Origin: a virus
Direction: 5' to 3' (one strand)
Virus record (IMG/VR): IMGVR_UViG_3300045911_000155
Span: 1 to 64,000 of that record
Length of the DNA: 64,000 nt
Part shown: positions 1-64,000 of the stretch, in pieces
Position numbering within the stretch: position 1 is the first letter of the stretch
How the letters are laid out: every line of letters begins with the position of its first letter
Notes under the pieces: generated by a model
What the model was told of the DNA's origin: nothing
The model's database searches: none
What the model saw: the letters and a program-made list of their open reading frames with translations, nothing else
Program-made: the position numbers and the translations under genes

Positions 1-70
1 TTTTGTGGATTGACTTGGATCACAACCAAAATTTAGCATGTGCTGTCACGGGGTAAATTGGGAACACGAC

Positions 71-1786
71 ATGATATTCCAAGCATCCGAACAACAGATG
101 AATATCTTCCGTTGGGTGCGCGATGGGGAAGGACACGCAATGGTCCAAGCCCTTGCGGGTACCGGAAAAACCACCACGATCATTGAAGCGATCCGCTATA
201 TGCAAGGGTCGGTCGCATTGGTGGCATACAACAAGAAGATCGCAGAAGAACTTCAAGCCAAGATCAAAAACAGGATGGGCAAGAAGCGCGAAGACATGCG
301 CGCCGGTACATTCCACTCTTTCGGCTTTTCGGCGTGGATTCGACGGCATCCCGGCATGAAGATGGAAGGCGACAGCGAAAGGTCGGTTGGGTACTGGAAA
401 TGGGATCGTATCCTTGAGTTGTTAGAGATCCCCAAACCCGACAAACCCTTGTCCCGTTGCGCGCGCAAGCTGTTGAGCTTGGCAAAACAGTACGGCTTCG
501 GCATCGAAGGTATTGAGCCGGACGACAATCCCGCCCGGTGGAAGTGGTTGTTCGATCATTTCAACCTTCAGGACGAACTGTTCGACGAAGACACCGGATA
601 TATGCCCAAGCCGGATGAGATTGAGAAGTTGATGAAGGTCGCCATTGTGCTGGCCCGGCGCGCCTTACTCAAAGGCATCGAGATTGCCCCGGAAGTCATT
701 GACTTCGACGACATGTTGTATATGCCGCTCCGGGAGCCTACGTGCCGCATCTGGCAGTACGATTGGGTCTTGATCGATGAATGTCAGGACAGCAACCCGG
801 TGCGCCGGATGTTCGCGAAAAAGATGATGCGTGCCGAAGGTCGATCCATCTGGATTGGTGACCAGAATCAGGCGATCTATGGTTTCGGCGGCGCGGACTC
901 AGAGTCTATGAATGTGATTCAAGAGCAATTCTCTCCGACGCTCTTCCCGCTCACGACAACCTATCGTTGTTCGCTTGCAGTCGTCCGCTACGCCCGCCAA
1001 TGGACGCCGGACATGGAACCACGCCCCGAAGCCCCGGAAGGCGCTGTAAAGACCATTGAAGCGGAGAAGCTGTTGGGAGAAGACTTGAAGAACAGCGACG
1101 CGATCCTCTGCCGGAATACCGCCCCGCTGGTCGATCTGGCCTTGAAGCTGATCCGGTCTGGACGCGGCTGTAAGGTCGAAGGCCGGGACATTGGTCAGAA
1201 TCTCTGGAAGCTGGCCGAACGGTGGAAACGAGTAAAGACGGTTCAGATCCTTGCGGAGCGGCTGAAGGAATACCGCAATGTCCAAGTCGCCATCTTGAAG
1301 AAGCGCGGCAAAGACATGCAAGCCGAACAGGTTGGTGATACGGTTGATAGTCTGTTGGCGATCATCGAATCTCTCCCGTCCCACGCGACGCTGTGGGATC
1401 TGCGTCAAAAAATCAACGGGATGTTCGGCGACACGGAAGCCGGGAAGCCGCAAACCCTGTTGACCTTGAGCACGATTCACAAGGCGAAGGGTAGGGAGTG
1501 GCCGCGTGTTTTCTGGTGGGGTTACAATGTGTATAACCCTTCGCCCTACGCCACACAGGAGTGGGAGAAGGAACAAGAAGAGAACCTGATGTATGTTGCC
1601 GCGACGCGGCCCATCGATACGTTGGTCAAAGTCTTTTTGAAAGCGAAGAAGGAAGAGAAGCCGGTGTACACTTTGGATGACTTCGACGATCATCACCCTT
1701 CGTATGAAATGGACGATGACGACCGCCCGAAGTGGAACGACATGACCTATCGGAAAACGTTGATTCAACAAGGGCTGATGGATTGA
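71..1786 (+). CDS. SF1 UvrD/Rep-like helicase
   Basis: Walker A ALAGTGKTT, motif II LIDECQD, IGDQNQAIYGF, TYRC, LSTIHKAKGREW, YVAATR; start taken at ATG 71. Confidence 0.93.
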   Translation: MIFQASEQQMNIFRWVRDGEGHAMVQALAGTGKTTTIIEAIRYMQGSVALVAYNKKIAEELQAKIKNRMGKKREDMRAGTFHSFGFSAWIRRHPGMKMEGDSERSVGYWKWDRILELLEIPKPDKPLSRCARKLLSLAKQYGFGIEGIEPDDNPARWKWLFDHFNLQDELFDEDTGYMPKPDEIEKLMKVAIVLARRALLKGIEIAPEVIDFDDMLYMPLREPTCRIWQYDWVLIDECQDSNPVRRMFAKKMMRAEGRSIWIGDQNQAIYGFGGADSESMNVIQEQFSPTLFPLTTTYRCSLAVVRYARQWTPDMEPRPEAPEGAVKTIEAEKLLGEDLKNSDAILCRNTAPLVDLALKLIRSGRGCKVEGRDIGQNLWKLAERWKRVKTVQILAERLKEYRNVQVAILKKRGKDMQAEQVGDTVDSLLAIIESLPSHATLWDLRQKINGMFGDTEAGKPQTLLTLSTIHKAKGREWPRVFWWGYNVYNPSPYATQEWEKEQEENLMYVAATRPIDTLVKVFLKAKKEEKPVYTLDDFDDHHPSYEMDDDDRPKWNDMTYRKTLIQQGLMD

Positions 1787-1823
1787 CATACAATCCAAAA
1801 TCGGGTATGATGAAGGACACAAT

Positions 1824-2282
1824 ATGAGCAACCCTCTTGGTCGGTTTCTGGAAGCGCTTGGTGGCGGTGGCCGCTCCGCTCCGCGCAATGATGTCTACAT
1901 GCCCGATTGGGCGATGGTTTCCCGAAAGGCGGAAGTGCTGACGGAAATGCGCGCATCGGGTGAACATATGGCCGCGCACGCCTGTACGTGCAATTCGCTC
2001 GAATGCACCTTGCACTTCACGGAAGAGCCGACATGGATCACGCCGGACTACTTCCTCAAGTACGTGGAGTACACGCTTGAGGAATCCCTGAAATCGGTGA
2101 AGGATTCCGAAGAGGCGGATTCCACGCGGGAAGAGATCCAAATCTACCTGAGTCAGTGGCGGATGATGACGCCGGACCAGATCATGCGGGACCCGCGCTA
2201 CCGGGCCTTCATGGTCGGCTTCGACAGCAAGTTGCTGAACTACATCATCCAGCATCACAGCTATCGCGTCCCCAAGCACTAA
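1824..2282 (+). CDS. hypothetical protein
   Basis: TTGACA-17-TATGAT promoter at 1783, AAGGA SD, downstream hairpin 2305-2330. Confidence 0.7.
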   Translation: MSNPLGRFLEALGGGGRSAPRNDVYMPDWAMVSRKAEVLTEMRASGEHMAAHACTCNSLECTLHFTEEPTWITPDYFLKYVEYTLEESLKSVKDSEEADSTREEIQIYLSQWRMMTPDQIMRDPRYRAFMVGFDSKLLNYIIQHHSYRVPKH

Positions 2283-2692
2283 CGCGCGGTTTTAGTTTCA
2301 AAGGACCCCGGAAGGCATACTCCTTCCGGGGTATGAATTTTTCATGGGTCAAATTTTCCACAGGTGGTGTCGTGACCACGCTTTACACGACTATGCTCAA
2401 ACGATGGTGTTGGCGAAGTTAATGGCCGGGTGCCCTATTGATGTCAAACACAGTTGTCCGAAATGTTTGAAAGAGAAGAATCGTCAAGCGAAGTCTCTCT
2501 TTTCAGCGCTCCGACAAATAAGCCCGGCCCCTTCGGAATTCTATGTTGATCGCTATGCAAAGCAACAACAACGGCATCAGGCGCATCGGAATTTTTTAGA
2601 GGCGAAAGAGAAATACGGCAAACCGTTCACATGGTACAGCCGACAGTTTGGGGTGAGTCTCTATATGATTCGGGAATGGTGGGACGTAGAAG

Positions 2693-3016
2693 CTAAGCGC
2701 GGGCGGGCGAAGACCGCTCCAACAAAGTCTTCAGCCGGGGCAGCAAAGAGCCAGAAGACGCCAATGTCGTGTTGATCCATTCCGCCGCTTCGTTACTGGC
2801 ATCGAAGGTCACAGTGCGAATGGGGAAGTGTTCTTGCAGTTTCTTCACGCCATCCGATTTCATGTACTGTTCGATGTATTCCGCCGGGCCGTGTTTCAGC
2901 ACGGTGCCGCTTTCAGCATCGAACATCAGACTGACTTGTTGGCACATGAATCTAAGGTTGTTTTCTGTGCCGAAATAGAACGATCCGTATTCGACGCGGT
3001 AGCTGGCAAGCTGCAT
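2693..3016 (-). CDS. hypothetical protein
   Basis: ORF with phage-like codon use; start uncertain. Confidence 0.5.
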   Translation of the reverse strand: MQLASYRVEYGSFYFGTENNLRFMCQQVSLMFDAESGTVLKHGPAEYIEQYMKSDGVKKLQEHFPIRTVTFDASNEAAEWINTTLASSGSLLPRLKTLLERSSPARA

Positions 3017-3037
3017 ACCTGATATAATATCACTGAC

Positions 3038-3388
3038 ATGCAATTCACGCAAAGCAAAGAATGGCTGGAAAGAATGGCAGCGGCGGAAGACGAAGGCGAC
3101 ATCACCGTCATCTCTCCAACGTTCCGGGCCTTCATGGAAGCGACCGGCCCATATACGGTCCATGTCGCCGGGACGACCCGACTGGTCACCGACGAAGCCC
3201 GCTATACCGATTTCGAGAAAGCCGTCGCGCACGCGCGGGCGCTATCCGGGTGGAGCATCAAAGCTGAAATCCGCGACGAACCCACCGGGAACGTCGTCCA
3301 CGAAATTCAGCCGTATAATCAAGAGAAGTGGGCAGAATACCAGCGCGAACATGGGCTGGTGCCCGAAACCACATGCGAACCTTCGTAA
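3038..3388 (+). CDS. hypothetical protein
   Basis: TATAAT just upstream; overlaps next gene. Confidence 0.65.
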   Translation: MQFTQSKEWLERMAAAEDEGDITVISPTFRAFMEATGPYTVHVAGTTRLVTDEARYTDFEKAVAHARALSGWSIKAEIRDEPTGNVVHEIQPYNQEKWAEYQREHGLVPETTCEPS

Positions 3389-3873
3389 TCTCCGACACCC
3401 ATTTCTACCACAAGAACATCATCCATTATTGCGACCGGCCCTTCAGCGATCCGCATCACATGAACGAAGTGCTGGTCGCGAATTGGAACAGCGTCGTCAA
3501 TCCCGATGATGTGGTCTTGCACGTGGGAGATTTCGCGATGGGTCCCAAGGAAAACTGGCCGATCATTCGCAAGCGACTCAATGGCCGGATCATCTTGCAC
3601 CGTGGCAACCACGACAAGGACGCCGCGTTCATGCGGAACATCGGAATCGACGAAGTGTATGAAAACCGAGTCATCGAACACAACGGGGTGACCCTTTTCC
3701 TGAACCATTTCCCGGAGTTCACGGAACGCAAGGCGGATTATCACCTGTATGGTCACGTGCATAACCAGACGCCGGGCAATCAGCCGAAGTGGGCGCGGAA
3801 CATGTCCGTCGAAGTGATCGGTTACACGCCGATGCTTTTGGATCAAGTCGTAGCGGAGTTTACAGCGGCGTAA
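3373..3873 (+). CDS. calcineurin-like metallophosphoesterase
   Basis: SDTHF, HVGDF, GNHD, NH, YGHVH metal motifs. Confidence 0.92.
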   Translation: MRTFVISDTHFYHKNIIHYCDRPFSDPHHMNEVLVANWNSVVNPDDVVLHVGDFAMGPKENWPIIRKRLNGRIILHRGNHDKDAAFMRNIGIDEVYENRVIEHNGVTLFLNHFPEFTERKADYHLYGHVHNQTPGNQPKWARNMSVEVIGYTPMLLDQVVAEFTAA

Positions 3874-3892
3874 CTAGGGGTACCATGTATTC

Positions 3893-4864
3893 ATGGCAAC
3901 CCTCATTCAGCAGTACACTAACCACATCGGGTTTGTCGTTGACCGTAGCGGTTCGATGCGTCATCTGTCACAGCGCGTGATTGAAGTTTTTGACGCACAA
4001 ATCGCGCATTTGCGCCGCCGGTAAATCGAACTCAATCAAGAAACCCGCGTATCTGTCTACCTGTTCGACGATCATGTCGAATGCGTCGTCTTCGACATGG
4101 ACGTGATGCGCCCCATTTCGCTGGCTCAACTTTACACGGTGCGCGGTTCGACGGCGCTCATGGACGCATCCGGTCAGGCGATCACTGAAATGCGCCAGAT
4201 CCCGGAGTTGCACAGCGACCATGCTTTTCTTCTCTATGCTCTCACGGACGGCGAAGAGAATCAGTCGCGCCGCTTCACGCCCGCCAAGCTGAACACGCTC
4301 ATCAACGGGTTGCCGGACAATTGGACCGTCGCCGCGTTGGTGCCGGACTCCAAAGGCCGGTTCGAAGCGAAGAAGGCCGGGTTCCCCGAAGGCAACATCG
4401 AAATCTGGTCCACCACGGCTGTCGGCATCGAAACCGCCGGTAAGACGATGACCACCGCGACCGACACCTTCATGACGAATCGCGCCAAGGGCATCCGTTC
4501 GACCCGCAACCTGTTCAAGATGGACATGGCCGGGGTGAGCACCAAGGACGTTGCCAGCAAGCTGCAAGAACTCAAGAAGGACAAGTACGCGATCTACAGC
4601 GTCGGTTCGACCAGCGAAATTCGCACTTTCATCGAAAACGAAAGCGGGAAGGTCTACGTCAAGGGTTCGGCTTACTACCGGCTGGATAAGCCGGAAACGG
4701 TGCAAGCCAGCAAGAGCATCGCGGTGCGCAACCGCAAGAGCGGGAAGGTCTACAGCGGCGCGGCGGCACGTCAAGTGCTTGGATTGCCGGACTACGAAAT
4801 CCGCGTCGCGCCGGTGACGGTGTTCGATTGGAAGTTCGGGGTGTCCGGGAAAAGTGGCTGTTGA
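3893..4864 (+). pseudogene. vWA-domain protein with in-frame TAA at 4022-4024
   Basis: MIDAS motif VVDRSGSM after ATG 3893 is in frame with ORF 4097-4864, which has LTDGEEN; single internal stop. Confidence 0.8.
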
Positions 4865-5140
4865 AATTTGAAGACCACTTTCGCATCCTGATCTATGACA
4901 AGCACACTCAGCGGATCGTGACGGTCTATCCGACCGATTCCCTTCTATCGCACCCGATCCCTTGGACCGGCGCGGTATTGCGCCAGTACGATCAGCGGAT
5001 CATGCAAGAGATCCAGTCCCGGCGAATGATGGTTCTCTGGCGCAACAAGGGCATCGAATACTTGCGGGTCCATGTAGATGAACTAGCCTTTCATGTCGGA
5101 TATGATGTCCGGCACAAAAGGCTAGTTCGATTCAAACAGC

Positions 5141-6550
5141 CTAGCAATCCTTCTGTTCACACTCCGGTGGATTCGGATCGGGCTTCTCTTCCGGTTCCGG
5201 GTCCGGCCCGGATTCATTCCGGCCTTCTTTCATTCCCAACGGTGCCGGGAACGGAGGAACAACCGGGGATTCGGGCGATTTCGGACTTGATGTCGATCCC
5301 TTGCCCGAATTCCAGTGAATGTTCGGAGCATCACCTGACAGTGTTCCGCCGGATGCCATGATGAAGGTGCCACCGGCGGATTGCTTGATCTGCCCGCCCG
5401 CGATGTCAAACATTGCTCCACCGGAGTGCCGGTCGCTGATACCGCCAGCATGCATGCTGTGATTGCCGCCAACTTCGATCTTGTCGAAACCGCCAATCTT
5501 CTCAGTCTGACTGCCGTCGATGTCAATGTACCGGTTCCCGTGGATCTTCTCCGTGTAGTCGCCTTGTACGTGTACGTTCATGTTGCCGTCCACCTGAATG
5601 TTCAGATCGTCCCGGCAATAGATGTTCATCTCTCCGTCGCTGGTGATATTCGTCGCGTTCTGGAAGTGAACATATGCGTTCTCCATGACCGTGATGAATA
5701 CCTTCCCCACAATCTTCAATTGCATGTCGCCTTCCTTGCCCGGCGCGTTCGTGATTTCCGCGTAGCTCCCCGACTTGTGATAGATGTGGATGCGCTCCGC
5801 GTTCGGCGTGTCATCGAATTCGACGATGTGGCCGGACTCTGACTCGAACACGTGATTGTAGGGATACCGGGCCGCATACGTTGGTTCCGGCTCAACCCAC
5901 TTCCGGGCCGGGCGCGGGTGGACGAACGCAATCGGGATGCCGCCAAACTCTTTCGGACGGCCCACGTCGCGCTGACGCTTGCGGACGCCCATGATCGTGT
6001 CGTCCACCTTCTCCACGATTGCAAGGCGGTTGATGTCGTTCTCTCCGACGACAGCGCCCCACGGGTGCTTCTGTCGCGGGTACAGATCCGGGATGGACTC
6101 TTGTTTCAGTTGTGCGCCGGTGCCGTCGTTCGGGTAGTAGCGATAACGGATCTTCCGGGGTGCCTGTGGCAGTTCATGGAACGGTAAGGATGGGTCAAAG
6201 AAGCCAATGCAAGGCTGTGGAGCCTCTTCCGGGATGCCGTGGATAGTTCCGAATACCGTCAGGTCTTGCGCCGCGTGTGAGTCACGCATGAAGCCGTAAA
6301 CCCATGTTCCTTCGACCGGCCCCATCGGGCTGTGACCAAGGCCATTCATGGCGGCGTTCCACGGTGCGGGCTGATAGACGTAGGCCCAATGAAGTTCGCA
6401 TGTGGGAATGAGTTGTTTGTCTTCCGTGTGCATGCCAAGCACGCGCACGCGAAGCCGTCCCAACTTCATCGGGTCCCGGCGATCTTCGACAACACCGACC
6501 CACCAGACAAAACCTTCGAAGCCCATCAAATGCTGATCGTGTACTTTCAC
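5141..6550 (-). CDS. gp5: baseplate hub / central spike gp5 (no lysozyme domain)
   Basis: OB fold WWVGVVEDRRDPMKLGRLRVRV, YPYNHVFESESGH-EFDDTP-ERI-H-SG, C-terminal beta-helix repeats. Confidence 0.95.
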   Translation of the reverse strand: MKVHDQHLMGFEGFVWWVGVVEDRRDPMKLGRLRVRVLGMHTEDKQLIPTCELHWAYVYQPAPWNAAMNGLGHSPMGPVEGTWVYGFMRDSHAAQDLTVFGTIHGIPEEAPQPCIGFFDPSLPFHELPQAPRKIRYRYYPNDGTGAQLKQESIPDLYPRQKHPWGAVVGENDINRLAIVEKVDDTIMGVRKRQRDVGRPKEFGGIPIAFVHPRPARKWVEPEPTYAARYPYNHVFESESGHIVEFDDTPNAERIHIYHKSGSYAEITNAPGKEGDMQLKIVGKVFITVMENAYVHFQNATNITSDGEMNIYCRDDLNIQVDGNMNVHVQGDYTEKIHGNRYIDIDGSQTEKIGGFDKIEVGGNHSMHAGGISDRHSGGAMFDIAGGQIKQSAGGTFIMASGGTLSGDAPNIHWNSGKGSTSSPKSPESPVVPPFPAPLGMKEGRNESGPDPEPEEKPDPNPPECEQKDC

Positions 6551-6573
6551 GATCAGTACTTAGAGGCGAAGCG

Positions 6574-6783
6574 TTAGGCGGTCTGGCCTTCCAGACCCTC
6601 AAAGAACTTCGTGACGCACGGCTCACAAGTCGCGCCTTGCTCCCACTCAGCGCGCGTCCAAGCGTTCGTGCATTGGGCGGCGCTCCACTGGCAGTTGCAA
6701 ACGTGGCACTTGGTCGGTGCTTGGACCGGCTCAACAACCGGCGCGGCGAACAGGGCAGCGAAGAAGTTCATCAGTTGGGTCAT
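6574..6783 (-). CDS. small Cys-motif hypothetical protein
   Basis: CxxC...CxxC; GGAGAGAG SD. Confidence 0.55.
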   Translation of the reverse strand: MTQLMNFFAALFAAPVVEPVQAPTKCHVCNCQWSAAQCTNAWTRAEWEQGATCEPCVTKFFEGLEGQTA

Positions 6784-6821
6784 TTCGTTTCTCTCTCCAT
6801 CAAGAGGGAAATTGAGAAAAC

Positions 6822-6848
6822 AAAAAGCCGGACCCGAAGGCCCGGCTT
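6822..6848 (-). terminator. intrinsic terminator
   Basis: AAGCCGG..CCGGCTT hairpin followed by T-tract on minus strand. Confidence 0.75.
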
Positions 6849-6867
6849 GGCTAGAGTTCAGTTACGG

Positions 6868-7035
6868 TTAACGGCAGACGGTGGTTTCCCAACAGAAACC
6901 GAACCAGCAAATCGTTTCAGTAGATTCGATGCAGTTGATCGGTTCCACCGGCGGCGGCGGGAACGGCCCGAAGCCATAGACGGTCGAAATGGTCAGACCG
7001 GCCAACAGAACGGCACACGCAAGGATCTTCTTCAT
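6868..7035 (-). CDS. secreted 4-Cys peptide (paralog of 19330-19500)
   Basis: signal peptide MKKILACAVLLAGLTISTVYG; mature FGPFPPPPVE..C..CWFGFC..C; GGAG SD; GATAAATACT promoter at 7101-7110. Confidence 0.8.
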   Translation of the reverse strand: MKKILACAVLLAGLTISTVYGFGPFPPPPVEPINCIESTETICWFGFCWETTVCR

Positions 7036-7115
7036 TTTGTTGTGTTTTCTCCGATAGTTCGCCCCAAGGAAGGAACTGCAAGGGTGGGGTGAACCTGAGA
7101 AGTATTTATCAAAAA

Positions 7116-7148
7116 TCAAACGCCCCGGCGGGTTGCCGGGGCGTTTGA
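7116..7148 (-). terminator. hairpin terminator
   Basis: TCAAACGCCCCGGC..GCCGGGGCGTTTGA inverted repeat. Confidence 0.7.
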
Positions 7149-7186
7149 CGGTAGTGGCTTTGTTGTGACTTGAAGAGAGACGACGG

Positions 7187-7378
7187 CTACTTCGACATTG
7201 GGTCGTAGCAGCGGCCACTACCAGAACTTTTGCAGGGGACGATGTTGATGGGATTCGCGGCGTGGTTGGTCGCGGCGACGATCTTGTTGCCGACGCTCTT
7301 GATCTGTGCGACAAACGGATTGGACACCAGTCCAAGGACGCACGCGGCGAAGGCGATCAAAACGGCTTTTTCAATCAT
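7187..7378 (-). CDS. small membrane/secreted protein, Flp-pilin-like pattern
   Basis: MIEKAVLIAF hydrophobic helix followed by amphipathic helix; coupled to upstream ORF. Confidence 0.5.
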   Translation of the reverse strand: MIEKAVLIAFAACVLGLVSNPFVAQIKSVGNKIVAATNHAANPINIVPCKSSGSGRCYDPMSK

Positions 7379-7613
7379 GCTCCCTACCTTTCAATTTCAT
7401 TATCTCGTTTTCCGAACGGTTTGTCAAGAGGTCCTGTAATTCTTTTCGAGATACCTTGACGATCTGCCCGGCTATCAACATCGTCAGAAAACCGATCACG
7501 GCGATTCCATACTGACCATACACGATGTTCGTACCAAACACATACCCACCCATGCCGATGACGAAGAGACTCACCGCATACAATAGCACCGCATGGAAGA
7601 CTTTCCAGATCAT
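7371..7613 (-). CDS. two-TM membrane protein
   Basis: two hydrophobic stretches; ATGA coupling. Confidence 0.6.
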   Translation of the reverse strand: MIWKVFHAVLLYAVSLFVIGMGGYVFGTNIVYGQYGIAVIGFLTMLIAGQIVKVSRKELQDLLTNRSENEIMKLKGREHD

Positions 7614-7813
7614 TCGGCCATCTCTTCGGCCAGCCGCTCGAAGATTTCCCGTGCCCGCCCTTCTGAGGGAAAGTCTTGCCGCATTTCACCTTGCTTGGTG
7701 ACGGCGACGACGTGATATTGACGACCGCACAACGGATGATGCCACACTTCCAAAGAAGTGCCGGGTTTGGCATTTTTCAACCACACCAGCCGTCTGGAAA
7801 GTTCCTGACTCAT
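7610..7813 (-). CDS. hypothetical protein
   Basis: part of coupled early operon. Confidence 0.55.
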   Translation of the reverse strand: MSQELSRRLVWLKNAKPGTSLEVWHHPLCGRQYHVVAVTKQGEMRQDFPSEGRAREIFERLAEEMAE

Positions 7814-7849
7814 ATGACCTACTTTACCGTGCCGGGGACATCGGCAAAA

Positions 7850-8119
7850 TCATTTTCCGTAGTCCCCGATCAAGCTCACGATGATGCGCTCGAAGTATTC
7901 GCGGAAGGTGACGCCATTTCCCGCAACAACGTTCAAATCGGCACGGGAGAAGCTGAAGATGAAAGAGATCAATGAGCACTTGTGCTGGCGAAGCCACTGG
8001 ACGTAGTAGAACTTCCATTCGTTGCTTTCATACGGCCAGTGTTCCTTCATCAGCCGTTCCATATCGGCGGGGAACGCCAGTTCGTCGGCAAACTTGAGTT
8101 GTTCGAGCGTGAATTTCAT
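7850..8119 (-). CDS. hypothetical protein
   Basis: AGAGG SD; within early operon. Confidence 0.55.
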   Translation of the reverse strand: MKFTLEQLKFADELAFPADMERLMKEHWPYESNEWKFYYVQWLRQHKCSLISFIFSFSRADLNVVAGNGVTFREYFERIIVSLIGDYGK

Positions 8120-8128
8120 GGGACCCTC

Positions 8129-8425
8129 TTAGTTGACGTATTCGGCCAGCTTCGCGGCTTCGGCGGCGGCTTCTTCCCGGCCAAACACGCCCCGGAGTTT
8201 GTAGGTCGCACCGTTGAGCTTCACCACCGTCCAAACCTGACCGTTGATGTCTTCGCCCCGGTAGTTTTCTTCGGCGCGGTCAGTCGCACCCATCAGGGCG
8301 CACACGGCATTGTAGGGCTTGGTCGCGGCTTCGAGTTCGGTCATCACCGGCTCACCGGCGCTCAAGCGGGTGAACAACCCGGCAACGTTCTGAAGGGCGG
8401 CGTCAAAAGTCTGTTGAAGTGTCAT
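8129..8425 (-). CDS. early hypothetical protein
   Basis: early promoter cassette TTGACATATAAGTC..TATTCT and GGAGAGACGAT-ATG. Confidence 0.75.
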   Translation of the reverse strand: MTLQQTFDAALQNVAGLFTRLSAGEPVMTELEAATKPYNAVCALMGATDRAEENYRGEDINGQVWTVVKLNGATYKLRGVFGREEAAAEAAKLAEYVN

Positions 8426-8487
8426 ATCGTCTCTCCATAGTCAGAATAGCAAGTCCTGACTTATATGTCAAGGGCTAAATATGCTTC

Positions 8488-8958
8488 ATGGCACTTTTTC
8501 CTTTACGGCAACGGCCAAAACTCGACTACAAGACACCGCCGCGTTCTTTTGGTTGCGCCCGCGACAAAGGAAGACGCAAGCATGCCGGTTGTGATCTGTA
8601 TGCGTCCATTGGAACGGAAGTGTTGGCGGTGGAAGACGGAGAGATCATCCAGCCGGTGTACTTCTTCTACCTTGGCACGTATGCCCTAGAAGTCCGCCAT
8701 GCGTCCGGCGTCGTTGTTCGGTATGGAGAGATCCAGAAGAACACTCCGAAGCCGTGGAAGGCCGGGGACAAGGTGACCGCCGGGGAAGTGCTTGGATACA
8801 TCGGACAACTGCAAGGCTTGCCCGTCGCCATGCTCCATTTCGAATTGTTCGACGGTTCCGCGTCGGGGCCGCTGACGGTGCGGTCGGAAGGCGGATTCCA
8901 GCGGCGATCTGATTTGATGGACCCAACTGCGTTTCTGGATGATTGTGTTGTGATCTAA
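8488..8958 (+). CDS. M23 family peptidoglycan endopeptidase
   Basis: HAGCDL (HxxxD), MLHFE, MDPT; late-type TAAATA 6 nt upstream. Confidence 0.88.
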   Translation: MALFPLRQRPKLDYKTPPRSFGCARDKGRRKHAGCDLYASIGTEVLAVEDGEIIQPVYFFYLGTYALEVRHASGVVVRYGEIQKNTPKPWKAGDKVTAGEVLGYIGQLQGLPVAMLHFELFDGSASGPLTVRSEGGFQRRSDLMDPTAFLDDCVVI

Positions 8959-8967
8959 GTAGTTTGC

Positions 8968-9988
8968 ATGGCATCGATCACGACGATTCAAGGGACAGAT
9001 TCCCTACGCGATAGCCGCGCGGTCATCAATACAAACTTCACCAACATCAACAATGAGTTGACGACCATCACCGGGTTGGGTGGCATTCCCGGCCCGACAG
9101 GTCCGGCGGGTCCGACTGGACCGATGGGAACCGGCATCACGTGGCGAAGTACGTGGAACAGCGCTACCGCATACGTGGCGAACGATGCTGTGACTTATGG
9201 TGGTCAGGCATGGGTGGCAATAGCTTCGAGCACGAATGTGACGCCCGGAACCGATGCATTGAAGTGGCAATCCTACATCAATTTCTCTTCGTTAGGTTCG
9301 GGTGCGATTTTGTCCGGGATAAACAGCATCGGCACCAGCGCAACCGACCGCTTCGAATATCGGATATCTTCCGACTGATGGCCCGTATCTGCAACATTCG
9401 GACGGTGCTGGATGGAATTACTTTGGGACGATGCGAAAGATGGTTCCGTTGAATGACAGTTCGTGGTCGTGGGTGAATCAAGGTGGAGCGGCCATGACAA
9501 CTGTTGGCAGTACCAAAATGATGACCGTTCCCGCGAATACAGGTGACAGTCTTCGTTGTCGTCTGCGCACTGTTCCGTCGCCGCCATACACGATCACGGC
9601 GATGGTTCTCAATGACTACTATCCAGCCAACTACTATCACACAGGAATTGTGCTCTATGACAGTGGCACGGGACGGCTACAGACATGGGGATATGGTTAC
9701 AACAGTGGCATGGCGCAAGCGGTTTATAACTGGTCGAACACGACGACGTATAATTCTACTCCCGGCGGCGCGCTGCAAATCCACACACCGTATACATTTT
9801 TTCGTGTGGTTGATGACGGCACCAATTTGACATTCTCTTCATCGACTCACGGGTTTGATTTTTCGAATGTCTTTTTCACGACCACACGGGCGGCGTGGAT
9901 CGGAACAATCACTGATATTGGTCTGATGTCTGACTGCAACAACAACCGACCGGGGAACATGCTGGTGTTGCATTGGGAAGTCACTTAA
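8968..9988 (+). CDS. tail fibre/appendage protein (collagen repeat, CBM-like repeat, C-terminal ConA/LamG-like domain), frameshifted near 9345
   Basis: GPTGPAGPTGP; WxxxWNSATAYVANDAVTY; second frame continues GYLPTDGPYLQ into ORF 9431-9988. Confidence 0.75.
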
Positions 9989-10275
9989 CCATTGGCGAAC
10001 ACGTTGGGTGATCCTGTGGCGACAGCATCGCCACAAGAAATGGGATCGGTGATCCGGCCCGCTTGTTTGTTGTTCACAAACACATTGGGCGACCCGCTTG
10101 TCAAAACACCGTCATGGCAAGCGGGTCCGCAACAGTGGGTAACCCAATGGTCGCCTTGCCGGTGCCACGGAATGTTGTTCACAAACACATTGGGGCTGGC
10201 AGTGTCATTCGGTCGCGAAGGAAAGCATGGAGGATGTCCGGTGGAAACGTCGCCAAGACGTGTAGCGGCTGGCAT
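9985..10275 (-). CDS. gp5.4: PAAR spike tip
   Basis: MPAATRLGD, H..H, SGSPNVFVN, CGD..ATGSPNVF. Confidence 0.95.
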   Translation of the reverse strand: MPAATRLGDVSTGHPPCFPSRPNDTASPNVFVNNIPWHRQGDHWVTHCCGPACHDGVLTSGSPNVFVNNKQAGRITDPISCGDAVATGSPNVFANG

Positions 10276-10313
10276 GTTCAGAATTTAGACCCGACGCTAA
10301 ATGGAAACCGAGT

Positions 10314-10667
10314 ATGGCATCAGCACTAGATCCCGTGACAAATTGGCCCGACGAAGTTCACATCGACTACACGAACTGGAAAGGCGAACGATCATGGCGG
10401 CGCATTACGCCGCGCGGCATCCGATTTGCCACGACGGACTATCACCCGGATGCGTGCTGGCTTTTGGATGCGTTCGATCTGGACAAACAGGCTGTACGGT
10501 CATTCGCGATCAAAGATATCCATGAATGGGCTGAGCCGGTGCCAGAACTGTACGTCCCGGAGCCGCCAGCAACGTTTGAACCCCGAACGTTCAAAGGCCG
10601 GATCGTTCACCGGTATGAACGTCCGACCTATCGGATTGAAGACTTCAGCGACGATGAGGAAGGCTAA
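10314..10667 (+). CDS. stand-alone WYL-domain protein
   Basis: IDYTNWKGERSWRRITP..WLLDAFDLDKQAVRSF..I. Confidence 0.8.
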   Translation: MASALDPVTNWPDEVHIDYTNWKGERSWRRITPRGIRFATTDYHPDACWLLDAFDLDKQAVRSFAIKDIHEWAEPVPELYVPEPPATFEPRTFKGRIVHRYERPTYRIEDFSDDEEG

Positions 10668-11682
10668 GCCTTCGTCACTGCGAACACTTCGATCATCCGC
10701 TGTTCAGAAGGCGAACCCATCGGCTTGCCGTCCGGCATAATGACGTTGTGGAACGTCGTGGGAAATTGAGAGAACCACTTCCCGGCACTCGACCGGTTGT
10801 CCTTCACGCTGTTCCGTACCACGAATTTCGAACCATCGGTGAAGGTAAAGGCGATTTCGCCACCGATTCCCTGTTGCATCACATGAGCGCGACCGATGAT
10901 TTTGCAGTCCAGAAGGTTGTCCTTGAGTTCCACGATCTTCGCCAGCTTCTTGGCGTTCTTGAAGAGGAACTGTTGCTGCATGAACTCCCCGGCGGTGTCA
11001 GCTTCCTTTTGGACGTACTTTTCCCATCCAGACAAGAACGCGACCGGATCGCCGTTCGGTTTCTTCTCAAACACGTACCAAGACCAGCGATTGATTTCCG
11101 GGTTGTACCGGGAGAATTCCCGCAAGCCCTTCGGATCGTCTTTGAGGGAGAAGTACTTCTGAAGGATGTCCGCGATGCGGTCGTACACCAGCTTGATGTA
11201 CTCGACTTTGATCTGTTCGGTCAGTTCGGTGAGAACAGCGATCACCTTCCGCCCGGCGTCCTTCGATGCCATCGGCGCGATGTATTGCTTCCGGGGATCA
11301 ACCACCGGCGCGGGCTGACGCTTCACGGATAATGCTTTGACCTTTTCCAAGGCCGCGTGCAATGTGACGACTTCCATGACGTACTCGACGTATTTCTTCG
11401 CATGTTCGTTGTTGGGGTCGTTCTTGAGAATCTTCTGTGTCAGCTTCAGCTTGCCCGCCGCGTGATTTGGCTGGAAGAAATCCACATCGGCATGGTAGGA
11501 CCACGACAGTATGTCCTTAGGAATCGTGCATTCGGAATGGCGTTGTCGGCTATCGCCTTGTTGATCGCGACGATGATTCGGTCTAACCGCTTCACTCCCG
11601 GAGCGGTCGAAGCAAGAATCGGAAACTGAGCAACGGTCAGCGGCGCGGCGCTCTCTGTGATGAATTCAGCGAAGGACTTCAT
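10664..11682 (-). CDS. putative internal head protein, frameshifted near 11500
   Basis: N-terminus MKSFAEFITE resembles T4 capsid-targeting sequence; two ORFs join across one indel. Confidence 0.6.
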
Positions 11683-11830
11683 GCCTTAAGTATGTAGCTT
11701 TTTCACTTATGGATGAAGACCGTTGCCCCGCCGGTGATGGATGAATGGGTGACCATCACTCCTTCCCGCTTGCGCGTAGAGACAATCATGAAGCCGTTCT
11801 GTTTGAGGACCCGGCTGACGTTCGTTGCGA

Positions 11831-12265
11831 TCATTCCATTCTCCTGATTCCGCCGGTCGCCGCTTCCCACAGCAATCGGTCTAGGTCGCTTTGTAGGGCT
11901 TCCCGTTCGGTTGGGTCGTTGGTGGTTTCCGCCCGGCGTGCAAATGACGCCGCGAAGGTGCCAAGCGGCACTGTGGGCCGTTTCTTGACGGGCGGTTGGT
12001 ATGGTTCCGTGATCGTCGCCACAGGTGCCGGTCGTTTTGCTTTTGGTGCCGGGTGGACGGGCCGTTCGCGGACAGGCTTCACTTCCCGTTCGAGTCCAAG
12101 AATCTTGCGAAGGTCGGCAAGGTTGTTGGCGTCCGCGCGGTTGTCGGAAGGTGTCTTCGCCCGGACAAACGTCTGTCCGCCGGGGAACTTCCAAACCTCA
12201 TGCTTCTTGTTTCGCTTGAGGACACCTTTGTGTTCCCGTATGAGGGCATTGACCTGTTCTCTCAT
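11831..12265 (-). CDS. HicA-like (dsRBD-fold) protein
   Basis: KKHEVWKFPGG..KTPSDNRA..N..DLRK pattern. Confidence 0.5.
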   Translation of the reverse strand: MREQVNALIREHKGVLKRNKKHEVWKFPGGQTFVRAKTPSDNRADANNLADLRKILGLEREVKPVRERPVHPAPKAKRPAPVATITEPYQPPVKKRPTVPLGTFAASFARRAETTNDPTEREALQSDLDRLLWEAATGGIRRME

Positions 12266-12523
12266 TGGATCACCATCGGGGCGACGTTGCCGCCAGTCAA
12301 CTGGCACATCAGCAATTCCGTGCCGCCTTGCGCGGCTTTGTCAGCGGCGAACTGTTTGATGTGGGCGGCTTCATCGGCGAAACATCGTTCCGGCCATCCC
12401 ATGCCGTTCCTGTAGAACAACACGAAGTTTCGATTCGTGCCTTCCATCGGATAGTAGCTGAGATACCAAGGCAAAAGGTGGGTGGGCATTGTCTTTCCAA
12501 TACCAATCATCCCACAAATTGAT

Positions 12524-13087
12524 CTATATGTCAACTCCGTTTTGAACAAAGGTCTTTTCCAACAGTTTGGCGTGGATCGGGTAGAACTCTCCCAAGAGTT
12601 CGAGATAGGTCCGCTTCCAGATCGGGCCGTGGCCGTTGTCCTCTTCGTTCAGGTCCCACCCATGCTTGAAGTAGACCAACTGGTGCGCGACTTCGTGGAC
12701 TGCCCAAATCGTGTGAAGAGGTTTCAGACCGGCGACGATGACATTCGGTTCGCACCACACTGCCGACCACTTCGGTTTCCATTCCGGCCTTGCCTGTTCG
12801 ATCCACGCCGGAATTTCGTTCATGGACAGGATCACTTTTTTGTAAGGGCGGTCTTGTTCGTCTGGCAGATACTTGACCCGGCCCCGGCACGTGGTCGGAC
12901 CATCTTCGGCACGGTGCCGAACTTTCTCCCACACATGATCGACGATGCCCGCCCAATCTTCGAACGTTTGGATTCCGGGCAAAGCGACGCGGATTTCCGT
13001 TTCGCACTGATAGATCAGGTTTTGGCTGTCGGTGTAGTTTTGTTGACCAGCGGGGTCGAAGTAGAATGAGGAAGGACGGATTGGCAT
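12524..13087 (-). CDS. SprT-like zinc metallopeptidase
   Basis: VHEVAHQL (HExxH) and GHGPIWK. Confidence 0.7.
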   Translation of the reverse strand: MPIRPSSFYFDPAGQQNYTDSQNLIYQCETEIRVALPGIQTFEDWAGIVDHVWEKVRHRAEDGPTTCRGRVKYLPDEQDRPYKKVILSMNEIPAWIEQARPEWKPKWSAVWCEPNVIVAGLKPLHTIWAVHEVAHQLVYFKHGWDLNEEDNGHGPIWKRTYLELLGEFYPIHAKLLEKTFVQNGVDI

Positions 13088-13136
13088 AGATGGGGAAGTC
13101 TTTCGTCTTCCCCATCATACCGTGGCTTAGCTGGCC

Positions 13137-13412
13137 TTAGCGGACCATATCGGAGTCACACACGATCACGTGCCCGGCAACGAAATCGCCGGTGAAGATG
13201 AAGGGCCGCGCCATCCCCGTCGCGGTGTCGTTCCGTTCGGCGCGGAACTTCCCTTCCTCATCCATAATCATGATGGTGCCTTCGGCCAGCGAAATGATCT
13301 GGATCATGTCGCATTCCAGCAGTCGGTAGAGTTCCTGAAGGCCGAAGTCGGTGCCGTTTTCGGGAATGATGTCTTTCGGCTCTTCGTTGACGCGGATCAG
13401 TTGTGCTTTCAT
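13137..13412 (-). CDS. DUF3846-like phage protein
   Basis: LQELY..IQII..MDEEGK..N..AT..VAG.VIV. Confidence 0.7.
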   Translation of the reverse strand: MKAQLIRVNEEPKDIIPENGTDFGLQELYRLLECDMIQIISLAEGTIMIMDEEGKFRAERNDTATGMARPFIFTGDFVAGHVIVCDSDMVR

Positions 13413-13649
13413 GAGCACCAGTCTATCGCGTTCTGACTTGTATGTCAAATCTCTTTTTCAGCGATCAGGGTGTCCACGCGCGTGTACGTGCGCACGATCA
13501 CCGTGCCCGGCTTCCGCTTGACTTGGCAGTCTTCCGGGCATTCGAAGCTACACATGCCGGTGTCGCCGATGACCGAATTGCAAGCCTTGCAGATTCGCAC
13601 ATTGACTTGGCGGGTGGTTGATGTTCCGATTTCCATTCTCGTTTCTTGT

Positions 13650-14486
13650 TTAGGCGACACCAATCAGCATTTCGATGAAGTACCGCTGACGCATGTGATG
13701 CGGGTCCGGCACGGTGCTGGCCTTGATGCCAAAGTTGCCGGTTTCAACATACTCCGCAATTTCCCCTTCGTTTGGGGCGACCCGGCGCATGCCAACGATC
13801 ACCGGCGCTTCCGCTTTGGCGATCATTTGATTGATGCGCTCTGCCATCTGTTCGATGGCCGGGTCCATATGCACCGGCAACAACTCTGGCACATGGAGCA
13901 TGTGAACGACGTTCGGAATCGTGAAGTCCGCCAGTAGAGGGATCAATTTGATATCGGCGGTCTTTTTGTGGTGTGTGATCTGGATGCGGGTCAGCGGATC
14001 TACCAGTTCCGGTTCGAAACGGAAGTTGATCTTCGGGTCAATGACAAGGCGGTCTATCAGACCCTTCATGAAATCGTGAGCAATCAATTTCAACGTTGCC
14101 CGGATTACGTTGTTGCTGATGACTACTTTTTGTTCGACCGGCACTTCTTTCAATCGGCGCGCAACGTGTTCCATGAACCATGCCAAGACATTGTAGCCAT
14201 CCGTGTCCGGCACATAGCCAGCCGCGACGCACGCCGATGTGAAGTCATACCCTTCCCACAAGCTGAACCCGAACCTGTCGCTCATCTCAAGAGAGTTCAT
14301 GAGGATATCATCTTCGGTGGCGTCGTCGGGCAGAGCGAACACCAGCATCGGGTCGTTCATCTTCACGACGCCATAGTGACCGACCGGCCATTCGTCCGGG
14401 ACATCTTTCGTGGCCCGGTGTAAGGCGTATCCGGGTACGATGTCCCGAATAATTTCCTGCGATTCAGCGACACATTGTAGGCACAT
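13650..14486 (-). CDS. hypothetical protein
   Basis: long ORF in minus-strand operon. Confidence 0.65.
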   Translation of the reverse strand: MCLQCVAESQEIIRDIVPGYALHRATKDVPDEWPVGHYGVVKMNDPMLVFALPDDATEDDILMNSLEMSDRFGFSLWEGYDFTSACVAAGYVPDTDGYNVLAWFMEHVARRLKEVPVEQKVVISNNVIRATLKLIAHDFMKGLIDRLVIDPKINFRFEPELVDPLTRIQITHHKKTADIKLIPLLADFTIPNVVHMLHVPELLPVHMDPAIEQMAERINQMIAKAEAPVIVGMRRVAPNEGEIAEYVETGNFGIKASTVPDPHHMRQRYFIEMLIGVA

Positions 14487-15047
14487 GGGATTAGTCCAGC
14501 GGCCAGCCGTGGCGAAGCATCGCCCGGCACTGATCGCATTTGCTTTCGCGCGTGGTGTAGTTTTCCGGGTACGTCATCGTGAACCCACAGGACTCACAAT
14601 AGAAGTACATGGGATAGCCCGCCGGAAGATCCGCGTTGTTGATGCGTCTGGTATTTTTGCTGGCTTCCCGGCGGGCCTTCAGCGCGGCGATTGCCGCTTC
14701 CTTTCCTTGTTCCGTCGCCAGTGGAGTCGCGGGGCTAGGCATGGCGGTTCCTGTATTCAGCGACCGTGATATCCACGACGGTCATGCCTTTGATCTGTTC
14801 TTTCAGGTGGGTTTCCGGCGACCACCAGCATTCACATCCCACACGATGTCGCCGTTGTCCAGCTTGATTTTGGGGTTGGGTGTGGTCACGGGACCAAACG
14901 GGCCGATGATTTCCGGCGGCGGAATCTCTTCGCCTTCATATGTGCCGAAGCCGAATAGCTTGACGGTATTGTTGTCTGCCGATGCGACAGCACCGACGCG
15001 ATCACCTTTTTGTGGAGCGGGCATATCAGAAGTCTATCACGACTTCT

Positions 15048-15889
15048 TTATGCAAGTTCGATGGTATCGTCATCGTTGCGGCTGAGAAGATCCGCCGGGA
15101 CAATTCCAAGTGTCAACACTGATCCGGCGGGCCGTTCGTGGCCGTAGACGACAATCGGTTCCGTGATCTTGACATGCATTTCCAGACCGGCGAAGAATCC
15201 GTGGTCGTCCAATTGGCGTCCGCCGTCGATCACACCCTTGTACGGTACACCGTGATATGTGCCAGTGACATCCAGTCCCCGGCGCAACTTCCGACCAAGC
15301 TCCGCGATCCGCTTGTTGTCGGCAAGGTAGTCGTCAAGAGCCTTCTGTGCTTTCGCGGCATTGGCTTTCGGCACAAGGTACTTGACCCCGACACTCACGA
15401 TGCGGAACTTCTTCAATTGGGCGCGGAAGTAGTTGGTGAAGTACTTGTGATTTGGTTCACCGCTGACCGGCGTCTTCAGTTCGACGTGATCGGCAAACGC
15501 GCCCATCTTTTCCAGTTCTTTCCGCTCATTGTCACTTCCGCCGTGCATTTGCAATACCAGATCGGCATCGGCCAAGGCATCGGCGGATTCTTCCGGTGCA
15601 TACCATCTCTTCTTGCCGAAGTCCCATACACCACCCGCCTTTTTGATGGCGTCCTTCTTGCCATAGGTGTCGCTACCGGTGACCGGGTAGAGCGGCGTCA
15701 GTCCCATCTTCTTCACAAGCGGAGCCTTTGTCAACGGGGCGAACCATGCTTTCGACATTCCATCGAACTTGGCACCCATCCGCTTGAGTTCGTCTTTCTT
15801 TTCGAATGAGTTGCCGCCAACTTTTACGTCGTAGAAGGAAGCGGCGCGGGTTGGATGGACTCCCGGAGGAACTGGAGGAAATTTGCCAT
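15048..15889 (-). CDS. putative internal head protein with repeated KD.xK..G..WD..K.WYAP modules, frameshifted near 15840
   Basis: MANFLQFLRE N-terminus after TAAATA; DUF5710-like repeats in ORF 15048-15779. Confidence 0.55.
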
Positions 15890-15909
15890 GACGCTTCGTA
15901 TTTAGGGTT

Positions 15910-16001
15910 TGGTAGTGGGACCGGGATTCGAACCCGGATCGTGCGCTAATCAGGCGCTTCCCGCTTATAAGGCGGTCGTTTTGCCGTTAAACTATCCCAC
16001 C
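15910..16001 (-). tRNA. tRNA-Ile(UAU) with long variable arm
   Basis: acceptor GGTGGGA/TCCCACT, loop CT-TAT-AA, V-arm GCGC-CTGATTA-GCGC, TTCGAAT, A-CCA. Confidence 0.85.
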
Positions 16002-16017
16002 GTGATATAATCGCGGA

Positions 16018-16491
16018 ATGGAACAGATTGGCCCCACAGGAAACTACGATCTTGGCGCGAAACTCAATGAGAATGATCGCGGCGGCTTGAATGTCGCAGT
16101 CACTATCGTCGAAGGACACATCCTCATGGTTTTCGGCACCCAACTCGATTGGCTGGCGGGTGGACCGGAACACATGCTGGCGGTCGGGATGCGGCTTGGT
16201 CAGTTGGCGTTGAAGTTGAGCAATGGTGCGATCAACTTCGACCAATTGAACCTTGCGGCGTTCGATAGTGTTGATGGGGACAATCAGTTGCCCGGCGGGA
16301 TTGAAGTGACACTCAATCGGGAGAAGGGTTTGATCGAAACCAAACTCCCGGCCAACGTCGAAGCGTTGGCGTTCACGGCGCAAGGGGCGTTCGCCTATGG
16401 ATTGCGGCTGATGATGTGTGTGAAGGTCTTGCGTCCTGATTTGGTTCCGTTCTTGCCGGATCTGCCCGAATCAGAATTGAAGAAGTGGTAG
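16018..16491 (+). CDS. hypothetical protein (leaderless)
   Basis: TATAAT 6 nt upstream of ATG; antisense to the tRNA operon. Confidence 0.65.
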   Translation: MEQIGPTGNYDLGAKLNENDRGGLNVAVTIVEGHILMVFGTQLDWLAGGPEHMLAVGMRLGQLALKLSNGAINFDQLNLAAFDSVDGDNQLPGGIEVTLNREKGLIETKLPANVEALAFTAQGAFAYGLRLMMCVKVLRPDLVPFLPDLPESELKKW

Positions 16492-16563
16492 GCGCGGGGA
16501 GACTCGAACTCCCAAACACCGAATTTTAAGGACGGTAGGTCTGCCTGTTCCCGTCACGCGCCC
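16486..16563 (-). tRNA. tRNA-Leu(UAA), short variable loop
   Basis: GGGCGCG/CGCGCCT, loop CT-TAA-AA, TTCGAGT, A-CCA; anticodon stem only 3 bp. Confidence 0.75.
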
Positions 16564-16850
16564 ACAGTTGGCAGTCCACGCATTTCCCGGCGCTCTTTCT
16601 CCGTGAAGGGGAGAGTCAGTTCCGCGTCTGCATCGATGCCGTGCAACACTTTCAGATCCTTCGCCAATTCCATCGTCCACGTTCCCTTTAGCTGACGCGC
16701 ACGCGGCTTGACCAGCACTTTCGTGACGGTCATCGGAAAATTGAGTGCTTCGCCGCCGGGGAGCGGTCGTATCAGCGGCTTGGCTTTCACCGTTGTGCCC
16801 GCGATGGCACCGGCGATCATTCCGAATAGTCCGCGACGTGTGAATTTCAT
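16554..16850 (-). CDS. Tat-like signal fused to a major-capsid-protein fragment
   Basis: MKFTRRGLF N-terminus; 20/35 ungapped identity to gp23 residues 194-228 of this window. Confidence 0.8.
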   Translation of the reverse strand: MKFTRRGLFGMIAGAIAGTTVKAKPLIRPLPGGEALNFPMTVTKVLVKPRARQLKGTWTMELAKDLKVLHGIDADAELTLPFTEKERREMRGLPTVGA

Positions 16851-16879
16851 TTGAATGCCTTTGGCTGAATGAGAGAAAT

Positions 16880-17233
16880 CTATTTGGTTTCGACCGGCAC
16901 ATCGGCCAGCAAGTCCAAGTACTTTTGCGGCACCATCGCCGGGTTGAGTACGATGGTCCGGTTCGCAAACATCAACGTGCCTTTGCGCGCCGTCAGCGTG
17001 ATCGGATGCTTCTTCGCCCATTCCGGGTCGTCATCATAGAAGCCGTCCCAATCGTCGTCCACGCCTTGCACCGTGATCCGGGCTTCGTCTTTGCGATAGG
17101 CGTTTTGTTTGATGCCGACGCGAACTACCTTGCCGATCCGAAGAGCGGCGCACCGGCCTAATGCGTGACCGTAGACGATGATCGCGCCCGGCTCAATCGG
17201 CTGTCCCATCTTGTCTTTGAGTGGTAGTTCCAT
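16880..17233 (-). CDS. hypothetical protein
   Basis: D..GQPIEPG..IVY motif; TAGAAT -10 upstream. Confidence 0.65.
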   Translation of the reverse strand: MELPLKDKMGQPIEPGAIIVYGHALGRCAALRIGKVVRVGIKQNAYRKDEARITVQGVDDDWDGFYDDDPEWAKKHPITLTARKGTLMFANRTIVLNPAMVPQKYLDLLADVPVETK

Positions 17234-17253
17234 TGATCCATTCTACGACGAAC

Positions 17254-17443
17254 TGGTGGGATAGCCGGGACTTGAACCCGGACAATGTTTTAGCATTGCG
17301 ACTTCAGGATACATTGGATCGGTTTGGCCGATCCCTACCCGCTTCCCTAGCGACCCTTACTCAGAGCCGGTTGGTGCATCTGGAACCCTACATCGCGCCC
17401 ACGCTCCGTTTTTCGTGCGCTCTGTCCGTTGAGCTACTATCCC
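17254..17443 (-). ncRNA. 190-nt tRNA-like RNA with large structured insertion
   Basis: acceptor GGGATAG/CTATCCC, D arm GCTC/GAGC, T arm CCGGG-TTCAAGT-CCCGG, A-CCA; about 135 nt lie between D and T arms. Confidence 0.8.
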
Positions 17444-17451
17444 AAATTCTT

Positions 17452-17540
17452 TGGTGGCGGAAAGGGGACTCGAACCCCTACGGTATTGCTACCACATGAC
17501 TCTCATTCATGCGCGGCTACCAAGATTACGCCATTCCGCC
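17452..17540 (-). tRNA. tRNA-Leu(GAG)
   Basis: cloverleaf, CATGA-ATGAGAG-TCATG, long V arm, CCA. Confidence 0.93.
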
Positions 17541-17547
17541 AAAGTGT

Positions 17548-17634
17548 TGGTCGCGGGAGTGGGACTCGAACCCACACGACATTTCTGCCACATGCTTCTG
17601 AGACATGCGTGGCTACCAATTACACCATCCCGCG
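17548..17634 (-). tRNA. tRNA-Leu(CAG)
   Basis: cloverleaf, loop CT-CAG-AA, CCA. Confidence 0.93.
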
Positions 17635-17637
17635 AAA

Positions 17638-17727
17638 AAAGACCAGAACTTTCATCATCCACCGTCAAGCGGTTTGCCCGCCGCAATTGTTTTGGGCCTT
17701 GGAATTAAACCAAGCGCTCTGATCTTT
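17638..17727 (-). ncRNA. structured spacer RNA, possible permuted tRNA-like (YrlA-type) fold
   Basis: 12-bp closing stem AAAGATCAGAGC/GTTCTGGTCTTT; internal T-arm-like CTTGG-TTTAATT-CCAAG. Confidence 0.45.
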
Positions 17728-17812
17728 TGGTGGCCGAAGAGAGACTTGAACTCTCACGCCCGAAGGCACCGGGTTTTGAATCCGGGGCGTCTGCCAATTC
17801 CGCCATTCGGCC
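17728..17812 (-). tRNA. tRNA-Leu(CAA)
   Basis: cloverleaf, loop TT-CAA-AA, CCA. Confidence 0.93.
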
Positions 17813-17912
17813 ATTTGTGGAAGCCTTTCACTTCACTTGACCATTCTGGATCGCCAGTATGATTACCCCGCCGATGAACGTTTCACTAGTACCGTGCATC
17901 GGAACATCGATT

Positions 17913-18000
17913 TGGTAGCGGGAGTGGGACTCGAACCCACACGACATTTCTGCCACTAATTTTTGAGACTAGCGCGGCTACCGGATTACGCCATCCCGCC
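17913..18000 (-). tRNA. tRNA-Leu(CAA), second copy
   Basis: cloverleaf, loop CT-CAA-AA; V/T arms identical to tRNA-Leu(CAG). Confidence 0.93.
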
Positions 18001-18004
18001 ATGT

Positions 18005-18220
18005 TCAACGATTTATCACACCCCATGAAGCTCCGCAAGGTGAAGTGGGGAAGCCGCACCCTTCGAGTTGATCCCGGACCCATTCAGCTTTCTGTTCGTT
18101 CGTCATTTTGCTGAAGTGATCTGAGTATTCTTTGCTGGTGACCAGCATCGTGATCTGAAAACAGATATCAACCAACTTCTGTTCCCGTCCTTCAGGTGTC
18201 AGTTCCGTTCGTGCGGCCAT
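18005..18220 (-). CDS. small hypothetical protein inside tRNA operon
   Basis: 71-aa ORF filling the spacer, AGGG SD. Confidence 0.55.
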   Translation of the reverse strand: MAARTELTPEGREQKLVDICFQITMLVTSKEYSDHFSKMTNEQKAEWVRDQLEGCGFPTSPCGASWGVINR

Positions 18221-18234
18221 GACCCTATTGTAGT

Positions 18235-18318
18235 TGGTGGGCGCGAAGGGATTCGAACCCTTACGCCGAAAGGCACTAGTTCCTAAGACTAGCGTGTCTG
18301 CCGTTCCACCACGCGCCC
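18235..18318 (-). tRNA. tRNA-Leu(UAG)
   Basis: cloverleaf, loop CT-TAG-GA, CCA. Confidence 0.94.
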
Positions 18319-18319
18319 G

Positions 18320-18397
18320 TGGTCGGATCTGATGGACGCTACCCATCTCCCATGTGTCCCCGATTTGGACACCGCGACCGCTTGTCGCTAAGACCCG
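18320..18397 (-). ncRNA. degenerate tRNA-Pro-like cloverleaf
   Basis: acceptor CGGGTCT/AGATCCG + A-CCA, 5-bp D stem, non-canonical T loop GTAGCGT. Confidence 0.7.
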
Positions 18398-18401
18398 TTA
18401 A

Positions 18402-18479
18402 AACCGTAAGCAAATTGAGTAGGCCACGGAATGTTTTTCAACCATAGAAAGATAACCATGACCAGTTCGGCTTACAGTT
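18402..18479 (-). ncRNA. Y-RNA-like hairpin
   Basis: 10-bp end stem AACTGTAAGC/GCTTACGGTT, then CGAA, second stem GGTCATGG/CCGTGGCC. Confidence 0.55.
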
Positions 18480-18557
18480 TGGTCTAGGTGGCGGGAATCG
18501 AACCCGCTTGAATGTCCTGTTCCCGAAACAGGCGGCTGACCTTTAGCCCACACCTAG
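18480..18557 (-). tRNA. tRNA-Pro(CGG)
   Basis: cloverleaf, loop TT-CGG-GA, C1-G72, A-CCA. Confidence 0.9.
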
Positions 18558-18580
18558 ATGAATCGTATCACAGCAAATAG

Positions 18581-18669
18581 TGGCAACGGATAGCGGGATT
18601 TGAACCCGCAGTGGCTTTTTAGGCCGACTGTTTTTGGACAGTTGTGTTTACCATTTCACGATAACCGTT
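18581..18669 (-). tRNA. atypical 8/5 tRNA-like RNA, G73, long V arm, 6-nt anticodon loop
   Basis: AACGGTTA/TATCCGTT acceptor, ACTGT-CCAAAA-ACAGT, GGC-CTAAAAA-GCC, TTCAAAT, G-CCA. Confidence 0.7.
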
Positions 18670-18692
18670 ATCCGTCCGGCTGTGACACGATT

Positions 18693-18769
18693 TGGTCGGG
18701 AAGGCGGGAATCGAACCCGCTCGATGTCCTGTCCCCCAGACAGGCGGCTCACCTTTAGCCCACTTCCCG
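18693..18769 (-). tRNA. tRNA-Pro(GGG)
   Basis: cloverleaf, loop CT-GGG-GG, CCA. Confidence 0.92.
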
Positions 18770-18858
18770 AATGCGCGGACAAACATCGTCCGCAAAACTC
18801 GTTTCTCTCATTCAGTTGTCAAATACCAGTTGCTCTCATCGTCTGCACGATGTCGGCT

Positions 18859-18934
18859 TGGTCGGGGACACGGGACTCGAACCCGCATCTTCCTGTACCC
18901 AAAACAGGTGGCTTACCAATTAGCCAAATCCCCG
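18859..18934 (-). tRNA. tRNA-Pro(UGG)
   Basis: cloverleaf, loop TT-TGG-GT, CCA. Confidence 0.93.
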
Positions 18935-18940
18935 AAAGAT

Positions 18941-19017
18941 TGGTCGGGCATGCAGGATTTGAACCTGCGACTTCACCGTCCCGAACGGTGCGCTCTACCA
19001 AGCTGAGCCAATGCCCG
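18941..19017 (-). tRNA. tRNA-Pro(CGG), second copy
   Basis: canonical cloverleaf, loop TT-CGG-GA, CCA. Confidence 0.95.
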
Positions 19018-19075
19018 AAAAATCGGTCACACTACGGGATTACGCAAAAATGAAAAGGGGAGTGGAAACGTTACG

Positions 19076-19183
19076 TTACCGCAATCGCGGCGAACGTAAC
19101 CCGCTAAGGGAAGCGGGGAGAGGCAACGATGGTAGGAGTATTGCGCCGGTGGTGGTCGTCGTGATGTCGATGATGTTGCGCAT
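19076..19183 (-). CDS. putative leader peptide of the tRNA operon (35 aa)
   Basis: MRNIIDITTTTTGAILLPSLPLPASLSGLRSPRLR between promoter and first tRNA; alternative hairpins. Confidence 0.5.
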   Translation of the reverse strand: MRNIIDITTTTTGAILLPSLPLPASLSGLRSPRLR

Positions 19184-19221
19184 GGTCGTTGCCTTTGTGG
19201 GTGGTTGTCCGCCCACATTCC

Positions 19222-19252
19222 TATTTATACAGACGTTCAGGCCCGATGTCAA
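19222..19252 (-). promoter_or_regulatory. dual promoter of the tRNA operon
   Basis: TTGACA-17-TATAAA overlapping T4 late consensus TATAAATA. Confidence 0.8.
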
Positions 19253-19329
19253 GGTTTCGCAAAAAAAATTTCGAACCGATAAATACTGGTGTTCGAATGG
19301 AGATCAGTAACCACGAACGGAGGAATCGA

Positions 19330-19500
19330 TTGAAGAAACTTCTTTCTGTTGCTGTCCTTGCTATGGCCTTGGCCGCTAGTGTTTCCCCGGTTGCCGCATT
19401 TGGACCGCTTCCGCCACCCCCGGTGGAAGATGTTCATTGTGAGCCGAAGGAAATCTGTTTCCTTGGCATCTGTGTCATTTGGGGCTGTGCTTCGTACTAG
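19330..19500 (+). CDS. secreted 4-Cys peptide (paralog of 6868-7035)
   Basis: GGAGGA SD, TTG start, signal peptide ending VAA, mature FGPLPPPPVE..C..CFLGIC..C; GATAAATACT at 19278-19287; terminator 19525-19556. Confidence 0.8.
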   Translation: MKKLLSVAVLAMALAASVSPVAAFGPLPPPPVEDVHCEPKEICFLGICVIWGCASY

Positions 19501-19577
19501 TCCTTCCATTCAACAATAACCAGTCGGGCCGGTACCTCACCGGCCCTTCTTCTTTTCTGGTATATAATCACATCACC

Positions 19578-19877
19578 ATGCTCTTCACTGTCACGCACCG
19601 ACAAGATGTCTTGCACTACCTGAGCCAGGAATTGAATCTGGCATCGATGCTTCTCCGGGTTGCCAGCAACACACCGAAAAGCCCGATGAATCGTCAGTTG
19701 GCGATTCGTTTGCAGACTGTTGGCATGACGATCCGCCTCATCAAAGATGTGCCCGGCGATGTCACGCTGGATATGATGCTGAATCGTGTTCCGGTTTCAC
19801 TTCGGGATGAATTGCAAGGGATCGTCGGTGTTCATCCGGTTGTTGCAACTCCCGTAGCAATTCAATCATTCGTATAG
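19578..19877 (+). CDS. hypothetical protein
   Basis: TATAAT upstream. Confidence 0.55.
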   Translation: MLFTVTHRQDVLHYLSQELNLASMLLRVASNTPKSPMNRQLAIRLQTVGMTIRLIKDVPGDVTLDMMLNRVPVSLRDELQGIVGVHPVVATPVAIQSFV

Positions 19878-20185
19878 TTCTTCGCAGTACCCGCCACACC
19901 AATCACACACGGCATCGTATCCGGTGCCGTATCCGCTGAACCCACTGCCACCACATTTTCGGCACGGCATCCGCGCGGGCGGCGACCACGGAAACCACCG
20001 GCCATCATCGCGCCAGTCCAACCCAATCGCCACGATGAAAATGAACGCGGCTACTTGCCACGGAAAGAATGACAACGCGGCGACCGACATCAGGAATAGC
20101 AGGATCTTGGCAATGCCGGTCAGGAACGATCCATAGAGATTGATCTTTTGTGGAGTCGCGTAAATAGCTTAGACTGGAAAAAATC

Positions 20186-20665
20186 ATGTCTTGGGTTGAA
20201 TCAGAATACGCAAATTTGATGTCGTTGACGGAGTACAACAGTCAGCGGCGCGTGGTCATCATGCGCGGAATCTCCGGGTGTGGAAAAAGCACGTACACGC
20301 GCACCCATTTCCCCGGTGCGAAAGTGTACAGCGCCGATCACTACTTCGAGCGAAATGGCACGTACCAGTTCGACCCGACGAAACTCAAGAACGCCCATGA
20401 AGACTGCTTTCGGAAATTCCAACAAGGATTGATGAAGGGCGAACCGCTGATCGTCATTGACAACACCAATACCCGGAAGTGGGAAATGCAGCGCTACTAT
20501 GACGCGGCGGTCAAGGCTGGCTACGATGTCAGCGTCGTCCGGCTGGTCTGCGACCCGGCGAAGGCGGCGGCGCGCAACGTGCATCAGGTTCCGGCGGACA
20601 AGGTGGAACAGATGGCGTCGCGGTTTGAACCGTGGCCCGGTGAACAATTGGTCCGTACCACTTGA
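20186..20665 (+). CDS. P-loop polynucleotide kinase (AAA_33/N4BP2-like)
   Basis: MRGISGCGKST, SADHYF, IDNTN..WE, RNVHQVP. Confidence 0.85.
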   Translation: MSWVESEYANLMSLTEYNSQRRVVIMRGISGCGKSTYTRTHFPGAKVYSADHYFERNGTYQFDPTKLKNAHEDCFRKFQQGLMKGEPLIVIDNTNTRKWEMQRYYDAAVKAGYDVSVVRLVCDPAKAAARNVHQVPADKVEQMASRFEPWPGEQLVRTT

Positions 20666-21625
20666 CATATAGATCAGAAGTGCTATACTGAAGCCGTGGC
20701 ATACTTGCTCAGTTTCATTTTCTTCAAGGCTGTTTCGACACAGCTTCAGGCATGCCACCTGACCTTGCTCATCGTTCTGATCGTGCTGGCTTGCCAGATT
20801 GCGTGTATCACCGTGATGGTGAAGGCACCGAAGGTCGAACGTTGGTACATGGTTCTGTTCAGTTCGATTTCCGCGATGGCGTATTTGATATGAGAACCAT
20901 AGACATGACGGGTTATTTCGGCGTGCCGGGCACGTTTCGATCCACGGTTGTCCACGCGGTCGATGAGAACCGAGTTGCGATTTGTGGATACCGGGCGCAC
21001 AAGAGCTATGAGTTCCAGTGGTGCGCGCGCGGGCTGAAAGAAGATTACGTGGAATGCCGCAACTGTTTGCGGCGGATAAGGAAGGAACGTGAACGCACAT
21101 CGCTGGCGAACGCTGGTCCGCGTCTTGTTGGTCACCAACGAAGGGATATGGTGCGTGTTTCCGGCATGGGATCACAAAGTCGCCGTGTTGCTCGACTCCG
21201 CAATCTTCGAGCGTCCCGTGGAAAGCGGTTACCGCTTCCATGCTGAAGTCACGCTCAACGCGGTCGATCCAAACGACCTCAAGCCCGACAAGTTCGAGTT
21301 CGGATAGGGCATAAATTCATGCCGTGGACAAGCAATGGAAAGAAATCCGGCACGGAGAGATCATCCGCATCAGCGATGATTTCTCACAGACTGTCAGAAC
21401 TGAAGACCCGCGCGCTTATGTGGTTTTGCACGGAACCCTTCGAGTTCAAGGCGGTAAAGTAGGCATGAAGGTTCGAGTTTATTTCAACGGAAAGGACTGG
21501 CGCGGGGAATCCCGCTAACACTCAATGTTCGACTCTTACAATGGCGGTCGTCCCGTCAACTACTACTACGATTCGCTCGACAAGAGCTTCATCCGTCTTT
21601 TGAGCCTAGTGGGTGACGACGACTA

Positions 21626-22006
21626 GTGCGACACATCATCGTCACCACGCCGAAAAGTCAGATCGCCACCGCCGCTGAAGAGGCACAACAATGCCTCAAA
21701 GCCGGTGGCGGTTCGTATTTTCGGACCTTCCGTTCCCGGCCCGCCGGTCTTGGCGAAGGAAGCCGGATCTACTATGTCCAAGACGGTTACGTGCGCGGCT
21801 ATGGTGTCGTGTCGGAAATTGCCGTGGGCGGTATGGTTTGCGCCACGACCGGCAAGGATTGGGGCGAAGGTTACCACGCCGTCATCCCCGCCGATTCGTG
21901 GACATGGATCAAGCCTCTTCCGATGAAGGGCTTTCAGGGCTGGCGCTACTTTGCGGAGCCGACACAGGATCTTGGCGGTTGGCGCGATCCAATGCCTGAA
22001 GTATAG
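21626..22006 (+). CDS. hypothetical protein, possible PUA/ASCH-like fold
   Basis: GSRIYYV.DG.VRG..MKGFQGWRY. Confidence 0.5.
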   Translation: MRHIIVTTPKSQIATAAEEAQQCLKAGGGSYFRTFRSRPAGLGEGSRIYYVQDGYVRGYGVVSEIAVGGMVCATTGKDWGEGYHAVIPADSWTWIKPLPMKGFQGWRYFAEPTQDLGGWRDPMPEV

Positions 22007-22376
22007 GCCGAATCTCCCGCCACGTCACCCCGCCCGGCTTGCAATCACAGTAGCACCTTCCACAGTACGGACACGGTGGAATCATTTTTCCAGTCTACCG
22101 CGTTTCTCCCACCATTCTGCCCACCGGCGCAACTTCGCTTCCATCGCTTCCAGTTCCACCGCGTCCTGATACTCCCCGCGATTCTCTTTCACCCACCCGC
22201 CACAGCATTCACACTGGCGGGCTTTGTTGTTCTTGGTCTGCCGGACTTCCGCGATCAACGCGGCGGCGGCAAGCAATCGTTGTGTGTTCGTCATAGTGCC
22301 TCTACTAGTGGAATGTACAGGTCGAAGACGATCTGAGCGGCCCGGCCAAACTTTTTTCGATTTTTTCAAGAAGGTG

Positions 22377-22422
22377 TTGACATATATGTCAGACTATGAG
22401 ATTCTAGGTTCAGAGAGACGAC
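22377..22422 (+). promoter_or_regulatory. early promoter cassette with palindrome TGACATATATGTCA (representative of about 15 copies)
   Basis: TTGACA -35 extended by GAC-N6-GTC; GAGAGACGAC-ATG leader. Confidence 0.8.
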
Positions 22423-23067
22423 ATGACAAACACTAACGAAATGACCACCACCCTGATTCCGACCGCTGAAGTTCTTGTGAACCTGAACACTGCGATTGCC
22501 ACCGTGAACGGTGAGCCTGAACCGCTGATCGAAATGCCGATTGAGCCGGTTGTCGAAGCCGTCGCGGTTCCGGTTGAGCCGGTTGCGAAGAAGAAGAAGC
22601 CGACTACGAAGCGTCGCAAGACCGCGAAGAAGCCCGCGCCGGTGGTCGAAGCCGCGCCGATCACCTTCGGTGGTGCCTACGCCGTCCCTGAAGAAGAGAC
22701 GATGGGTGTGATCGAACAGATCCGGGTCGCGATGAAGAACCCGCTGGCCGCGTTCGCTGGTTTCATCCTTGGCGGTTTCGTGCCGGTCGCTACCTTCAGC
22801 GTCAGCCACCTTGACAAGACGCTGAACGAATATGTGCTGTGGACGCTGGTGATCGGTGGTCTGATCTACTCCGCGCTCACGGTCTTCGGTTGGGCGAAGC
22901 TGGCCTTTGGTAACGCTCTCAAGGCTCTTGGCTTCGTGGTTCTGATCGAAGGCGTCATGACGCTGAGCGGCCTTCCGATGCTGAGCTACGCGGCGCTGGC
23001 CCTTCTGGTCATCATCAACGGCATCGCGACGGGTGCCAACCTGAGCATCAAGGGCAACGCCCGCTAA
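22423..23067 (+). CDS. early membrane protein (about 4 TM)
   Basis: basic linker plus hydrophobic C-terminal half. Confidence 0.75.
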   Translation: MTNTNEMTTTLIPTAEVLVNLNTAIATVNGEPEPLIEMPIEPVVEAVAVPVEPVAKKKKPTTKRRKTAKKPAPVVEAAPITFGGAYAVPEEETMGVIEQIRVAMKNPLAAFAGFILGGFVPVATFSVSHLDKTLNEYVLWTLVIGGLIYSALTVFGWAKLAFGNALKALGFVVLIEGVMTLSGLPMLSYAALALLVIINGIATGANLSIKGNAR

Positions 23068-23417
23068 GCGCGGCCCTTGGCGCTCTTGAAAGGACGACAT
23101 GGACTCAACACTATACGCCCGCGTTCTGAACGGCCTGAAGGCCATCTACGCGCAACGGCGGTCGGCTTGGCACGGAACGCCGGTGTCGTTTGAAATGAAG
23201 CCGGACGGCATCTATGGTGTCATCACGGAACAAGGCGGACTCAACAGTCAGAAGACCGCCGAATTCAGCTTCCGGGATTCGGTCACCGGGTCATGGAAGG
23301 CGGGCGGTGACTCCATCAAGATTTTTGGTCAGCGGTACACGTTGGACGGCGAAAAAATTTGAAAATAGTGCTTGACATATAAGTCGCCGCTTGTTATTCT
23401 GACTATGGAGAGACGAC

Positions 23418-23987
23418 ATGAACAACACCAAAACTTACAACGTGCTTTTCGACGGCAAGTCGAATGAGAATGCGAATTCCGCGAAGTACCCCGTCGCCGA
23501 ATACGTCCCCGGTTCGGTTGACCTGAACGAAACTGTTGTCCAGTGCGTATCGTGGGACAACGACATGCTGGTCCCCAACACCCGCTACGAAGTCCGCACC
23601 GTGACGTTGCCCGAATGGTTGTCGCTTGAAGAGTGGTTGCGCTCCACGACTTCGTGGTCCTACCTGTGGGCCGATGCCCGCACGATGGAGTTGCCCGAAA
23701 ACTTCCAGCGCGCGCTTCTGAACTTCAGCGGCGGTCTTCGTGAAGCGATGGTCGCGCTCTTAGTGACCAAGAACTTCCGCTCCAGCTTCCGCCAGTCCTT
23801 GCGCGACCAGCTTGTGAAGTGGATCGCGACGCCGGTTGAAGAGCGTCAGTTCAACATGCCCTTCAGCCGCCGCCAGATCGAAGCGCTGGTGAAGGTCCGG
23901 GACGAATGGACCGCGAAGAACCGCTCCACCCGCGTCTACTACGCGAATCGGTATCAGGAAGCCGCCGGGATGCCGGTCGCGGCCTAA
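23418..23987 (+). CDS. early hypothetical protein
   Basis: cassette promoter at 23372 and SD. Confidence 0.75.
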   Translation: MNNTKTYNVLFDGKSNENANSAKYPVAEYVPGSVDLNETVVQCVSWDNDMLVPNTRYEVRTVTLPEWLSLEEWLRSTTSWSYLWADARTMELPENFQRALLNFSGGLREAMVALLVTKNFRSSFRQSLRDQLVKWIATPVEERQFNMPFSRRQIEALVKVRDEWTAKNRSTRVYYANRYQEAAGMPVAA

Positions 23988-24628
23988 CGGTCCATCTTCC
24001 CTAGCAAGTCCCACTCATCGTCCGATTCTTCAAGCTGGTCGAAGTCGTCCTCATGGATGCCTAGACCAGCTTTCACTTCATCGAACATCTTCTTCGCCGC
24101 CTTCTCCGGGAAGTTCGGCGGAAGTCCCTTCCTGAACGCCGCCAAGTCGTTAGCCATCACCGCGTCGCGCTGTTGTGTTGCGCTCCACATTTCCGCCCCG
24201 GCGCGGTCGCCAGCACTCACCACATCGAAGTTCCGAAACTTGTACGTGCCGTCTGCAATCGCCGCCTTGATTTCGTTGACAAACTTGTCTGTGCGGTCGC
24301 CACCAAGCACGACGACCAGATCCGTGTATCCCTTGTCAGAATAGCTCTTCAGCACGTCCGGCGGGTCCGGCAAGGCCCGGTTGTACTTCACGTCCAACCC
24401 CGGTGCCATCATCTTGATGTACTTGATCTTCTCATCCGGGTCCAGCGGATTCTTCGGCACACTCTGTTTGAAGTTGACGTACAGAACAGCATCGCCGTGC
24501 CGCTTGCGCGCCTCATCCTTCAGCTTGTTGAAGAGCAACACATGTCCCCGGTGCGGCGGGTTGAACCGCCCGAAAGAGATCACGACGGTTTTTTTCTTGG
24601 GTTCAACGAATTCACGGAACGACAGCAT
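23984..24628 (-). CDS. HIGH-family nucleotidyltransferase (T4-like cytidylyltransferase)
   Basis: FGRFNPPHRGH, KNPL, GGDR, SAGDR, SAT..R. Confidence 0.88.
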   Translation of the reverse strand: MLSFREFVEPKKKTVVISFGRFNPPHRGHVLLFNKLKDEARKRHGDAVLYVNFKQSVPKNPLDPDEKIKYIKMMAPGLDVKYNRALPDPPDVLKSYSDKGYTDLVVVLGGDRTDKFVNEIKAAIADGTYKFRNFDVVSAGDRAGAEMWSATQQRDAVMANDLAAFRKGLPPNFPEKAAKKMFDEVKAGLGIHEDDFDQLEESDDEWDLLGKMDR

Positions 24629-24709
24629 AACCGTATTTATTGACCAGTCGATTCAACAACTCCTTGACATATAGGTCGTGGTTTGCTATTCTAACTATGG
24701 AGAGACGAC

Positions 24710-24979
24710 ATGAACAACATTGAACTCATCAAGATTCGCGCCGCCAGCAAGGGTCAACCCGCTGGTTACATGGTGAAGCTGGCCGGTCGTGTGATCGGTT
24801 TCCTCGACAAGTACAACAACACGAAGACCGAAACCCATCCGTGGAAAGCGTTCGCCGCGAAGTTCAATCCCGCGACCGGCGGTTTCCAGTACGCTGGTGA
24901 GATCGCCTTCAAGTGCTTCTACCGCCACGAAGGTGGTCAGGCCGCTGCCATCGAATTCCTGAAAGGACTGGCGGCGTAA
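24710..24979 (+). CDS. early hypothetical protein
   Basis: cassette promoter at 24664. Confidence 0.7.
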   Translation: MNNIELIKIRAASKGQPAGYMVKLAGRVIGFLDKYNNTKTETHPWKAFAAKFNPATGGFQYAGEIAFKCFYRHEGGQAAAIEFLKGLAA

Positions 24980-25258
24980 CATGTGGCACACCTTCTCCCT
25001 TGACCGCTACGAACGCGCTCACGATTCCTACGCTGACGCCGTGTTTTGGGCACAGTGTTTGCACGAAACAAATGACCGCCCGGAGCGGTTGTGCGCCGGG
25101 CTGTATCAGATCAGCCGGACCTACATCGGGCGCGGGGATGTTGCAAAACGAGAAGGTTTCGAGTTCCCGGAACTTGACCAGAAAAAAAGCAAAAAGGCTC
25201 TTGACATATAAGTCAGTTCCGCGCTATGATGGTGTTGTAAGGGAAAGAGAGAGACGAC

Positions 25259-25546
25259 ATGACCACGACTTTGACCAACATCCCCAACTTGCCCGCCGCT
25301 GTCACCAGCTTGCTGGCCGCGATGAACGCGAACAACGCGAAACATAGCACGCCCTACGTCGGTTACGAAGTGACCGAAGCCCGGCGGAAGTACTTCCTGC
25401 TTAACTCCGTGCTGACCAACGGCCAGCGTTCGGGAGTCTTCCTGATCGACCGCAAAACTCTGTTGGTCTACGCTTCGAAGGCGTATGGTAAAGCTGGCCG
25501 CTTGTTGGCCCACACCGAAGGTCTGGCACTGCACTACGCTGTCTGA
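25259..25546 (+). CDS. early hypothetical protein
   Basis: cassette promoter at 25201. Confidence 0.7.
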   Translation: MTTTLTNIPNLPAAVTSLLAAMNANNAKHSTPYVGYEVTEARRKYFLLNSVLTNGQRSGVFLIDRKTLLVYASKAYGKAGRLLAHTEGLALHYAV

Positions 25547-26099
25547 AATAGAAAGGAACGTCATGCCGAAAACCGAAATCCAATCTCTGATGACCCGGAT
25601 CGGGAGCGAATACATCCGCGCCCACGGGTTCGACCCGAAAACTCAGAAGGTTTCGGACGTGCCGGAATCGGCATGGGAATTCTTCTGGTCCACTTCCAAG
25701 GTGGTCGCCAATCTCCATGTGGCCCGCCGTGAGCGGACGCCCGATCAGCGCATTGTTCGCAAGGCGACCGCCACCTATCCGGCCACCACCGTCGATAAGA
25801 TCACGGGTGTCAAATATCATGTCTTCGACAACCCGGTGACTCCTATCGCGGAGATCCGCGCCGCCGCTCTCTCCCGGCGGCGTGGATGCGGTTCCGTCGA
25901 TTCGGCGATCTGACATATGATCGTCGCTCTTCTCTCCACGGTGGTGATAGTGCTCATCTATCGCCACCGTTTCTCTATTTTCAAACGTTGCCGGGTGTGC
26001 GGCAAATGGCCGTGGCAGATGTTTGATGAAATCATCGAAACACCACGCGGCATGATCTGTCCGACGTGCCGGGAACAAAATGACATATAATGGAGTTCT

Positions 26100-27035
26100 A
26101 TGAAAATCACCGATCAAAACAGTCTGGTTCAAGCCATTCATGAAACGCCGGTAAAGTGTGTTCTCTCCACGACCGGCGGCGGTACGGAAATTTTCCCGAT
26201 CCTTCTGGCCCGTGGCGGCGGATCGGCCACCTTCATCGGCGGCAATATCCCCTACAGCGGGTCCATCACGAAAAAGACGATGGGGGGCACACCGGACAAA
26301 TTGGTCGATGAACCCGTGGCCCGCATTCTGGCGATGTCTGCCTATCAAATGGCGCTCGAACATCGCGACAGCAAAGCCGACCCGATCTTCGGTGTGGGCG
26401 GCACGTCCATCCTTCAGCGGACGCCGGACGAACGGCCCGGACGCAAGCACGTGATCTATGCCGCGATTCAGACCCCGGCCAAGACCGTTTCGGTGACGCT
26501 GGACATCCCGCCGGACCACCCCGCGCGCGCGGGGAGTTCAGTTGCGGCCCCGTATACGATCCGTGCGACGGAAGAGAATGTCAATGCTCTGGTGATGCTC
26601 AACCTCATCGCCGAAGCGTGTGGTCTGGATGCCCGTGTCGAACTTCCGCACGGGTTGGATGATCTTGCTATCCTAACAGTGGAGATAGACGATATGAGCA
26701 AACGCAAAGCTGGTCTGAGACTTTCGGTTCTTCGCCCCGCCAGTGGTTCTGATTGTACGAACGGTGGAATTTCCAGCCGTTTCGTTGATGTGGTCGTAGT
26801 CGGGCCGGGCATCCCGGAAATCTTCGCCGAACATGAGAATCTTCCGGCGGTCGTGATCGACGAACGCATGGGACACAAGTTCCTTCGCCCGGCGGAAGAC
26901 TGCCCGTCCGACATGATCGGTTACATGTTCGGCGGCAACTACGCCACCACTTCGGATGGTCGCTGGCCCTTCGGCGCGCTTCCGATCCATGACCGTACCG
27001 AAACGGTCGAACTCTACCGGAGTCTGAGCGACTAA
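26100..27035 (+). CDS. CinA/PncC-like domain apparently fused to a separate early gene starting at 26694
   Basis: VQAIH..TGGG..L..GGGSAT..PYS; internal GGAGATAGACGAT-ATG at 26694. Confidence 0.55.
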   Translation: MKITDQNSLVQAIHETPVKCVLSTTGGGTEIFPILLARGGGSATFIGGNIPYSGSITKKTMGGTPDKLVDEPVARILAMSAYQMALEHRDSKADPIFGVGGTSILQRTPDERPGRKHVIYAAIQTPAKTVSVTLDIPPDHPARAGSSVAAPYTIRATEENVNALVMLNLIAEACGLDARVELPHGLDDLAILTVEIDDMSKRKAGLRLSVLRPASGSDCTNGGISSRFVDVVVVGPGIPEIFAEHENLPAVVIDERMGHKFLRPAEDCPSDMIGYMFGGNYATTSDGRWPFGALPIHDRTETVELYRSLSD

Positions 27036-27036
27036 G

Positions 27037-27669
27037 ATGCCCTTCGCTGAAACGCTGGCCGCGAAAAAGGCCGAACACAATTCGTTCTGGAAAACCGCTG
27101 AAGAGTATCAAGCCGGACTCCGCGCGGAACAGGAAGCCTACTTCAAACAGAAATTCCCCAAGCGCAAGAAGTTCGATTTTGATCTGGTGAAGGAAGAGCC
27201 TGACTTCAAAGCCATCTTCGACCGCTGGAAGGCCAAGGCCGATGAGGTTTACGCGACCCACAAAACGACCGAAGAAGCGTTGGACGCGAAGCTGATCGAT
27301 GAAGCGCTCGAAGAGATCCCGGCAACCACGTTCTTGGGTCAGGTGTACGTCTCCCATTCGTCGAACTACCGTTCGCAGGGATTCGGTGCCAGCAACTACG
27401 CGGAAAAGGCGGCGGAAGCGAAAGCCGACATCGCCCGGTTCTACGGGTTCCATGCGGAAGTTCGCCCGGTGGGGACGGAACACCGCACGAATGACGGATG
27501 CCGGTTTCAGGACTACGCCGTGTTCGTCAACACCACCGAAGTTGGGTGGGAAATGCTGATCCGTCGCCCCGGCCCGACTCTCCGTGAGTGGCTGAAGACG
27601 TGCTGGAAGCGTGGTGTGAATCCGCGCGTCTACAATCCCTATCTTCCGCCCGGTCTGGAAGAGAAGTAA
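27037..27669 (+). CDS. hypothetical protein
   Basis: coupled ORF. Confidence 0.7.
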   Translation: MPFAETLAAKKAEHNSFWKTAEEYQAGLRAEQEAYFKQKFPKRKKFDFDLVKEEPDFKAIFDRWKAKADEVYATHKTTEEALDAKLIDEALEEIPATTFLGQVYVSHSSNYRSQGFGASNYAEKAAEAKADIARFYGFHAEVRPVGTEHRTNDGCRFQDYAVFVNTTEVGWEMLIRRPGPTLREWLKTCWKRGVNPRVYNPYLPPGLEEK

Positions 27670-27710
27670 CGGGATTGACTACTTCGGCAATGATCTGGTG
27701 AAGGCGTAAC

Positions 27711-28277
27711 ATGGCGCGGACGAAGGGAGCATCGCGCCGGGTGTTGAGTTGGACCAGCGTACCCGCGCCGGTCCAACGGCCCGGCTTCTCCCGGAGTTAC
27801 GATCATACTTTGGTGCTCGACTGTGGGCACACGGTTGTCCGGCGGTTCCCACAGCACGCACAGTTCAAATTCTCTGATTGCCCGGTGGAAGGATGTGGAA
27901 AGACTATGCGGTATGACGAACTACAAGACGCGGCATTGGTGACGGGGAAGCCGGGCCAATCCATCGTGGAATGGCAAGGACGGTCGTTCATTTACTTCAC
28001 AATTGAAGACGACGCCGCCCGGCTGGTCGAAGATGGCGTGACGATCCGCGCGGATTGGACCGAAGATGGATGGAAAGATCACATCCCGGCATGCACGGAC
28101 AGTGAACGGCTTCGCTGGCTTCAAGAAAAACTCATGACGGCGAACAATGGAATCTTTTGGTTCCACGTCACGAACGCATTGGGTTTCGACGACGACGAAT
28201 TCACCGCGCCCGGTCATGTGACGATGGGCGAACTCTTCAACACTGCAATTGACAAACGGATTCGGGAAGGAAAGTGA
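27711..28277 (+). CDS. hypothetical protein
   Basis: LDCGH..CP..C; coupled to next gene. Confidence 0.6.
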   Translation: MARTKGASRRVLSWTSVPAPVQRPGFSRSYDHTLVLDCGHTVVRRFPQHAQFKFSDCPVEGCGKTMRYDELQDAALVTGKPGQSIVEWQGRSFIYFTIEDDAARLVEDGVTIRADWTEDGWKDHIPACTDSERLRWLQEKLMTANNGIFWFHVTNALGFDDDEFTAPGHVTMGELFNTAIDKRIREGK

Positions 28278-28756
28278 TGGAATTGTTAGCCATGATTTTG
28301 GTATTGGCTCTGGCGATCAACACGCTGATCGTCTGGAGTGTATTGCGGTACTTTCATCGCCGGGAAGTGGGAAAAATCAAGGCGGAACTGGAAGCGAAAT
28401 ACCGCGAACTGATCGCCGCGCCTGATCCGAACATACAGTGGGCGATCCATGCGTGGCACCGGATGAATTTCCCCCACGATGACGCCCGTGATGCCCTGCT
28501 AGGCGTCGGGGAAGAGCTAGGTGAAGTGAATCGTGCTCAGATCAAGCAATCGGGCGGGATTCGCGGATCATTCGAATACTGGCACCAAGAGAAAGCCAAA
28601 GAGATCGGTGATGTGCTGATCGGCCTCATCAACTACTGTGCTTGGAACGACATTGATTGGCTCGAAGCACTGAAAGATCGGTGGGCTGTCATCAGTCGCC
28701 GCGACTACATCCGCTACCCGGAAGACGGTGGGCGGACGATCAACGGGGAAGAGTAG
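28274..28756 (+). CDS. MazG-like NTP pyrophosphohydrolase with N-terminal TM
   Basis: GEELGEV..KEIGDVL. Confidence 0.8.
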   Translation: MMELLAMILVLALAINTLIVWSVLRYFHRREVGKIKAELEAKYRELIAAPDPNIQWAIHAWHRMNFPHDDARDALLGVGEELGEVNRAQIKQSGGIRGSFEYWHQEKAKEIGDVLIGLINYCAWNDIDWLEALKDRWAVISRRDYIRYPEDGGRTINGEE

Positions 28757-28801
28757 TCTGTTCCCTGTAACCAACAACCCCCTAAACCATTTGAGGACTT
28801 T

Positions 28802-29608
28802 ATGAACATTCTCCATCGCAGTCTCATTCTGAGCCTGTTGGCTTCCGCCACGTTGCTGGCGCAAGACCTTCCCGATACGACCGACCTGACGGCCCCGGCC
28901 ATCAATGTGGGACTGAAACCCGCTCACAACGAACCGATTCCCGGCGTGGATTCGACGGCCCCGGCCACGTCCAAGAAGGACAACGGCACCCGCTCCGCGA
29001 TCTACAGTGTCGGTGACACGCCGCCTGTGCTGACCGACTTCTATTGGGGCAATCAGGGAAGCTGTATCGCCAACACCAACGCGGACGGTACGATCACTCT
29101 GTTCCACCCCGGCGCGGCTGGCTTGGCGTTCAACTGGTGCGTACTGGTGAAACCGCTTCCGGTGTCTTCCACCTACACCGTCATCATGGGCTATCGCGGG
29201 CACTTGTTCAGCAAGGCATCGTCGCTGGCGACGGTTCTTTTTGACACGGCCACCGGCAAGTTCGTGGTGAACTCCATCCCCGGTTCTTCCGATTCGGGCG
29301 CGACGGCGATGGCGTCGTGGAAGATGAACAACTACACGACCTATGCGGGATCGGCGTACTTCAACTACAACAACGCCATCACGACCGGCGGTGTGCTTCC
29401 GCAATACGTCCGGCTGAAGAGCGACGGCACGACCCGCACGGTCGCGGTCAGTCATTCGAAGGACGGCCCGTGGTTGACGATCAACGCGGTTCCCGCCGCT
29501 GACTTCGTGAACTTGAATCCCGGCGGCTTCTTCGGTTACGCCTTGCGCGGCACCGGCGACGGCATGGCTTCGATGATGGTCATCTACCACGAATCTGTTA
29601 CCCCGTAA
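28802..29608 (+). CDS. secreted ConA/LamG-like protein, paralog of tail-fibre C-terminal domain
   Basis: Sec signal ..LLASATLLA-Q; W.NQG, YT, L[FY]D..TG[KR], TTY, R..DGT shared with 9431-9988. Confidence 0.7.
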   Translation: MNILHRSLILSLLASATLLAQDLPDTTDLTAPAINVGLKPAHNEPIPGVDSTAPATSKKDNGTRSAIYSVGDTPPVLTDFYWGNQGSCIANTNADGTITLFHPGAAGLAFNWCVLVKPLPVSSTYTVIMGYRGHLFSKASSLATVLFDTATGKFVVNSIPGSSDSGATAMASWKMNNYTTYAGSAYFNYNNAITTGGVLPQYVRLKSDGTTRTVAVSHSKDGPWLTINAVPAADFVNLNPGGFFGYALRGTGDGMASMMVIYHESVTP

Positions 29609-29659
29609 CAAGGCCAGCAACCACAAGGGGCGCGGGCGGAAACGTCCGCGCCAAGGATT

Positions 29660-29959
29660 ATGAATCTCTCTTCTGCATCTACCTCATCCGTTTCTGATTA
29701 TCCCTACGAACGTCTACTTGGCGACGGTCGGGCCATCTGGTGCTATGAGCGCATGTTCAATTCGATTGTCATGATTGGGACGGTCGGCAGTCTGATGTAT
29801 GAGTCTCACTGGTGCTACGAAACTCTGGAACAAGCCATCGCCGCCGCTGAAGTGTGGGACCCGCTGACACAAAAAGAACCGGAAAGATGGTTCCGACACG
29901 CGATGTCTGGTCGCCGCCGCCCCGGTGGTGATCCCGCCAAAGAGTACATCGAACACTGA
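29660..29959 (+). CDS. hypothetical protein
   Basis: AGGA SD; WCY..A..WD..EP..W.RH..GRRR. Confidence 0.6.
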   Translation: MNLSSASTSSVSDYPYERLLGDGRAIWCYERMFNSIVMIGTVGSLMYESHWCYETLEQAIAAAEVWDPLTQKEPERWFRHAMSGRRRPGGDPAKEYIEH

Positions 29960-29993
29960 AATCCGTTGACATATATGTGAAAGCGATGCTATC

Positions 29994-30398
29994 ATGAAGT
30001 TGATGGAACGCCAACGCATTTGCAAATACTGTGGTGAAGATTTCACGCCCGCCCACAATCATCCCGGACTGATTACGGTCTGTCTCGAAGATGAATGTCA
30101 AGAGCGCATGCGTGCTGACGGCGTGGTCGAACCTGAACTCAAAACAGCTTGCGTGGCGTGGTCTGGCAAGCATACCGTCGAAATCACAATTGTTGATGAT
30201 CCGTTCATGTCCGCGCGGTTCAACGCTTCACAGAAGCGGCACGGTGCTGGTGTGGCGATGGGACTGACGGGCGGATACACTGGCCCTAAAGTCAAAGAAG
30301 CGGGCAAGGAATACGAAGTCCCTGAACATCGCCACGGGTTTCAAGCCGGGGATCTGTGGTTCAACAGCCTTGGCGAATCTCACGCAAAGAAAAGGTAA
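29994..30398 (+). CDS. early hypothetical protein
   Basis: promoter at 29966; CxxC. Confidence 0.6.
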   Translation: MKLMERQRICKYCGEDFTPAHNHPGLITVCLEDECQERMRADGVVEPELKTACVAWSGKHTVEITIVDDPFMSARFNASQKRHGAGVAMGLTGGYTGPKVKEAGKEYEVPEHRHGFQAGDLWFNSLGESHAKKR

Positions 30399-30708
30399 CC
30401 TATGCCCAAACCTGTCGCCGCCAGCGACTTAGGCCATCCGTTGTGGCGCGATGTCTTCGGCAAATTGACGGCGTTGCTGGACGCCTTCGAAACACTGGAC
30501 CAGAATTGCGACCGCACCGTGACGCCGGATGATGAGATCGGGTACACGATTGGCCGGTTCATGCGGACTATCATCGCGAAACGAGATCCGGCCCGGATTG
30601 CCGGTGTTCTGGAAGGATTCAAACGCGGCCTTCAGGAATCGACCGAAAATGAAGGGACTTGACATATAAGTCAGTTCGTGGTATAATGGTTTCAGATAGA
30701 GAACCGTT

Positions 30709-30951
30709 ATGCCAACGAAATTGACCGGTAGTAAGCGTGTCGTCCGTGAAACGCTGACGACGATTCAGGGACGGAACATCATTGTGACGATGAACTCCCA
30801 CTTCATCAAGCTGCGTCCGAAGGGGAAGAAGTACAGCTACGACGTGCCGATTGAAGCTGTGTTCATCTTCGCCGCCCGCAAGGAAGCTGAGCGCAAGATC
30901 AAAGAGAAGAGGGAAGCGCGCGCCGCCGCGAAGAAAGCAGGGAAGAAATGA
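30709..30951 (+). CDS. small basic early protein
   Basis: TTGACA-17-TATAAT at 30659. Confidence 0.7.
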   Translation: MPTKLTGSKRVVRETLTTIQGRNIIVTMNSHFIKLRPKGKKYSYDVPIEAVFIFAARKEAERKIKEKREARAAAKKAGKK

Positions 30952-31060
30952 GAATGAACTTTCGATTCACGTGGGTGTTTCTGAATTTCGGATTCAAGAA
31001 CACCAAGGGGTTCTGGATCGTCGGCTTGCCGTTCGTGACGATCTGGAAGTGGAAGCCGCT

Positions 31061-31618
31061 TTAGAAGCGGTCGGTCGGTGAACCGACGACCACAGGTTGT
31101 CCCCAAACCGGCCACTTCTCCCGTAAGTAGTCGCCGTCCACTTCGTACCCGTAGGAACACAAAATGCGTTGGCCGGGCGATTCGACTCTGGTGCATGAGT
31201 GCATCTGTTCTGATGGGAAGAAACACAGAAGTGTGCGATCCTTGACCATGTAGGGAACTTGGTCGATCACCGGAACGCCGCCATACATCACGGTCTGAAC
31301 GAAGACATTGCACCGGACGTGATGGACATTGTTTTCGATGGCGTCGGTGTGCGCTTTGACTTCGCCGCCCGCACCGGTGCTGCTAAGGTACCATCCATAG
31401 TTTCGTTCTTTCTGTTCGTCCCGGAACTTGAACAGTGCTTGAATGCGAAGCCGAATGTTGTGGAAACACTCCGGGACATCCTTCAGTTCTTCGACCAGTT
31501 GGAAGTAACACCCGCCGTTTGTTCCGTTGCGGGAAAGATCCGGGCGGATGGTTGCTTCCCATTCGATTAGTGCCGCCTGTTCGTCCGGGGTGATGAATTC
31601 CGGGATGATGATGGGCAT
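31061..31618 (-). CDS. 2OG-Fe(II) oxygenase
   Basis: HTD...H..R facial triad and 2OG-binding Arg; GG turn. Confidence 0.8.
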   Translation of the reverse strand: MPIIIPEFITPDEQAALIEWEATIRPDLSRNGTNGGCYFQLVEELKDVPECFHNIRLRIQALFKFRDEQKERNYGWYLSSTGAGGEVKAHTDAIENNVHHVRCNVFVQTVMYGGVPVIDQVPYMVKDRTLLCFFPSEQMHSCTRVESPGQRILCSYGYEVDGDYLREKWPVWGQPVVVGSPTDRF

Positions 31619-31623
31619 AGAGC

Positions 31624-32034
31624 CTACTTGCTAGAGTTCTTGACTGACGCGGCCAGCTTGTTGGTTTCGGCAACAACGAAGTTGTAGTCCCGATAGACGC
31701 CGCTCGACAGCGTTTCCCGTTTCCACTTCATCATACCCGGCTGAAGATCGCCCGGCTCATTGCAAGCGAAGCCGACCCATTTGCCTTCTTTACCCGGCGC
31801 GGCTTCGACGAACTTGACGCCGCCATAGACTTGAGCGCGGATCTGATCCGGGTTCTTGTTCGCCCACGGATGGCCGGTCGGGAGTTTCACATACCCGCAC
31901 CAATGCCCAAGGCGGTCGCGTTGCACCACACATTCAAGACCGGATGCTTCGAACTCTTCGCGGTCATCTTCGTGAATCCACGGACCATCAGAGAACCAGT
32001 CAATGCGCGTGATATTGAAATCTGTCAAAGCCAT
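31624..32034 (-). CDS. conserved phage hypothetical protein
   Basis: GHWCGYV..HP..GG..WVGF.C. Confidence 0.7.
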   Translation of the reverse strand: MALTDFNITRIDWFSDGPWIHEDDREEFEASGLECVVQRDRLGHWCGYVKLPTGHPWANKNPDQIRAQVYGGVKFVEAAPGKEGKWVGFACNEPGDLQPGMMKWKRETLSSGVYRDYNFVVAETNKLAASVKNSSK

Positions 32035-32073
32035 TTGATCCTATTTACCACGGCGGGAACCGGAGTATAATGT

Positions 32074-32673
32074 ATGGGTATGAAACTATCCCTTCTCTTA
32101 GTCACTCTAGGTGCGATGTTCGGCCTGTATGCGCAAAACGCCAACTATCGGTTTCAAGTCCGCCGGACAACTGACAATCAGATCATCGAATTGCGGGCGA
32201 CGGATGGCTTGTTCGTGGATGCCGCGACCGGGACACTTCGCACGCTGCGTAACGCCGGGATTCAGGGCACACCACTGACGGTGTGGATCAACGGAACAGA
32301 CGGGAAGGGTGTCGCAGTGCCCATGCAAGGCGCACAGATCATCCTAGTGAACGGCAAGCCAGTCTTGAACATTCCCGCCCCGCCGCCGGTGCCTCAGTTG
32401 AAGATCAAGACGAATATCCACTGCATTCCGTCCGGCGACGGCTCTTCGTGGGTGATCCCGTTTACGGAAGGGACGATCACGGACATCGTGGTCTATCGGA
32501 ATGGTGTCCGCCAAAGTCGGGTATCGTCGCCGGACTACGTGGCTGACTACAGCGCCAGTGCCAATTTCCTGACGCTCACACCCGCTCCGAACTACCCGTG
32601 GTCAATCTTGCGGACGGATGTCCAGAATCCACAGAAGCCGGATCTGATCGTCGCGGATGTGTTCTATTACTGA
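32074..32673 (+). CDS. secreted protein
   Basis: signal peptide ..GLYA-Q; VYRNG.RQ..DY motif. Confidence 0.7.
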   Translation: MGMKLSLLLVTLGAMFGLYAQNANYRFQVRRTTDNQIIELRATDGLFVDAATGTLRTLRNAGIQGTPLTVWINGTDGKGVAVPMQGAQIILVNGKPVLNIPAPPPVPQLKIKTNIHCIPSGDGSSWVIPFTEGTITDIVVYRNGVRQSRVSSPDYVADYSASANFLTLTPAPNYPWSILRTDVQNPQKPDLIVADVFYY

Positions 32674-32867
32674 TTCTTGGGACAGAACTGACCGGTCTGC
32701 ATGTTGATGACGTAGGCAGATTCATCGGCCCCGGCATCAGCGAAAGTTTTCTTGACCAGTTCGCGGAAACGAGATTCAGCATCGGCCACATCGCGTTTCA
32801 TCAGCGACAATTTCAGGCTGGCGTTTTCCAAAAGAAGAAAGGCTTCCTTCGATAGTTGTGGTGTCAT
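32667..32867 (-). CDS. small protein downstream of fibre gene (possible chaperone)
   Basis: coiled coil; TAAGTA upstream. Confidence 0.45.
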   Translation of the reverse strand: MTPQLSKEAFLLLENASLKLSLMKRDVADAESRFRELVKKTFADAGADESAYVINMQTGQFCPKNQ

Positions 32868-32894
32868 GCCCAACTACTTAGGAAGCCTTTTCCA

Positions 32895-34145
32895 TTAGAC
32901 CGGCGGGGTGACGCTATCGAACAGAATGCGGCCCCATCCGCCGTCCGCCATCCCAACCCAAATTCCTGTAGCGTCGCGATAGATGACCGCGCCGGTAGCA
33001 TTGCCGACCGGGGTGCCATTCAAAACCGTGAATGGATAGGTCGATCCATTCTTGAGAAGGTTGCCGGTCAGGTTGATGTTGCCATCAACGTCTAGCCGGT
33101 GATCGGGTAAGACCGTTCCCAATCCAAGCCGGTGATTCGTTGCGTCCCACCAGAAGTTTGTGTCCTGTGTGTCATTGACCGTATTGAAAAATCCGTGGCC
33201 GGTGGCGTGGATGGTCAATTGATTCTCGACATTGCGAACGACGATCCCGGTGCCGGTAGGTTGGGTCAAGATATTGTTTGAGACTGCCGGGTAAACGTTG
33301 TTGGGTCCACTGAAACTTGGCCCTAGATTGTCGATCCCGCCATTCAGGGAAACGTAGCCAAGGTACACACCGTAACCGTTCAAAGAGAAGTCGTAGCTGT
33401 TTGTATATTGAACGGCGCTGTTCGACAACGGAGCAACAATGACACCAGAATCCGGGGTGGCAATCATGACAATGTTTCCATTGTCCATATCGGCGATGAT
33501 GTTAGCCGTGGAAGAGGTTCCAAGATTGCCGCCCATCACAGCGCCGCCGGTGTAGGTCATGATGGTTCCATCAATCGGCACACCGCTCAATGAAGCGGTG
33601 AAGGTGGTTGCGCTCAGAACGTTCTCAATCGTGATCTTCTGATTCGAGAAGGAAAGATTGGTGCCGGTTCCACCCAACACTTCCACCCGCATTCCGACGC
33701 TCAAATGTTGTGTGCTCGAAACGGTGAACACAGCGGGATTCGCTGTGGATATCGCCGTGATCGGGAGCAGGATCAATTGGAATTGCGCCGCATCAAATGT
33801 GTTGCTGTATGCTGCAATTGCAGCTTTGCCGCCGCTCACATTCAGGATCGTGGAGTCTTGTGGGTCCACACTGATGGTGAGCGGCGATTCAGGAGTGTTG
33901 CCGGACGGAGTTGTCCATTGCCCCGCACCATTCAAATACACAGCCGCGTCATTCGGTAACTTGGGGGCGAAACCGTGCCGGGCGTTTGATACGTTGTTGT
34001 TCGTATTGTCGCTCAGCGTCAGGTCGGATTCGATAATGTTGCCGGTGATTGCATGGGTGGCATTCCAGTTGGAAGGACGAATGAGACTATCGTCATTTCC
34101 GTCCGGCTTGGTGGATACGAAACTGTGCGTAATGGTGAGCGGCAT
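32895..34145 (-). CDS. tail fibre/appendage protein
   Basis: N-terminal ITH.FVS.KPDG..IRPSNWNA.H anchor shared with 37557; WDATNHRLGLGT..P..LDV.G fibre repeat. Confidence 0.75.
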   Translation of the reverse strand: MPLTITHSFVSTKPDGNDDSLIRPSNWNATHAITGNIIESDLTLSDNTNNNVSNARHGFAPKLPNDAAVYLNGAGQWTTPSGNTPESPLTISVDPQDSTILNVSGGKAAIAAYSNTFDAAQFQLILLPITAISTANPAVFTVSSTQHLSVGMRVEVLGGTGTNLSFSNQKITIENVLSATTFTASLSGVPIDGTIMTYTGGAVMGGNLGTSSTANIIADMDNGNIVMIATPDSGVIVAPLSNSAVQYTNSYDFSLNGYGVYLGYVSLNGGIDNLGPSFSGPNNVYPAVSNNILTQPTGTGIVVRNVENQLTIHATGHGFFNTVNDTQDTNFWWDATNHRLGLGTVLPDHRLDVDGNINLTGNLLKNGSTYPFTVLNGTPVGNATGAVIYRDATGIWVGMADGGWGRILFDSVTPPV

Positions 34146-35016
34146 GACTAACAGGTATTTAGGCCGGTGGGTTCTGCATTGCCGCGATTTCCATTCGGGT
34201 CTTTGCCAACCATTCGACCAGCATAGCCGGGGTGACCGTCGTGAGCATGCCAGACGTGCCAAGCCACTGCCAGATACCGACTGTCATGCCGTCGATTTCC
34301 GCTTCGGTCAGTTCGTTCTTGACCGCGCCGGATACTTTTCCGATCCGGTAGGTCATATTGACGATGAACCGCATCATCAACAAGGACCGTTGCGTCGGTG
34401 TGGTGTCTTTGCTGATCTGTAGAATGTTGGGCGGTTGCATGGTCATTTGCATGCCCGCCGGGAGATCGCAGTACTGGACGACGAAACTATTGTTCTCATC
34501 GCCTAGTGTCAAGATGTCAGGGAAGTGAAGTTTAGCGGACGACGGGTCGGGTAACCCATCGGACAAAACCTTGAATTCGTTCGATGTTTCGGATGTCATC
34601 ACGATTATATACAACGACCGAAACCCGTTCTTGAACGATTCTCCCGCGCGTGCGCGTGCGCACGATGTAGAAGGCTTGTACTCCCCGGCGACGCCCGGCA
34701 AACGCCACAGGCGCGGCCAGAAGCGTCAAAAAGGCATGTCTGGTCATGTGTCCATTCTATCGCCGGGGTGATTTTCCCGCAAGGAACTCTTCGTAGGTCA
34801 CACTGACGCCGCGCGGCCCGACGCCGGTGACTAGCAAGGTTCCGGCGGACAGGCTGACGGTATGGATGCCATCCCGCCGTTTTCGGCCCGTAAACGGCTT
34901 GTACGTGATCGTTCCCTTCCCGGTGCCCTGACAGTGCAAGCACACCACGGCGACGCCTTGTGGCTCCGCAAAACCGCGATAGACGCCGGTTCCTTGACAG
35001 GACGGGCACTCAATAT

Positions 35017-35406
35017 TCAATAGTCATCTGTTGCGACATCAAAAGCCTCTACTAACAATTGTCCACTGTGTTCGAGCAACCACTGTTCCCGATACTCTTC
35101 GATGATCGGGAGAACTTCCGCCGCGTATCGGCTGTGAACGTATGCGTGATGCGTCGGGCATATCGGAATCAAGTTTTCTGGCCGGTTGTCGTTGTGGTTT
35201 CCATTCGCATGGTGAACGGCGACGATCTTCCGTTCACCGCACACGACGCATTTCTTTTCGTGGTAGGCGAAACAGGTAGACCGATAGGCATCTTCCGACC
35301 AGTTTGGATTCCGTTGCTTCGTGCGGAAGAGCCGATTGGCGCACGACCGGGAGCATGTCGTGTTGCCGGGTTTGACATCTTTGCCACAGATAGGACAGTA
35401 GACCAC
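35017..35406 (-). CDS. HNH endonuclease
   Basis: CVVCG..VHH.NGNH.DN..ENL..ICPTHH; GTG start after TAAACA. Confidence 0.85.
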   Translation of the reverse strand: MVYCPICGKDVKPGNTTCSRSCANRLFRTKQRNPNWSEDAYRSTCFAYHEKKCVVCGERKIVAVHHANGNHNDNRPENLIPICPTHHAYVHSRYAAEVLPIIEEYREQWLLEHSGQLLVEAFDVATDDY

Positions 35407-35425
35407 ACATCTGTTTAGGTGCGGC

Positions 35426-35556
35426 AAAAGCAAAGCCCGGCATTTCTGCCGGGCCTTGGTGTGATTTCAATGAGCAAGTGGGTGACTGTCGGCTGGTCTA
35501 TGTCAAGTAGGTAACCAACAATCTTCGGCTCATCTACTACTTCTCCGATTGTACCA
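35426..35556 (-). ncRNA. Y-RNA-like sRNA with own promoter and terminator
   Basis: TAAATA at 35562-35567; GATGAGC-CGAAG opposite CACTT-GCTCATT; 11-bp upper stem; terminator 35426-35455. Confidence 0.6.
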
Positions 35557-35564
35557 CGTTGTAT

Positions 35565-35960
35565 TTAGGCGAACAACTCCATCTGATCGCCGGGTGGCGG
35601 TACGGGTTCAGAAGCCTTCTCCGGGAATTTGGCGCGGTATGCGTCCACGGACAAGCTCTTCCACTTGAGGGGCTTCGCCGGGTTCTGTTGATGGAACGCC
35701 TTCAGCTTCGCCGTGAATTCGTTGAACGCCGGGCCGGGCTGAACCGTGTCTTCGGTGAGCACGATGACGTTGTTGGAAACGAGATAATCCCATACCGGTA
35801 CATTGGTCATGGACCAACGTGGTGCCGGTAGGATGCTCAGCATTTCCAAAACGATTTCGGGCGGGTACACCTTTCCGTCAAGAGTCACGAACCGCAACAA
35901 GCGGGGTTGAAAATGGACCTCTTCGACCAAGCTGAAATCAGGCAGTTGCATATTCACCAT
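35565..35960 (-). CDS. hypothetical protein
   Basis: ORF after late-like TAACTA. Confidence 0.55.
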   Translation of the reverse strand: MVNMQLPDFSLVEEVHFQPRLLRFVTLDGKVYPPEIVLEMLSILPAPRWSMTNVPVWDYLVSNNVIVLTEDTVQPGPAFNEFTAKLKAFHQQNPAKPLKWKSLSVDAYRAKFPEKASEPVPPPGDQMELFA

Positions 35961-35970
35961 TATCCGGTAG

Positions 35971-37557
35971 TTAGGTCAGCTTCAAATACTGAACGTCGAT
36001 GGACTCTGAGTTTTGGACATAGACGAACAGATTGATGACGTTCAGTCCGCTGATCGTGTGCGGCTCCACCCATGTGGTGCCATTGATTTGCCAACCACAG
36101 GTGATAACAGAACCGGAGCGAACGAACCGCAACTTGAACAGGTTGCCGGGCGGTGGTGAACCCGATGGTCCAATGTTGGTGTTGTTGTAGAAGTTCCAAT
36201 TGAACCATCCAGTGTTATTCCAGTAGTGATCTTGTGTCCACATGGTAGTTTCCGCTGGTGATACGAATTCCCCACACCGAAAGCGCTCCCACGCCGCCGC
36301 TGTCGTCGCGGAATCCAATGCCGACGAAATTTGCCAACGCTGTATTCGGCACAAATTGCACTTCGAAATTGAACGCTCCCGATCCACCCAATCCACCGGG
36401 CCGGTACAGACCGATGGGATAGTTCTGCGTTACGCTTCCGGTGTACCCGAAAGTGAAATCGTTGCCATTGTCGGTCATCGTGTAGTTGGCGTCCGTAGGA
36501 GTTACCACGTAAGACGACAGAGCCGATGCCGATGGAATGTTTGGATTGCGGTACGGAATCGAAGTGCCGTATTGTCCAGTCACATACCAGTTATCACCAT
36601 CTGATTGAATTTCGCGATAGGCATATTGGGTGTTCAGGTTGACTGTCGTTTCACCGTCGATGGTGTCCGGGGCGACGGGTGTGATGTAGACGGTGTTAGT
36701 TGTGCCTTTCACCTTGGCAATGTACTTCTTGCCGGTGTAAGAAGCGGCGGGCGGCAAATTGACAATGACGTGATCCGTTGTTTGGTCGCAGACAATCGTG
36801 CCGTCTGTTGGCAGAACAGTGTATGGTGAGTTCGTGTGGTTGATCGTGACGATCTTGGAAGATTCACCAAGCGACATCAGATCCCAGGGGTCACGTCCGG
36901 GGCTTGATTGGTCGTGTTGCCCAAACACACATAGGACGATCCGTTGTAGGAAACCACATCATACGGCACATATGCGGTCGCATTTGACCAAACACCAAGC
37001 CAAGTGAACCCTTGACCATCGGCACCCGCCGCACCCGCCGGGCCTGTCGCACCGGTTGCACCGGTTGCACCAGTCTGCCCCTTGACGGCATAGAGGGTAG
37101 TTCCATCCGGCGTCAGGAACTCTTGCATCGTCACGGCATTGGCCGTTGTGTCTACTGCATTCCCGCCCACCACGTTGCCCGGCCATGCGAACGTATGCCC
37201 GCCCGCATTGTTCTGGACGATGAAGAAGGTGATTCGCTGCCCGGCGGTCAAGTTGCTGACCGTGCTCGAAGTCACGTTGCCGGTCAAGACGATGCGGAAT
37301 TGATTGCCTAGTGCTGCGTCAAATGTCGGAGTGGCGGAAAAGGTGACTGTCGTGACGTTCCCACTCACCCGCCCATTGAAAGTGTTGTACCCCGTCCACG
37401 TGTTGTTCCCCGTCCACGTGTTGTTCCCGGCAAGCTGTTCGGTGCCAAGTGTGCCGGTGACGGTGTGCGCTGCATTCCAGTTCGACGGTCGAATCTTCGT
37501 CGGGTCCGGGCCGTCCGGTTTGGCGGAAACGAAGGGGTGTGTGATTGACAGTGCCAT
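35971..37557 (-). CDS. tail fibre/appendage protein split by two frameshifts (near 36880 and 36240-36290)
   Basis: anchor domain, NNTWTG repeats, collagen GATGAT, CBM-like repeat, LPPAAS..GK domain, lectin-like C-terminus. Confidence 0.75.
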
Positions 37558-37598
37558 GACTGTCGTATTTAGGGTGGTATAATAGATCAGCTTCTCAT

Positions 37599-37805
37599 AT
37601 GAAGATCAAAAACCTCTTGAAAGACATTCTCGAAGGCTCCGTCCAAGTGCCGGACCAAGTGTGGAGTTTTGCATGGGACCGGGGAAACCGCCAGAACGTC
37701 CGGTTCCCCAAGGACGCATACGAAGCGATCCGGCTGAACGATGAATTTATGCTGGTCCGGGTGCCGAAGCAATCGCGCCCGGCTGAAGAGGCAAAGACCG
37801 CGTGA
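37599..37805 (+). CDS. small hypothetical protein
   Basis: TATAAT upstream; GTGA-coupled to next gene. Confidence 0.6.
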   Translation: MKIKNLLKDILEGSVQVPDQVWSFAWDRGNRQNVRFPKDAYEAIRLNDEFMLVRVPKQSRPAEEAKTA

Positions 37806-38026
37806 CGCTTCAGGACGCCATCAAGCGCGGCTGGTGTCCGTATCTGTTCCGGGAAGTGGAACGGGAGAACAAAGCAAAGCGGCGGCTAGATCCTTTGATG
37901 GGTCGAATCAGGGATTTATTGCCCGGACTGATCCATCATCAGATTGCGCCGCCGCAACCTTTGCTTGGAGAGACTTCGCGAATTTTTAGCCTTCGCGTTC
38001 GGCCTTCATCATTTCCTTCAGGCTAG
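37802..38026 (+). CDS. stand-alone Gol-like major-capsid fragment protein
   Basis: 14/37 identity (1 gap) to gp23 residues 73-109 of this window. Confidence 0.7.
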   Translation: MTLQDAIKRGWCPYLFREVERENKAKRRLDPLMGRIRDLLPGLIHHQIAPPQPLLGETSRIFSLRVRPSSFPSG

Positions 38027-38312
38027 AGTATCCTTTCCGCCGGGCTTCACGGTGCCGGGCCTTCATGAGCTTGGAGAGTTTCGCGCGCCCTTCGCTGGTC
38101 ATGCGTTCGGCGATGGCATTCGGAATTTTCGGTGCCTTGTCGCTTTTCGTGGTGACCTTGACGCCGAAGGAACGAAGCGCTTTGTTGATGGCTTTCAATT
38201 CGCTCTGCCCGTCTTTGAGTGCGGTCTTTGCATCCGCGACCTGTTTGGCGGCTTGCGTCTGAGCCTGTTTGAGAAGCGACACCACGTCATTGATTGTTTT
38301 TGATTGCTGCAT
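37986..38312 (-). CDS. basic coiled-coil, nucleoid-associated-like protein
   Basis: coiled coil plus RMTSEGRAKLSKLMKARH motif. Confidence 0.55.
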   Translation of the reverse strand: MQQSKTINDVVSLLKQAQTQAAKQVADAKTALKDGQSELKAINKALRSFGVKVTTKSDKAPKIPNAIAERMTSEGRAKLSKLMKARHREARRKGYSSLKEMMKAEREG

Positions 38313-38531
38313 TGCGCTTGTCCTGTCTGAGAAATTCCAAGGCGACGCCTTGTCTGTACACTTCGCGGGTCGTCGGGCTGATCCACTGAATCCTCCACAT
38401 GCATCCGACCTTCCGGCGGGAGTACACCCGCCATCCGGCCTTGTGAAGTTTCTGTTGATCTTTGGACGGGATGAATTTGTTGCCCCGTCCATCATAGATT
38501 TGTTCGGTCGGTTGAGACATCGTGTTTCCTT

Positions 38532-39233
38532 TTAGGCGTACCAAGAGCAGTACTTTGGCTTGCCGTCCCACTTCGAAGCGTTGCCGTGGTCCATCTTGAC
38601 GCTGGTCGCGGTGCTCATGCGCTTGGTCAGGACCGGCGCATCGGCAAGGAAGGCATTCGGCACGGCTTCCATGTTGCAAGCCATGTTGTGCTTCATGTCG
38701 TCGTGGGCGGACGGCACCGGGCGGCTGGTGATTTCCCGGATCTTGACACCCTTCGGGGTCAGGCCGATCACCTGAAAGAAGTCGCAGTTGGTCTGTTCGT
38801 ATCCCCAAGAGTAGTGGAGAACATCACCGACTGCCAATTCACAGGTGACCGCTTTCCGTTCGGCCTTGCGCTGTTCGACGCGCTGGACGCGGGCAGTTTC
38901 GTCGTTCTTGATGCGGAGCAAGTATCCCGCCCGTTCATGCTCAGTGCGGAACCGGTAGAAGGCCATCGGCTTGGTCGCCCGGCCCCGGTAAACCTTGAGG
39001 ATGAAACCGCGTTCGTTCGTGTAGAGGAAGATGAACAGTCCGCCGTGAACTTCGTTCGGGCGGACAATCGTCATGATCGGGGCGGCACCGCCGCCAAACT
39101 GAAGGGTCTGACCGGGCTGGATGCCCTTGATGGCGTTGATAATCTCTTCGTCATCGGCATTGGCTTCGAGCAGTTCAGCGGTACGCACCGGCTGACCGTT
39201 CAACATCAGGATTTCGGGAAGTTCGTTGTTCAT
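38532..39233 (-). CDS. early hypothetical protein
   Basis: cassette promoter 39266-39279; SWGYEQTN.DFFQV motif. Confidence 0.75.
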   Translation of the reverse strand: MNNELPEILMLNGQPVRTAELLEANADDEEIINAIKGIQPGQTLQFGGGAAPIMTIVRPNEVHGGLFIFLYTNERGFILKVYRGRATKPMAFYRFRTEHERAGYLLRIKNDETARVQRVEQRKAERKAVTCELAVGDVLHYSWGYEQTNCDFFQVIGLTPKGVKIREITSRPVPSAHDDMKHNMACNMEAVPNAFLADAPVLTKRMSTATSVKMDHGNASKWDGKPKYCSWYA

Positions 39234-39707
39234 GTCGTCTCTCTGAATCCAGAATACGACAACACGACCTATATGTCAAGCACTATTTTTCGGGAACCAT
39301 CGGGCAAAGGGAGACATCGCCAATTGATCGCGGGTGTTGCGGATCGCGTCGATGAGAGTATCGCCGCTCCCGGCCCATTCATCCGATGCCCGGCCAACGT
39401 TTGTGCGGCGGCGCGGAAGCGGGTGATTTCATCCGGGATGAACTGTTGCAAACCTTGAAGGGTCTGAATGAACAGGATCAGCGGGCCGCTGGTCGGATGG
39501 ACTTTCGCGCGGAGTTCTTTCAACTTCTCCGGGTCGAACGTGATCGCCGGGGCGGTCGGGAAGATGGTCGTCGGGGCTTGGTACGTGGGATGCCGGTTCC
39601 GGTCGGCACAAATGTGGTGCGCGCCGGTGGCGTGGTAGTTCCTTGCGCCGGTGCGGGCGTGGTCGGATCTTCTTCGATGACAAGTTTCTTGAGGCTGTCG
39701 AAAAGGC

Positions 39708-40130
39708 TCATTCGTTTCCGTCTCCCGCCGTCTTGGTTTGGTTTTCCGGTTCCGCTTCGCCTTCAGGCGCTTCGCCAGACGCGGGCCAGCCTTCACCGGC
39801 GGCTTCGGCGTAGATGCGCGCCGCGTTTTCCCGGATGTACTTCGTGAGTTCGGGCGTGAAGTCTTTTTCGACGAACCCACGTTCCTTCAGCCGGTCGAAT
39901 GCGTTCTTCACCGCTTCCTGTTGAGAAGCGTTGCGGCGCATGGACCACTGGATCACTTGGATCACCGTCGTCTTCATCGACTTCGACAGGCTCACGTTGA
40001 TCGTGGGCGCAATCAGCTTGATGATTTCGTGCAGTTTCACGACTTCGGTGCTGAGTTTGCCGACCGTCGCTTCAAGCGTGGAAATACGCTTCAGCAAGGC
40101 GGCTTCGTTCTTCTGTGGCTTGATGCTCAT
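39708..40130 (-). CDS. hypothetical protein
   Basis: GGGAG SD. Confidence 0.6.
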   Translation of the reverse strand: MSIKPQKNEAALLKRISTLEATVGKLSTEVVKLHEIIKLIAPTINVSLSKSMKTTVIQVIQWSMRRNASQQEAVKNAFDRLKERGFVEKDFTPELTKYIRENAARIYAEAAGEGWPASGEAPEGEAEPENQTKTAGDGNE

Positions 40131-40298
40131 GGGGAAACTCCCGTTTGGTTTGACATAAAAGTGTGTCCAAGATCAGTATAGCCTGACATAGTATGTCGTG
40201 TCAACATCAAAACCGCCAGACATACGGATCATTTCGTTCGACTCGTTTCCCACCGGGCATCGCTACAGGACATTATCCTGTTTTGCCACGGTTCCCGG

Positions 40299-40739
40299 AT
40301 GACATATAATCGTAGCACGACTATGGCCGATTCCAAACTTGAATTCGATTTGACCATCGCTATCCCCAAGAAAACATTGACACATGGGTCGTACTACGGT
40401 GGAAAGTGTCGGAATGCCTACATTGCGCGATGGGACGCGACGACCGGCGGCTTCGTCCACTGGCGTGCAAAATTCAACGCCTTCTTCACCGAAAGCATTC
40501 AGCACCCGGAAGACGCGCACAACAACCATTTCGACTACTTCCTTCCTCTTTTTGAGGTTGATCCTGTCGTCCCGATCCCACTCCCCGACGAAGACCGCCC
40601 GAAAAACGTTCAGGCCGAATACAATTCGTGGGAGAAAAATGTCCGGCTGGCCGTTCGTGAACACCTGTCTGTACACGGGAGCGAAGAAGACAAAAGGATG
40701 ATCGCCATTCATCGCCGGATGGAAGGCTCACCAGAATGA
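40299..40739 (+). CDS. hypothetical protein
   Basis: YYGG.CRNA..ARW motif; start probably 40323. Confidence 0.6.
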   Translation: MTYNRSTTMADSKLEFDLTIAIPKKTLTHGSYYGGKCRNAYIARWDATTGGFVHWRAKFNAFFTESIQHPEDAHNNHFDYFLPLFEVDPVVPIPLPDEDRPKNVQAEYNSWEKNVRLAVREHLSVHGSEEDKRMIAIHRRMEGSPE

Positions 40740-40751
40740 GATCATCTAAAC

Positions 40752-41210
40752 ATGGGTATGCTCTACGGAATTGATGGAAAGCCTCTAGGCCAGCAAGAAG
40801 ACACCGCCACCCGCCTGTACCATGTCCAGTTGATGAACATGCTGTTGTTCCAGCGGGATACGTTGATGGGTGTGGTGCGCACCTGTGAATCCGCACTGGA
40901 GAAGATGAACGATCCGAAGCACCAGTTGCACGTTCGGATGATTTCACAGATCGCGGAGAAGGCGAAGGAAGCGACAGAAAACGAAGCTGTGTCTGGTTTC
41001 ATCAGCGGCACCCAAGCGCGGCTGGCATATGAAATTTGTGAACGTCTGGTTGCAGAAGCAAAACTGTTTGATGAAGCGGATTCCGACGAACCGACCACGG
41101 AATGTCAGGAATTGATGCAGACGTTGATCGCCCGGATGCTCACCAAGCTGGCACCGGCGGACGAATCGGAAGCGAAGGCGAATGTCGAATCGGTAGTGGA
41201 AACACCTTAG
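40752..41210 (+). CDS. hypothetical helical protein
   Basis: ORF. Confidence 0.55.
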   Translation: MGMLYGIDGKPLGQQEDTATRLYHVQLMNMLLFQRDTLMGVVRTCESALEKMNDPKHQLHVRMISQIAEKAKEATENEAVSGFISGTQARLAYEICERLVAEAKLFDEADSDEPTTECQELMQTLIARMLTKLAPADESEAKANVESVVETP

Positions 41211-41217
41211 TACTATG

Positions 41218-41268
41218 GTCCTGTATTTCCATTTTTCGTGGTCCCTATGAAAAATAGAAATACAGGAC
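41218..41268. repeat. 20-bp AT-rich inverted repeat
   Basis: GTCCTGTATTTCCATTTTTC / GAAAAATAGAAATACAGGAC, one mismatch. Confidence 0.85.
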
Positions 41269-41475
41269 GCCAATCTTGCATCTAAGGTGTTTTTTCTCCC
41301 CGGAGTGTTTGCTATACTTGGCTATTCTCTGTTGCTGAACGGGAATATACGTGCCTTCGTTGCGGCCAAACGAACGAAGGATCAGAAAGGAGCACGGCGT
41401 CTTATGTAGGTACCAAGTGGACTGCCAGCTAGAACATCTTGCCGACTTGAACCAACACTGAAGAGGGGTTAACCG

Positions 41476-41853
41476 ATGCCAAGGAAGAAAACACTGCCCC
41501 CGACCACCAGTCAGTTGAACGCTGTGGTCACGGCGCTAGCAAAAGAGAATGCGCGTTTGAAAGCGGAACTCGACGAAGTTCAGCAAGACCTGAGCGACAC
41601 CGTTGACCGGATGCTTGCAAATGAGCGAAATGAGAAGAAGACTCAAACGGCGGCTCAAAAGGAACTCGAAGAACTCCATCGGGAGATCGACGGGAAGAAC
41701 CCGGCCAGCAAGGACCCGCAATGGTACATCACCCGTTTGCGGATCATGAAGTCGCAGTTAGAGAAGATGCGCACGCAAGTAGCGCGTCTGGAAAGGATCT
41801 GTACCGAAAACAACATCAACATTGACGACGACGGAGAAGAACAAGTCGCATGA
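41476..41853 (+). CDS. coiled-coil protein
   Basis: GAGGGG SD; ATGA-coupled to ligase. Confidence 0.65.
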   Translation: MPRKKTLPPTTSQLNAVVTALAKENARLKAELDEVQQDLSDTVDRMLANERNEKKTQTAAQKELEELHREIDGKNPASKDPQWYITRLRIMKSQLEKMRTQVARLERICTENNINIDDDGEEQVA

Positions 41854-43286
41854 ACCCAATCAAGAGAATCTTCGAGTACTTCGAGCGCATCCACGCGGCG
41901 AAGGGCCGGAACCTCAAAGTAGCGATCATTGAAGAACTGATCGCTGAAACCGAACTCACGCAAGTCCTAACGGAAATTCTTCAGCACACCTACGACCCCT
42001 ACATCACTTTCGGCGTCACGGCAGACAAACCATCCGCCGCAACATCTTTGATCGAATCGGTTTCGGAAGATGCGTTGCTTGACCACTGGAACGAAACCAA
42101 GGATCTTCTCTCGAAGCTGGCAAATCGCACCTTGACCGGGAATGCCGCCCAAGCCGCTGTCGAAGAGATCATCAGGATGACCCCGGCTCCCTACCGCAAA
42201 TGGTGGGTCGGAATCATCAACCGGAATCTGCGGATTTCCGGCGTCGCTGCAAGCACATGGGCCAAATACATCCCCGGCTTGACGACTAACGTCAACCCGC
42301 AACTGTGCGACAAGTTCGACAACCGCACCATCGCGGAACCCATGTACGTCGAACCAAAATACGACGGCATCCGTGCTGTGTTCGTTCCTCAAGAGAACGG
42401 GACGTTCATCGCATTCAGTCGCGAAGGAAAGCGGCTGTCCAACACCGAACGCCTGTGTGAACTCATCGCCAAAGCTGACAACAGCAAAGTCGTTATCGAC
42501 GGTGAAGTGTTCTATAAGGACTTCCACACCACACAGAGCATCGTCAGCACTCAGTCCGAACACCCGCTGGCCGGGAACCTTCAATTGTTCGCGTTCGACG
42601 CCATCCCGCTGGATGACTGGAATGCGCAATCGTCTTCCCTGCCCCTGTTCCGGCGCAAGGACGTGCTCCGGGCTGTCGTGGACGATATCAATGGATACGT
42701 CCGCCCGCCGAAGCCCACACCCGAAGAAGTGAAAGCCAAGCTGGAACAGCTTATCAAACAGCGCGGCATTCATGGTGTGCAAATCCCGCCGCCGATGGAA
42801 GAACCGAAAGACGATCCGTCTTGGCCGGTTCAGTACGTCCCGGCAAAACTGATCGGATCGAACGCGGCGGCGGAAACGTTCTATCGCGAATGCGTTGCGG
42901 CGGGTTTCGAAGGTATCATCCTGAAGGAATACGCGGCTCACTACGAATACAAACGGTCGAAGACATGGATGAAGATGAAGCCGTCCCATGACACCGACAT
43001 CACCATTGTCGATGCCATCGAAGGGAATCATCGTCTGGTCGGGTCTTTGGGAGCGCTGATCGTGGAAGGCTCCGTGACCTTCAACAATCGTCCCTATAAG
43101 GTTCGTAGTGAAGTCGGTAGCGGGTTCACTGACCCGGAGCGGCAAAAACTGTGGGATCTGCATAAGGCCGGTGAACTGGTGGGCCGGATTGTAGAAGTCC
43201 GCTACCAAGAGCCGGACATCGACGGGGCACTTCGCTTCCCTGTCTTCGTCAGGTTGCGGGACGACCGGGCCGAAGAAGCTGCGTAG
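41850..43286 (+). CDS. gp30: ATP-dependent DNA ligase
   Basis: EPKYDGIR, IDGE, FD, EGIILK, KRS..W.K.K, VGSGFTD, LRFPVF.R.R.D. Confidence 0.95.
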   Translation: MNPIKRIFEYFERIHAAKGRNLKVAIIEELIAETELTQVLTEILQHTYDPYITFGVTADKPSAATSLIESVSEDALLDHWNETKDLLSKLANRTLTGNAAQAAVEEIIRMTPAPYRKWWVGIINRNLRISGVAASTWAKYIPGLTTNVNPQLCDKFDNRTIAEPMYVEPKYDGIRAVFVPQENGTFIAFSREGKRLSNTERLCELIAKADNSKVVIDGEVFYKDFHTTQSIVSTQSEHPLAGNLQLFAFDAIPLDDWNAQSSSLPLFRRKDVLRAVVDDINGYVRPPKPTPEEVKAKLEQLIKQRGIHGVQIPPPMEEPKDDPSWPVQYVPAKLIGSNAAAETFYRECVAAGFEGIILKEYAAHYEYKRSKTWMKMKPSHDTDITIVDAIEGNHRLVGSLGALIVEGSVTFNNRPYKVRSEVGSGFTDPERQKLWDLHKAGELVGRIVEVRYQEPDIDGALRFPVFVRLRDDRAEEAA

Positions 43287-44434
43287 TAGTCTTCTCCTTT
43301 GATTTGATGGGTTCCGTGCCACTCTAAACAGTTGGCATGGAACCCTTTCTTTCTGAAGCCTACATCTTGCGGGACATGCGGACCAATCGCTTTTTCGGCG
43401 GCGGGATCGCATCGGAACTTTTCTCCCATTGGGTAACCGAGTGGCATCAAGCCAAGACGTATCCGTCACCGGATCACCTTCGTCCCGTGCTCGAACAGAT
43501 GATTGCCCGGCGGCAAAAGTACGCCGAATCGAAAAGCGACATCCTTCAGAACATCCCGCTGTTTGAACCCGGCACGATGATGATCCACAAAGTCTCCATC
43601 ACCAAACAAGTGGAAGAGACAGGGCTTACCGTCACGTAGACCACCCTATATACTCAGCGTGACGTTACTTGAAATTCAAGAGCGGCTATACACTTTCGCG
43701 GCACTGCCAGTCAATTGGGACCAACAGAAGGCTACCCCGCCAAACTCCGTAGCCATCGAAACCGCGTGGAAAATCGCCAAACTGTCCGTTTCTCGTTTTC
43801 AGTTCAATCCGACCGACTGTGTTCCTAGCACTAATGGCGGCGTTGCTCTGGTATGGGTACATCCAACCAATCAAGATCGCTATGCCGACATCGAATGTAC
43901 CAACGATGTGAATGTGTGCGCGTGCGCTTCGAGCAAGGAACACGAACTATTAGAAGAGTGGCAGATTCAAGATTTCAGTGTGCCCATCATCGGCCATACA
44001 CAACGGTCACTTGACGATTCGATGGCCCGTCTCAAGAAGTTCATGCAAACCGGTTTTCTCGAATAGCAACCCACGGTACCGTAAAGATCATGGCACTGTA
44101 CATTCCTATTGATCCAACATCTGTTTTGCATTGCAAAAACTTGGTCATGGTCGTGACCTACTTGTGCGGGTTCACTGCCGACAACATGAAGCCTCAAAAC
44201 ACATTGGAGTATTTGGGCGACATCATCGAACTAGGAATGCATGTGTGGTCAGATTTGCGCCGGTTCAATGCCAAGATGTTCGGGTTTGACAAAGACCTCA
44301 TCACTGATATCGCGATCAGCGTTCCCGGCCTAAAATCACAAGATCCACGCTTGCATGCGATCCGTGATAAAATTCAGGAGTACATCTTGCTTTTGAATCG
44401 AAAGAACAACCCGACTCTCTGTTAAAGGATTCCA

Positions 44435-45409
44435 ATGAAACCACACATCATTGCCGGTTCAGGTGGTGCTCACCTGTTGCCGACAATTCAGCAAGTGATG
44501 GGCATCCCGGAAAGCAATCCGGTCGTTTCCAAGAAATTCTCTGACGGAGAAATCTTCGTTCAGATCACACAGAACATCCGCAACGGCGACGTTTTCATCG
44601 TGCAGTCCACCAGTTCTCCGACGAATGATCGTGTCATGGAACTGATCCTGCTGATCGACGCGGCCCGGCGTGGTTCGGCTGAACGAATCACGTGCGTGAT
44701 CCCCTACTTCGGATATGCCCGACAGGACCGCAAAGAAATGTCCCGTGTGGCAATCTCCGCGCGGGCCGTCGCCAACTGTCTCGAAGCTGCCGGTGCCGAC
44801 CGCATCATCGCCGTGGACCTTCACGCCGCGCCGATTCAAGGGTTCTTCAACATCCCCGTAGACAATCTCTATGGTGGCCCGGTGATCGCAGACTCCTACA
44901 CCAACAACTTCCGGTTCGACCCGACGCTATTGACGGTTGTGTCTCCCGACGTGGGCGGCGTCGCCCGTGCCCGCCGGATGGCGGAAATCTTGAACGGCGC
45001 GCCTCTGGCGATCATTGACAAACGCCGCGAACAACACAATGTCGCGGAAGTCATGCACATCATCGGCGACGTGAAAGGTCGGCATTGCTTCATGCTGGAC
45101 GACATGATCGATACCGCCGGGACCGCATGTGAAGGCCGGAAGGCTCTTCTGGACGCGGGCGCGGCTTCCGTCACCTTCGCCGCGACGCACGGTGTCTTAT
45201 CCGGCCCGGCACTGGACCGGATTGTGGATAGTGGTCTGGACGTGATTATCACCGACTCCATTGACCAGTCCCGTGGACCGCACCGCGCGTGGGCGCGCGG
45301 TCAAATCCGCCGCGTGAGCATCGCCCCGCTGTTGGCGCAAGCAATCATGGCGACCCACAACGGCGATTCAATCAGTTCTCTCTTCCCAAGCAAAGCGGCT
45401 GCTGCCTAA
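44435..45409 (+). CDS. prs: ribose-phosphate pyrophosphokinase
   Basis: FSDGE, PYFGYARQDRK, DLHA..IQGFF, VSPDVGG, DDMIDTAGT, ATHGVLS. Confidence 0.96.
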   Translation: MKPHIIAGSGGAHLLPTIQQVMGIPESNPVVSKKFSDGEIFVQITQNIRNGDVFIVQSTSSPTNDRVMELILLIDAARRGSAERITCVIPYFGYARQDRKEMSRVAISARAVANCLEAAGADRIIAVDLHAAPIQGFFNIPVDNLYGGPVIADSYTNNFRFDPTLLTVVSPDVGGVARARRMAEILNGAPLAIIDKRREQHNVAEVMHIIGDVKGRHCFMLDDMIDTAGTACEGRKALLDAGAASVTFAATHGVLSGPALDRIVDSGLDVIITDSIDQSRGPHRAWARGQIRRVSIAPLLAQAIMATHNGDSISSLFPSKAAAA

Positions 45410-45410
45410 G

Positions 45411-45439
45411 AAAAGCCGGGCCTTCGGGTCCGGCTTTTT
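45411..45439 (+). terminator. bidirectional intrinsic terminator
   Basis: AAAAGCCGGGCC-TTCG-GGTCCGGCTTTTT. Confidence 0.85.
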
Positions 45440-45703
45440 GCTGTGTTCGTCAGTGATATACTTGAATTCTATGGATCGGGAAACAGCACTTTCAATCGCC
45501 CAAGAATACTACCCACAAGAAAACCGCCGGGGACTCTTGGACATCCTTTTCGAACAGACCTTGTATCCGGCATATGACCCGGATCTGGACGATCATGCGC
45601 CGTTGTTGCGGCAAGAATTGGAAGCCTACCTACCGCGCTATGAAGAGAAACAAGCACGCAAAGCGGCTCAACAGGCTGTCATGGTTGCTGCCACGGAAAC
45701 CGT

Positions 45704-46201
45704 ATGAGTATTGATCGCCCCGGTTGGGATGAACCAAGGGTCACGTGGACGGTCGGGCGGGTCAGCGCCGGAAACCTCGAAGCCGGGGTGATGCTGCGAT
45801 CCGAATTCGATCTGGTCATCAACGTGAACGATGCCTACATCGCGGAGAGTTCGCAGTTCTGGTTCCCCATCAATGAAGTCGCCCCGTGGGGATACGCTCC
45901 CTTCTTCTACGTCAAACGCATCATTGACGCGCACCCGGACGCCAACGTATTGATCCATTGCGCCGCCGGTGCGTGCCGGTCGCCTTTGATGGTGTTCGGC
46001 TATACCATGTCTCATGGCATGCCGCCGGAAGAAGTCGAAGCGAAGTATGGCGGGCGATACATGACTCTGTACGCCCGCATGAAACGTGACGGCATCATTC
46101 CGCCCAACTTGCCTGAATTCTACGCCATGATGAACAAGTGGCCGGAAAATTCTCTGATGGGTGTCCTTGCCCGGATCGGGGACCCGCGCACGAATGGATA
46201 G
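45704..46201 (+). CDS. dual-specificity/tyrosine phosphatase-like protein
   Basis: VLIHCAAGACRS (HCx5R). Confidence 0.85.
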   Translation: MSIDRPGWDEPRVTWTVGRVSAGNLEAGVMLRSEFDLVINVNDAYIAESSQFWFPINEVAPWGYAPFFYVKRIIDAHPDANVLIHCAAGACRSPLMVFGYTMSHGMPPEEVEAKYGGRYMTLYARMKRDGIIPPNLPEFYAMMNKWPENSLMGVLARIGDPRTNG

Positions 46202-46432
46202 GACCAGATACATCTTTCCTTTCCGGCAAACGTGGTGGTCGGTCTGTAGCCGTCATCGTTACTACGACACACAATGTCACATTTTCCAAAACGGAACATG
46301 GCAATTCGATCTGGTCCACTGGTTCGATGGTCTAATCCACGACCATGCGTATGTCGTTTGGTACAAATGGCACAACCGCCGAAACTCACGGTCGCGGCGG
46401 TTGTTGGAAAGCTGGTTTCCGAAACTGAAAAG

Positions 46433-46812
46433 CTAGACGTGCCCTTCCGACAGCAAGGTCAGTTCGTGTTCCCGGTCCAAGAACTTGTACTCAATCTTGG
46501 TCGGTTGGAACACTTCTAGTGCGCTCACGACATCGTTCAGTTCCATGCACCCGCACGTGTATACGTCCAGTTGCATGATGCCGGGATCAGATTCGTCCCA
46601 CACGTGCAAAGCGATATGTGCGATGTCTTGATGATACAGACACCGGTTGCGCCGCGATTGCCCGGTTCATCAAGGTACTTGACGAACGGACCCGCGAACA
46701 GTTCCATTCCCAATCTCTTCACCAGATCGGCAAGCCAATCGGTGATAACATCTACATCTTTCGGTGGCGTCTTCGTCTCAATGCGGAAGATCAGGTGTTT
46801 ATGTTGAAGCAC
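46433..46812 (-). CDS. speD: S-adenosylmethionine decarboxylase proenzyme, frameshifted near 46612
   Basis: HKHLI..G.TGV.II.TSHI, then second frame HVWDE..P..MQLDVYTCG. Confidence 0.85.
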
Positions 46813-46827
46813 CTTTGTATTTACCGA

Positions 46828-47859
46828 TTAGTAACCTTCCAAGATGCGCTGCTTTTGCATGATTTCGAGTTCCATGAACTCCAGATCAATCGTCGTGGCG
46901 ACCGGCGGCGCGCCGCCCCACGGGTGTTCACGATGCGCGACCCACGCGCCAAGCGGAGTGTAGTTGACCGTCATTCGTTTCAGAGCACACGTGCTGATCT
47001 TGTGGATGAACGGATTCTCTTTTCCGTGGCTAATGAACTTGATGTCGAATTCTGCCGGATAAATCCAGAAACGGCCCGCTGTACCGGCGGCGATTTCCGG
47101 TGCGCTGTAGAATTTGAACGCACTGATGATGTTCGATACGTTTTCCGCTTCTTTCTCGTTTTGCGGAGTGAACTTGAACTTGAAGCTGAACTCACGGAAC
47201 CGAATTCCCCGGAAGATCGCTTCCAAGTGCGGATTGATTGCTAGCCGTCCACGGGTGCTCAATGCATCCTTCAGCGACAGACCAGTGACGGCAGACATTG
47301 CATCCGTCGCATGGATAGCGCCCGAAATGCCAAGGCTCTTGAACACTTCCGTCATGCTTCCTTCGCCGCCGATGGCATCCAGAATGACCTTCGTGTTCCC
47401 CATTTCCGTGTCTTCCCATTCAGCATCGTAGTTGACCACGATGTCTTCAGGCATGTACAGCACAATCGCGGTGCTCACCCGGCGAATCGGCACATAGGTG
47501 CCATTGCCGCGTTGTGCGGGCGACGGAGTGTTCCCGCCTTGTCCCTGTTGGTTTCCCGTAGGGGCGGCGATTGGAGCGTCCCTTGTGCCTTGTACAGTGT
47601 CCGTTTGACTGTTCCGATACAAGGTTGGTTGTTGTGGTGGCGGACCAGCGGCGGTTGAACGGGTGCCAAATTGTGTCGTGGCTGTTTCGTTGATATAGAA
47701 GATGACGTAGTGATCCAACCCGGCACCCGGCTGTCCAAGGTTGAGCGGATAGATGAAGCTGTTGTATTTGTAGCTGCTGCCTTCCAATCCCGCCAAGGGA
47801 CCATCAGACGGGCGCGGTCCAAGCTGAGAAATGTCGTTCGGGTTGTTCGGGTTCGCCAT
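46828..47859 (-). CDS. gp48: baseplate tail-tube cap
   Basis: YPL, LYMP, NP..E..F.G..FR.F.F.FKF.P.N..EA..I..FK, L.F.E. Confidence 0.88.
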   Translation of the reverse strand: MANPNNPNDISQLGPRPSDGPLAGLEGSSYKYNSFIYPLNLGQPGAGLDHYVIFYINETATTQFGTRSTAAGPPPQQPTLYRNSQTDTVQGTRDAPIAAPTGNQQGQGGNTPSPAQRGNGTYVPIRRVSTAIVLYMPEDIVVNYDAEWEDTEMGNTKVILDAIGGEGSMTEVFKSLGISGAIHATDAMSAVTGLSLKDALSTRGRLAINPHLEAIFRGIRFREFSFKFKFTPQNEKEAENVSNIISAFKFYSAPEIAAGTAGRFWIYPAEFDIKFISHGKENPFIHKISTCALKRMTVNYTPLGAWVAHREHPWGGAPPVATTIDLEFMELEIMQKQRILEGY

Positions 47860-47907
47860 GCCCTTCTATTTATTCGGTACCCGGCCAGAAGACGGTAAAT
47901 AGTAGGT

Positions 47908-48282
47908 ATGCAAACCTTCGGCCAGTTCATCCGGGAGATGGCGGAATTCCCGGTGAAGGAAACCCCGCATCAAAAACAGATCCGGCTGAGCCGTGGGTAC
48001 AAGAAGATTGTACGGATCGACGCTGCCAAATTCAAAGCCCGGTTCGAAGCGGAGCAAGGGCAAAAGCTGGATTGGAATGCGTCCCGTGCCGACCGGCTGA
48101 AAGACTTGGAATCGGTTGATGCTTATCCACAAGGTGTTCATGGATTGGGCCGGGCGGGTGGATGTGTTGGACGGACGACATCGAATCGCAAACGCCGCCG
48201 CGAAAGGTATGTCGATCAAAGTTTCTATGCCGAATCGAAAAAAGGAAGGGGACATTCCGTCAGACTTGGTTGTCTGACATAG
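47908..48282 (+). CDS. putative internal head protein (probably frameshifted)
   Basis: MQTFGQFIRE N-terminus after TAAATA. Confidence 0.5.
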   Translation: MQTFGQFIREMAEFPVKETPHQKQIRLSRGYKKIVRIDAAKFKARFEAEQGQKLDWNASRADRLKDLESVDAYPQGVHGLGRAGGCVGRTTSNRKRRRERYVDQSFYAESKKGRGHSVRLGCLT

Positions 48283-48303
48283 ATGTCCCGTGGTATACTC
48301 AAG

Positions 48304-49725
48304 ATGATGTCATTTCGACAATTCCTATTTGAAAGCGCGAAGGCCGAAGAAGCCTTGAACGCGGTACGCAATGCGCTCATCGGTTCGAAGTATGAGCAAG
48401 ACGTGTACCTTGTAGGCGGGGCCGTTCGCGATATGCAAATGGGCTTGCCGGTCAAGGACTTAGACCTTGTGGTGGACAACCACGGTCTTGAGGGTGGCAT
48501 CGAATGTGCGACTTTCTTGGCGAAGGCGCTTGGCGTTTTCCGCCCGGATTCAAACCCGGTGATCTTCCCGCGATTCGGCACTGCGAAGCTGACGTTGAAG
48601 AGCGGGTTCGACGTGGAGTTCGTCGCGCCGCGCAAAGAGAAGTACGACGCCAACAGCCGGAAGCCGGTTGTGTCTGCCGGTACGCTCGAAGACGATGCGT
48701 TCCGCCGCGACTTCACGATCAATTCCCTGTTCATGCGCCTGTCGAATTCCGAACTCCGGGATCTGACCGGGCGCGGTCTGGCCGATTTGAAGCGCAAGAC
48801 CATCCAAACGACCAGCGACGCCACCTACATCTTCAGCGAAGATCCGTTGCGCATGTTGCGCGCCGTCCGGTTCGCAATCAAGTACGACTTCGAATTGCCG
48901 CTGGCACTCATCAAGGCAATCAAGGTGAATGCCCGGCGGCTTCAGACGATCAGCAAGGAACGCATTCAGGACGAACTGAACAAGATCCTTGTGCTGAAGA
49001 CGCCATCGCGCGCGATCCGCCTGTTCAAGATTACCGGGTTGCTGAAAGAGTTCATGCCGGAACTGCAAGCGCTGTCCGGCGTCACTCAGAACGCCTATCA
49101 CAAGCACGACGCTTTCGACCACACGCTTGATGTGCTGGACAATGCGCCGCCGGATCTGACTGTCCGGCTTGCCGCGCTGTTCCACGACATCGGCAAGGCC
49201 GCGACCCGCACCGACGACGGTGGAAAGGTTCGTTTCCTTGGTCACGCCAATGTCGGTGCCGAAATCGCTGTCGAAGTCATGAAGCGGTTGAAGTACTCGA
49301 ACGACGACACGGAGAAGATCCGCAAGATCGTGTTTCATCACATGGACATGAAGTTCGCTGGTGACGATCTGGCGACGCTGAAGGACAAGAGCCTTCGGAA
49401 GCTCATCTTCCGTGTTGCCGACAAACTGGACCCGCTGTTGAGCCTGATGCATGCCGACAACATCAGCCATGCGGAGCACGCCAATATGCCGAATCAGATC
49501 AACCTCATCCGGCAACGCATCAAGGATTGGGACATCGAATCCATCCTGAACACCACCAGTGTTCTGGACGGCAACGAAATCGCCGCCTTGGGCGCGAAGG
49601 GTCCGCTGATCGGCAAGATCAAAGGTCGCATTCTGGACAAGGTTCTGGAGAATCCCTCTTTCTCGAAGAAGGACGCCACTCTGATGGCACAGAGCATGAT
49701 CCGTGATGCCGCCGGAAAGAAGTAA
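48304..49725 (+). CDS. cca: CCA-adding tRNA nucleotidyltransferase with HD domain
   Basis: VGGAVRD, DLD, DAFRRDFTIN, EDPLRMLRAVRF, SKERI, LFHDIGK. Confidence 0.95.
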   Translation: MMSFRQFLFESAKAEEALNAVRNALIGSKYEQDVYLVGGAVRDMQMGLPVKDLDLVVDNHGLEGGIECATFLAKALGVFRPDSNPVIFPRFGTAKLTLKSGFDVEFVAPRKEKYDANSRKPVVSAGTLEDDAFRRDFTINSLFMRLSNSELRDLTGRGLADLKRKTIQTTSDATYIFSEDPLRMLRAVRFAIKYDFELPLALIKAIKVNARRLQTISKERIQDELNKILVLKTPSRAIRLFKITGLLKEFMPELQALSGVTQNAYHKHDAFDHTLDVLDNAPPDLTVRLAALFHDIGKAATRTDDGGKVRFLGHANVGAEIAVEVMKRLKYSNDDTEKIRKIVFHHMDMKFAGDDLATLKDKSLRKLIFRVADKLDPLLSLMHADNISHAEHANMPNQINLIRQRIKDWDIESILNTTSVLDGNEIAALGAKGPLIGKIKGRILDKVLENPSFSKKDATLMAQSMIRDAAGKK

Positions 49726-49728
49726 CGA

Positions 49729-50328
49729 TTGAAAGACTACCCTAGCATCGAAGGCAGTGCCCGCGCGCCGATTGGCAAGCCGTGCATTGCCTTCTACAAA
49801 TACGACGGATCGAATCTCCGGTGGGAATGGTCGCCGAAGCAAGGCTGGCACAAGTTCGGCACCCGGAACCGACTCTTCGACAAAACTGACGCTGTGTTCG
49901 CCCCGGCGATTCCGATCTTCCTCAACACGATGGGCGATGAAATCGTCCGGCGGGTGAAAGATCACGACCGGAACTGTCAGCGCATCACTGCGTTTACCGA
50001 GTATTTCGGTCCCGGATCTTTCGCCGGTCAACACGTGCCGGGTGCTCCGATGGAACTCCGGTTGTTCGATACGTTTCTGTTCAAGAAAGGGTTGATCCCT
50101 CCCCGGCAATTCCTCAAAATGTTCGGCGACCTTCCGTGGGCGGCGGAAGTGGTCTACGAAGGCAACCTGACCAAAGAGTTCATCAAGGATGTTCGCGACG
50201 GCAAATACCCTGTGTGGGAAGGCGTCATCGCGAAGGGCGACGACTTCATGTGCAAGATCAAGACCAATGCTTACTTCGCCAAGTTGAACGAAGTTTACGG
50301 TACCGACTACCGGAAGTATTGGGAGTAG
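49729..50328 (+). CDS. Rnl2-like RNA ligase (nucleotidyltransferase domain only)
   Basis: motif I KYDGSN, III EYFG, IIIa LFD, IV EGVIAK, V KIK. Confidence 0.82.
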   Translation: MKDYPSIEGSARAPIGKPCIAFYKYDGSNLRWEWSPKQGWHKFGTRNRLFDKTDAVFAPAIPIFLNTMGDEIVRRVKDHDRNCQRITAFTEYFGPGSFAGQHVPGAPMELRLFDTFLFKKGLIPPRQFLKMFGDLPWAAEVVYEGNLTKEFIKDVRDGKYPVWEGVIAKGDDFMCKIKTNAYFAKLNEVYGTDYRKYWE

Positions 50329-50376
50329 AATAGAAAGACAATATCAGGGCAGGTGGCCCGGAAAGAAAACACTCGA

Positions 50377-50904
50377 ATGTCAGCAACGGCAATAGCCAAA
50401 TTGAATGAAGCAACAGTGGAAGTAGAATCTTCGCTGTTGGATCAGATCATCCAATCTGAACCCCGGTTCGAAATCCCGGTACAGGTGCGGCAACCGTCGT
50501 ACACCGTCCGTATGTTAGGCCAGCACGCTCACGCCAAATTAGCGGCGAAAAACGTGTGCGGCAACGACAGCCGCGACGGTACGTTCCGGTATGATTTGAA
50601 AGTCACCACGACCGGAGTGAACGAACAGGGCTTCAGCATTGACAGCCGTTTCCCCGACACCATCTATAGCCGCTGGTCCAACGACGTGTTCGTCGCGTCC
50701 TGTGAGCAATTGGCGGGTGGCATCATCGCGGCGGTGCTGGAAGCCTATCCCGAAGTTACCAGCGTGCAATGCACCATCTACAACCGCGTCGGCTCCGTGG
50801 AGGTCGATTGGGTGGTTGGTCAGGAAATGCCCATCGCTCCCCGCAAGGCGACTTGTAAGGAAGTTGCCGATGGACTTCAGTACAAAGACAACTACCGCTG
50901 CTAA
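50377..50904 (+). CDS. QueD/T-fold-like protein (paralog of 56457-56882)
   Basis: KNVCG..FRYDL..QGFSID..ASCEQLAGG. Confidence 0.55.
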   Translation: MSATAIAKLNEATVEVESSLLDQIIQSEPRFEIPVQVRQPSYTVRMLGQHAHAKLAAKNVCGNDSRDGTFRYDLKVTTTGVNEQGFSIDSRFPDTIYSRWSNDVFVASCEQLAGGIIAAVLEAYPEVTSVQCTIYNRVGSVEVDWVVGQEMPIAPRKATCKEVADGLQYKDNYRC

Positions 50905-50913
50905 GCTAATCGT

Positions 50914-51213
50914 ATGAACAAAATCATGATCGTGTTGGGGTTGGTCACGCTCACTGCATGTGGGCCGTCATACGTCGAACCCCATCAAATCGGGACAGTT
51001 AAGTGCTACCAAGTGAAGGGCGGCAACCAAATTGGTTCGTGGGAGAATGCCACCCTTCACTACAGTAACAGTGATGGTCGCGATTCGGTACGGGTGTACC
51101 TGACCAGTCGTGAAAACGACAACGGGCTTACCCGCATTCGCGTATCCGACAATTTGATTGCCCGTTACTACGTGCATGAGGGCGTGTGTACGATTACTCC
51201 GTACAAGGAATAG
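50914..51213 (+). CDS. lipoprotein
   Basis: lipobox LTAC. Confidence 0.7.
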   Translation: MNKIMIVLGLVTLTACGPSYVEPHQIGTVKCYQVKGGNQIGSWENATLHYSNSDGRDSVRVYLTSRENDNGLTRIRVSDNLIARYYVHEGVCTITPYKE

Positions 51214-51462
51214 GAAGACCATGCCCGACGAAAAAATACTAATCCGGCTCACCCGCACGGGCAAAGACTCCTTCGAAGAAGTCTACCCGGCGACGCTGGC
51301 CGAATGGACGCGGCTCACGGGACTGACGGAAGAAGAAACGACACTGGCCGTCGATTGTGATGATCTGGCGGACGAAGAGTTTCTGGAAGAAATCATGTCC
51401 CGTGAGCCGGTGGATGTCAAACTCAGCGAACTGGAAGATATCCCCTACGTCGTCAACATGTT

Positions 51463-52143
51463 TTAGATCAGCTTGTAGAACTCATCGGCGTCGCGGTATG
51501 CGGAGTGTCCGTCGATGAATGGCGTCATATCAATCAACTCCACGTTCGGGACCGGCTTCGTTGCTGGTCCATCATAACCAAGAGCCGGGCTGGTCCAGTT
51601 GTACGGCACCAACCGATAGGACCACTTCAAAACACTGTCCCGGCGGCTGTACATCAGCTTCCCTTTGTGCCCATCAATGTGAGTCGCATACTTTCCCGTC
51701 AGGACGCCGTTGTCAACCGCTGGCGCGGCCATGATGTACTCTTGGATCGTTCCCGGCGGAATGTGCATCAGCGCTTCCAGCATGACCTTGTTGCCAAGGC
51801 TGTGGGCTTCGAGCACCACGGTGTTTCCCCGTTGGTGGAGCATTCGAACCAGTTGCACCAGATAGGATGAGGCTTGCGGGGCGCGCCGGTCAGCGGCGAT
51901 GTATCCAATCGAATACGACCACGATCCCGGCCAGAAGAAACCTACCATTGCGTCGAACTCCGGGCGCTTTCGCTGTAAGTTGGTTTCGATAGTCTTGTAG
52001 GCGATCAACGTCTTCGAATACTCTGATTTGTACCCGTGGACGGCCACAAAGACCTTTTGATTGGATGGAAGATCACCGACCAACAGTTTGTCGGAAAACT
52101 CAGTGGAAGAGCGGAAATCCTTGCGGCAAGATGCTTCGAACAT
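51463..52143 (-). CDS. alpha/beta hydrolase (DUF900-like)
   Basis: VHGY, F.WPG, AHSLG nucleophile elbow, D, GHS.Y. Confidence 0.85.
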   Translation of the reverse strand: MFEASCRKDFRSSTEFSDKLLVGDLPSNQKVFVAVHGYKSEYSKTLIAYKTIETNLQRKRPEFDAMVGFFWPGSWSYSIGYIAADRRAPQASSYLVQLVRMLHQRGNTVVLEAHSLGNKVMLEALMHIPPGTIQEYIMAAPAVDNGVLTGKYATHIDGHKGKLMYSRRDSVLKWSYRLVPYNWTSPALGYDGPATKPVPNVELIDMTPFIDGHSAYRDADEFYKLI

Positions 52144-52215
52144 ACTAGTACTTAGTCCTAAAAAGCAAAACAGGCCGGACCCGAAGGCCCGGCCTGAACT
52201 GTTCGAAGATTTCGA

Positions 52216-53232
52216 TTAGTTGGATTCCGCGTAATCGATGCTGTCTTCGTTGCGTGCGCGGAAGTAACTGCGGATGTCGTCCCGGAGTTTGGTGCTCCGT
52301 TCGGTCAATTGATACAGTCCTTGCGTGTCACGCTTCAGATCGTAATGCGGGTTGTAGTTGTTCTCCACCAGAATCTTACCGCGATCCCGGTATTGCCGAT
52401 CAGCCTTGCGGCCATGCCAGTGGTGAATAATCATCCCCGGAACGTAGCCAACGTTGCGTTTGATGTGCTTCACGCAACGGTCGCCCCAAATGCGCATCTG
52501 TTCCTTGTAAGGTTCGCCAAGACGCTGGTCGATTGACCGTTCCATCTGGTCCACAAGGCCCATTGCCATGTTGTGATCGGCGGAACCAAGGATGCACACA
52601 TCCAGCAATCCGCCGGTCTTGTCCAGCGCCGAACGACGCGCCGCCCATGCATAACCGGGGTGCGCAAAGTCCGCGCCGTAGCCATACGGCACATAGCCGC
52701 CGCTCTTGGCTTGGTTCGGCAAGTCATTGCAGTAAGCGTACAGGAAGCCGACATGCGGCGATCCAATCGGCTCGAACTTCGGCCCAACGTCCTGTGCGTG
52801 ACTGAACATCTGAACGAAGTCATAGTGCTGCAACACTTGGATGGTTTCGTAGGCCCAATCAGACCGGACGAACGTAATGTCCGCATCAACCCACGCGAAA
52901 TACTCCGCGTTGGGTTCTTCGGAACAGATATGGTTCATCAGGAGATTCAGCGCGTTTTCTTTGTGCCAAATCTCATACGGGGTTCGCAGTTGCAGATGGT
53001 AGTCATTGTCTTCCTCTGTTACTACGAACGGGCGGTTTCCATAGGCCATTTCGACGGTCCACAGCTTGACATGGGGACCGTCGGTTTGCGATTGAAATGC
53101 TTCGAAGAGCTTATAGCGGCTGGCATAGCGAACCGGGTTGCTAACCACCGTGCAAACGTGTAGGGTAGCTTCACCAGACAGTTGCGTTCCATGCGGGCGC
53201 TTGAATTGTGGGTTTGTCGGATTGTAGAGCAC
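52216..53232 (-). CDS. GT-A fold glycosyltransferase
   Basis: WHKEN.LN, WVDAD (DxD), G.AWA.RR, GSAD, HHWHG. Confidence 0.8.
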   Translation of the reverse strand: MLYNPTNPQFKRPHGTQLSGEATLHVCTVVSNPVRYASRYKLFEAFQSQTDGPHVKLWTVEMAYGNRPFVVTEEDNDYHLQLRTPYEIWHKENALNLLMNHICSEEPNAEYFAWVDADITFVRSDWAYETIQVLQHYDFVQMFSHAQDVGPKFEPIGSPHVGFLYAYCNDLPNQAKSGGYVPYGYGADFAHPGYAWAARRSALDKTGGLLDVCILGSADHNMAMGLVDQMERSIDQRLGEPYKEQMRIWGDRCVKHIKRNVGYVPGMIIHHWHGRKADRQYRDRGKILVENNYNPHYDLKRDTQGLYQLTERSTKLRDDIRSYFRARNEDSIDYAESN

Positions 53233-54019
53233 GATGAATATCTAGCACTCTGGAAAACTCTGGAATCTAGCCCAAGAGAGAAAAATTGAACTTTTTGCAC
53301 CGCCGGGAACGGAAAACGAGAATCGGGGTTGACATATATGTGTCGCTGTGCGATACTGGTTTTGGAGAGACACGATGTCAGGAAATCAAATCACCAAGAA
53401 ATTGACCGCCGCCGGGATCGACCCAAAAAACATCCTCGAAGTCAGCAAAGATGAAGTTGAAGTGGGAGTCAAGTCCGTCCACGGCGATTACTGCGAATAC
53501 ACTGAATCTGAAGAACTTGCCGACCGTGTACTAGCCATTCTTGGCTGGAAGCAAGGCTTCAAGACCGGTTACAATTCGTGGATTCTCGAAGGACACAACC
53601 GTGGAGCGCAAGCCCGGTTGGTGAACTCGATGGACCAGTTCGGCGCGGGAGCGTTCGATGTCGATGCTTAACCAGACAGATGGATACAAAGTCGCTCACG
53701 AAGTTTACCCTTCCGTGGTCGCCACAGAACACGCCGTCCCGTCAATCCCTGTGGATCGGCTGGAAAACATCGGTTTCCGGGGCGCGGCCATCCGGCCCGA
53801 CTCCGGGGACTGCCGGTGCATGTGCTGCCCCAAGGAAATCCCGGCCAACGGATTCGGATTCGCCGCCCACATGAACATGCATGTGCGCCGGGGCGAAGCG
53901 ACCAAGACCTACAACGAACAATACGGGTGCTATGACTACCGCCCGGTGAAAAATTCTTCGACGAACGCTTGACATATATGTCGTCGTTTGGTACTCTGAG
54001 TATGGAGAGACGACACGAT

Positions 54020-54592
54020 ATGAAAAAGACACCGAAAGTTACGACAGCGACCCCGACCGCCATCAAAGCGATGGCCGTGAAGACCGGTCAGCTTGCTGAG
54101 ACTCATGAGAGAATGTTCGCCGCCGTTGAAGCGATCATGAAGGCGCACGCCAACCGCGATGCGATCCTTGAAGCCGCCAACGAAGATGGCCGTCCGGGTG
54201 ACGAATCTGACATCACCGCGACCGTATTCCGGTTGAAAGAGGAAGTGGATTTCCTTCGCCAGCTTGCTGACGGTTTCGACAACTATGCCATCGAAATGGT
54301 AATGGACGATTGGACACCACCCACCCGCGTGGTCACGTGGGATCACGTCAGAGCGTTCTTGCCGACGCTGATGGCGGCGGAAGCACAATTGAGCGTCGAT
54401 CTGGACGCGGCACAGACTGCGAAAGATGTGGAAGCCGCCTTCGCTAAGCTGAAAGCCGTCACCATCGAAGCGATTACAGCTATGTGGAAGGACACCGACG
54501 ACCGGAATTCCTTGGACAAGCTGATGATTTTTCAGGACTCCATTTCGTTCAGCAAAATCTTACGCCGGGACTTCATGGGAGAAAAGATATGA
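54020..54592 (+). CDS. early hypothetical protein
   Basis: cassette promoter at 53969 and SD. Confidence 0.7.
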   Translation: MKKTPKVTTATPTAIKAMAVKTGQLAETHERMFAAVEAIMKAHANRDAILEAANEDGRPGDESDITATVFRLKEEVDFLRQLADGFDNYAIEMVMDDWTPPTRVVTWDHVRAFLPTLMAAEAQLSVDLDAAQTAKDVEAAFAKLKAVTIEAITAMWKDTDDRNSLDKLMIFQDSISFSKILRRDFMGEKI

Positions 54593-55121
54593 CACCAGCC
54601 GAAATGCCAATCGAACAGCGCCGGGCGAATGCCGCCAAGTTTGGCAAGGCCGTCGCGCGCAAGTATGGGTTGACCGGGCCGCAAATCGGCATCCTTCGGG
54701 ACGCCGCCCGCAAGTGGGTGGGATACAGTTCCAAACCCGCATGTGGTCCACCGGAGCCGCACGATGGACAGGTAAACACCTTCAATGTCCGTCAGGACAG
54801 CATCGACGCCTTGATGCAAAAGGGCTAAATCGCCAAGGTCTATCTGTATTCCGATGAAGACCGCGCCGCCCGCGCCAAGCGCGCGGAAGACATCAAGCTG
54901 GCCGCGTTCAAACTGGCGCGAAATCACGGTCAGAACGACCTGATCGACGTGGAAACGGACACGGTGACCGCCAAAGGGTTGGTTTGCTGGAAGCTGGTCA
55001 TGAAGGATCTGCAAGTCGTGGAATCGATCCTGAAGGGCAACGAAGAGAAGGTGATCCGTATCACGGAAGCGGGCCGGGCCGTCGCGGTTGAATTCAAGTT
55101 CGCCATCGGAGCGGAGGAAGA

Positions 55122-55508
55122 ATGACGGACGGGCACATCTGTGCCAAATGCAACGAAACCGGCACGACAGAAAACGAGTATTCGAATTGCCCGCGCGGTG
55201 GCATGCATGACTTCCGCACGCCGGAAGAGTGTATGGTCGTTCGTGTGTCCATGCTCAAGCACTATCGGAAGTATGGGCCGAAAGCGGACGCCGACTTCCT
55301 TGCCACCCTTGTCGGGCCGAAGATCGCGCGCAAGCGTGGCCGCGCCCGCAAGCACACGCGCGCGGAGATTGAACACATGCGGGATTTGTATTTCCGCAAG
55401 GATGAAAACTGGTCCATCGGCGACATCGCCCGGTTCTTCCGAACGTCAAGTTCCCTAGTGAACAAGGCGGTCGATGGTACACTGAAAGGCAAAGACGACC
55501 CGGAATGA
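55122..55508 (+). CDS. HTH DNA-binding protein with N-terminal Cys motif
   Basis: TRAEIEHMR.LY..WSIGDIARFFRTSSSLVNKAV. Confidence 0.65.
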   Translation: MTDGHICAKCNETGTTENEYSNCPRGGMHDFRTPEECMVVRVSMLKHYRKYGPKADADFLATLVGPKIARKRGRARKHTRAEIEHMRDLYFRKDENWSIGDIARFFRTSSSLVNKAVDGTLKGKDDPE

Positions 55509-55921
55509 GACTCTACTGTTTCGCAAACATGTACACGGCGGGAATACACGCCGGAATCCAATCGCTTCACGCTACGTCGGCGATGTGGCGGCGGTACTTC
55601 CGCGACCCGGATTCCGAACAGGCGCAAACCCTGTGTGAGTGGGAAGACAACCACAAGACCGTGGTCGTGCTCAACGGTGGCTATCAGAGTGCCTTGCTCG
55701 AACTCGAAGCGCTGTTGCAATCGCCGGACAATCCGTTCCCGTGGTGTTCGTTCAACGAATCGATTGAAGCGTTGAATGGCGCGCTGACGGCGGTTTGTAT
55801 CGTGCTCCCGGAGAAGCTGTACGACCGCGATCTGATGGTCGCCGGGACGAAGCCGGAATCGTTCACGGATTGGGAATGGGCGATGTACCTGTGGCGGGAG
55901 AAATGTCCCCAAGCCCGCTGA
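55505..55921 (+). CDS. PTH2-like peptidyl-tRNA hydrolase
   Basis: GIQSLHA..W...HKTVVVL..F.E..LTAV. Confidence 0.7.
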   Translation: MRLYCFANMYTAGIHAGIQSLHATSAMWRRYFRDPDSEQAQTLCEWEDNHKTVVVLNGGYQSALLELEALLQSPDNPFPWCSFNESIEALNGALTAVCIVLPEKLYDRDLMVAGTKPESFTDWEWAMYLWREKCPQAR

Positions 55922-56460
55922 TCTTCCCCGGCATCGTTTACTTCGACATGGACATGGTTTTGGCGGACGCCGAAGGGGAATACTTTCGGATCACCGGTGA
56001 AGCCTATGACCACACGAACCCGTGGCCGGATGCAAAGCGGGAAGCCTTCTATCAACAGCACGGGACCTTTTTCCGCGATCTGAAGTGGATCAAAGGGTCC
56101 CGGCTGTTGCTGGACTACGTGTCCGCCTATCTCCGCACGGGCATCTGTAGTAGCGTGTCCAAGCACCTTCCCGAACGGTGCAAGGAACACAAGCTGGATT
56201 GGTTGTCGGATCACGGAGTATTGGCGCGGCTTGACCCGGTTGTCATCACGCCGCCGCGCGCCAATAAAGGCGAACATGCCAAGCCGGGCGACATTCTACT
56301 TGACGACTACATCGTCAACGTGAATCGCTGGCGTAAGGCGGGCGGTATCGGTATCCAGTTCCAGAACGCGCTACAAGCGTTCGACGAACTTCATCAACAC
56401 ATCCCGGCGGGACCGAACAAAGAGGAAATTCGCCGCCTGATCGAAAAGGAACTTGTATGA
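55918..56460 (+). CDS. HAD 5'(3')-deoxyribonucleotidase (start uncertain)
   Basis: YFDMDMVLAD, K..WL, K..A..DILLDD..NV..W..AGGIGI. Confidence 0.85.
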   Translation: MIFPGIVYFDMDMVLADAEGEYFRITGEAYDHTNPWPDAKREAFYQQHGTFFRDLKWIKGSRLLLDYVSAYLRTGICSSVSKHLPERCKEHKLDWLSDHGVLARLDPVVITPPRANKGEHAKPGDILLDDYIVNVNRWRKAGGIGIQFQNALQAFDELHQHIPAGPNKEEIRRLIEKELV

Positions 56461-56882
56461 AGAAAATGCCTCAGTACACATTGGTCTTGGAAGGCCAGCG
56501 CGCCTACGCCATCTTGCTGGACAAGAACATCTGTGGCGGTGCGGCGGATGGATCGTTCAAATACGATCTGGAAATCACCGCGTCGAAGTTGGATGCCCAA
56601 GGGTTCGTCATCGACAACGTGGTTCGTGAATTGATCGCAAAGGAATGGAACGACACCACCTACATCGCGTCGTGTGAGCAATTGGCCGGTGGGCTGGTGA
56701 ACTACATTCGGGCCGATATGGGCACGCGGTTGGCGTCCGTGGTCGCGCGGGTCTACAACAAGACCGGCTACGCCGAAATCGTCTGGACCAAAGGGCAAGA
56801 GGCTCCGGTCGGGCCGCGCAAGGCCACTCAGAAGGAAAAGAACGCCGAACGGAACACCTACCGGACCAAATCCGCGTGTTAG
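56457..56882 (+). CDS. QueD/T-fold-like protein (paralog of 50377-50904)
   Basis: KNICG..FKYDL..QGFVID..ASCEQLAGG. Confidence 0.55.
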   Translation: MKKMPQYTLVLEGQRAYAILLDKNICGGAADGSFKYDLEITASKLDAQGFVIDNVVRELIAKEWNDTTYIASCEQLAGGLVNYIRADMGTRLASVVARVYNKTGYAEIVWTKGQEAPVGPRKATQKEKNAERNTYRTKSAC

Positions 56883-56928
56883 TATGGGTTCAGGGGTATG
56901 GTACAATGCCCCTGAAAGGAACACCCCC

Positions 56929-57180
56929 ATGCAAGACCGTACCTTGGACCTGACCGAAGAAGCCATCGCCGCCCGTGCCTACGAAATTTGGGAAGAGCGG
57001 GGACGCCCCGAAGGTCAGTCCGAAGCCCACTGGTTTGAAGCAATTCAAGACCTGTCCACAACCATCGTCATCGATCTGACCAAAGAAACTGAAATGCCGA
57101 TTGTGCGCGAAGTGGAACGCACGATGGCTGTAGGTCAGACTGACCCGACGTTTTCCGATGGCACCGTCATCAGCGAATAG
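56929..57180 (+). CDS. DUF2934 domain protein
   Basis: IAARAYEIWEERGRPEG...HW..A. Confidence 0.85.
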   Translation: MQDRTLDLTEEAIAARAYEIWEERGRPEGQSEAHWFEAIQDLSTTIVIDLTKETEMPIVREVERTMAVGQTDPTFSDGTVISE

Positions 57181-57228
57181 TCGATACCCACCTAAAAAGA
57201 TCCGGCCCGGCTTCGTCGCCGGGCCTTT

Positions 57229-58125
57229 CTATTTGCCGGACACCGTTTCCAGTGTCCGGGCAATGACCTTCAGTTCTTTCTTGTTGGCCGTCTTCCGGCG
57301 AACCACGATGGGTTCGGCCAGCTTGTCCGGTACGTCGCGATAGCGGATCACGTGACGCATGCCGGGTTCCACCAGATTGAAGCGGCGACGGGTCCATTGA
57401 TCGCTATTCTCATAGGTGTGGACCTTGTACACTTCGTCCGGCGAATGGTACTGATATTCGACCACCGTCCAGACGTAGAAGACCGTCAGCGGGTTCCCGT
57501 GCTGGCACACCATCGGGGCCGGGCTACGGTACTGCTCATACCGGGGCCGCTCATCCCATTTCGGATGATTGCACCGGCACGACGATTTCATGCGCTTCTC
57601 CCGGACGAAAAACGTGCTCCCGTACCACAGAAGGCGATCCGGGTCCGCCGTCTTCCGGTTGTCCCGCTTCCGCCACGTCGTCGAAGAATTGTGGTGGTCG
57701 AGAATGCCGGTTTCCGGGTTGATGTATAGGCCGTCCACTTCCACCCACCGGCTATAGTTCCGGTAGTAAGGGACACCGCCCGACATCTCCACGTGGCGCT
57801 CGACGTGCTGATAAAGGTGCTGCATGACGTGCAGACCGATAGCGCTACGGGTATCGATGTTGGCGCGGATTTCGCTGTAAACCTCATCCCACGGGCGACC
57901 GGCGGACGCATCCAAATACCGGTACAGCGGGCTGAGATTTTCGTTCAGTTCTTTTGATTCCCACCCGTACATCCGCCGCCGACCGTTCGGCAAGAATTGG
58001 GGACCGGAATCGTAATCATCATCATAGTCAACGTGCGGGTCCAACCGTTTGCCGGTCTTCATCGACAGGCTACGGCTCCCGATCCGCTGACGTTCGCAGA
58101 TCAATTTGTCCATGTCAGGACGCAT
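57229..58125 (-). CDS. conserved hypothetical basic protein
   Basis: MR.DM.K...ER.R, K.LNENL.PL.RYL...GRPWD.VYSEI; AGGAGG SD. Confidence 0.8.
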   Translation of the reverse strand: MRPDMDKLICERQRIGSRSLSMKTGKRLDPHVDYDDDYDSGPQFLPNGRRRMYGWESKELNENLSPLYRYLDASAGRPWDEVYSEIRANIDTRSAIGLHVMQHLYQHVERHVEMSGGVPYYRNYSRWVEVDGLYINPETGILDHHNSSTTWRKRDNRKTADPDRLLWYGSTFFVREKRMKSSCRCNHPKWDERPRYEQYRSPAPMVCQHGNPLTVFYVWTVVEYQYHSPDEVYKVHTYENSDQWTRRRFNLVEPGMRHVIRYRDVPDKLAEPIVVRRKTANKKELKVIARTLETVSGK

Positions 58126-58138
58126 GTAGTGTTACCTC

Positions 58139-58159
58139 CTACCTAAACCCTGTTTGCAT
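58139..58159 (-). promoter_or_regulatory. 6-codon leader ORF MQTGFR
   Basis: own AGGAGG SD; AGG-TAG end overlaps second AGGAGG; 12-nt direct repeat. Confidence 0.6.
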
Positions 58160-58235
58160 GGTGTTACCTCCTGTCATAGAAATGGTGTGCGGTCGGCGCA
58201 CGTTTGTAATTATACCCTACTCGTTTTCCATTGTC

Positions 58236-59123
58236 ATGTATTCTGAGAGGGTGATCGATCTGAACCGCGCCACAGGCGCATTACTAGGGCTGGCCGTTGG
58301 TGACGCTGTGGGAGCCACCAACGAATTCACAATGGCACCGGCACCCATCAATGACATGGTGGGCGGCGGGCCGTTCGATTTGGCTCCCGGCGAATGGACA
58401 GATGACACATCGATGGCATTGTGTTTGGCCGATAGCCTGATCGCCAAGCGGGGATTTGACGGCGCGGACCAGATTGCCCGTTACATCCGCTGGTGGAAGG
58501 AAGGGTACAACAGCGTTTTAGGGTATTGCTTCGACATCGGCAACACCACCCGCGCGGCCCTACAGCGGCATTTGGACACCGGGGTAGTGTATGCGGGTAG
58601 TAACGACCCGGAAGCGTCCGGGAACGGTTCTCTGATGCGGCTGGCACCCATCCCCATCTTCTTCGCCAATAGTGTGATGGCGACAACCGGGATGGCTGTA
58701 GCGTCGTCGATTGTGACACACGCGGCGAAGGATTGCACCGATTCCTGTTTCCAATACGCTTTGATGATTCGCCGGGCACTCTTAGGAAAGACCAAAGAAG
58801 AGGTATTTGAAAACATCAAGGTCGTGGCGCGGGAAGATGTTGTTCCATCCGGCTATGTTGTGGAAAGCATGGAAGCCGCGCTATACTGCTTTGCAAACAC
58901 CGACAATTTCCGGGACGGCTGTCTCATGGCCGCGAACCTTGGCGGCGATTCAGACACCATTGCGGCGATCTACGGCCAGCTTGCCGGGGCCTTCTATGGC
59001 GAATCCGGCATCCCGGCGGAATGGCTGGCGAAACTGTCGTGGTGTGATGACATCCGGCAAAAGGCCATTCAATTGGTAGAAGTGGGTCAAACCTATGAAG
59101 AAAACAAGAATTCAACAGTATGA
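58236..59123 (+). CDS. ADP-ribosylglycohydrolase (DraG/ARH family)
   Basis: GLAVGDAVG, WTDDTSMA, DIG.TT, GNGSLMR, THA, GGDSDT. Confidence 0.93.
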   Translation: MYSERVIDLNRATGALLGLAVGDAVGATNEFTMAPAPINDMVGGGPFDLAPGEWTDDTSMALCLADSLIAKRGFDGADQIARYIRWWKEGYNSVLGYCFDIGNTTRAALQRHLDTGVVYAGSNDPEASGNGSLMRLAPIPIFFANSVMATTGMAVASSIVTHAAKDCTDSCFQYALMIRRALLGKTKEEVFENIKVVAREDVVPSGYVVESMEAALYCFANTDNFRDGCLMAANLGGDSDTIAAIYGQLAGAFYGESGIPAEWLAKLSWCDDIRQKAIQLVEVGQTYEENKNSTV

Positions 59124-59662
59124 TCGTCTCAAGACGTTGACCCTTGAAGAAGGGTTTGCCTTGATCCGCGCCGGGGAAGAGAACACGCGGGTGATGATCG
59201 ACGGGGCCTTGGTCAGTCGCCGGTCCACACGATTGCTCACATTCTTGACCTACGGGCCGAAGTGTTCACACCCGGATTGTGTCTACGTGGGAACGTTCTT
59301 TGCCGTCGAGCGCAATGCATCAGACGCGGGGAAAGATCCTGTCGCTAAGCCCTACCACATGAACCTGTGGGGCATCACTGAAGACGGCACGGAAGTCTTG
59401 TTCACGCACGACCACGTGCGCGCGGAGTCACGGTGGCGGGGATGAGATTGGGAATTGCCGGACGATGTGTTGCTGGCACAATTGGGGCAAGTCGAAGGAA
59501 GAAGCGCGGCTCCTGAACAAGCTGAAGGCAATGGCGGGGATTTCCACCGACCGACCCAACGATGGACTGAGCAAGAAACAGCGGCGGCGGTTAAAGCGGG
59601 CGGCGGCTCACGCTGAGTTCGTGGCGGCGGTCGCGGAGAAGGTCCAGACGGTCGGCGCTTAA
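59095..59662 (+). CDS. HNH-like protein, frameshifted near 59430
   Basis: THDHV..S.GG.D...N..TMC..HN..KS across two frames. Confidence 0.65.
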
Positions 59663-59693
59663 CATGGCCGTGTGAATTCACATGGCCGTGTTA
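59660..59693. repeat. tandem ACATGGCCGTGT boxes forming an imperfect palindrome
   Basis: 12-nt direct repeat flanking GAATTC. Confidence 0.8.
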
Positions 59694-59838
59694 GTCGGAA
59701 AAATTTCCGAAAAGTGTTGACATACATGTCGGTGTGTGAGATTCTAGTGGTGGAGAGAGACACCGACATGAAACTGATTTCCAAATAGAAAAGGCCCGGC
59801 GGTTAAGCCAGGCCTGTTCACTTCGTCGCCGAACTTGC

Positions 59839-61173
59839 TTAGGTGAGGTTGATGACCTTGACCAAGCGGTAGTACGGGTTGCTGGCGCTGATGATGTCGC
59901 CCGAAGCGTTCGTGTAGTACGGGTTCGACACAAGGCCGTAACGGGTACGGAACGCAATCTTCGGCTGGAGGGTGTTTTCACCGACCGCACGAACCATCTG
60001 GAGCGGGATGTAGGGGCAGTAGAAGAAGCCCGCGTCGTAGGCATTAGTACCTTTGTACCCTACCATTAGGAGTTCGGTATTAAGGTCGCCCGTGTTGTCG
60101 AAGTACGGATCAACGAAGACCTTGTAGCGACCGTTGATAACGCCCGCGAAGGTGTTGCCCGTGTCATCGACCGTCAGGTTGGTGTTCAACGCCGGGGCGT
60201 AGTTCAGGACACCCGCCATGTGCAACGCGGACGCAACGTCCGAAGAGCACACGATGAAGTTACCCTTACCACGACGGGTGTCACGACCGATCTGGTTCGC
60301 GTCACGCTCGACTTGGAACATCAAGCCCTTGAACTTTTCAGCCAACCAACGACCGTTGGAGTCCGTGTCAAGGTCAAACACACCAGCGTTAGCGGTGCCC
60401 TTCTGAGCGCCCGGCTTCGCGATGTAGTACAAGGTGCGAACAACTTCACGGTTGATTTCGGCCAAGATTTCCGTGGAGAGAATCGAAGCCAATTCCGTTT
60501 CGGCGTCCATACCGTGCAGGGCCTTAAGATCCTGCGCCAGTTCGACAGTGTATTCTGCCTTCAGTGCGCGGGTCTTCGCCGTGACGGTAACCTTGTCGAT
60601 GAAGATCGACATTTCGTTGAACGACGGCTGGTTCGTTTCGCCAAGGACTTCACCTTGCAGCGTGGTCATACCGCGACCAGTTGCGTAACCACCGGCAAAC
60701 GGGTTGCTACCGCTGTGGGCAGTACCGTTGTGACCGGCGTTCGGTGCGCCCGGCTTCTGACCGGCGAAGTCCGTGTCGGATTCCGACATGAAGGCTTCGT
60801 TGGTCTGGTTGTAGTTGGTGGACGAAGACTGCGGGCCGTACTTCGAACGCATCGCGAAGATGAGTCCAGTCGGACCAGTCATCGGCTGAACACCACAGAT
60901 GTCGTATGCAACAAGGTTCGGCATCGCGCGACGCACCATCGAAATCATGATGGGGTCCCACGCACCGATGTTTCCGCCGCCCATCGTGTTGCTGCCTTCC
61001 GACAACAACTGTGCCTTCTGTTCCTTCAGATCACGATATTGATTTTCGAGGATCTGAATGGTGACATCGCGACGGTGTGCATCGACCTTGCCCTGAAGAT
61101 CGGTGATCTTCGGCATGTCCGTGTGATCAATGATTTTCTGCCATTTTGAGCGTAGTGCAGGTGAGAGGTTCAT
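59839..61173 (-). CDS. gp23: major capsid protein
   Basis: DICGVQPMTGPTGLIFAMR, RALKAEYTVELAQDLKALHG.DAE.EL, FYCPY.PL, RTRYG. Confidence 0.98.
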   Translation of the reverse strand: MNLSPALRSKWQKIIDHTDMPKITDLQGKVDAHRRDVTIQILENQYRDLKEQKAQLLSEGSNTMGGGNIGAWDPIMISMVRRAMPNLVAYDICGVQPMTGPTGLIFAMRSKYGPQSSSTNYNQTNEAFMSESDTDFAGQKPGAPNAGHNGTAHSGSNPFAGGYATGRGMTTLQGEVLGETNQPSFNEMSIFIDKVTVTAKTRALKAEYTVELAQDLKALHGMDAETELASILSTEILAEINREVVRTLYYIAKPGAQKGTANAGVFDLDTDSNGRWLAEKFKGLMFQVERDANQIGRDTRRGKGNFIVCSSDVASALHMAGVLNYAPALNTNLTVDDTGNTFAGVINGRYKVFVDPYFDNTGDLNTELLMVGYKGTNAYDAGFFYCPYIPLQMVRAVGENTLQPKIAFRTRYGLVSNPYYTNASGDIISASNPYYRLVKVINLT

Positions 61174-61207
61174 TTGTTTCTCCTAAAGGACTGTGAGTCA
61201 AAACTAT

Positions 61208-62659
61208 TTAGCGCTGGCTCTTGTTCAACGTTTTCACGTAGAGCGCGATGTCTTCCGAAAGAGGCTCAGCATCAGCGGCCTTCGGCGCGGTCTTCTTCTG
61301 ATCCTGTTCGGTCAGAGTGCCCTTCGCCTTTTCCTTCGGGAAGTACGATTCCTTGAGCGTGGTCAGCGCGCTGGCAAACTGAGTGCTGTTCTGGAAGGCG
61401 ATACCTTCCGCCAACTTGCTCAGACGATCAGCTTGCGTAGCGGTCAAACCGGTGGAAGCCTTGCGGACCATTTCCGTGCGGCGGTAGCGGGTCAAGGATT
61501 CACGCAACTTCATGTTCTCCTTGGCGGATTCGTTGAGACGGCCTTCGAGCTTGGACAACTTCTTGCCCATGACCTTGAGAACATCGACCTTCGATTGCGG
61601 AACTTCGATGTAGTGTTCAACGAACAGCTTCTTCAACCCGGACAGGAAGTCTTCGGCCAACTCAGCGCGGATACCGGCTTCAACGGCCAAACGATTTTCC
61701 TTCAACCACTGCGAAGAAACGTAGGTCAGGTAGCGGTCAACCTGTTCCGACAACTTCGCTTCATGTGCGGCAATGCGCGCGTCAGACTTCTTCTTCAACA
61801 GCGCATACGCTTCCTTCAACTTCTTCGACGCTTCTTCAGCAACACGCTTGCGGGTCGCAGCGGCGCGGGTCTTGACAGCGGCTTCGAACACAACGGACGC
61901 CTTCTTGCGGAAGTCTTCCGGCAAGCTAGCTTCGCCGAAGATCGCCTTCTCATCGTCGGTCACTTCGTCGTCGTCGCCTTCGGTGACTTGCAGCTTCGGT
62001 TCCGGCGGCTCCGGTTCGGTGATGCCGATTTCGCCCGGCTGAACGTCTTCCTTCACATCAGGATCGCCGTCGCCGTCCTTGTCCAGCTTCTTCTTCAGGA
62101 AGTCAGGCATGTCGTCCTTGTCTTCCTTCACCTTCTTGCCCTTCACCGGCTTCTTGGATTCCTTGACCTTCTTCTTGGTCTTGGATTCCGCGACAACTTC
62201 GTCGTCGTCCTTGTCTTCGTCTTCGGCCACAACGTCGTCTTCGTCGTTGTCGTCATCTTCCGACAGTTCGCCTTCCGGCTTGTCGGGATCGCCTTCGGCT
62301 TCCTTCAAACGAGCGATCATTTCGGAGAACGTCTTGTCAAGGTCGTCGTCTTCGTCGGCATCTTCCGATACAACGTCGTCTTCTTCCTTGTCGTCGTCTT
62401 CCGTCACGATTTCATCGTCTTCGTCAGCATCGGCGTCTTCGACAACTTCGTCGTCGCTCATGTCGTCAACGTCGAAATCATCTTCTGCGACCATCTTGTC
62501 AGCGTCATCTTCTTCCGCTTCCATCGGCCACTTCTTGTCGATTGCGTTTGCTTGCGGAACGTCGGCTTGTTTCACGTCCGCTGAGAAGTCAGCGGGGTAG
62601 TTACCAGCCGCCGTAGCTTCCTTGAGCATTTCGAGAATTTTGCTTTCAAAAGCACCCAT
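61208..62659 (-). CDS. gp22: prohead core scaffold protein
   Basis: F..KA..VFEAAV, YL.YV...W..EN..AV..GI..E..E.F..GLK.LF.EH, ESYF; long acidic N-terminus. Confidence 0.93.
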   Translation of the reverse strand: MGAFESKILEMLKEATAAGNYPADFSADVKQADVPQANAIDKKWPMEAEEDDADKMVAEDDFDVDDMSDDEVVEDADADEDDEIVTEDDDKEEDDVVSEDADEDDDLDKTFSEMIARLKEAEGDPDKPEGELSEDDDNDEDDVVAEDEDKDDDEVVAESKTKKKVKESKKPVKGKKVKEDKDDMPDFLKKKLDKDGDGDPDVKEDVQPGEIGITEPEPPEPKLQVTEGDDDEVTDDEKAIFGEASLPEDFRKKASVVFEAAVKTRAAATRKRVAEEASKKLKEAYALLKKKSDARIAAHEAKLSEQVDRYLTYVSSQWLKENRLAVEAGIRAELAEDFLSGLKKLFVEHYIEVPQSKVDVLKVMGKKLSKLEGRLNESAKENMKLRESLTRYRRTEMVRKASTGLTATQADRLSKLAEGIAFQNSTQFASALTTLKESYFPKEKAKGTLTEQDQKKTAPKAADAEPLSEDIALYVKTLNKSQR

Positions 62660-62696
62660 TTGTTTGTTCTCCTAAAAAGGTTTGGCTGTTCGGTAT

Positions 62697-63359
62697 TTAG
62701 TGTTTCCGCGAAAGTTCAGAAAGGAAACGGCTGAAGGCTTCGACCATCTTGTCGGTGTCGCGGAAGTCTTTTTCAACAATCCGCTTGTACTTAGCAACTT
62801 GACGTTCGACCAAAATGCCGTTGTTCCAGACCCATTCCCGGCCTTCCATCACGCCCCGGACAAAGGCTTGCGGCGCGGAGGGATCGGCCACAATGTCCGC
62901 CGCCGTGTTCAACTGGAAATCGTCCTGAACGACTTGAGTGCCATCGGCCTCTTCGCTCAGCGAACCCATACCACGGCTCGAAACTCCCAATTTGGCTTCT
63001 TCATCCATCAAGGACTTCACGATCTTTCCCATCGGGGTTTCGGTCATGATCTTCGCCTTGCCGATGAAATTCGTGCCTTCCTTGCGAAGTTCCTTGATGA
63101 TGTGGGACACACGGTCCAGATTGATCGACGGGCTGTCCGGGTGGTTGAGTTCGCCGAATGCACGATTGTGCTTGACGTACTCATTCACGTACCGGGTGAC
63201 TTCCGGTTCCATGACTTCCATCGGGTAGATGCGTCCGTTTCGGTTCTTCAGTGCCGCTTGCAGAAAGATGCCTTCGATGAAATAGCCCTTCGATGGCGAC
63301 TTCGCAACGGTGATATTCTCGTTTACCTCAGTGATGAGGCGTAGTGGTTTTTGTGGCAT
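62697..63359 (-). CDS. gp21: prohead protease
   Basis: IEGIFLQA..KNRNGR.YP, GELNHP, GVSSRGMGS, DIVADPSAP.A. Confidence 0.96.
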   Translation of the reverse strand: MPQKPLRLITEVNENITVAKSPSKGYFIEGIFLQAALKNRNGRIYPMEVMEPEVTRYVNEYVKHNRAFGELNHPDSPSINLDRVSHIIKELRKEGTNFIGKAKIMTETPMGKIVKSLMDEEAKLGVSSRGMGSLSEEADGTQVVQDDFQLNTAADIVADPSAPQAFVRGVMEGREWVWNNGILVERQVAKYKRIVEKDFRDTDKMVEAFSRFLSELSRKH

Positions 63360-63364
63360 GGTTA

Positions 63365-63868
63365 TTAGTCGTCTCCGTATGGATCTTCGTCGCCCGTGTA
63401 GTTGACCTTCTCTTTGTTCTTCAGCAACTTGTCCGCCAGCAACCCAACAATCACTTTCATCAGCGGGTTTCCGTCTGAAAGCGTGTCCACCAAGGTATTG
63501 ATCCGATCCTTGCGGCGCTCTTGTTTCTTGTTGTGATCGTCGATGTCTTTGTTGTGGACCTTTTGCAAAGACCGAAGAACATTCTGGATGGCCTTGATCT
63601 TGTTCTGATAGCCGGACTGCCGTTCCCGGAAATTGTTTAACTTGTCCCGGTCGTCGGTTCGCGGCGGCGTCAATTCCCGCGACGTGTGTTGAGCATTTGC
63701 CAGCTTCGCTTTCAATTCCGCCGGGCCGAACTTCTCACGCTCTAACCACTGTTGGAACCACTGCGAAGGAATTGCCTTGATTTCAAATTCACCGGGTTTC
63801 TTCCCGGCAATCTTGTAGGTGACTTCGCCCTTCTTGATGTCGTCGTCGGCTGTGCCGTCTTTAGGCAT
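63365..63868 (-). CDS. hypothetical protein in head cluster
   Basis: ORF directly upstream of gp21; start uncertain. Confidence 0.55.
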   Translation of the reverse strand: MPKDGTADDDIKKGEVTYKIAGKKPGEFEIKAIPSQWFQQWLEREKFGPAELKAKLANAQHTSRELTPPRTDDRDKLNNFRERQSGYQNKIKAIQNVLRSLQKVHNKDIDDHNKKQERRKDRINTLVDTLSDGNPLMKVIVGLLADKLLKNKEKVNYTGDEDPYGDD

Positions 63869-64000
63869 CGGTGGCGCATCTTCATCGTCGTCATCGTAGT
63901 TATTGAAGCCGGTGTAGTCGTCTTGGTCTTCATCATCGGCTTTGTCTGCTACGCCACCAACCGCCGTTTTCTTCGGTTCCGGTTCGTCTTCATCGTCCCC

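Follow-up and report, generated by a model that had tools for sequence, protein, structure and literature searches.

A member of a widespread family of phage tRNA(UAU) genes with an extra hairpin resembling the tRNA-Ile(GAU) anticodon arm, found beside a tRNA-Leu(UAA) gene without a long variable arm

RESULTS

Two tRNA genes of unusual architecture in a T4-like phage

The window analyzed here is a stretch of 64,000 nucleotides, positions 1–64,000 of IMG/VR record IMGVR_UViG_3300045911_000155. The window phage is T4-like and has a large tRNA set; 12 tRNA matches lie within the window, and 40 to 49 were found in a near-complete (96%) relative. Two tRNA genes on the minus strand, with the anticodons UAU and UAA, lie on either side of an open reading frame (ORF) on the opposite strand, whose stop codon runs into the CCA-encoding end of the UAA gene (Table 1). 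The ORF has no Pfam or PHROGs family and shares 81% amino acid identity with its counterpart in G001, a relative phage of 224,490 bp. The ORF and the flanks of the tRNA genes are approximately 80% identical to G001 at the nucleotide level, with indels. In contrast, 90 of the 92 nucleotides of the UAU gene (both changes are unpaired) and all 78 of the UAA gene are identical in G001. This near absence of change within diverged surroundings indicates that both genes are real and conserved far beyond their flanks. Promoter and terminator scans gave matches at chance level only. No RNA data set is listed as containing this stretch. Contigs from three runs guessed to be RNA overlap the tRNA genes only as short pieces with unlike flanks and therefore probably derive from relatives or from DNA, so that they do not bear on expression.

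Profile searches (Pfam/PHROGs) showed that the window phage encodes a CCA-adding enzyme. Neither a phage-encoded synthetase nor TilS was found in the records examined: class Ia synthetases were lacking in five of five phage records, and no TilS was found in the window phage fragment or in the 96%-complete relative (two of two). Host enzymes must charge the phage tRNAs.

Table 1 Features of the locus (window coordinates)
Feature	Position	Strand	Details
tRNA(UAU), 92 nt	15910..16001	-	ARAGORN default; encoded CCA 15910-15912; discriminator A73 at 15913; G1.U72
5-nt linker ACGAU	15938..15942	-	between hairpin and T-stem; position 48 is U (15938) and pairs with A15
Extra hairpin	15943..15957	-	GCGC (15954-15957) with GCGC (15943-15946); 7-nt loop CUGAUUA (15947-15953), GAU 15949-15951
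Anticodon UAU	15967..15969	-	inside canonical 7-nt loop CUUAUAA (15965-15971)
ORF, 157 aa	16018..16491	+	between the UAU and UAA genes, opposite strand; context only
tRNA-Leu(UAA), 78 nt, no long variable arm	16486..16563	-	encoded CCA; A73 at 16489; G1.U72
Weak anticodon arm of tRNA-Leu(UAA)	16518..16536	-	ACCGUC (16531-16536) with UUCGGU (16518-16523); 4 pairs, then U.U and C.U beside loop
Anticodon UAA	16526..16528	-	in loop CUUAAAA (16524-16530)
Leu-specific D-arm ACGGGAACAGGCAGACCU	16537..16554	-	IMG/VR D-arm scan

The tRNA(UAU) gene combines a class-I core with an inserted hairpin

ARAGORN assigned the UAU gene a 7-bp acceptor stem, a 4-bp D-stem, a 7-nt D-loop, and a 7/5 acceptor/T branch, and the gene scored 60 bits against the Rfam tRNA model (gathering score, 29). 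These results uphold the first-pass annotation of a tRNA(UAU) with a paired long arm. That arm is not placed as in class-II tRNAs, because 5 to 6 nt follow it, and the D-arm also differs from that of the five tRNA-Leu in the window, where the D-stem has 3 bp and the D-loop 9 to 11 nt (ARAGORN). As read from its sequence, the UAU gene is a class-I core with a hairpin inserted between the anticodon stem and a 5-nt variable loop.

The set of Ile identity elements listed for E. coli (PMC9976931) is present in the UAU gene in large part (A73, A35, U36, A37, A38, C29-G41, and U12-A23). Missing are G34 or lysidine-34, in place of which the gene has U34, and C4-G69, in place of which it has G4-C69. 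A G34 occurs nowhere but in the hairpin loop, and that loop matches the E. coli tRNA-Ile(GAU) loop CUGAUAA at six of seven positions.

The UAU gene belongs to a large phage family

IMG/VR was scanned with only the anticodon loop and T-loop fixed. Long tRNA(tat) genes occupied at least 100 loci and gave 70 unique sequences. A hairpin with a 7-nt loop and GAU at loop positions 3 to 5 was found in 65 of the 70; shuffled controls gave 1.5 on average and never more than 5. Relatedness among many of the sequences means that counts of this kind overstate the number of independent events. One member (L023) has GAC, a Val anticodon, in place of GAU. The hairpin helix has 4 to 5 bp, with C-G at the first pair from the loop in 53/65 members and at the third, equivalent to 29-41, in 59/65. 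Three of four pairs vary on both sides, and the fourth was C-G in 24/24 sequences. The linker that follows has 5 nt in 41 members; in another 22 it has 6 nt. Its last base pairs with position 15 as A-U in 101/118 and as G-C in 15/118 (116/118 in total); given this 15-48 covariation, the linker behaves as an ordinary variable loop.

A reverse scan, with CAGATTA and the T-loop fixed and the anticodon left free, returned tat at 107 of 120 loci among the matches listed, with seven more recognized by eye. In a scan open to both architectures, the 120 matches listed included 66 long and 35 short tRNA(UAU) genes, so that the long-armed form outnumbers the plain one by roughly two to one among them. 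A covariance model (R1) was built from other members, leaving out the window phage and G001. It matched the UAU gene at all 91 positions with 91.1 bits (E 1.4e-22), while the next best window tRNA scored 47 bits. By homology, then, the UAU gene is a member of a large phage family of long-armed tRNA(UAU). The G1.U72 pair recurs in this family and in the arm-less tRNA-Leu described below.

Among 50,697 phage records, blastn found no match to the window UAU gene at E 0.01 and none to a second family member; a third member matched S-SRM01 and S-SKS1 (Synechococcus phages), and the S-SRM01 gene has the same architecture as the window gene. The family is present in two cultured cyanophages, in which the gene is unannotated, and in acidobacterial tRNA arrays. 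TilS scored above the cutoff in all five family-carrying acidobacterial genomes examined, which rules out the family as a TilS replacement in these carrier bacteria. A search of open-access papers, without their supplements, found a description neither of the hairpin family nor of an arm-less phage tRNA-Leu, and the long-armed family appears to be undescribed.

The hairpin resembles a tRNA-Ile(GAU) anticodon arm

PMC9976931, PMC3575796, and PMC4300185 are cited here from excerpts. The E. coli Ile determinants listed in the excerpt of PMC9976931 include C29-G41, the anticodon, and A73. C29-G41 was present in 35 of 35 unique tRNA-Ile(GAU) genes of the dataset; the anticodon arm of E. coli ileV reads CACCC-CUGAUAA-GGGUG. 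The 65 hairpin-bearing family members have C29-G41 in their own anticodon stems in only 8 cases, against the 59 with C-G at the equivalent hairpin pair. With GAU in a 7-nt loop and C-G in the positions that correspond to pairs 31-39 and 29-41, the hairpin is, as far as its primary structure tells, a copy of the tRNA-Ile(GAU) anticodon arm. Short class-I phage tRNA(UAU) genes without the hairpin have C29-G41 in 12 of 32 unique sequences, compared with 5 of 52 long ones. As an internal control, the higher frequency in the short tRNAs goes only weakly in the predicted direction.

The copy is not exact. Loop position 2 is A in most members rather than the universal U33, and position 6 is mostly U or G rather than the t6A37 used by E. 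coli IleRS; the hairpin loop is thus an imperfect anticodon loop. Moreover, the hairpin emerges from the core next to the variable loop and should thus be directed away from the site of the IleRS anticodon-binding domain, so that a mimic would need another docking mode or another fold.

ATA codons behave as isoleucine codons

The first-pass annotation had raised the possibility that a type-II body charged with Leu recodes AUA, and it proposed examining which residue aligns with ATA codons in conserved phage proteins. Between the window phage and G001, 6 of 15 ATA changes were to Ile and 2 to Leu; between S-SRM01 and the phage G002, 136 of 288 were to Ile and 29 to Leu. The ATA exchange profiles match those of Ile codons, with exchange mainly with ATT and ATC, while changes at Leu codons in these alignments are mostly to other Leu codons. 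The gene gp23 gave no test, as it has 0 ATA codons in six of six phages. ATA thus behaves as Ile and not as Leu in two phage pairs, and recoding to Leu is not supported. Recoding would also be costly in S-SRM01, a family carrier in which ATA makes up 700 of 57,973 codons. The other proposal of that annotation, AUA reading independent of TilS, agrees with the data: a UAU anticodon needs no lysidine, and TilS is missing from both phage records searched.

Charging and accuracy are the known difficulties of such an anticodon. According to the excerpt of PMC3575796, the relative kcat/Km of E. coli IleRS is 360-fold lower for UAU than for LAU, and on E. coli ribosomes the tRNA-Ile(UAU) of Mycoplasma mobile fails to distinguish AUA from AUG.

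The UAA gene belongs to a recurring class of arm-less tRNA-Leu

The UAA gene was missed by ARAGORN at default settings and detected at -ps90; it scored 34.6 bits against the Rfam model, for which the gathering score is 29. Its acceptor and T arms are perfect. The variable loop has 4 to 5 nt, the D-stem has only two G-C pairs, and the anticodon stem carries the two mismatches given in Table 1, all in keeping with the short variable loop and weak anticodon stem first reported for it. The cloverleaf (-23.8 kcal/mol) lies 4.5 above the predicted minimum (-28.3), and a perfect 5-bp helix, GACGG/CCGUC, competes with it. The gene is known in two identical copies only and thus offers no covariation.

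In a D-arm scan of IMG/VR, 17 of 17 unique tRNAs bearing the D-arm of the UAA gene have Leu anticodons and A73. In these relatives, the 6-position anticodon stem is essentially fully paired, as read by eye; in the UAA gene it is not. Relatives identified by blastn are annotated as tRNA-Leu in cultured phages, and short tRNA-Leu are annotated in EscoHU1 (a T5-like coliphage), Jay2Jay, LeeroyJenkins, and S-SKS1. Like the UAA gene, these short tRNA-Leu have a Leu anticodon, A73, and a short variable loop; unlike it, they lack the two loop-adjacent mismatches. TTA changes between the window phage and G001 were with Leu codons in 35 of 40 cases. The UAA gene differs from a canonical bacterial tRNA-Leu in having no long variable arm, and it combines a Leu anticodon, A73, a 4- to 5-nt variable loop, and the D-arm GACGGGAACNGGCANACC. 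These features place it in a recurring phage class of predicted arm-less tRNA-Leu. E. coli LeuRS requires A73 and can dispense with both the anticodon and the long arm (PMC9976931, excerpt).

The two genes had at first been described as a swap of architectures. Both odd architectures are real, but no bodies were exchanged: an arm was gained on an Ile-type core and another lost from a Leu-type core. Judging by their relatives, both architectures are widespread phage tRNA classes, which describes them better than "swapped."

DISCUSSION

We consider the best explanation, with a probability of roughly 0.6, to be that both genes encode working tRNAs, the UAU gene an Ile tRNA for AUA with a hairpin that aids its charging and the UAA gene an arm-less tRNA-Leu. 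We infer the amino acids with which they are charged, and the role of the hairpin, from sequence comparison. The UAU tRNA would read AUA directly, without lysidine. Because bacterial IleRS recognizes U34 poorly, a charging aid would be needed, and the hairpin may supply the missing Ile identity signal or otherwise secure Ile charging by the host IleRS. The UAA tRNA would read UUA (and UUG), having kept the Leu-type D-arm and A73 and lost the long variable arm. A narrower version, in which labor is divided so that the UAU arm decodes on the ribosome and the GAU hairpin is read by the host IleRS, is tentative. It would call for IleRS to read the GAU arm through a second docking mode, or for an alternative fold that stacks this arm in the anticodon position.

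The hairpin may instead have a job other than charging on what would still be an Ile tRNA, for example, accurate decoding of AUA and not AUG, a handle for modification or processing, or a decoy for or protection from nucleases or toxins of the host that target tRNAs. We judge this unlikely, though it accounts for several observations. An accuracy problem does exist, as M. mobile tRNA-Ile(UAU) shows on ribosomes of E. coli (PMC3575796, excerpt), and positions 2 and 6 of the hairpin loop are not those of a genuine anticodon loop. The hairpin is also not indispensable, as the class-I phage tRNA(UAU) without it (35 of the 120 matches listed) manage without one. A phage CCA-adding enzyme fits pressure on tRNA integrity, and G1.U72 is recurrent in both phage tRNA classes. 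Such roles leave unexplained why GAU stands exactly at the anticodon positions, why C-G occupies the places of 31-39 and 29-41 while other pairs covary, and why the motif is found almost exclusively with UAU. A nuclease specific for tRNA-Ile(GAU) was not found in the open-access literature searched.

It is improbable that the UAA gene is a decaying or nontranslational tRNA-like element, such as a relic or a regulatory RNA that folds differently. Its mismatches beside the anticodon loop, the poor D-stem, the cloverleaf that is not the predicted minimum, the perfect competing helix, and the low score, with the gene missed by ARAGORN at default, would all suit decay. They are set against full identity in G001 between flanks diverged with indels, perfect acceptor and T arms with A73 and encoded CCA, and a D-arm common to 16 other unique phage tRNA-Leu. 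Furthermore, human mt-tRNA-Leu(UUR) is functional although its anticodon stem is fragile and the long arm is missing (PMC9976931, excerpt); it resembles the UAA gene also in its Leu anticodon, A73, and short variable loop.

Leucine charging of the long-armed tRNA(UAU) through A73 and the long arm, with Leu inserted at AUA, is very improbable. In its favor, A73 occurs in Leu as well as Ile tRNAs, the anticodon does not matter to E. coli LeuRS (PMC9976931, excerpt), and nematode nev-tRNAs with UAU, among them nev-tRNA-Ile(UAU), are misacylated with Leu in vitro (PMC4300185, excerpt), but the core is class-I-like and unlike the window's tRNA-Leu, the arm is followed by a variable loop and is not in the class-II position, and ATA sites exchange with Ile.

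Several known tRNAs share features with the UAU gene. Like M. mobile tRNA-Ile2(UAU), it has A73, a class-I core, and a UAU anticodon for reading AUA without TilS, and it would face the same problems of U34 recognition and AUG misreading; M. mobile solved charging with a changed IleRS (Arg865), whereas the phage family has the GAU hairpin and depends on the host IleRS (PMC3575796, excerpt). The nematode nev-tRNA-Ile(UAU) also has a UAU anticodon and an additional paired arm in its variable region but is eukaryotic and leucylated in vitro (PMC4300185, excerpt), while the UAU gene has an Ile-like core and ATA statistics that favor Ile. Class-II tRNAs (Leu, Ser, and Tyr) likewise carry a paired arm that lies between the anticodon and T arms. 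They differ from the UAU family, in which 5 to 6 unpaired nt (a normal variable loop) follow the arm, the D-arm is class I, and the arm ends in a conserved anticodon-like loop.

The allo-tRNA(UAU) of Mukai et al. (2017; PMC5389517) are irregular bacterial and phage tRNAs, also found in Acidobacteria, that have a long arm and predominantly UAU. They have 8/4 or 9/3 branches and a Ser-like G73 or U73, and the 7/5 branch and A73, together with the class-I core, rule out the UAU gene as an allo-tRNA(UAU). Six allo-tRNA(UAU)-derived variants were inactive in the assay of that study. The "E-loop" irregular tRNAs, as far as the excerpt of Mukai et al. covers them, have another anticodon and discriminator, and the same arm is not shown there.

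A hairpin that imitates an anticodon arm would have a parallel among mRNAs. In the thrS mRNA operator, a hairpin imitating the cognate anticodon arm is bound by ThrRS. That mimic lies in an mRNA and represses translation, whereas a mimic within the UAU tRNA would promote the tRNA's own charging.

Since the long-armed gene is unannotated in two cultured cyanophages, tRNA inventories and codon-usage studies of phages undercount AUA decoders. The arm-less tRNA-Leu class would be a natural confirmation of minimal-substrate experiments on bacterial LeuRS. Because each class is represented in cultured phages that have laboratory hosts, both can be tested at the bench. If the hairpin is a handle for IleRS, it would be a new solution to AUA reading beside lysidine, agmatidine, and an altered IleRS, and it would provide synthetic biology with a transplantable identity module by which charging and decoding are uncoupled. 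If labor is divided as proposed, the hairpin would be a portable identity tag that makes a tRNA with a poorly recognized anticodon chargeable by any bacterial IleRS, and the UAU tRNA would be the first natural case of an identity anticodon physically separate from the anticodon used for decoding.

Anatomy and conservation of the tRNA(UAU) and tRNA-Leu(UAA) genes

The first-pass annotation had described a tRNA(UAU) gene with a long arm near a tRNA-Leu(UAA) gene that lacks one, and ARAGORN, Rfam, and a base-by-base layout showed that this odd architecture is real (see table). In the predicted minimum-energy fold of the UAU gene, the acceptor stem, anticodon arm, hairpin, and T-arm are all present. 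The predicted cloverleaf of the UAA gene has an energy of -23.8 kcal/mol, versus -28.3 for the minimum, and a rival helix (GACGG/CCGUC) is possible. Two mismatches, U.U and C.U, adjoin the loop in its anticodon stem (ACCGUC/UUCGGU), and its D-stem has just two G-C pairs.

Both genes were compared with those of G001, a relative of the window phage (224,490 bp, 96% complete; 72 protein matches, mean identity 84%). The UAA genes were identical at 78/78 bases and the UAU genes at 90/92, with both differences unpaired, while the intervening open reading frame (ORF) and flanks were about 80% identical, with indels. That both tRNA genes are near-identical within diverged surroundings argues strongly that they are functional.

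Coordinates and sequences of the tRNA features and neighboring genes
Feature	Location	Details
UAU gene, acceptor	window 15910-16001 (-)	GGUGGGA, then U8 A9; 3′ strand UCCCACU, A73, CCA
UAU gene, D-arm	within 15910-16001 (-)	GUUU-AACGGCA-AAAC, then G
UAU gene, anticodon arm	within 15910-16001 (-)	ACCGC-CUUAUAA-GCGGG, then AA
UAU gene, extra hairpin	within 15910-16001 (-)	GCGC-CUGAUUA-GCGC
UAU gene, linker	within 15910-16001 (-)	ACGAU, between hairpin and T-arm
UAU gene, T-arm	within 15910-16001 (-)	CCGGG-UUCGAAU-CCCGG
UAA gene	window 16486-16563 (-)	acceptor and T arms perfect, A73, CCA, loop CUUAAAA
155-amino-acid ORF	window 16557-17021 (-)	immediately upstream of UAA gene
tRNA-like gene, 190 nt	window 17254-17443 (-)	acceptor GGGAUAG/CUAUCCC (7 bp), A73, encoded CCA
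tRNA-like gene, 6-nt anticodon loop	window 18581-18669 (-)	8-bp acceptor, G73, loop CCAAAA
CCA-adding enzyme	window 48283-49722 (+)	tRNA nucleotidyltransferase, HD domain
Long-armed tRNA-Arg(ACG)	G001 129865-129952	U73
Long-armed tRNA-Arg(CCG)	G001 130448-130537	U73
Long-armed tRNA-Asn(GUU)	G001 135135-135220	G73
UAU/CAU/Leu(UAA) trio, S-SRM01	MW015081.1 32943-33676
UAU/CAU/Leu(UAA) trio, S-SKS1	HQ633071.1 (L261 2496-2877)
UAU/CAU/Leu(UAA) trio, G002	220699-220994
Short tRNA-Leu relatives		EscoHU1 Leu(UAA); Jay2Jay, two Leu(UAG); LeeroyJenkins Leu(CAA)

Source phage and other tRNA-like genes

The IMG/VR record from which the window comes is 80,560 bp long and was judged 47% complete; the window covers its first 64 kb. 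Pfam hits marked the phage as T4-like, among them gp23 major capsid protein, gp5, prohead protease and scaffold, DNA ligase, and CCA-adding enzyme, the last confirmed by PHROGs. The CCA-adding enzyme is 98% identical in G001; CCA is nevertheless encoded by every window tRNA gene. Every tRNA gene of the window is on the minus strand, and Rfam counted 12 (above the gathering score) versus 11 by ARAGORN default. In the ORF upstream of the UAA gene, 41 residues match the conserved part of gp23 (Pfam, 1.2e-08; PHROGs, 9.3e-09). G001 has 40 tRNA genes by ARAGORN default and 49 at a relaxed setting, and a Pro/Leu array is common to both phages; Ser, Tyr, Gln, and Ile(GAU) tRNAs were absent from the 40. 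Its tRNA-Arg(ACG) and tRNA-Arg(CCG) have long paired arms with four-base loops GAAA and GCAA, and its tRNA-Asn(GUU) also has a long paired arm.

Two further window genes are tRNA-like. The 190-nt gene, found by neither ARAGORN default nor Rfam, has a 4-bp D-arm separated by about 110 nt from the T-arm, which is preceded by a hairpin with a 6-nt loop (CUAAAA). It differs from G001 at only 5 positions; another relative, seen in one DNA run, lacks 17235-17444. ARAGORN read the gene as His(atg) containing a 96-nt intron, which is doubtful. The other gene, with a long variable arm, was called "tRNA-??? (aa)" by ARAGORN, scored 42.6 bits with the Rfam tRNA model, and is 88/89 identical in G001; it may be related to the phage 8/4 tRNA-Ser described in PMC5389517.

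The UAU gene belongs to an abundant family with a class-I core

IMG/VR was scanned for CTTATAA, a gap sized for an extra arm, and GGTTCGAATCC, with the arm itself left unspecified. At least 120 loci matched; by ARAGORN, 100 of those listed hold a long tRNA(tat) (70 unique). A hairpin with a 7-nt loop and GAU at loop positions 3 to 5 was present in 65 of the 70 unique sequences among the matches listed, whereas shuffled controls averaged 1.5 and never exceeded 5; the next commonest triplet numbered 22 (70 sequences listed). The commonest loop among these matches, CAGAUUA, is that of G001, and the window has CUGAUUA. In a reverse scan with CAGATTA plus the T-loop and the anticodon left free, 107 of 120 matches listed were tRNA(tat) with the motif, 3 were other tRNAs matching by chance, and 10 had no tRNA call, 7 of them visibly of the same UAU family. 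A scan permitting both architectures yielded 66 long versus 35 short tRNA(tat) among the matches listed.

Covariation was assessed in 24 diverse members, excluding the window phage and G001. All five helices were supported, with 98.5% of cells paired, and the covariation score of 0.904 (0.243 in shuffles) was reached by 0/500 shuffles. Three pairs of the hairpin helix showed both-sided changes; the remaining pair was C-G in 24/24. A covariance model built from these members scored the UAU gene at 91.1 bits (E, 1.4e-22), versus 47 for the runner-up window tRNA. A73 occurred in 143/163 parsed members listed, the exceptions being mostly ARAGORN calls off by one base. This tRNA-Ile(UAU) architecture is abundant, and the UAU gene typifies it.

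The suggestion that this gene has a type-II body did not hold up. Its D-arm has 4 bp and a 7-nt loop, while the phage's five tRNA-Leu genes have a 3-bp stem and a 9- to 11-nt loop. The linker after the hairpin is 5 unpaired bases in 41 members listed and 6 in 22. In the 118 unique members listed that combine A14 with a 4-bp D-stem, the final linker base forms the usual tRNA pair with position 15 (A-U, 101; G-C, 15; other, 2). The UAU gene has the core of a class-I tRNA, into which an arm is inserted.

The UAA gene belongs to a recurring class of arm-less phage tRNA-Leu

With the UAA gene as query, blastn found relatives in 67 phage records, where they are annotated as tRNA-Leu. Those whose structures were drawn measure 75 to 77 nt and have A73 and a short variable loop. 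Short Leu genes adjoin long UAU genes in IMG/VR loci also. A scan for the UAA-gene D-arm returned 42 loci, 20 of them with 22 D-arm tRNA calls (17 unique) and the other 22 chance non-tRNA matches. All 17 unique tRNAs have Leu anticodons (UAA, 6; UAG, 6; CAA, 4; GAG, 1) and A73. G1.U72 is present in 10 of them, in 67/163 long UAU tRNAs listed (L020-L508), and in both window genes. By inspection, the six-position anticodon stems of these relatives are essentially fully paired, so the two mismatches set the lineage of the window phage and G001 apart, and they are conserved within it. The UAA gene thus falls into a recurring class of arm-less phage tRNA-Leu, and its own anticodon stem is weakened. 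Human mt-tRNA-Leu(UUR) is functional without a long arm and with a fragile anticodon stem (PMC9976931). A full-text literature search, with subscription journals and supplements outside its coverage, returned no paper on arm-less phage tRNA-Leu and no description of the hairpin family.

Distribution of the long UAU gene

The commonest IMG/VR variant among the matches listed recurs with 100% identity in Synechococcus phage S-SRM01 and with 86% identity in S-SKS1, in each case in an unannotated stretch. In both phages, ARAGORN placed a long tRNA(UAU), a tRNA(CAU), and a short tRNA-Leu(UAA) side by side; the IMG/VR relative G002 has the same trio with a long Leu(UAA) instead. The trio module is conserved across a T4-like cyanophage, a cyanosiphovirus, and an uncultured relative.

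A combined pattern, run against 185,579 species genomes, matched 55 loci, mostly in Pyrinomonadaceae and Blastocatellia (Acidobacteriota), where copies sit in tRNA clusters, for example Thr-Asn-Lys-Ile(GAU)-Ile(UAU)-Gln. Since TilS was present in 5/5 acidobacterial genomes with the long UAU gene, the gene is an addition there, and replacement of TilS was ruled out.

The hairpin resembles the anticodon arm of tRNA-Ile(GAU)

Hairpin pairs were numbered from the loop in the manner of an anticodon arm. Among 65 members listed, the 31-39 equivalent is C-G in 53 and the 29-41 equivalent is C-G in 59 and G.U in the other 6; the 30-40 and 28-42 equivalents covary. C29-G41 is found in the true anticodon stems of just 8/65 of the same tRNAs but in 35/35 unique tRNA-Ile(GAU) genes of the sequences analyzed. 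The window loop matches that of E. coli ileV (CACCC-CUGAUAA-GGGUG) at 6/7 positions, with C31-G39 and C29-G41 common to both. From these comparisons, the hairpin looks like an imitation of the tRNA-Ile(GAU) anticodon arm. Separately, 14/35 unique class-I tRNA-Ile(GAU) genes, in Acidobacteriota tRNA clusters (L292-L346), have C33 in place of the universal U33 (loops UCGAUAA, CCGAUAA, or ACGAUAA).

TilS was found in 0/2 phage records and a class Ia synthetase in 0/5; charging would therefore fall to the host IleRS. PMC9976931 gives the E. coli IleRS determinants as the anticodon, A73, and t6A37, with minor pairs C4-G69, 12-23, and C29-G41, and PMC3575796 gives a relative kcat/Km for UAU 360-fold below that for LAU. 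The likeness to the GAU arm, the poor recognition of UAU, and dependence on host IleRS together suggest that the hairpin may supply the Ile signal missing from U34. We prefer this charging-handle mechanism, to which, taken alone, we give a probability of about 0.3. Against it, loop position 2 is mostly A and position 6 mostly U or G, one member has GAC in the hairpin loop, plain UAU tRNAs without the hairpin exist, and the arm geometry expected at this site is wrong for normal IleRS docking. Also against it, C29-G41 is kept in only 12/32 unique plain UAU tRNAs, versus 5/52 long ones, among the matches listed.

The known UAU tRNAs compared with the family differ from it. Allo-tRNA(UAU) has an 8/4 or 9/3 branch and G73 or U73 (PMC5389517). 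Mycoplasma mobile tRNA-Ile2(UAU) is plain class-I and served by an adapted IleRS, and on E. coli ribosomes a tRNA of this type misreads AUG (PMC3575796). Nematode nev-tRNA-Ile(UAU) is Leu charged in vitro, with mistranslation undetectable (PMC4300185).

ATA codons exchange mainly with Ile codons

Recoding of AUA to Leu, also raised in the first-pass annotation, is very improbable given the residues aligned to ATA codons. ATA is rare in the window phage (19/18,937 codons; TTA, 36). Alignment with G001 gave 21 columns with ATA in either phage, 6 of them ATA in both; the 15 changes were to ATT (3), ATC (3), GTA (3), ACG (2), ACC, TTG, CTA, and ATG (1 each), while 35/40 TTA changes were to Leu codons. 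A larger comparison used S-SRM01 and G002, two AT-rich cyanophages with the long UAU family. Ile codons led among the 288 changed ATA positions (Ile, 136; Val, 54; Leu, 29; Thr, 19; Met, 9). ATC changes were similar (Ile, 186; Val, 47; Leu, 22), unlike TTA changes (Leu, 296; Ile, 55). This pattern indicates that ATA is read as Ile in phages where the long UAU tRNA occurs. In S-SRM01, ATA makes up 700 of 57,973 codons, and a Leu-inserting UAU tRNA would be costly in phages of this type.

What the first reader, a model, noticed from the sequence alone, without database searches (positions are those of the whole stretch)
16554..16850. Second capsid-fragment gene: Tat-like signal fused to the most conserved gp23 segment, embedded in the tRNA operon
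Seen: the N-terminus MKFTRRGLFGMIAGAIAG has a twin-arginine consensus. It is followed by KVLVKPRARQLKGTWTMELAKDLKVLHGIDADAEL, 20/35 ungapped identities to gp23 residues 194-228. The stop codon lies inside tRNA-Leu(UAA). Inference: with 37802-38026 this suggests a family of capsid-epitope decoys covering two different gp23 regions. This one may be membrane-tethered or exported, to titrate membrane-bound capsid sensors or to anchor prohead assembly. Divergence with a preserved frame argues against a recent junk duplication.
Basis: partly seen in the sequence, partly recalled or inferred. Interest (0 to 1): 0.85.

Follow-up and report, generated by a model that had tools for sequence, protein, structure and literature searches.

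The report
Tat-signal capsid-fragment phage gene family
A large T4-like phage from hot-spring mats carries a small, conserved gene that joins a twin-arginine export signal to a 40-residue copy of its own major capsid protein's capsomer-contact element, one member of an undescribed family whose function is unknown.

Summary
Window 16554-16850(-) encodes a 98-aa protein whose residues 39-79 match Pfam Gp23 above its curated cut-off. They are 20/37 identical to the window's own major capsid protein, and the stop codon lies inside a tRNA gene.

It is not a decaying remnant. A 224-kb relative keeps the gene at the same place with dN/dS 0.18, about 0.12 in both the signal and the capsid-like part.

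A profile search of 1.84 billion proteins found at least 17 clusters of small proteins with the same build. The RR pair is nearly invariant, 13 of 17 pass a TATFIND-like rule, and 5 of 17 hit the TAT_signal profiles.

The capsid part equals T4 gp23 254-290. This segment holds the A268, A275, D285 and D287 head-length sites and lies at or beside the short acidic P-domain helix at the quasi-threefold contacts between capsomers.

The gene lies in a sigma70-type promoter unit with the tRNAs, not behind the phage's late motif. The relative also has RR-signal genes carrying a second gp23 segment and a portal segment.

Best reading: an early protein targeted by Tat to the cell envelope, built from a capsid interface. 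Its function is untested, and no paper describing it was found.

The parts
16554..16850 (-). Small gene (98 codons plus stop): RR signal, linker, gp23-like segment and variable tail
   Evidence: ORF and translation. Syntenic ortholog in G001 with dN/dS 0.18. Protein clusters P0002-P0004 and P0006 at 71-99% identity.
16779..16850 (-). Signal-peptide region, residues 1-24: n-region MKFTRR, h-region GLFGMIAGAIAGTTV, c-region ending VKA before KP
   Evidence: R5 is invariant and R6 is kept in 16 of 17 family members. It passes the TATFIND-like rule. dN/dS is 0.12 for codons 1-25. The model predicts a helix at residues 5-20. The h-region has mean Kyte-Doolittle hydrophobicity 1.61.
16824..16841 (-). 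Twin-arginine motif T-R-R-G-L-F (residues 4-9)
   Evidence: Read from the sequence. The family consensus is [ST]RRxF[LF], and some members read NRRGFLK.
16737..16778 (-). Pro-rich linker, residues 25-38, weakly constrained
   Evidence: dN/dS is 0.79 for alignment columns 26-42. Length varies across the family. pLDDT is about 55.
16614..16736 (-). gp23-derived segment, residues 39-79: basic beta-strand plus short acidic helices. It equals own gp23 190-230 and T4 gp23 254-290.
   Evidence: Pfam Gp23 E 5.8e-9. The genome search places the match at 16614-16736. BLASTP to own gp23. Mapping to T4 through PDB chain 8t9r_A and to the ptg sites in PMC9546572. dN/dS 0.12. pLDDT 76-89 with helices at 63-70 and 74-79.
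16557..16610 (-). Lineage-specific C-terminal tail, residues 81-98. It is absent from G001, P0003 and P0004, and its last codons overlap the tRNA.
   Evidence: Alignments and DNA comparison with L005.
16489..16563 (-). tRNA gene with anticodon UAA and a short variable loop. Its 5' end is the third base of codon 96 of the small gene.
   Evidence: Rfam RF00005 at 34.6 bits, gathering score 29. Not called by ARAGORN. Sequence read.
19224..19252 (-). Sigma70-type promoter TTGACA-17 nt-TATAAA(T) with an A/T-rich upstream tract, heading the tRNA array that contains the small gene
   Evidence: Sequence. Conserved in G001 at 208794(+). No CTAAATA late motif lies between it and 15905.
16880..17233 (-). 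Upstream co-oriented gene (117 aa, PHROG 2596, unknown function). It ends 29 nt before the small gene.
   Evidence: dN/dS against G001 is 0.07.
59839..61173 (-). gp23 major capsid protein gene, the parent family of the fragment
   Evidence: Pfam Gp23 E 1.4e-141 and PHROG 138 E 5.7e-150. PDB T4 gp23 E 4e-75.
60490..60600 (-). Segment of gp23 (residues 192-228) that the small protein copies
   Evidence: BLASTP 20/37 identities. The genome search locates the match at 60484-60606.
37802..38026 (+). Signal-less small ORF copying gp23 residues 73-111 (= T4 gp23 92-130, N-terminal conserved region holding ptg sites A94 and G97)
   Evidence: BLASTP 14/39 identities, E 5e-7. phmmer E 0.012. Its frame is kept in G001 through in-frame indels.
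15899..15905 (-). CTAAATA, the phage's putative late-promoter motif, marking the start of the next transcription unit after the tRNA array
   Evidence: 7 matches in the window against 1.05 expected. Two of them lie 30-45 nt upstream of the gp23 and gp22 starts.

Best explanation
The ORF is a real, conserved gene of a large T4-like phage, with three parts.

(1) Residues 1-24 form a twin-arginine (Tat-type) signal peptide. It has the motif TRRGLF, a weakly hydrophobic Gly/Ala-rich h-region, basic residues in the c-region and a V/A-K-A cleavage-type motif.

(2) A short Pro-rich linker follows and is barely constrained.

(3) A 40-residue copy of one element of the major capsid protein comes next. 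This is the basic P-domain beta-strand plus the short acidic helix region, equal to T4 gp23 254-290. In T4 capsids this region lies at or beside the inter-capsomer contacts around the quasi-threefold axes, and it carries the A268, A275, D285 and D287 head-length mutations.

Shown here: the gene is under purifying selection in both the signal and the capsid-like part. The same build recurs in at least 17 divergent protein clusters. A nearly complete relative has two more genes that join an RR plus hydrophobic N-terminal segment to other head-protein segments, namely the gp23 P-loop region and the portal.

Inferred: it is transcribed early by host RNA polymerase from the sigma70-type promoter that heads the tRNA array. 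The host Tat pathway takes it to or through the inner membrane, where it is either released into the periplasm or stays anchored by an uncleaved signal.

Guess at the mechanism, with low certainty: the capsid-derived strand and helix serve as a ready-made interaction surface. They could mediate self-association as at a capsomer junction, pairing with the second fragment protein, or binding of a partner that recognises this conserved capsid surface. The task would be an early one at the envelope, such as superinfection exclusion or neutralising an envelope-associated host factor. It is not a building block of the capsid.
For: Real gene:
- The ortholog in G001 (L005:8001-8252) is syntenic within the same tRNA array.
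- dN/dS is 0.18 overall, 0.12 in the signal, 0.79 in the linker and 0.12 in the gp23-like part. Neighbouring genes give 0.07-0.20. Fisher p is 4e-8.

Capsid origin:
- Pfam Gp23 E 5.8e-9 and 20/37 identities to own gp23.
- All 17 family members hit Pfam Gp23.

Tat signal:
- R5 is invariant and R6 is kept in 16 of 17 members, while the rest of the signal varies.
- Some members read NRRGFLK or TRRGFLR.
- 13 of 17 pass a TATFIND-like rule, against about 1% of background ORFs.
- 5 of 17 hit Pfam TAT_signal and 5 of 17 hit TIGR01409, and other weak hits are to Tat-signal families such as Rieske, formate dehydrogenase and HybA.
- The h-region has mean hydrophobicity 1.6 and K22/K24 sit in the c-region. 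From established knowledge of Tat signals, low hydrophobicity and c-region basic residues act as Sec-avoidance features.

Structural meaning:
- P0001 residues 42-78 align to T4 gp23 254-290. Residues A268, A275, D285 and D287 fall in register, and DADAEL is identical.
- PMC9546572 places these sites close to the short, negatively charged P-domain helix at the quasi-threefold inter-capsomer contacts.
- The family keeps a basic strand (net +4.1) and an acidic helix (net -2.4).

Early unit:
- TTGACA-17-TATAAAT lies at 19252-19224(-) and is conserved in G001. The late motif CTAAATA stands before gp23 and gp22 but not before this gene.
- The homolog P0009 lies between the DNA polymerase and the CCA-adding enzyme and UvsX.

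A set of such genes:
- G001 80248-80571 has an RR plus hydrophobic segment with gp23 369-413 (Pfam Gp23 E 3.8e-12). It overlaps by 4 nt a lipoprotein gene with weak Cor and spanin PHROG hits.
- G001 35304-35591 has an RR signal plus portal residues 259-321.
- The single-chain member P0102 joins the strand and helix directly to the GYFYTPYVPL motif, with the A domain deleted.
Against: - No signal-peptide predictor (SignalP or TatP) could be run. P0001 itself does not hit the TAT_signal profiles.
- Basic residues flank the hydrophobic stretch on both sides, so the topology is not fixed by sequence.
- Head proteins have no known partner in the periplasm, so an envelope function for a capsid-like surface has no precedent.
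- Signal-less gp23-fragment ORFs exist in the same window (37802-38026) and in other large phages, including the cultured XacN1 ORF451. Fragments therefore can presumably also act in the cytoplasm.
- The monomer model is only moderately confident (pLDDT 67, pTM 0.26) and the strand has no partner.
- Early timing rests on promoter motifs only.
- Only two genomes give DNA for dN/dS.
Confidence: 0.55

Rival explanations
1. Membrane-tethered decoy. The RR plus hydrophobic N-terminus holds the protein at the cytoplasmic face of the inner membrane or at the TatBC receptor. The capsid-like surface binds and blocks a host immune sensor that recognises conserved surfaces of unassembled head proteins, in the way Lit recognises the Gol peptide of gp23. 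Alternatively it drags the sensor to the membrane.
For: - The fragments copy the most conserved gp23 segments, which are buried at capsomer junctions and so exposed only in free subunits.
- One sibling fragment (37802-38026) covers T4 92-130, which by my recollection includes the Gol region 93-122.
- Portal and capsid proteins, the two sources of the fragments found here, are known triggers of abortive-infection sensors. This is established knowledge, not tested here.
- Early expression would put a decoy in place before late proteins appear.
Against: - No host sensor is known or found here.
- A working Tat signal would remove the decoy from the cytoplasm.
- A copy of a trigger would be expected to activate a sensor unless it is altered. 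The only consistent change seen is W for Y.
- This fragment is not the Gol region.
Confidence: 0.2
2. Capsid-assembly modulator. The fragment docks on the edges of gp23 capsomers in place of a neighbouring capsomer. It would cap them, localise them at the membrane where T4-type proheads start, tune head size, or poison the capsids of co-infecting relatives.
For: - The copied element is at or beside the charge-pair contact between capsomers, and it holds the T4 head-length (ptg) sites.
- The three gp23 fragment types of this phage lineage map one-to-one onto the three T4 ptg clusters: 66-97, 268-287 and 457-461.
- Both the basic strand and the acidic helix are kept.
- Several members are closest to the capsid protein of a particular lineage. 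P0100 and P0102 are 67-72% identical to the LR756511 capsid protein.
Against: - The promoter context is early, not late.
- The RR signal is conserved far beyond what a plain anchor needs.
- The ptg clusters coincide with the most conserved parts of gp23, so the match may simply reflect conservation.
- The tree of 54 columns cannot tell co-evolution from common origin.
Confidence: 0.12
3. The same protein, but the N-terminus is an ordinary Sec signal, a signal-anchor-release (SAR) domain or a plain membrane anchor, and the RR pair is only the positive-inside flank.
For: - P0001 gives no hit to the TAT_signal profiles.
- Gly/Ala-rich weakly hydrophobic segments are also typical of SAR domains, such as that of the T4 RI antiholin (my knowledge).
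- The second fragment family has a longer hydrophobic stretch of 19 residues and a poorer motif, RRDMW.
Against: - Near-invariance of both arginines and of the [ST]RRxF[LF] pattern over 17 divergent clusters.
- Five members reach the Tat profiles.
- Basic residues directly after the h-region disfavour Sec (established knowledge).
Confidence: 0.15
4. Non-functional remnant of a partial gp23 duplication whose frame is open by chance.
For: It is short, and homology is limited to 40 residues of a gene present in the same genome.
Against: - dN/dS is 0.18 with p 4e-8.
- Start, frame and RR motif are conserved across clusters down to 28% identity.
- 17 clusters were found among 1.84 billion proteins.
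Confidence: 0.02

Closest known systems
T4 gp23 / gp24 (Pfam PF07068, HK97-fold major capsid and vertex proteins)
   Same: The 40-residue core is homologous to gp23, above the Pfam cut-off. It keeps the basic strand and acidic short-helix region, including an exact DADAEL.
   Different: Only about 10% of the fold is present. There is no N-arm, E-loop, insertion domain, A domain or P-loop. It carries an export signal, and its context points to early rather than late expression. gp24 is a full-length paralog, whereas this is a fragment.
Small early envelope proteins of T4: Spackle (Sp, 97 aa, periplasmic), Imm (83 aa, membrane) and RI antiholin (97 aa, SAR domain)
   Same: Similar size, an N-terminal export or anchor segment, a probably early gene, and encoded by a T4-type phage. 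The comparison rests on my knowledge of T4.
   Different: PHROG and Pfam scans gave no hit to any of these families. None of them is derived from a virion protein, and none is known to use Tat.
Gol peptide of gp23 and the Lit protease (e14)
   Same: A short, highly conserved gp23 segment that acts on its own as a ligand. This is the conceptual basis of the decoy idea.
   Different: Gol is gp23 93-122 (my recollection). This gene copies 254-290. Gol is not a separate gene. The window's other fragment (37802-38026) is the one that covers the Gol region.
Tat signal peptides, including uncleaved Tat signal anchors such as Rieske Fe-S proteins (Pfam PF10518, PF10399; TIGR01409)
   Same: The [ST]RRxF[LF] motif, a weakly hydrophobic h-region and a basic c-region. 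Five of 17 family members hit PF10518 or TIGR01409, and one hits the Rieske Tat-signal model.
   Different: Known Tat passengers are usually cofactor-bearing or oligomeric enzymes. Here the passenger is a 55-75 residue piece of a capsid protein.
Cor-type lipoproteins / two-component spanins (for the sibling gene pair in G001)
   Same: The second fragment gene (N-terminal hydrophobic segment, about 70-residue C-terminal part) overlaps by 4 nt a small lipoprotein gene with an LAGC lipobox. That gene has weak PHROG hits to Cor (E 5e-4) and to Rz-like spanins (E 0.05-0.09). This is the gene arrangement of an i-spanin/o-spanin pair or of an exclusion module.
   Different: The hits are weak. No holin or endolysin lies nearby, and the neighbours are UvsY, UvsW and gp55. 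The window's own gene has no lipoprotein neighbour.

Membership tests
Pfam PF07068 Gp23 (T4-type major capsid protein) | Sequence match to the family profile above the curated cut-off | tested here: met
   36.3 bits against a cut-off of 24.4, E 5.8e-9, residues 39-79 on profile positions 135-175. All 17 family members match.
Pfam PF07068 Gp23 (T4-type major capsid protein) | Full HK97-type fold (N-arm, E-loop, P and A domains) able to form capsomers | tested here: not met
   Only 41 of 376 profile positions are covered. The protein has 98 residues. The model shows one unpaired extended segment and two short helices. It is a derivative of the family, not a capsid protein.
Tat (twin-arginine) signal peptide | Consensus motif [ST]-R-R-x-F-L-K near the N-terminus | tested here: met
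   T-R-R-G-L-F at residues 4-9. R5 is invariant and R6 is kept in 16 of 17 members. Some members read NRRGFLK.
Tat (twin-arginine) signal peptide | Uncharged h-region of 13 or more residues with moderate hydrophobicity, followed by a c-region with a small-x-small cleavage motif, often basic | tested here: met
   There are 15 uncharged residues with mean Kyte-Doolittle hydrophobicity 1.61, followed by V-K-A before K-P. The rule was written from my memory of TATFIND. 13 of 17 members pass, against about 1% of background ORFs.
Tat (twin-arginine) signal peptide | Match to curated profiles PF10518 / TIGR01409 | tested here: inconclusive
   P0001 has no hit. Five of 17 members hit PF10518 (best E 0.02) and five of 17 hit TIGR01409 (best E 0.0033).
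Tat (twin-arginine) signal peptide | Export that depends on TatABC and on the RR pair | not testable with these tools
   This needs reporter fusions in tat+ and tat- hosts.
T4 superinfection-exclusion or lysis-control small proteins (Sp, Imm, RI) | Sequence or profile similarity to those families | tested here: not met
   The PHROG and Pfam scans of P0001 return only the major head protein family.
Gol-type gp23 peptide (Lit activator) | Corresponds to gp23 residues 93-122 of T4 | tested here: not met
   P0001 maps to T4 254-290. The Gol coordinates are from memory.

The most novel reading that the evidence does not exclude
Large T4-like phages carry a previously unrecognised class of small, early genes. 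These genes fuse Tat export or anchor signals to copies of the buried assembly interfaces of their own head proteins: the capsid quasi-threefold strand and helix, the capsid P-loop, and the portal. These interface mimics would act as a system. They might intercept host immune sensors that recognise unassembled head proteins and remove them to the membrane or periplasm. Alternatively they might assemble into a capsomer-junction-like complex in the envelope that excludes rival phages.
Probability: 0.25. Interest if true: 0.9.

Novelty: categorically new. Interest (0 to 1): 0.8.

Why it matters
Capsid and portal proteins are the main molecular patterns that bacterial abortive-infection systems sense. 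They are also the parts that phages can change least. A conserved phage gene family that cuts out exactly the buried contact elements of these proteins and attaches a twin-arginine export signal has not been described. Three literature searches found nothing like it.

If the fragments are decoys, they would be a new anti-defence principle and would point to unknown sensors. If they act on capsomer contacts, they would be a natural tool for controlling capsid assembly or size. If they work in the periplasm, they show a virion protein being reused as an envelope factor, and they would be the first phage use of the Tat pathway that I know of.

The finding also has a practical side. Gene callers clip the signal, as IMG's call starts at Met11. 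Short Gp23-domain proteins in databases are easily dismissed as truncated capsid genes. A cultured phage, XacN1 with ORF451 and ORF261, offers an entry point for experiments on the signal-less forms.

Tried and rejected
- **Complex prediction:** the mature parts of the two G001 fragment proteins (P0003 25-83 with the second-family protein 39-107) gave no verdict, score 0.00. This is no evidence either way.
- **Foldseek:** the P0001 model against the PDB gave no match at E <= 0.001. The top weak rows are T4 gp23 chains at E about 2 over 27 columns.
- **The look-up of encoding contigs:** The genomic contexts of most distant family members (P0008, P0010-P0014, P0017, P0019, P0025, P0065, P0100, P0102) therefore could not be read.
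- **The search for related loci:**
  - A2 in metagenome contigs and in genome contigs found nothing.
  - A3 was too diverse to search with.
  - P0065 in viral contigs found nothing.
  - P0102 and P0008 found only full-length capsid genes.
- **tblastn against 50,697 phage records:** P0001, P0008, P0011 and P0102 were tried. All listed best matches lie in capsid genes. No cultured phage with the RR-signal form was seen among the rows shown.
- **Sequencing runs:** no RNA holder is listed. The two runs labelled RNA-Seq are probably DNA and are contigs only, so expression remains untested.
- **Tree of the 54-column segment:** unresolved. Monophyly of the small-protein family is not rejected (p-AU 0.28). 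A clade of the P0001 group with its own capsid protein is not rejected either. One origin against several origins, and the donor lineage, both stay open.
- **NCBIfam scan of P0001, P0003 and P0004:** no hits.
- **Extension of homology into the signal:** I considered that the gp23 homology extends through the signal, because tblastn to cyanophage gp23 covers residues 7-79. The first 35 aligned positions are at about 23% identity and the Pfam profile starts at residue 39, so I treat this as unproven.
- **TATAAATA at 19222-19229 as a T4-type late promoter:** rejected. It is the -10 region of a TTGACA-17 sigma70-type promoter, and the structural genes carry CTAAATA instead.
- **ESM Atlas:** it lists clusters of 58-88-aa 'Gp23 domain-containing' proteins. 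I could not tell fragment genes from truncated capsid calls.
Full report
**What the window is.** The window is the first 64 kb of an 80.5-kb IMG/VR virus record, G000, estimated 47% complete. It encodes a T4-type head module. gp23 lies at 59839-61173(-) (Pfam Gp23 E 1.4e-141), and a gp22-type scaffold lies at 61208-62659(-). No cultured phage has a capsid protein more than 59% identical. G000 is colinear with positions 224488-140827 of a 224-kb, 96%-complete IMG/VR genome, G001. Sequencing runs from hot-spring and microbial-mat metagenomes hold nearly all of the region. More distant relatives occur in water, wastewater and rhizosphere runs.

**The observation.** The ORF at 16554-16850(-) gives 98 residues. 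Residues 39-79 match Pfam Gp23 above the curated cut-off (E 5.8e-9) and PHROG 138. Residues 42-78 are 20/37 identical, without gaps, to the phage's own gp23 residues 192-228. The N-terminus has T-R-R-G-L-F, then 15 uncharged Gly/Ala-rich residues, then V-K-A before K-P. The stop codon lies in a tRNA gene at 16489-16563(-). Rfam calls this tRNA (34.6 bits) and ARAGORN does not, and its anticodon loop reads UAA. The gene sits among at least 12 co-oriented tRNA genes.

**It is a gene, not a remnant.** G001 has the ortholog at the same place in the same tRNA array (L005:8001-8252).
- Over 82 aligned codons dN/dS is 0.18. It is 0.12 in the signal, 0.79 in the linker and 0.12 in the capsid-like part. 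Four neighbouring genes give 0.07-0.20.
- The excess of synonymous change is significant (Fisher p 4e-8).
- Protein clusters at 71-99% identity exist in other assemblies, and all start MKFTRRGLF.
- The tail after ELTLP is not conserved. In G001 the ORF stops 7 nt before the tRNA, so the overlap with the tRNA is incidental.
- In G000 the tRNA's first base is the third base of codon 96. RNase P cutting would therefore leave a message without a stop codon. This is inference.

**A wider family.** A profile of the close homologs was searched against 1.84 billion representative proteins. Besides many full-length and truncated capsid proteins, it returned small proteins that match from profile position 1. 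These are P0008-P0014, P0017, P0019, P0025, P0065, P0100 and P0102.
- In the 17-member alignment the invariant positions are R5, R52, L54, E61, D65 and L66. R6, W58, H70 and L78 are nearly invariant.
- The N-termini vary but keep [ST]RRxF[LF]. Two of them read NRRGFLK and TRRGFLR.
- 13 of 17 pass a TATFIND-like rule that I wrote from memory. About 1% of all start-defined ORFs of G000 pass it.
- All 17 hit Pfam Gp23. Five hit Pfam TAT_signal and five hit TIGR01409, weakly. The other weak hits are to families that carry Tat signals.
- P0001 itself does not reach those profiles.
- The h-region is weakly hydrophobic (1.61) and the c-region is basic. From established knowledge these are Tat hallmarks and disfavour Sec.
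- IMG's own gene call for the window starts at Met11 and hides the motif.

**Which part of the capsid protein is copied.** Through the alignment of the window's gp23 to the T4 gp23 PDB chains, P0001 residues 42-78 correspond to T4 gp23 254-290. The residue identities check in register: A268, A275, D285 and D287 fall on A, A, D and D of T4, and DADAEL is identical in P0001. Fang et al. 2022 (PMC9546572) report three relevant points.
- Capsomers are held together near the quasi-threefold axes by charge contacts between a short, negatively charged P-domain helix and a positively charged region of the P-domain strands.
- These contacts persist through expansion.
- One group of head-length mutations (A268V, A275T, D285V, D287V/N) lies close to that helix.

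The small protein therefore copies the strand and the region at or beside that acidic helix. Across the family the strand stays basic (net +4.1, against +2.7 in capsid proteins) and the helix stays acidic (-2.4, against -2.9). An AlphaFold model from the 17-row alignment has mean pLDDT 67. It shows a helix at 5-20 (the signal), an extended unpaired stretch at 41-60, and helices at 63-70 and 74-79 with pLDDT 76-89. This looks like an element that needs a partner, not a free-standing domain.

**Sibling genes.** Scanning G000 and G001 with the Pfam Gp23 profile and with phmmer found further fragments.
- (a) Window 37802-38026(+) copies gp23 residues 73-111, which equal T4 92-130 and hold length sites A94 and G97. 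It has no signal, and its frame is kept in G001.
- (b) G001 80248-80571(+) encodes 107 aa. A gp23-like N-terminal strand is followed by MTRRDMW, a 19-residue hydrophobic stretch ending AVQA, then gp23 369-413 and the C-terminal YYRKV motif (Pfam Gp23 E 3.8e-12). This region holds the T4 P-loop sites T457, R460 and G461. Six homolog clusters at 52-97% identity keep the RR segment. The gene overlaps by 4 nt a lipoprotein gene with an LAGC lipobox and weak Cor and spanin PHROG hits. It lies between uvsY and uvsW. That part of G001 is not covered by the incomplete G000.
- (c) G001 35304-35591(-) encodes 95 aa. It starts MTRRNLFAVIAGAFAF...TTGC, and residues 29-94 are 34% identical to portal gp20 residues 259-321. 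The evidence is a blastp E of 3e-6 in the two-genome ORF set, Pfam Portal_T4 E 0.015 and PHROG portal E 0.0025. Few homologs were found.

The lineage thus has at least three genes that join an RR plus hydrophobic N-terminal segment to a head-protein segment. The three gp23 fragment types fall on the three T4 length-mutation clusters. I note that these are also the most conserved parts of gp23.

The distant member P0102 joins the strand and spine helix directly to GYFYTPYVPL, with the A domain deleted. It is 65% identical over 69 residues to the capsid protein of the huge phage LR756511. Signal-less fragments occur in other huge phages. They also occur in the cultured Xanthomonas phage XacN1, where ORF451 is a 74-aa strand-plus-helix copy and ORF261 ends with the N-terminal conserved gp23 segment. 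The XacN1 paper does not mention these ORFs.

**Expression context.** A TTGACA-17 nt-TATAAA(T) promoter with an A/T-rich upstream tract lies at 19252-19224(-), directly upstream of the tRNA array. It is conserved in G001. G001 has about 20 such 11/12 matches, where I estimate about 3 by chance. The structural genes instead carry CTAAATA 30-45 nt upstream. This motif occurs 7 times in the window against 1.05 expected, and the next one on this strand comes only after the array at 15899-15905. The homolog P0009 lies between the DNA polymerase and the CCA-adding enzyme and UvsX. I infer early expression by host RNA polymerase. This is not shown, because no RNA data could be obtained.

**Origin.** Many T4-superfamily capsid proteins have W where the window's gp23 has Y. 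Sixteen of 17 small proteins have W, even those whose nearest capsid protein has Y. Mean identity within the small-protein family (0.46) equals its identity to capsid proteins (0.45). Some members are nearest to a lineage-specific capsid protein. The 54-column tree is unresolved, and AU tests reject neither a single origin nor a sister relation of the P0001 group to its own capsid gene.

**Interpretation.** Firmly supported:
- It is a conserved gene.
- It has a capsid-derived core from the capsomer-junction region.
- It has a conserved Tat-type N-terminus.
- It belongs to a broader set of head-protein fragment genes.

Inferred: export or anchoring through Tat, and early timing.

Open: the function. 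I favour an envelope-level role in which the capsid element serves as an interaction surface (confidence 0.55 for the overall statement, much lower for any specific task). Three points lead me there: the signal is conserved as strictly as the passenger, the gene is in an early unit, and a sibling is coupled to a Cor-like lipoprotein. A neutral remnant is excluded. A test of pairing between the two gp23 fragment proteins gave no verdict (see Tried and rejected). Three literature searches found no description of such genes.

Noticed in passing
L053:1384-1707(+) = G001 80248-80571; next gene L053:1704-1967(+): A second gp23-fragment family. It has a gp23-like N-terminal strand, MTRRDMW plus a 19-residue hydrophobic stretch ending AVQA, then the gp23 P-loop region and C-terminal motif. 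It overlaps by 4 nt a small lipoprotein gene (LAGC lipobox) with weak PHROG hits to Cor superinfection exclusion and Rz-like spanins. The arrangement resembles an i-/o-spanin pair or an exclusion module. The region is missing from the incomplete G000.
   Followed up: partly
L057:15304-15591(-) = G001 35304-35591: A 95-aa ORF with an RR signal (MTRRNLFAVIAGAFAF) ending in a lipobox-like TTGC. Its residues 29-94 resemble portal protein gp20 residues 259-321 (34% identity; weak Pfam and PHROG portal hits). It is a head-protein fragment gene not derived from gp23.
   Followed up: partly
window 37802-38026(+): A signal-less 74-aa ORF copying gp23 73-111, which equals T4 92-130 and covers length sites A94 and G97 and, by my recollection, the Gol region. 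Its frame is kept in G001 despite in-frame indels.
   Followed up: partly
L085:1751-1975(+) and L086:998-1783(-) (Xanthomonas phage XacN1, AP018399.1): The cultured jumbo phage XacN1 has ORF451 (74 aa), a signal-less copy of the strand and short-helix segment with W. It also has ORF261 (262 aa), whose C-terminus is the conserved N-terminal gp23 segment. Both are annotated only as hypothetical and could serve as experimental handles.
   Followed up: partly
L073, L074, L075 (IMG/VR huge phages G002, G003): Further small ORFs with pieces of gp23 (profile positions 290-332, 6-32 and 169-196) without signals, in 336-350-kb phage genomes. Capsid-fragment ORFs seem to recur in large T4-like phages.
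   Followed up: no
window 19224-19252(-); CTAAATA at 8475, 15899, 34156, 35562, 37566, 61205, 62694: A near-consensus sigma70 promoter heads the tRNA array. CTAAATA is strongly over-represented (7 against 1.05 expected) and precedes gp23 and gp22, so it is probably the late-promoter motif of this phage.
   Followed up: partly
window 17234-17445(-): A stretch with a tRNA-like T-arm (about 17255-17290) that neither ARAGORN nor Rfam calls. A related contig in a drinking-water run lacks exactly 17235-17444 (a 210-base deletion with 13 other letters in its place). It may be a decayed or intron-bearing tRNA.
   Followed up: no
window 16563-16565(-): The tRNA's first base is the third base of codon 96 of the small gene. 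5' processing of the tRNA would therefore remove the stop codon of the ORF in this phage, but not in G001. Translation and tRNA maturation may compete.
   Followed up: no
window 34535-34756(-) = G001 191932-192153(+): A 73-aa ORF starting MTRRTFVQLFSLSTLSG, 79% identical between the two phages. It overlaps other long ORFs, and I could not tell whether it is a gene.
   Followed up: no
window 15910-16001(-) and 18581-18669(-): ARAGORN calls a tRNA-Ile(UAU) 92 nt long and a tRNA of undetermined type with a two-base anticodon. The array holds unusual tRNAs, as another first-stage note also says.
   Followed up: no
window 16018-16491(+): A conserved 157-aa gene (dN/dS 0.17) on the opposite strand, wedged between two tRNA genes of the array. 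It has no Pfam or PHROG hit.
   Followed up: no

What the first reader, a model, noticed from the sequence alone, without database searches (positions are those of the whole stretch)
17254..17443. 190-nt tRNA scaffold carrying a large structured insert instead of a normal anticodon/variable region
Seen: perfect 7-bp acceptor, D arm, T arm and A-CCA. Between the D and T arms lie about 135 nt: a CACG/CGTG hairpin with a 10-nt loop lacking U33, and nested stems (GCGA/UCGC, GGAUCGG/CCGAUCC, CAAUG/CAUUG). It is not tmRNA (no G3-U70, has a D stem) and is too short for a group I intron. Known analogy: the T4 tRNA cluster yields non-tRNA stable species (RNA C/D). Inference: a tRNA-scaffolded functional RNA such as a decoy, aptamer or T-box/RelA/nuclease ligand.
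Basis: seen in the sequence. Interest (0 to 1): 0.75.

Follow-up and report, generated by a model that had tools for sequence, protein, structure and literature searches.

The report
Non-decoding tRNA-shaped RNA, giant arm
This phage gene makes a 190-base RNA with a complete tRNA outline that cannot read codons and carries a large conserved extra arm; it belongs to a widespread, uncatalogued and untested RNA family. In bacteria that family sits in RNA-repair operons, and in phages it sits in tRNA gene clusters.

Summary
Window 17254-17443 (minus strand) has a perfect acceptor stem, D arm, T arm and encoded ACCA. One detail needs correcting. The anticodon-arm position is still occupied by an 18-nt hairpin, and the large domain (about 100 nt) sits where the variable arm belongs.

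It is not an assembly artefact, an intron or a one-off. A covariance model built from relatives scores it 85 bits (E 6e-21), whereas ordinary tRNAs score 41 bits or less. Members occur in at least 23 Streptomyces phage records, in IMG/VR contigs and in at least 120 bacterial species. Covariation supports the acceptor stem, the hairpin, the long-range stem and the T arm.

In bacteria the gene lies beside Band-7/SPFH, RtcB, Ro60, RlaP and WYL-regulator genes, often just after tRNA arrays. Several phages that carry it encode Ro60 or Band-7.

The closest known RNAs are the predicted band-7-associated tRNA (2016) and YrlA Y RNAs. The architecture here differs from YrlA, and no Rfam family matches beyond the tRNA scaffold.

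The function is inferred only: most likely a protein-binding adaptor or decoy in tRNA damage and repair conflicts. This scan has met the same family before on other DNA.

The parts
17254..17443 (-). Whole RNA gene: 187 nt plus encoded CCA
   Evidence: Sequence. Rfam tRNA model 36.1 bits on the isolated region. Family model R1 85.2 bits, E 6e-21.
17437..17443 (-). Acceptor stem, 5' strand (GGGAUAG)
   Evidence: 7 of 7 pairs with 17258-17264. The acceptor stem covaries across the family.
17419..17434 (-). D arm (GCUC / GAGC, loop with GG and A)
17400..17417 (-). 18-nt hairpin at the anticodon-arm position. Its loop holds AAAACGGA (17405-17412), which is invariant in the phage members. There is no U33 and no 7-nt loop.
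   Evidence: All 5 stem pairs covary in the phage alignment. Bacterial members keep AAAA...CG(R)A with an insert in between.
17392..17396 (-). Long-range stem P2, 5' strand (GCGAU); base of the variable-position domain
   Evidence: Pairs with 17298-17302. P2 covaries at 5 of 6 pairs in phages and 6 of 6 in bacteria.
17369..17387 (-). Conserved core, 5' strand (GG UU CC AGAU GCACC AACC)
   Evidence: Near-invariant across phages and bacteria. The C in UUCC pairs with the G in GCGGGU, where most members have G with C.
17352..17368 (-). Terminal hairpin of the domain (GGCUC / GGGUC, variable loop)
   Evidence: All 5 pairs covary in the bacterial set. Replaced by a branched extension in Gilson-type phages.
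17337..17351 (-). Conserved core, 3' strand (GC UAGGGAAGCG GGU)
   Evidence: UAGGGAAGCG is invariant in the 12 sequences of alignment A1; Gilson-type phages have CAGGGAAGCG. It was part of the pattern that found the bacterial members.
17316..17334 (-). Lineage-specific extra hairpin (GGAUCGG / CCGAUCC) inserted in an internal loop of the domain
   Evidence: Present only in the window and its close relative L010; 7 perfect pairs.
17298..17311 (-). Closing strands of the domain: UAUCC (pairs with GG of the core), linker UGAA, and P2 3' strand GUCGC
17284..17297 (-). Small lineage-specific hairpin (AAUG / CAUU) just before the T arm
   Evidence: JustBecause and L029 have a GAAA-capped hairpin here; most other members have none.
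17265..17281 (-). T arm (CCGGG UUCAAGU CCCGG)
   Evidence: The T stem covaries at 4 of 5 pairs.
17254..17264 (-). Acceptor stem 3' strand (CUAUCCC), discriminator A and encoded CCA
   Evidence: ARAGORN's spans for neighbouring tRNAs reach 3 nt beyond the Rfam tRNA matches, which fits an encoded CCA there too.
17452..19017 (-). Upstream run of ten tRNA genes on the same strand: four Pro, one odd call and five Leu. tRNA-Leu(gag) lies 8 nt upstream of this RNA.
   Evidence: Gilson-type Streptomyces phages show the same order, a tRNA-Leu (gag in MeganTheeKilla) followed by this RNA.

Best explanation
Shown: this is a real gene for a stable, non-decoding RNA with a full tRNA body. It has an acceptor stem, a D arm, a T arm, the elbow nucleotides, discriminator A and CCA. 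The anticodon-position hairpin has an 8-10-nt loop without U33. The variable-arm position holds a long, irregular, highly conserved rod. The RNA belongs to a family found in phage tRNA clusters and, in bacteria, inside RNA-repair operons (WYL regulator, Ro60, this RNA, a leader RNA, Band-7/SPFH, RtcB, RlaP), often right after tRNA arrays.

Inferred: the tRNA body lets RNase P, RNase Z and the CCA-adding enzyme cut the RNA out of the tRNA transcript and keeps it stable. The invariant internal loops of the rod bind a conserved protein partner. The RNA would then act as an adaptor or cofactor of the tRNA damage-and-repair response, as Y RNA does for Ro60. The phage would carry it together with spare tRNAs to survive host nucleases that cut tRNAs. 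The partner is not identified.
For: Scaffold.

Family membership and separation from ordinary tRNAs: 85 bits for the window against 41 bits or less for ordinary tRNAs in the phage loci.

Relatives: Streptomyces phages, always among tRNA genes or, in Moab, among small CDSs and miscalled as part of one; IMG/VR contigs.

Covariation: 95% of cells paired and 23 pairs with double changes in 10 phage sequences; 92.5% paired and 31 such pairs in 79 bacterial matches; slid controls reach only 29-48%.

Bacterial members: 78 of the 80 loci searched with the model, out of at least 120 matching stretches.

Neighbours in those loci: Band_7 in 42, RtcB in 27, WYL in 21, TROVE in 14, RlaP in 12. Of 24 loci with enough flank, 20 have a repair gene.

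tRNA arrays of 11-20 genes lie directly upstream in many loci.

Phage links:
- A 224-kb near-identical relative of this phage encodes Ro60.
- In one contig the RNA lies about 1 kb from Ro60.
- Comrade-like and Gilson phages have Band-7 1.6-2 kb upstream, plus RNA ligase and PNK.
- The Alone3, JustBecause and Kela groups encode Ro-like proteins.

The literature predicts tRNA-like partner RNAs for Band-7 and Ro60 in such systems.
Against: No expression, processing or binding data exist for any member.

The window's own record (47% complete) has no Band_7, RtcB, TROVE, RlaP or RNA_ligase gene. One complete 153-kb phage with a member lacks Band_7, RtcB, TROVE and RNA_ligase.

Only 11 of 50 bacterial genomes with the RNA encode Ro60, so Ro60 cannot be the general partner. 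No single co-encoded protein is universal.

The comparative structure is 14.5 kcal/mol above the computed minimum free energy.
Confidence: 0.55

Rival explanations
1. Decoy or competitive inhibitor. The RNA presents a tRNA body to host enzymes that cut or modify tRNAs (anticodon nucleases, acceptor-end toxins), soaks them up and so spares the real tRNAs. No dedicated partner protein is needed.
For: The RNA has a full tRNA outline with an altered, non-decoding loop. It travels with spare tRNA sets in phages and bacteria. It occurs in phages that encode none of the repair proteins searched for. [quoted passage not shown]
Against: A plain decoy would not need a roughly 35-nt core kept nearly invariant from actinophages to Bacteroidota and Myxococcota. 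The tight operon link to Band-7, RtcB and Ro60 points to a partner.
Confidence: 0.25
2. A chargeable tRNA-like carrier. The RNA is aminoacylated at its CCA end and delivers an amino acid, or itself, to a non-standard acceptor or to the ribosome, as tmRNA does.
For: Open acceptor end, discriminator A in most members, and CCA encoded here and in a few bacterial members. The phage members' loop AAAACGGA shares ACGGA with phage tRNA-Arg(ACG) loops (CUACGGA), and tRNA-Arg genes are the best-scoring ordinary tRNAs against the model.
Against: Bacterial members carry up to about 11 extra bases between AAAA and CG(R)A, so ACG is not a conserved anticodon. Acceptor sequences vary freely, so no fixed identity set is visible. 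There is no G3-U70 pair and no coding segment.
Confidence: 0.07
3. An intron-containing tRNA gene. The insert is removed to give a normal decoding tRNA.
For: Only the tRNA outline and the position among tRNA genes.
Against: The insert is not in the anticodon loop. Removing it would still leave an 8-10-nt loop without U33. No group I intron match was found at E up to 10. Alone3 annotates tRNAs for 19 amino acids in its first 20 kb without this gene. Contigs carrying the locus show only the unspliced form, although these may be DNA.
Confidence: 0.03
4. A dead tRNA gene disrupted by an insertion, or an assembly chimera.
For: None beyond the unusual length.
Against: The same architecture is kept, with compensatory changes, in phages and in several bacterial phyla. 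Independent metagenome runs carry the identical locus.
Confidence: 0.01

Closest known systems
[quoted passage not shown]
   Same: Both are tRNA-like non-coding RNAs of RtcB/Band-7 RNA-repair operons, sometimes next to Ro60. Bacterial members of this family lie on the same strand just upstream of Band-7 genes in 42 loci. Both are predicted only and never tested.
   Different: I could not read the 2016 paper, so identity is unproven. In Bacteroidota a further 550-950 nt lies between this RNA and the Band-7 gene, usually with two more T-loop motifs. That stretch may be the published b7a-tRNA instead. The window's copy sits in a phage tRNA cluster with no Band-7 gene in the record.
YrlA and other bacterial and phage Y RNAs, partners of Ro60/Rsr (Rfam RF02553; Chen et al. 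2014, PMC4201824)
   Same: Both are two-module RNAs with a tRNA-like body and a protein-binding rod. Both occur in rsr/rtcB operons and in phages with Ro60. The D arm is similar (UAGCUCA...AGAGC). Most members' rods contain CGAAUG, as does the GNCGAAN0-1G Ro60 motif of YrlA.
   Different: The topology differs. YrlA has its ends in the Ro60-binding stem and a closed acceptor stem. Here the ends are true tRNA ends with CCA, and the rod leaves from the variable-arm position. The Rfam YrlA model gives no match. The window itself has CAACCG in place of CGAAUG. Only 11 of 50 host genomes encode Ro60. Alone3 has a separate YrlA-like candidate next to its Ro gene.
Class II tRNAs (Leu, Ser, Tyr, Sec) with long variable arms
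   Same: A helical arm emerges between the anticodon stem and the T stem, followed by 0-2 unpaired bases.
   Different: The arm here is about 100 nt long with invariant internal loops, and the RNA has no usable anticodon loop.
tmRNA
   Same: A tRNA-like end combined with a large structured domain.
   Different: This RNA has a D stem. It has no G3-U70 pair and no tag reading frame. The only tmRNA-type hit is an 8.6-bit match of the permuted-tmRNA model.
Phage T4 stable RNAs rnaC and rnaD (species 1 and 2)
   Same: Non-tRNA stable RNAs encoded at the end of a phage tRNA cluster. rnaC ends in a T arm.
   Different: They are not homologous. The best hit of the family model on rnaC scores 17 bits, rnaD gives only a 0-bit fragment, and no conserved core is present.

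Membership tests
Giant-variable-arm tRNA-shaped RNA family (defined here by model R1) | Complete tRNA scaffold with open acceptor end | tested here: met
   7-bp acceptor stem, D arm, T arm and ACCA.
Giant-variable-arm tRNA-shaped RNA family (defined here by model R1) | Hairpin at the anticodon-arm position whose loop starts with AAAA, ends with CG(R)A and lacks U33 | tested here: met
   CACG-AAAAACGGAG-CGUG.
Giant-variable-arm tRNA-shaped RNA family (defined here by model R1) | Variable-position rod closed by a covarying long-range stem, with the core UU-S-C-R-GA-N-GCACC ... UAGGGAAGCG-S-GU | tested here: met
   All 50 model pairs are standard pairs in the window. The core is aligned.
Giant-variable-arm tRNA-shaped RNA family (defined here by model R1) | Model score clearly above ordinary tRNAs | tested here: met
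   85.2 bits, E 6e-21, against 41 bits or less for ordinary tRNAs in the phage loci.
Giant-variable-arm tRNA-shaped RNA family (defined here by model R1) | Lies among tRNA genes and/or next to Band-7, RtcB or Ro60 genes | tested here: met
   8 nt downstream of tRNA-Leu(gag) in a tRNA cluster. No repair gene was found in the 47%-complete record, but the 224-kb close relative encodes Ro60.
b7a-tRNA (Burroughs and Aravind 2016) | tRNA-like RNA encoded adjacent to a Band-7 gene in RtcB operons | tested here: inconclusive
   True of the bacterial relatives, but another tRNA-like leader lies between them and Band-7. The published alignment could not be read. The window record has no Band-7 gene.
YrlA (RF02553) | Match to the Rfam model; ends in the Ro60-binding stem; closed acceptor stem-loop | tested here: not met
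   No YrlA match at E up to 10. The ends are at the acceptor stem.
Decoding tRNA (RF00005) | Cloverleaf with a 7-nt anticodon loop, U33 and a purine at 37 | tested here: not met
   The scaffold matches at 36.1 bits, but the anticodon arm is replaced in the alignment. The loop is 8-10 nt without U33. ARAGORN makes no call.
tRNA gene with a group I intron | Intron in the anticodon loop with a group I catalytic core | tested here: not met
   No group I intron hit at E up to 10. The insert lies after the anticodon-position hairpin.
tmRNA | No D stem, G3-U70 pair, tag reading frame, pseudoknots | tested here: not met
   ARAGORN finds no tmRNA. A D stem is present and position 3 pairs G-C.

The most novel reading that the evidence does not exclude
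This family is a third, uncatalogued design of tRNA-mimic partner RNA for RNA-repair systems, distinct from YrlA and from the Band-7 leader modules. It would be a true end-processed, CCA-bearing tRNA body whose variable arm has become an invariant protein-binding rod. Its partner would be a factor shared by phages and bacteria of many phyla, for example an RtcB-type ligase or another universal RNA enzyme. Phages would have taken it up with their tRNA arrays as a counter-defence tool.
Probability: 0.3. Interest if true: 0.75.

Novelty: new variant of a known kind. Interest (0 to 1): 0.52.

Why it matters
tRNA-cutting nucleases are a major battleground between bacteria and phages, and RtcB/Ro60/Band-7 repair modules are their least understood counterpart. 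This RNA family is widespread, strongly conserved, absent from Rfam and routinely missed or miscalled. In Comrade and Gilson-type phage records it is annotated as part of a hypothetical protein.

Cultured Streptomyces phages carry it, so a long-standing prediction becomes testable at the bench: that repair scaffolds work with tRNA-like RNAs. The partner and role could be found by pull-down and phage gene deletion. At the least, a family model would correct the annotation of many phage and bacterial genomes.

Tried and rejected
- **Rfam.** No family other than the tRNA scaffold matched, in either gathering or permissive mode, on the window or on the bacterial members.
- **ARAGORN.** No call.
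- **Folding energy.** Not significant on its own.
- **tRNA-Arg(ACG) origin.** Attractive for the phage members, but the bacterial loops carry inserts between AAAA and CG(R)A. I dropped it as a general reading.
- **T4 rnaC and rnaD.** Not members.
- **Ro60 as the obligate partner.** Rejected, because only 11 of 50 bacterial genomes with the RNA have a TROVE protein and one complete phage has none.
- **Expression.** No RNA holder was listed for this locus. Contigs from two wastewater runs labelled RNA-Seq (possibly DNA) carry the gene whole, and no joint lies inside it. This says nothing firm about splicing or transcription.
- **Flanking ORFs.** Pfam and PHROGs gave nothing informative.
- **Promoter and terminator scan.** Nothing usable.
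- **Literature.** The 2016 paper and the 2020 review were not held. Searches for a description of this exact RNA found none.
- **Automatic model alignment.** It places the window's closing strands on the lineage-specific hairpin. I used the manual register, in which all pairs are standard.

Full report
**The observation**

The window is part of an 80.5-kb IMG/VR virus record, about 47% complete and about 55% G+C. Eleven ARAGORN and twelve Rfam tRNA calls lie on the minus strand between 15.9 and 19.0 kb. Neither tool calls 17254-17443.

The minus strand nevertheless reads as a tRNA outline:
- a perfect 7-bp acceptor stem;
- U8-A9;
- a GCUC/GAGC D arm with GG in its loop;
- a CCGGG/CCCGG T arm with loop UUCAAGU;
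- discriminator A and an encoded CCA.

When the region is searched alone, the Rfam tRNA model matches 17257-17443 at 36.1 bits, against a cut-off of 29. In that alignment 115 nt stand where the model's 17 anticodon-arm positions belong. No intron, YrlA or convincing tmRNA match appears at E up to 10.

One correction is needed. The CACG/CGUG hairpin is 18 nt long, follows position 26 directly and so occupies the anticodon-arm slot. The large domain starts after it, in the variable-arm slot.

**Relatives**

A distant blastn search found the first 100 nt at about 75% identity in Streptomyces phages. In Alone3 and JustBecause the match lies in unannotated gaps inside tRNA clusters. Each copy is framed by its own, different acceptor and T stems.

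A motif scan of IMG/VR added ten more true members, including a near-identical copy on a 224-kb contig. A second blastn search raised the named phages to 23 records: the Comrade, Gilson, Alone3 and JustBecause groups. In the Comrade and Gilson groups the RNA lies under a CDS called hypothetical protein.

**Structure**

Alignment and RNAalifold gave one consistent model:
- the tRNA scaffold;
- a hairpin, P1, with an 8-nt loop AAAACGGA that is invariant in the phage members;
- a long-range stem, P2, closing one long irregular rod.

Reading inward, the rod consists of these elements:
- an internal loop, then a GG:CC step;
- a three-pair helix, U-S-C with G-S-G (S = G or C). Here G-C switches to C-G in the window, in its relative and in one AT-rich contig;
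- a G-C pair;
- a 3x3 loop (A-N-G opposite A-A-G);
- a C(A)CC:GGG helix;
- a 4x4 loop;
- a terminal hairpin with a free loop.

On 10 phage sequences, 95% of cells are paired and 23 of 41 pairs show changes on both sides. Slid controls reach only 29-48%. The innermost helices never vary, so they are neither supported nor contradicted.

A covariance model built on this structure scores family members at 85-174 bits. The window scores 85.2 bits (E 6e-21). Ordinary tRNAs in the phage loci score 41 bits or less.

In the window all 50 pairs of the manual model are standard pairs. The model lies 14.5 kcal/mol above the thermodynamic optimum, as expected for a fold rich in non-canonical loops.

The window's copy has two lineage-specific additions. 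One is a perfect 7-bp hairpin set into an internal loop of the rod. The other is a small hairpin before the T arm. Both are shared only with its close relative.

**The family in bacteria**

Most are Bacteroidota. The rest include Myxococcota, Proteobacteria, a Ruminococcus, a Longimicrobium and a Peribacteria genome.

I searched 80 of these loci with the model. It recovers full-length members of 170-213 nt in 78 of them. Covariation there is strong: 7 of 7 acceptor pairs, 6 of 6 P2 pairs, 5 of 5 terminal-hairpin pairs, and 92.5% of cells paired.

Clustering the flanking ORFs and scanning them with Pfam showed the context:

| Neighbour | Loci | Position relative to the RNA |
|---|---|---|
| Band_7/SPFH | 42 | downstream, same strand in 39 |
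| RtcB | 27 | mostly downstream |
| WYL regulator | 21 | divergent, upstream |
| RNaseH-like protein (PF04308) | 21 | upstream |
| TROVE/Ro60 | 14 | mostly directly upstream |
| RlaP | 12 | with RtcB |

Of 24 loci with enough flank, 20 hold at least one of Band-7, RtcB, Ro60 or RlaP. Many loci also have arrays of 11-20 ordinary tRNA genes directly upstream.

**Links in phages**

- Alone3 has a Ro-like gene 3 kb from its copy, and an RNA ligase.
- Gilson has Band-7 about 1.8 kb upstream, and RNA ligase and PNK downstream.
- A Comrade-like complete genome has TROVE, Band-7, the RNA and an RNA ligase.
- One contig has the RNA about 1 kb from TROVE.
- The 224-kb relative of this window's phage encodes TROVE.
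- The JustBecause and Kela group encodes a Ro-like protein. Only 50 of 50,697 phage records match at that threshold.

Three results count against a fixed partner. The window's own partial record has none of these genes. One complete 153-kb phage lacks Band_7, RtcB, TROVE and RNA_ligase. Only 11 of 50 bacterial genomes with the RNA encode Ro60.

**What is known**

Chen et al. 2014 described YrlA Y RNAs, which combine a Ro60-binding stem with a tRNA-like domain. Wang et al. 2018 report that Burroughs and Aravind (2016) predicted a band-7-associated tRNA next to RtcB. It is sometimes found next to Rsr and was never validated. Iyer et al. 2021 note Ro/TROVE with a tRNA-like partner in jumbo phages.

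I could not read the 2016 paper, so I cannot say whether its b7a-tRNA is this RNA. In Bacteroidota a further 550-950 nt separates this RNA from the Band-7 start codon, usually with two more T-loop motifs. Earlier notes of this scan describe that stretch as a structured leader with tandem tRNA-like modules, and it may be the published entity.

The present RNA differs from YrlA in topology. It has real tRNA ends, and the rod leaves from the variable position. The Rfam YrlA model does not match it. Most members share a CGAAUG stretch with the YrlA Ro60 motif; the window has CAACCG there.

Earlier agents of this scan met the same giant-armed family on other DNA and also found it uncatalogued.

**Mechanism**

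Shown: a conserved, structured, non-decoding tRNA-shaped RNA that travels with tRNA arrays and RNA-repair genes.

Inferred: the tRNA body gives processing and stability, and the invariant rod binds a conserved partner. The RNA then acts as an adaptor or cofactor in the response to tRNA damage (confidence 0.55).

The main rival is a decoy for tRNA-targeting enzymes (0.25). That reading fits phages that encode none of the repair proteins searched for, but it does not explain the invariant core.

Other readings:
- A chargeable carrier is possible but weak. Phage tRNA-Arg(ACG) loops read CUACGGA, which resembles AAAACGGA, and tRNA-Arg genes score best against the model. The bacterial loops, however, carry inserts.
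- Splicing to a normal tRNA is very unlikely.
- Decay or misassembly is excluded by the conservation.

**Verdict**

It is not a singular invention of this phage. It is a member of a widespread but uncatalogued family that belongs to the known theme of tRNA-like partner RNAs of RNA-repair systems, in a distinct architecture. Function and partner remain open, and cultured Streptomyces phages make them testable.

Noticed in passing
window 15910-16001 (-): ARAGORN calls a 92-nt tRNA-Ile(UAU). It has a long variable arm (class II shape), which is unusual for isoleucine. Rfam tRNA score 60 bits.
   Followed up: partly
window 18581-18669 (-): An 89-nt tRNA that ARAGORN calls 'tRNA-???'. Its anticodon loop is CCAAAAA (no U33) and it has a long variable arm. 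Rfam tRNA score 42.6 bits. It may be another non-standard tRNA in the cluster.
   Followed up: partly
window 16489-16563 (-): A tRNA found only by Rfam (34.6 bits), sitting between small ORFs. ARAGORN does not call it.
   Followed up: no
window 17452-19017 (-): The tRNA run is ordered by amino acid: four Pro then five Leu. All called anticodons end in G except Leu(caa), which appears twice. A Pararhizobium array (L045) holding a divergent member is likewise rich in Leu, Pro and His tRNAs.
   Followed up: no
L031 (Streptomyces phage Alone3) 13113-13345; 10582-10696; 18022-18147: Three items in the tRNA cluster: a manA-like RNA match below the Rfam cut-off (47.8 bits against 55.2), a weak YrlA-like candidate upstream of the Ro-like gene, and a 126-nt tRNA-like gene with an insert.
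   Followed up: partly
L049 4772-4913 (-): In a Cyclobacteriaceae genome the order is Ro60 gene, the giant-armed RNA, then a second RNA with a T arm. That second RNA weakly matches the Deinococcus Y RNA model (28 bits, E 0.007).
   Followed up: no
Bacterial loci, e.g. L038, L039, L043, L068: 550-950 nt between the RNA and the Band-7 start: This gap usually holds two further T-loop motifs about 65-85 nt apart. That fits a second structured leader RNA with tandem tRNA-like modules directly upstream of Band-7.
   Followed up: partly
L048 5504-5616; L099 5366-5560; L059 5686-5841; L036 6495-6649; L043 2769-2935; L074 2336-2448: Further over-long tRNA-like matches (113-195 nt, 35-46 bits) lie near the giant-armed RNA in Bacteroidota repair loci. 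They may be additional odd tRNA-shaped RNAs.
   Followed up: no
Streptomyces phages Comrade, SparkleGoddess, Belfort, Stigma, Karp, Francob, Gilson, Moab and others: GenBank lists a hypothetical-protein CDS under the blastn match to this RNA. In Moab that CDS covers most of the RNA gene.
   Followed up: partly
window 16800-18100: Near-identical DNA occurs in hot-spring and microbial-mat runs, and partly in wastewater, activated-sludge and lake-water runs. Some of these may be the sample the window was assembled from.
   Followed up: partly
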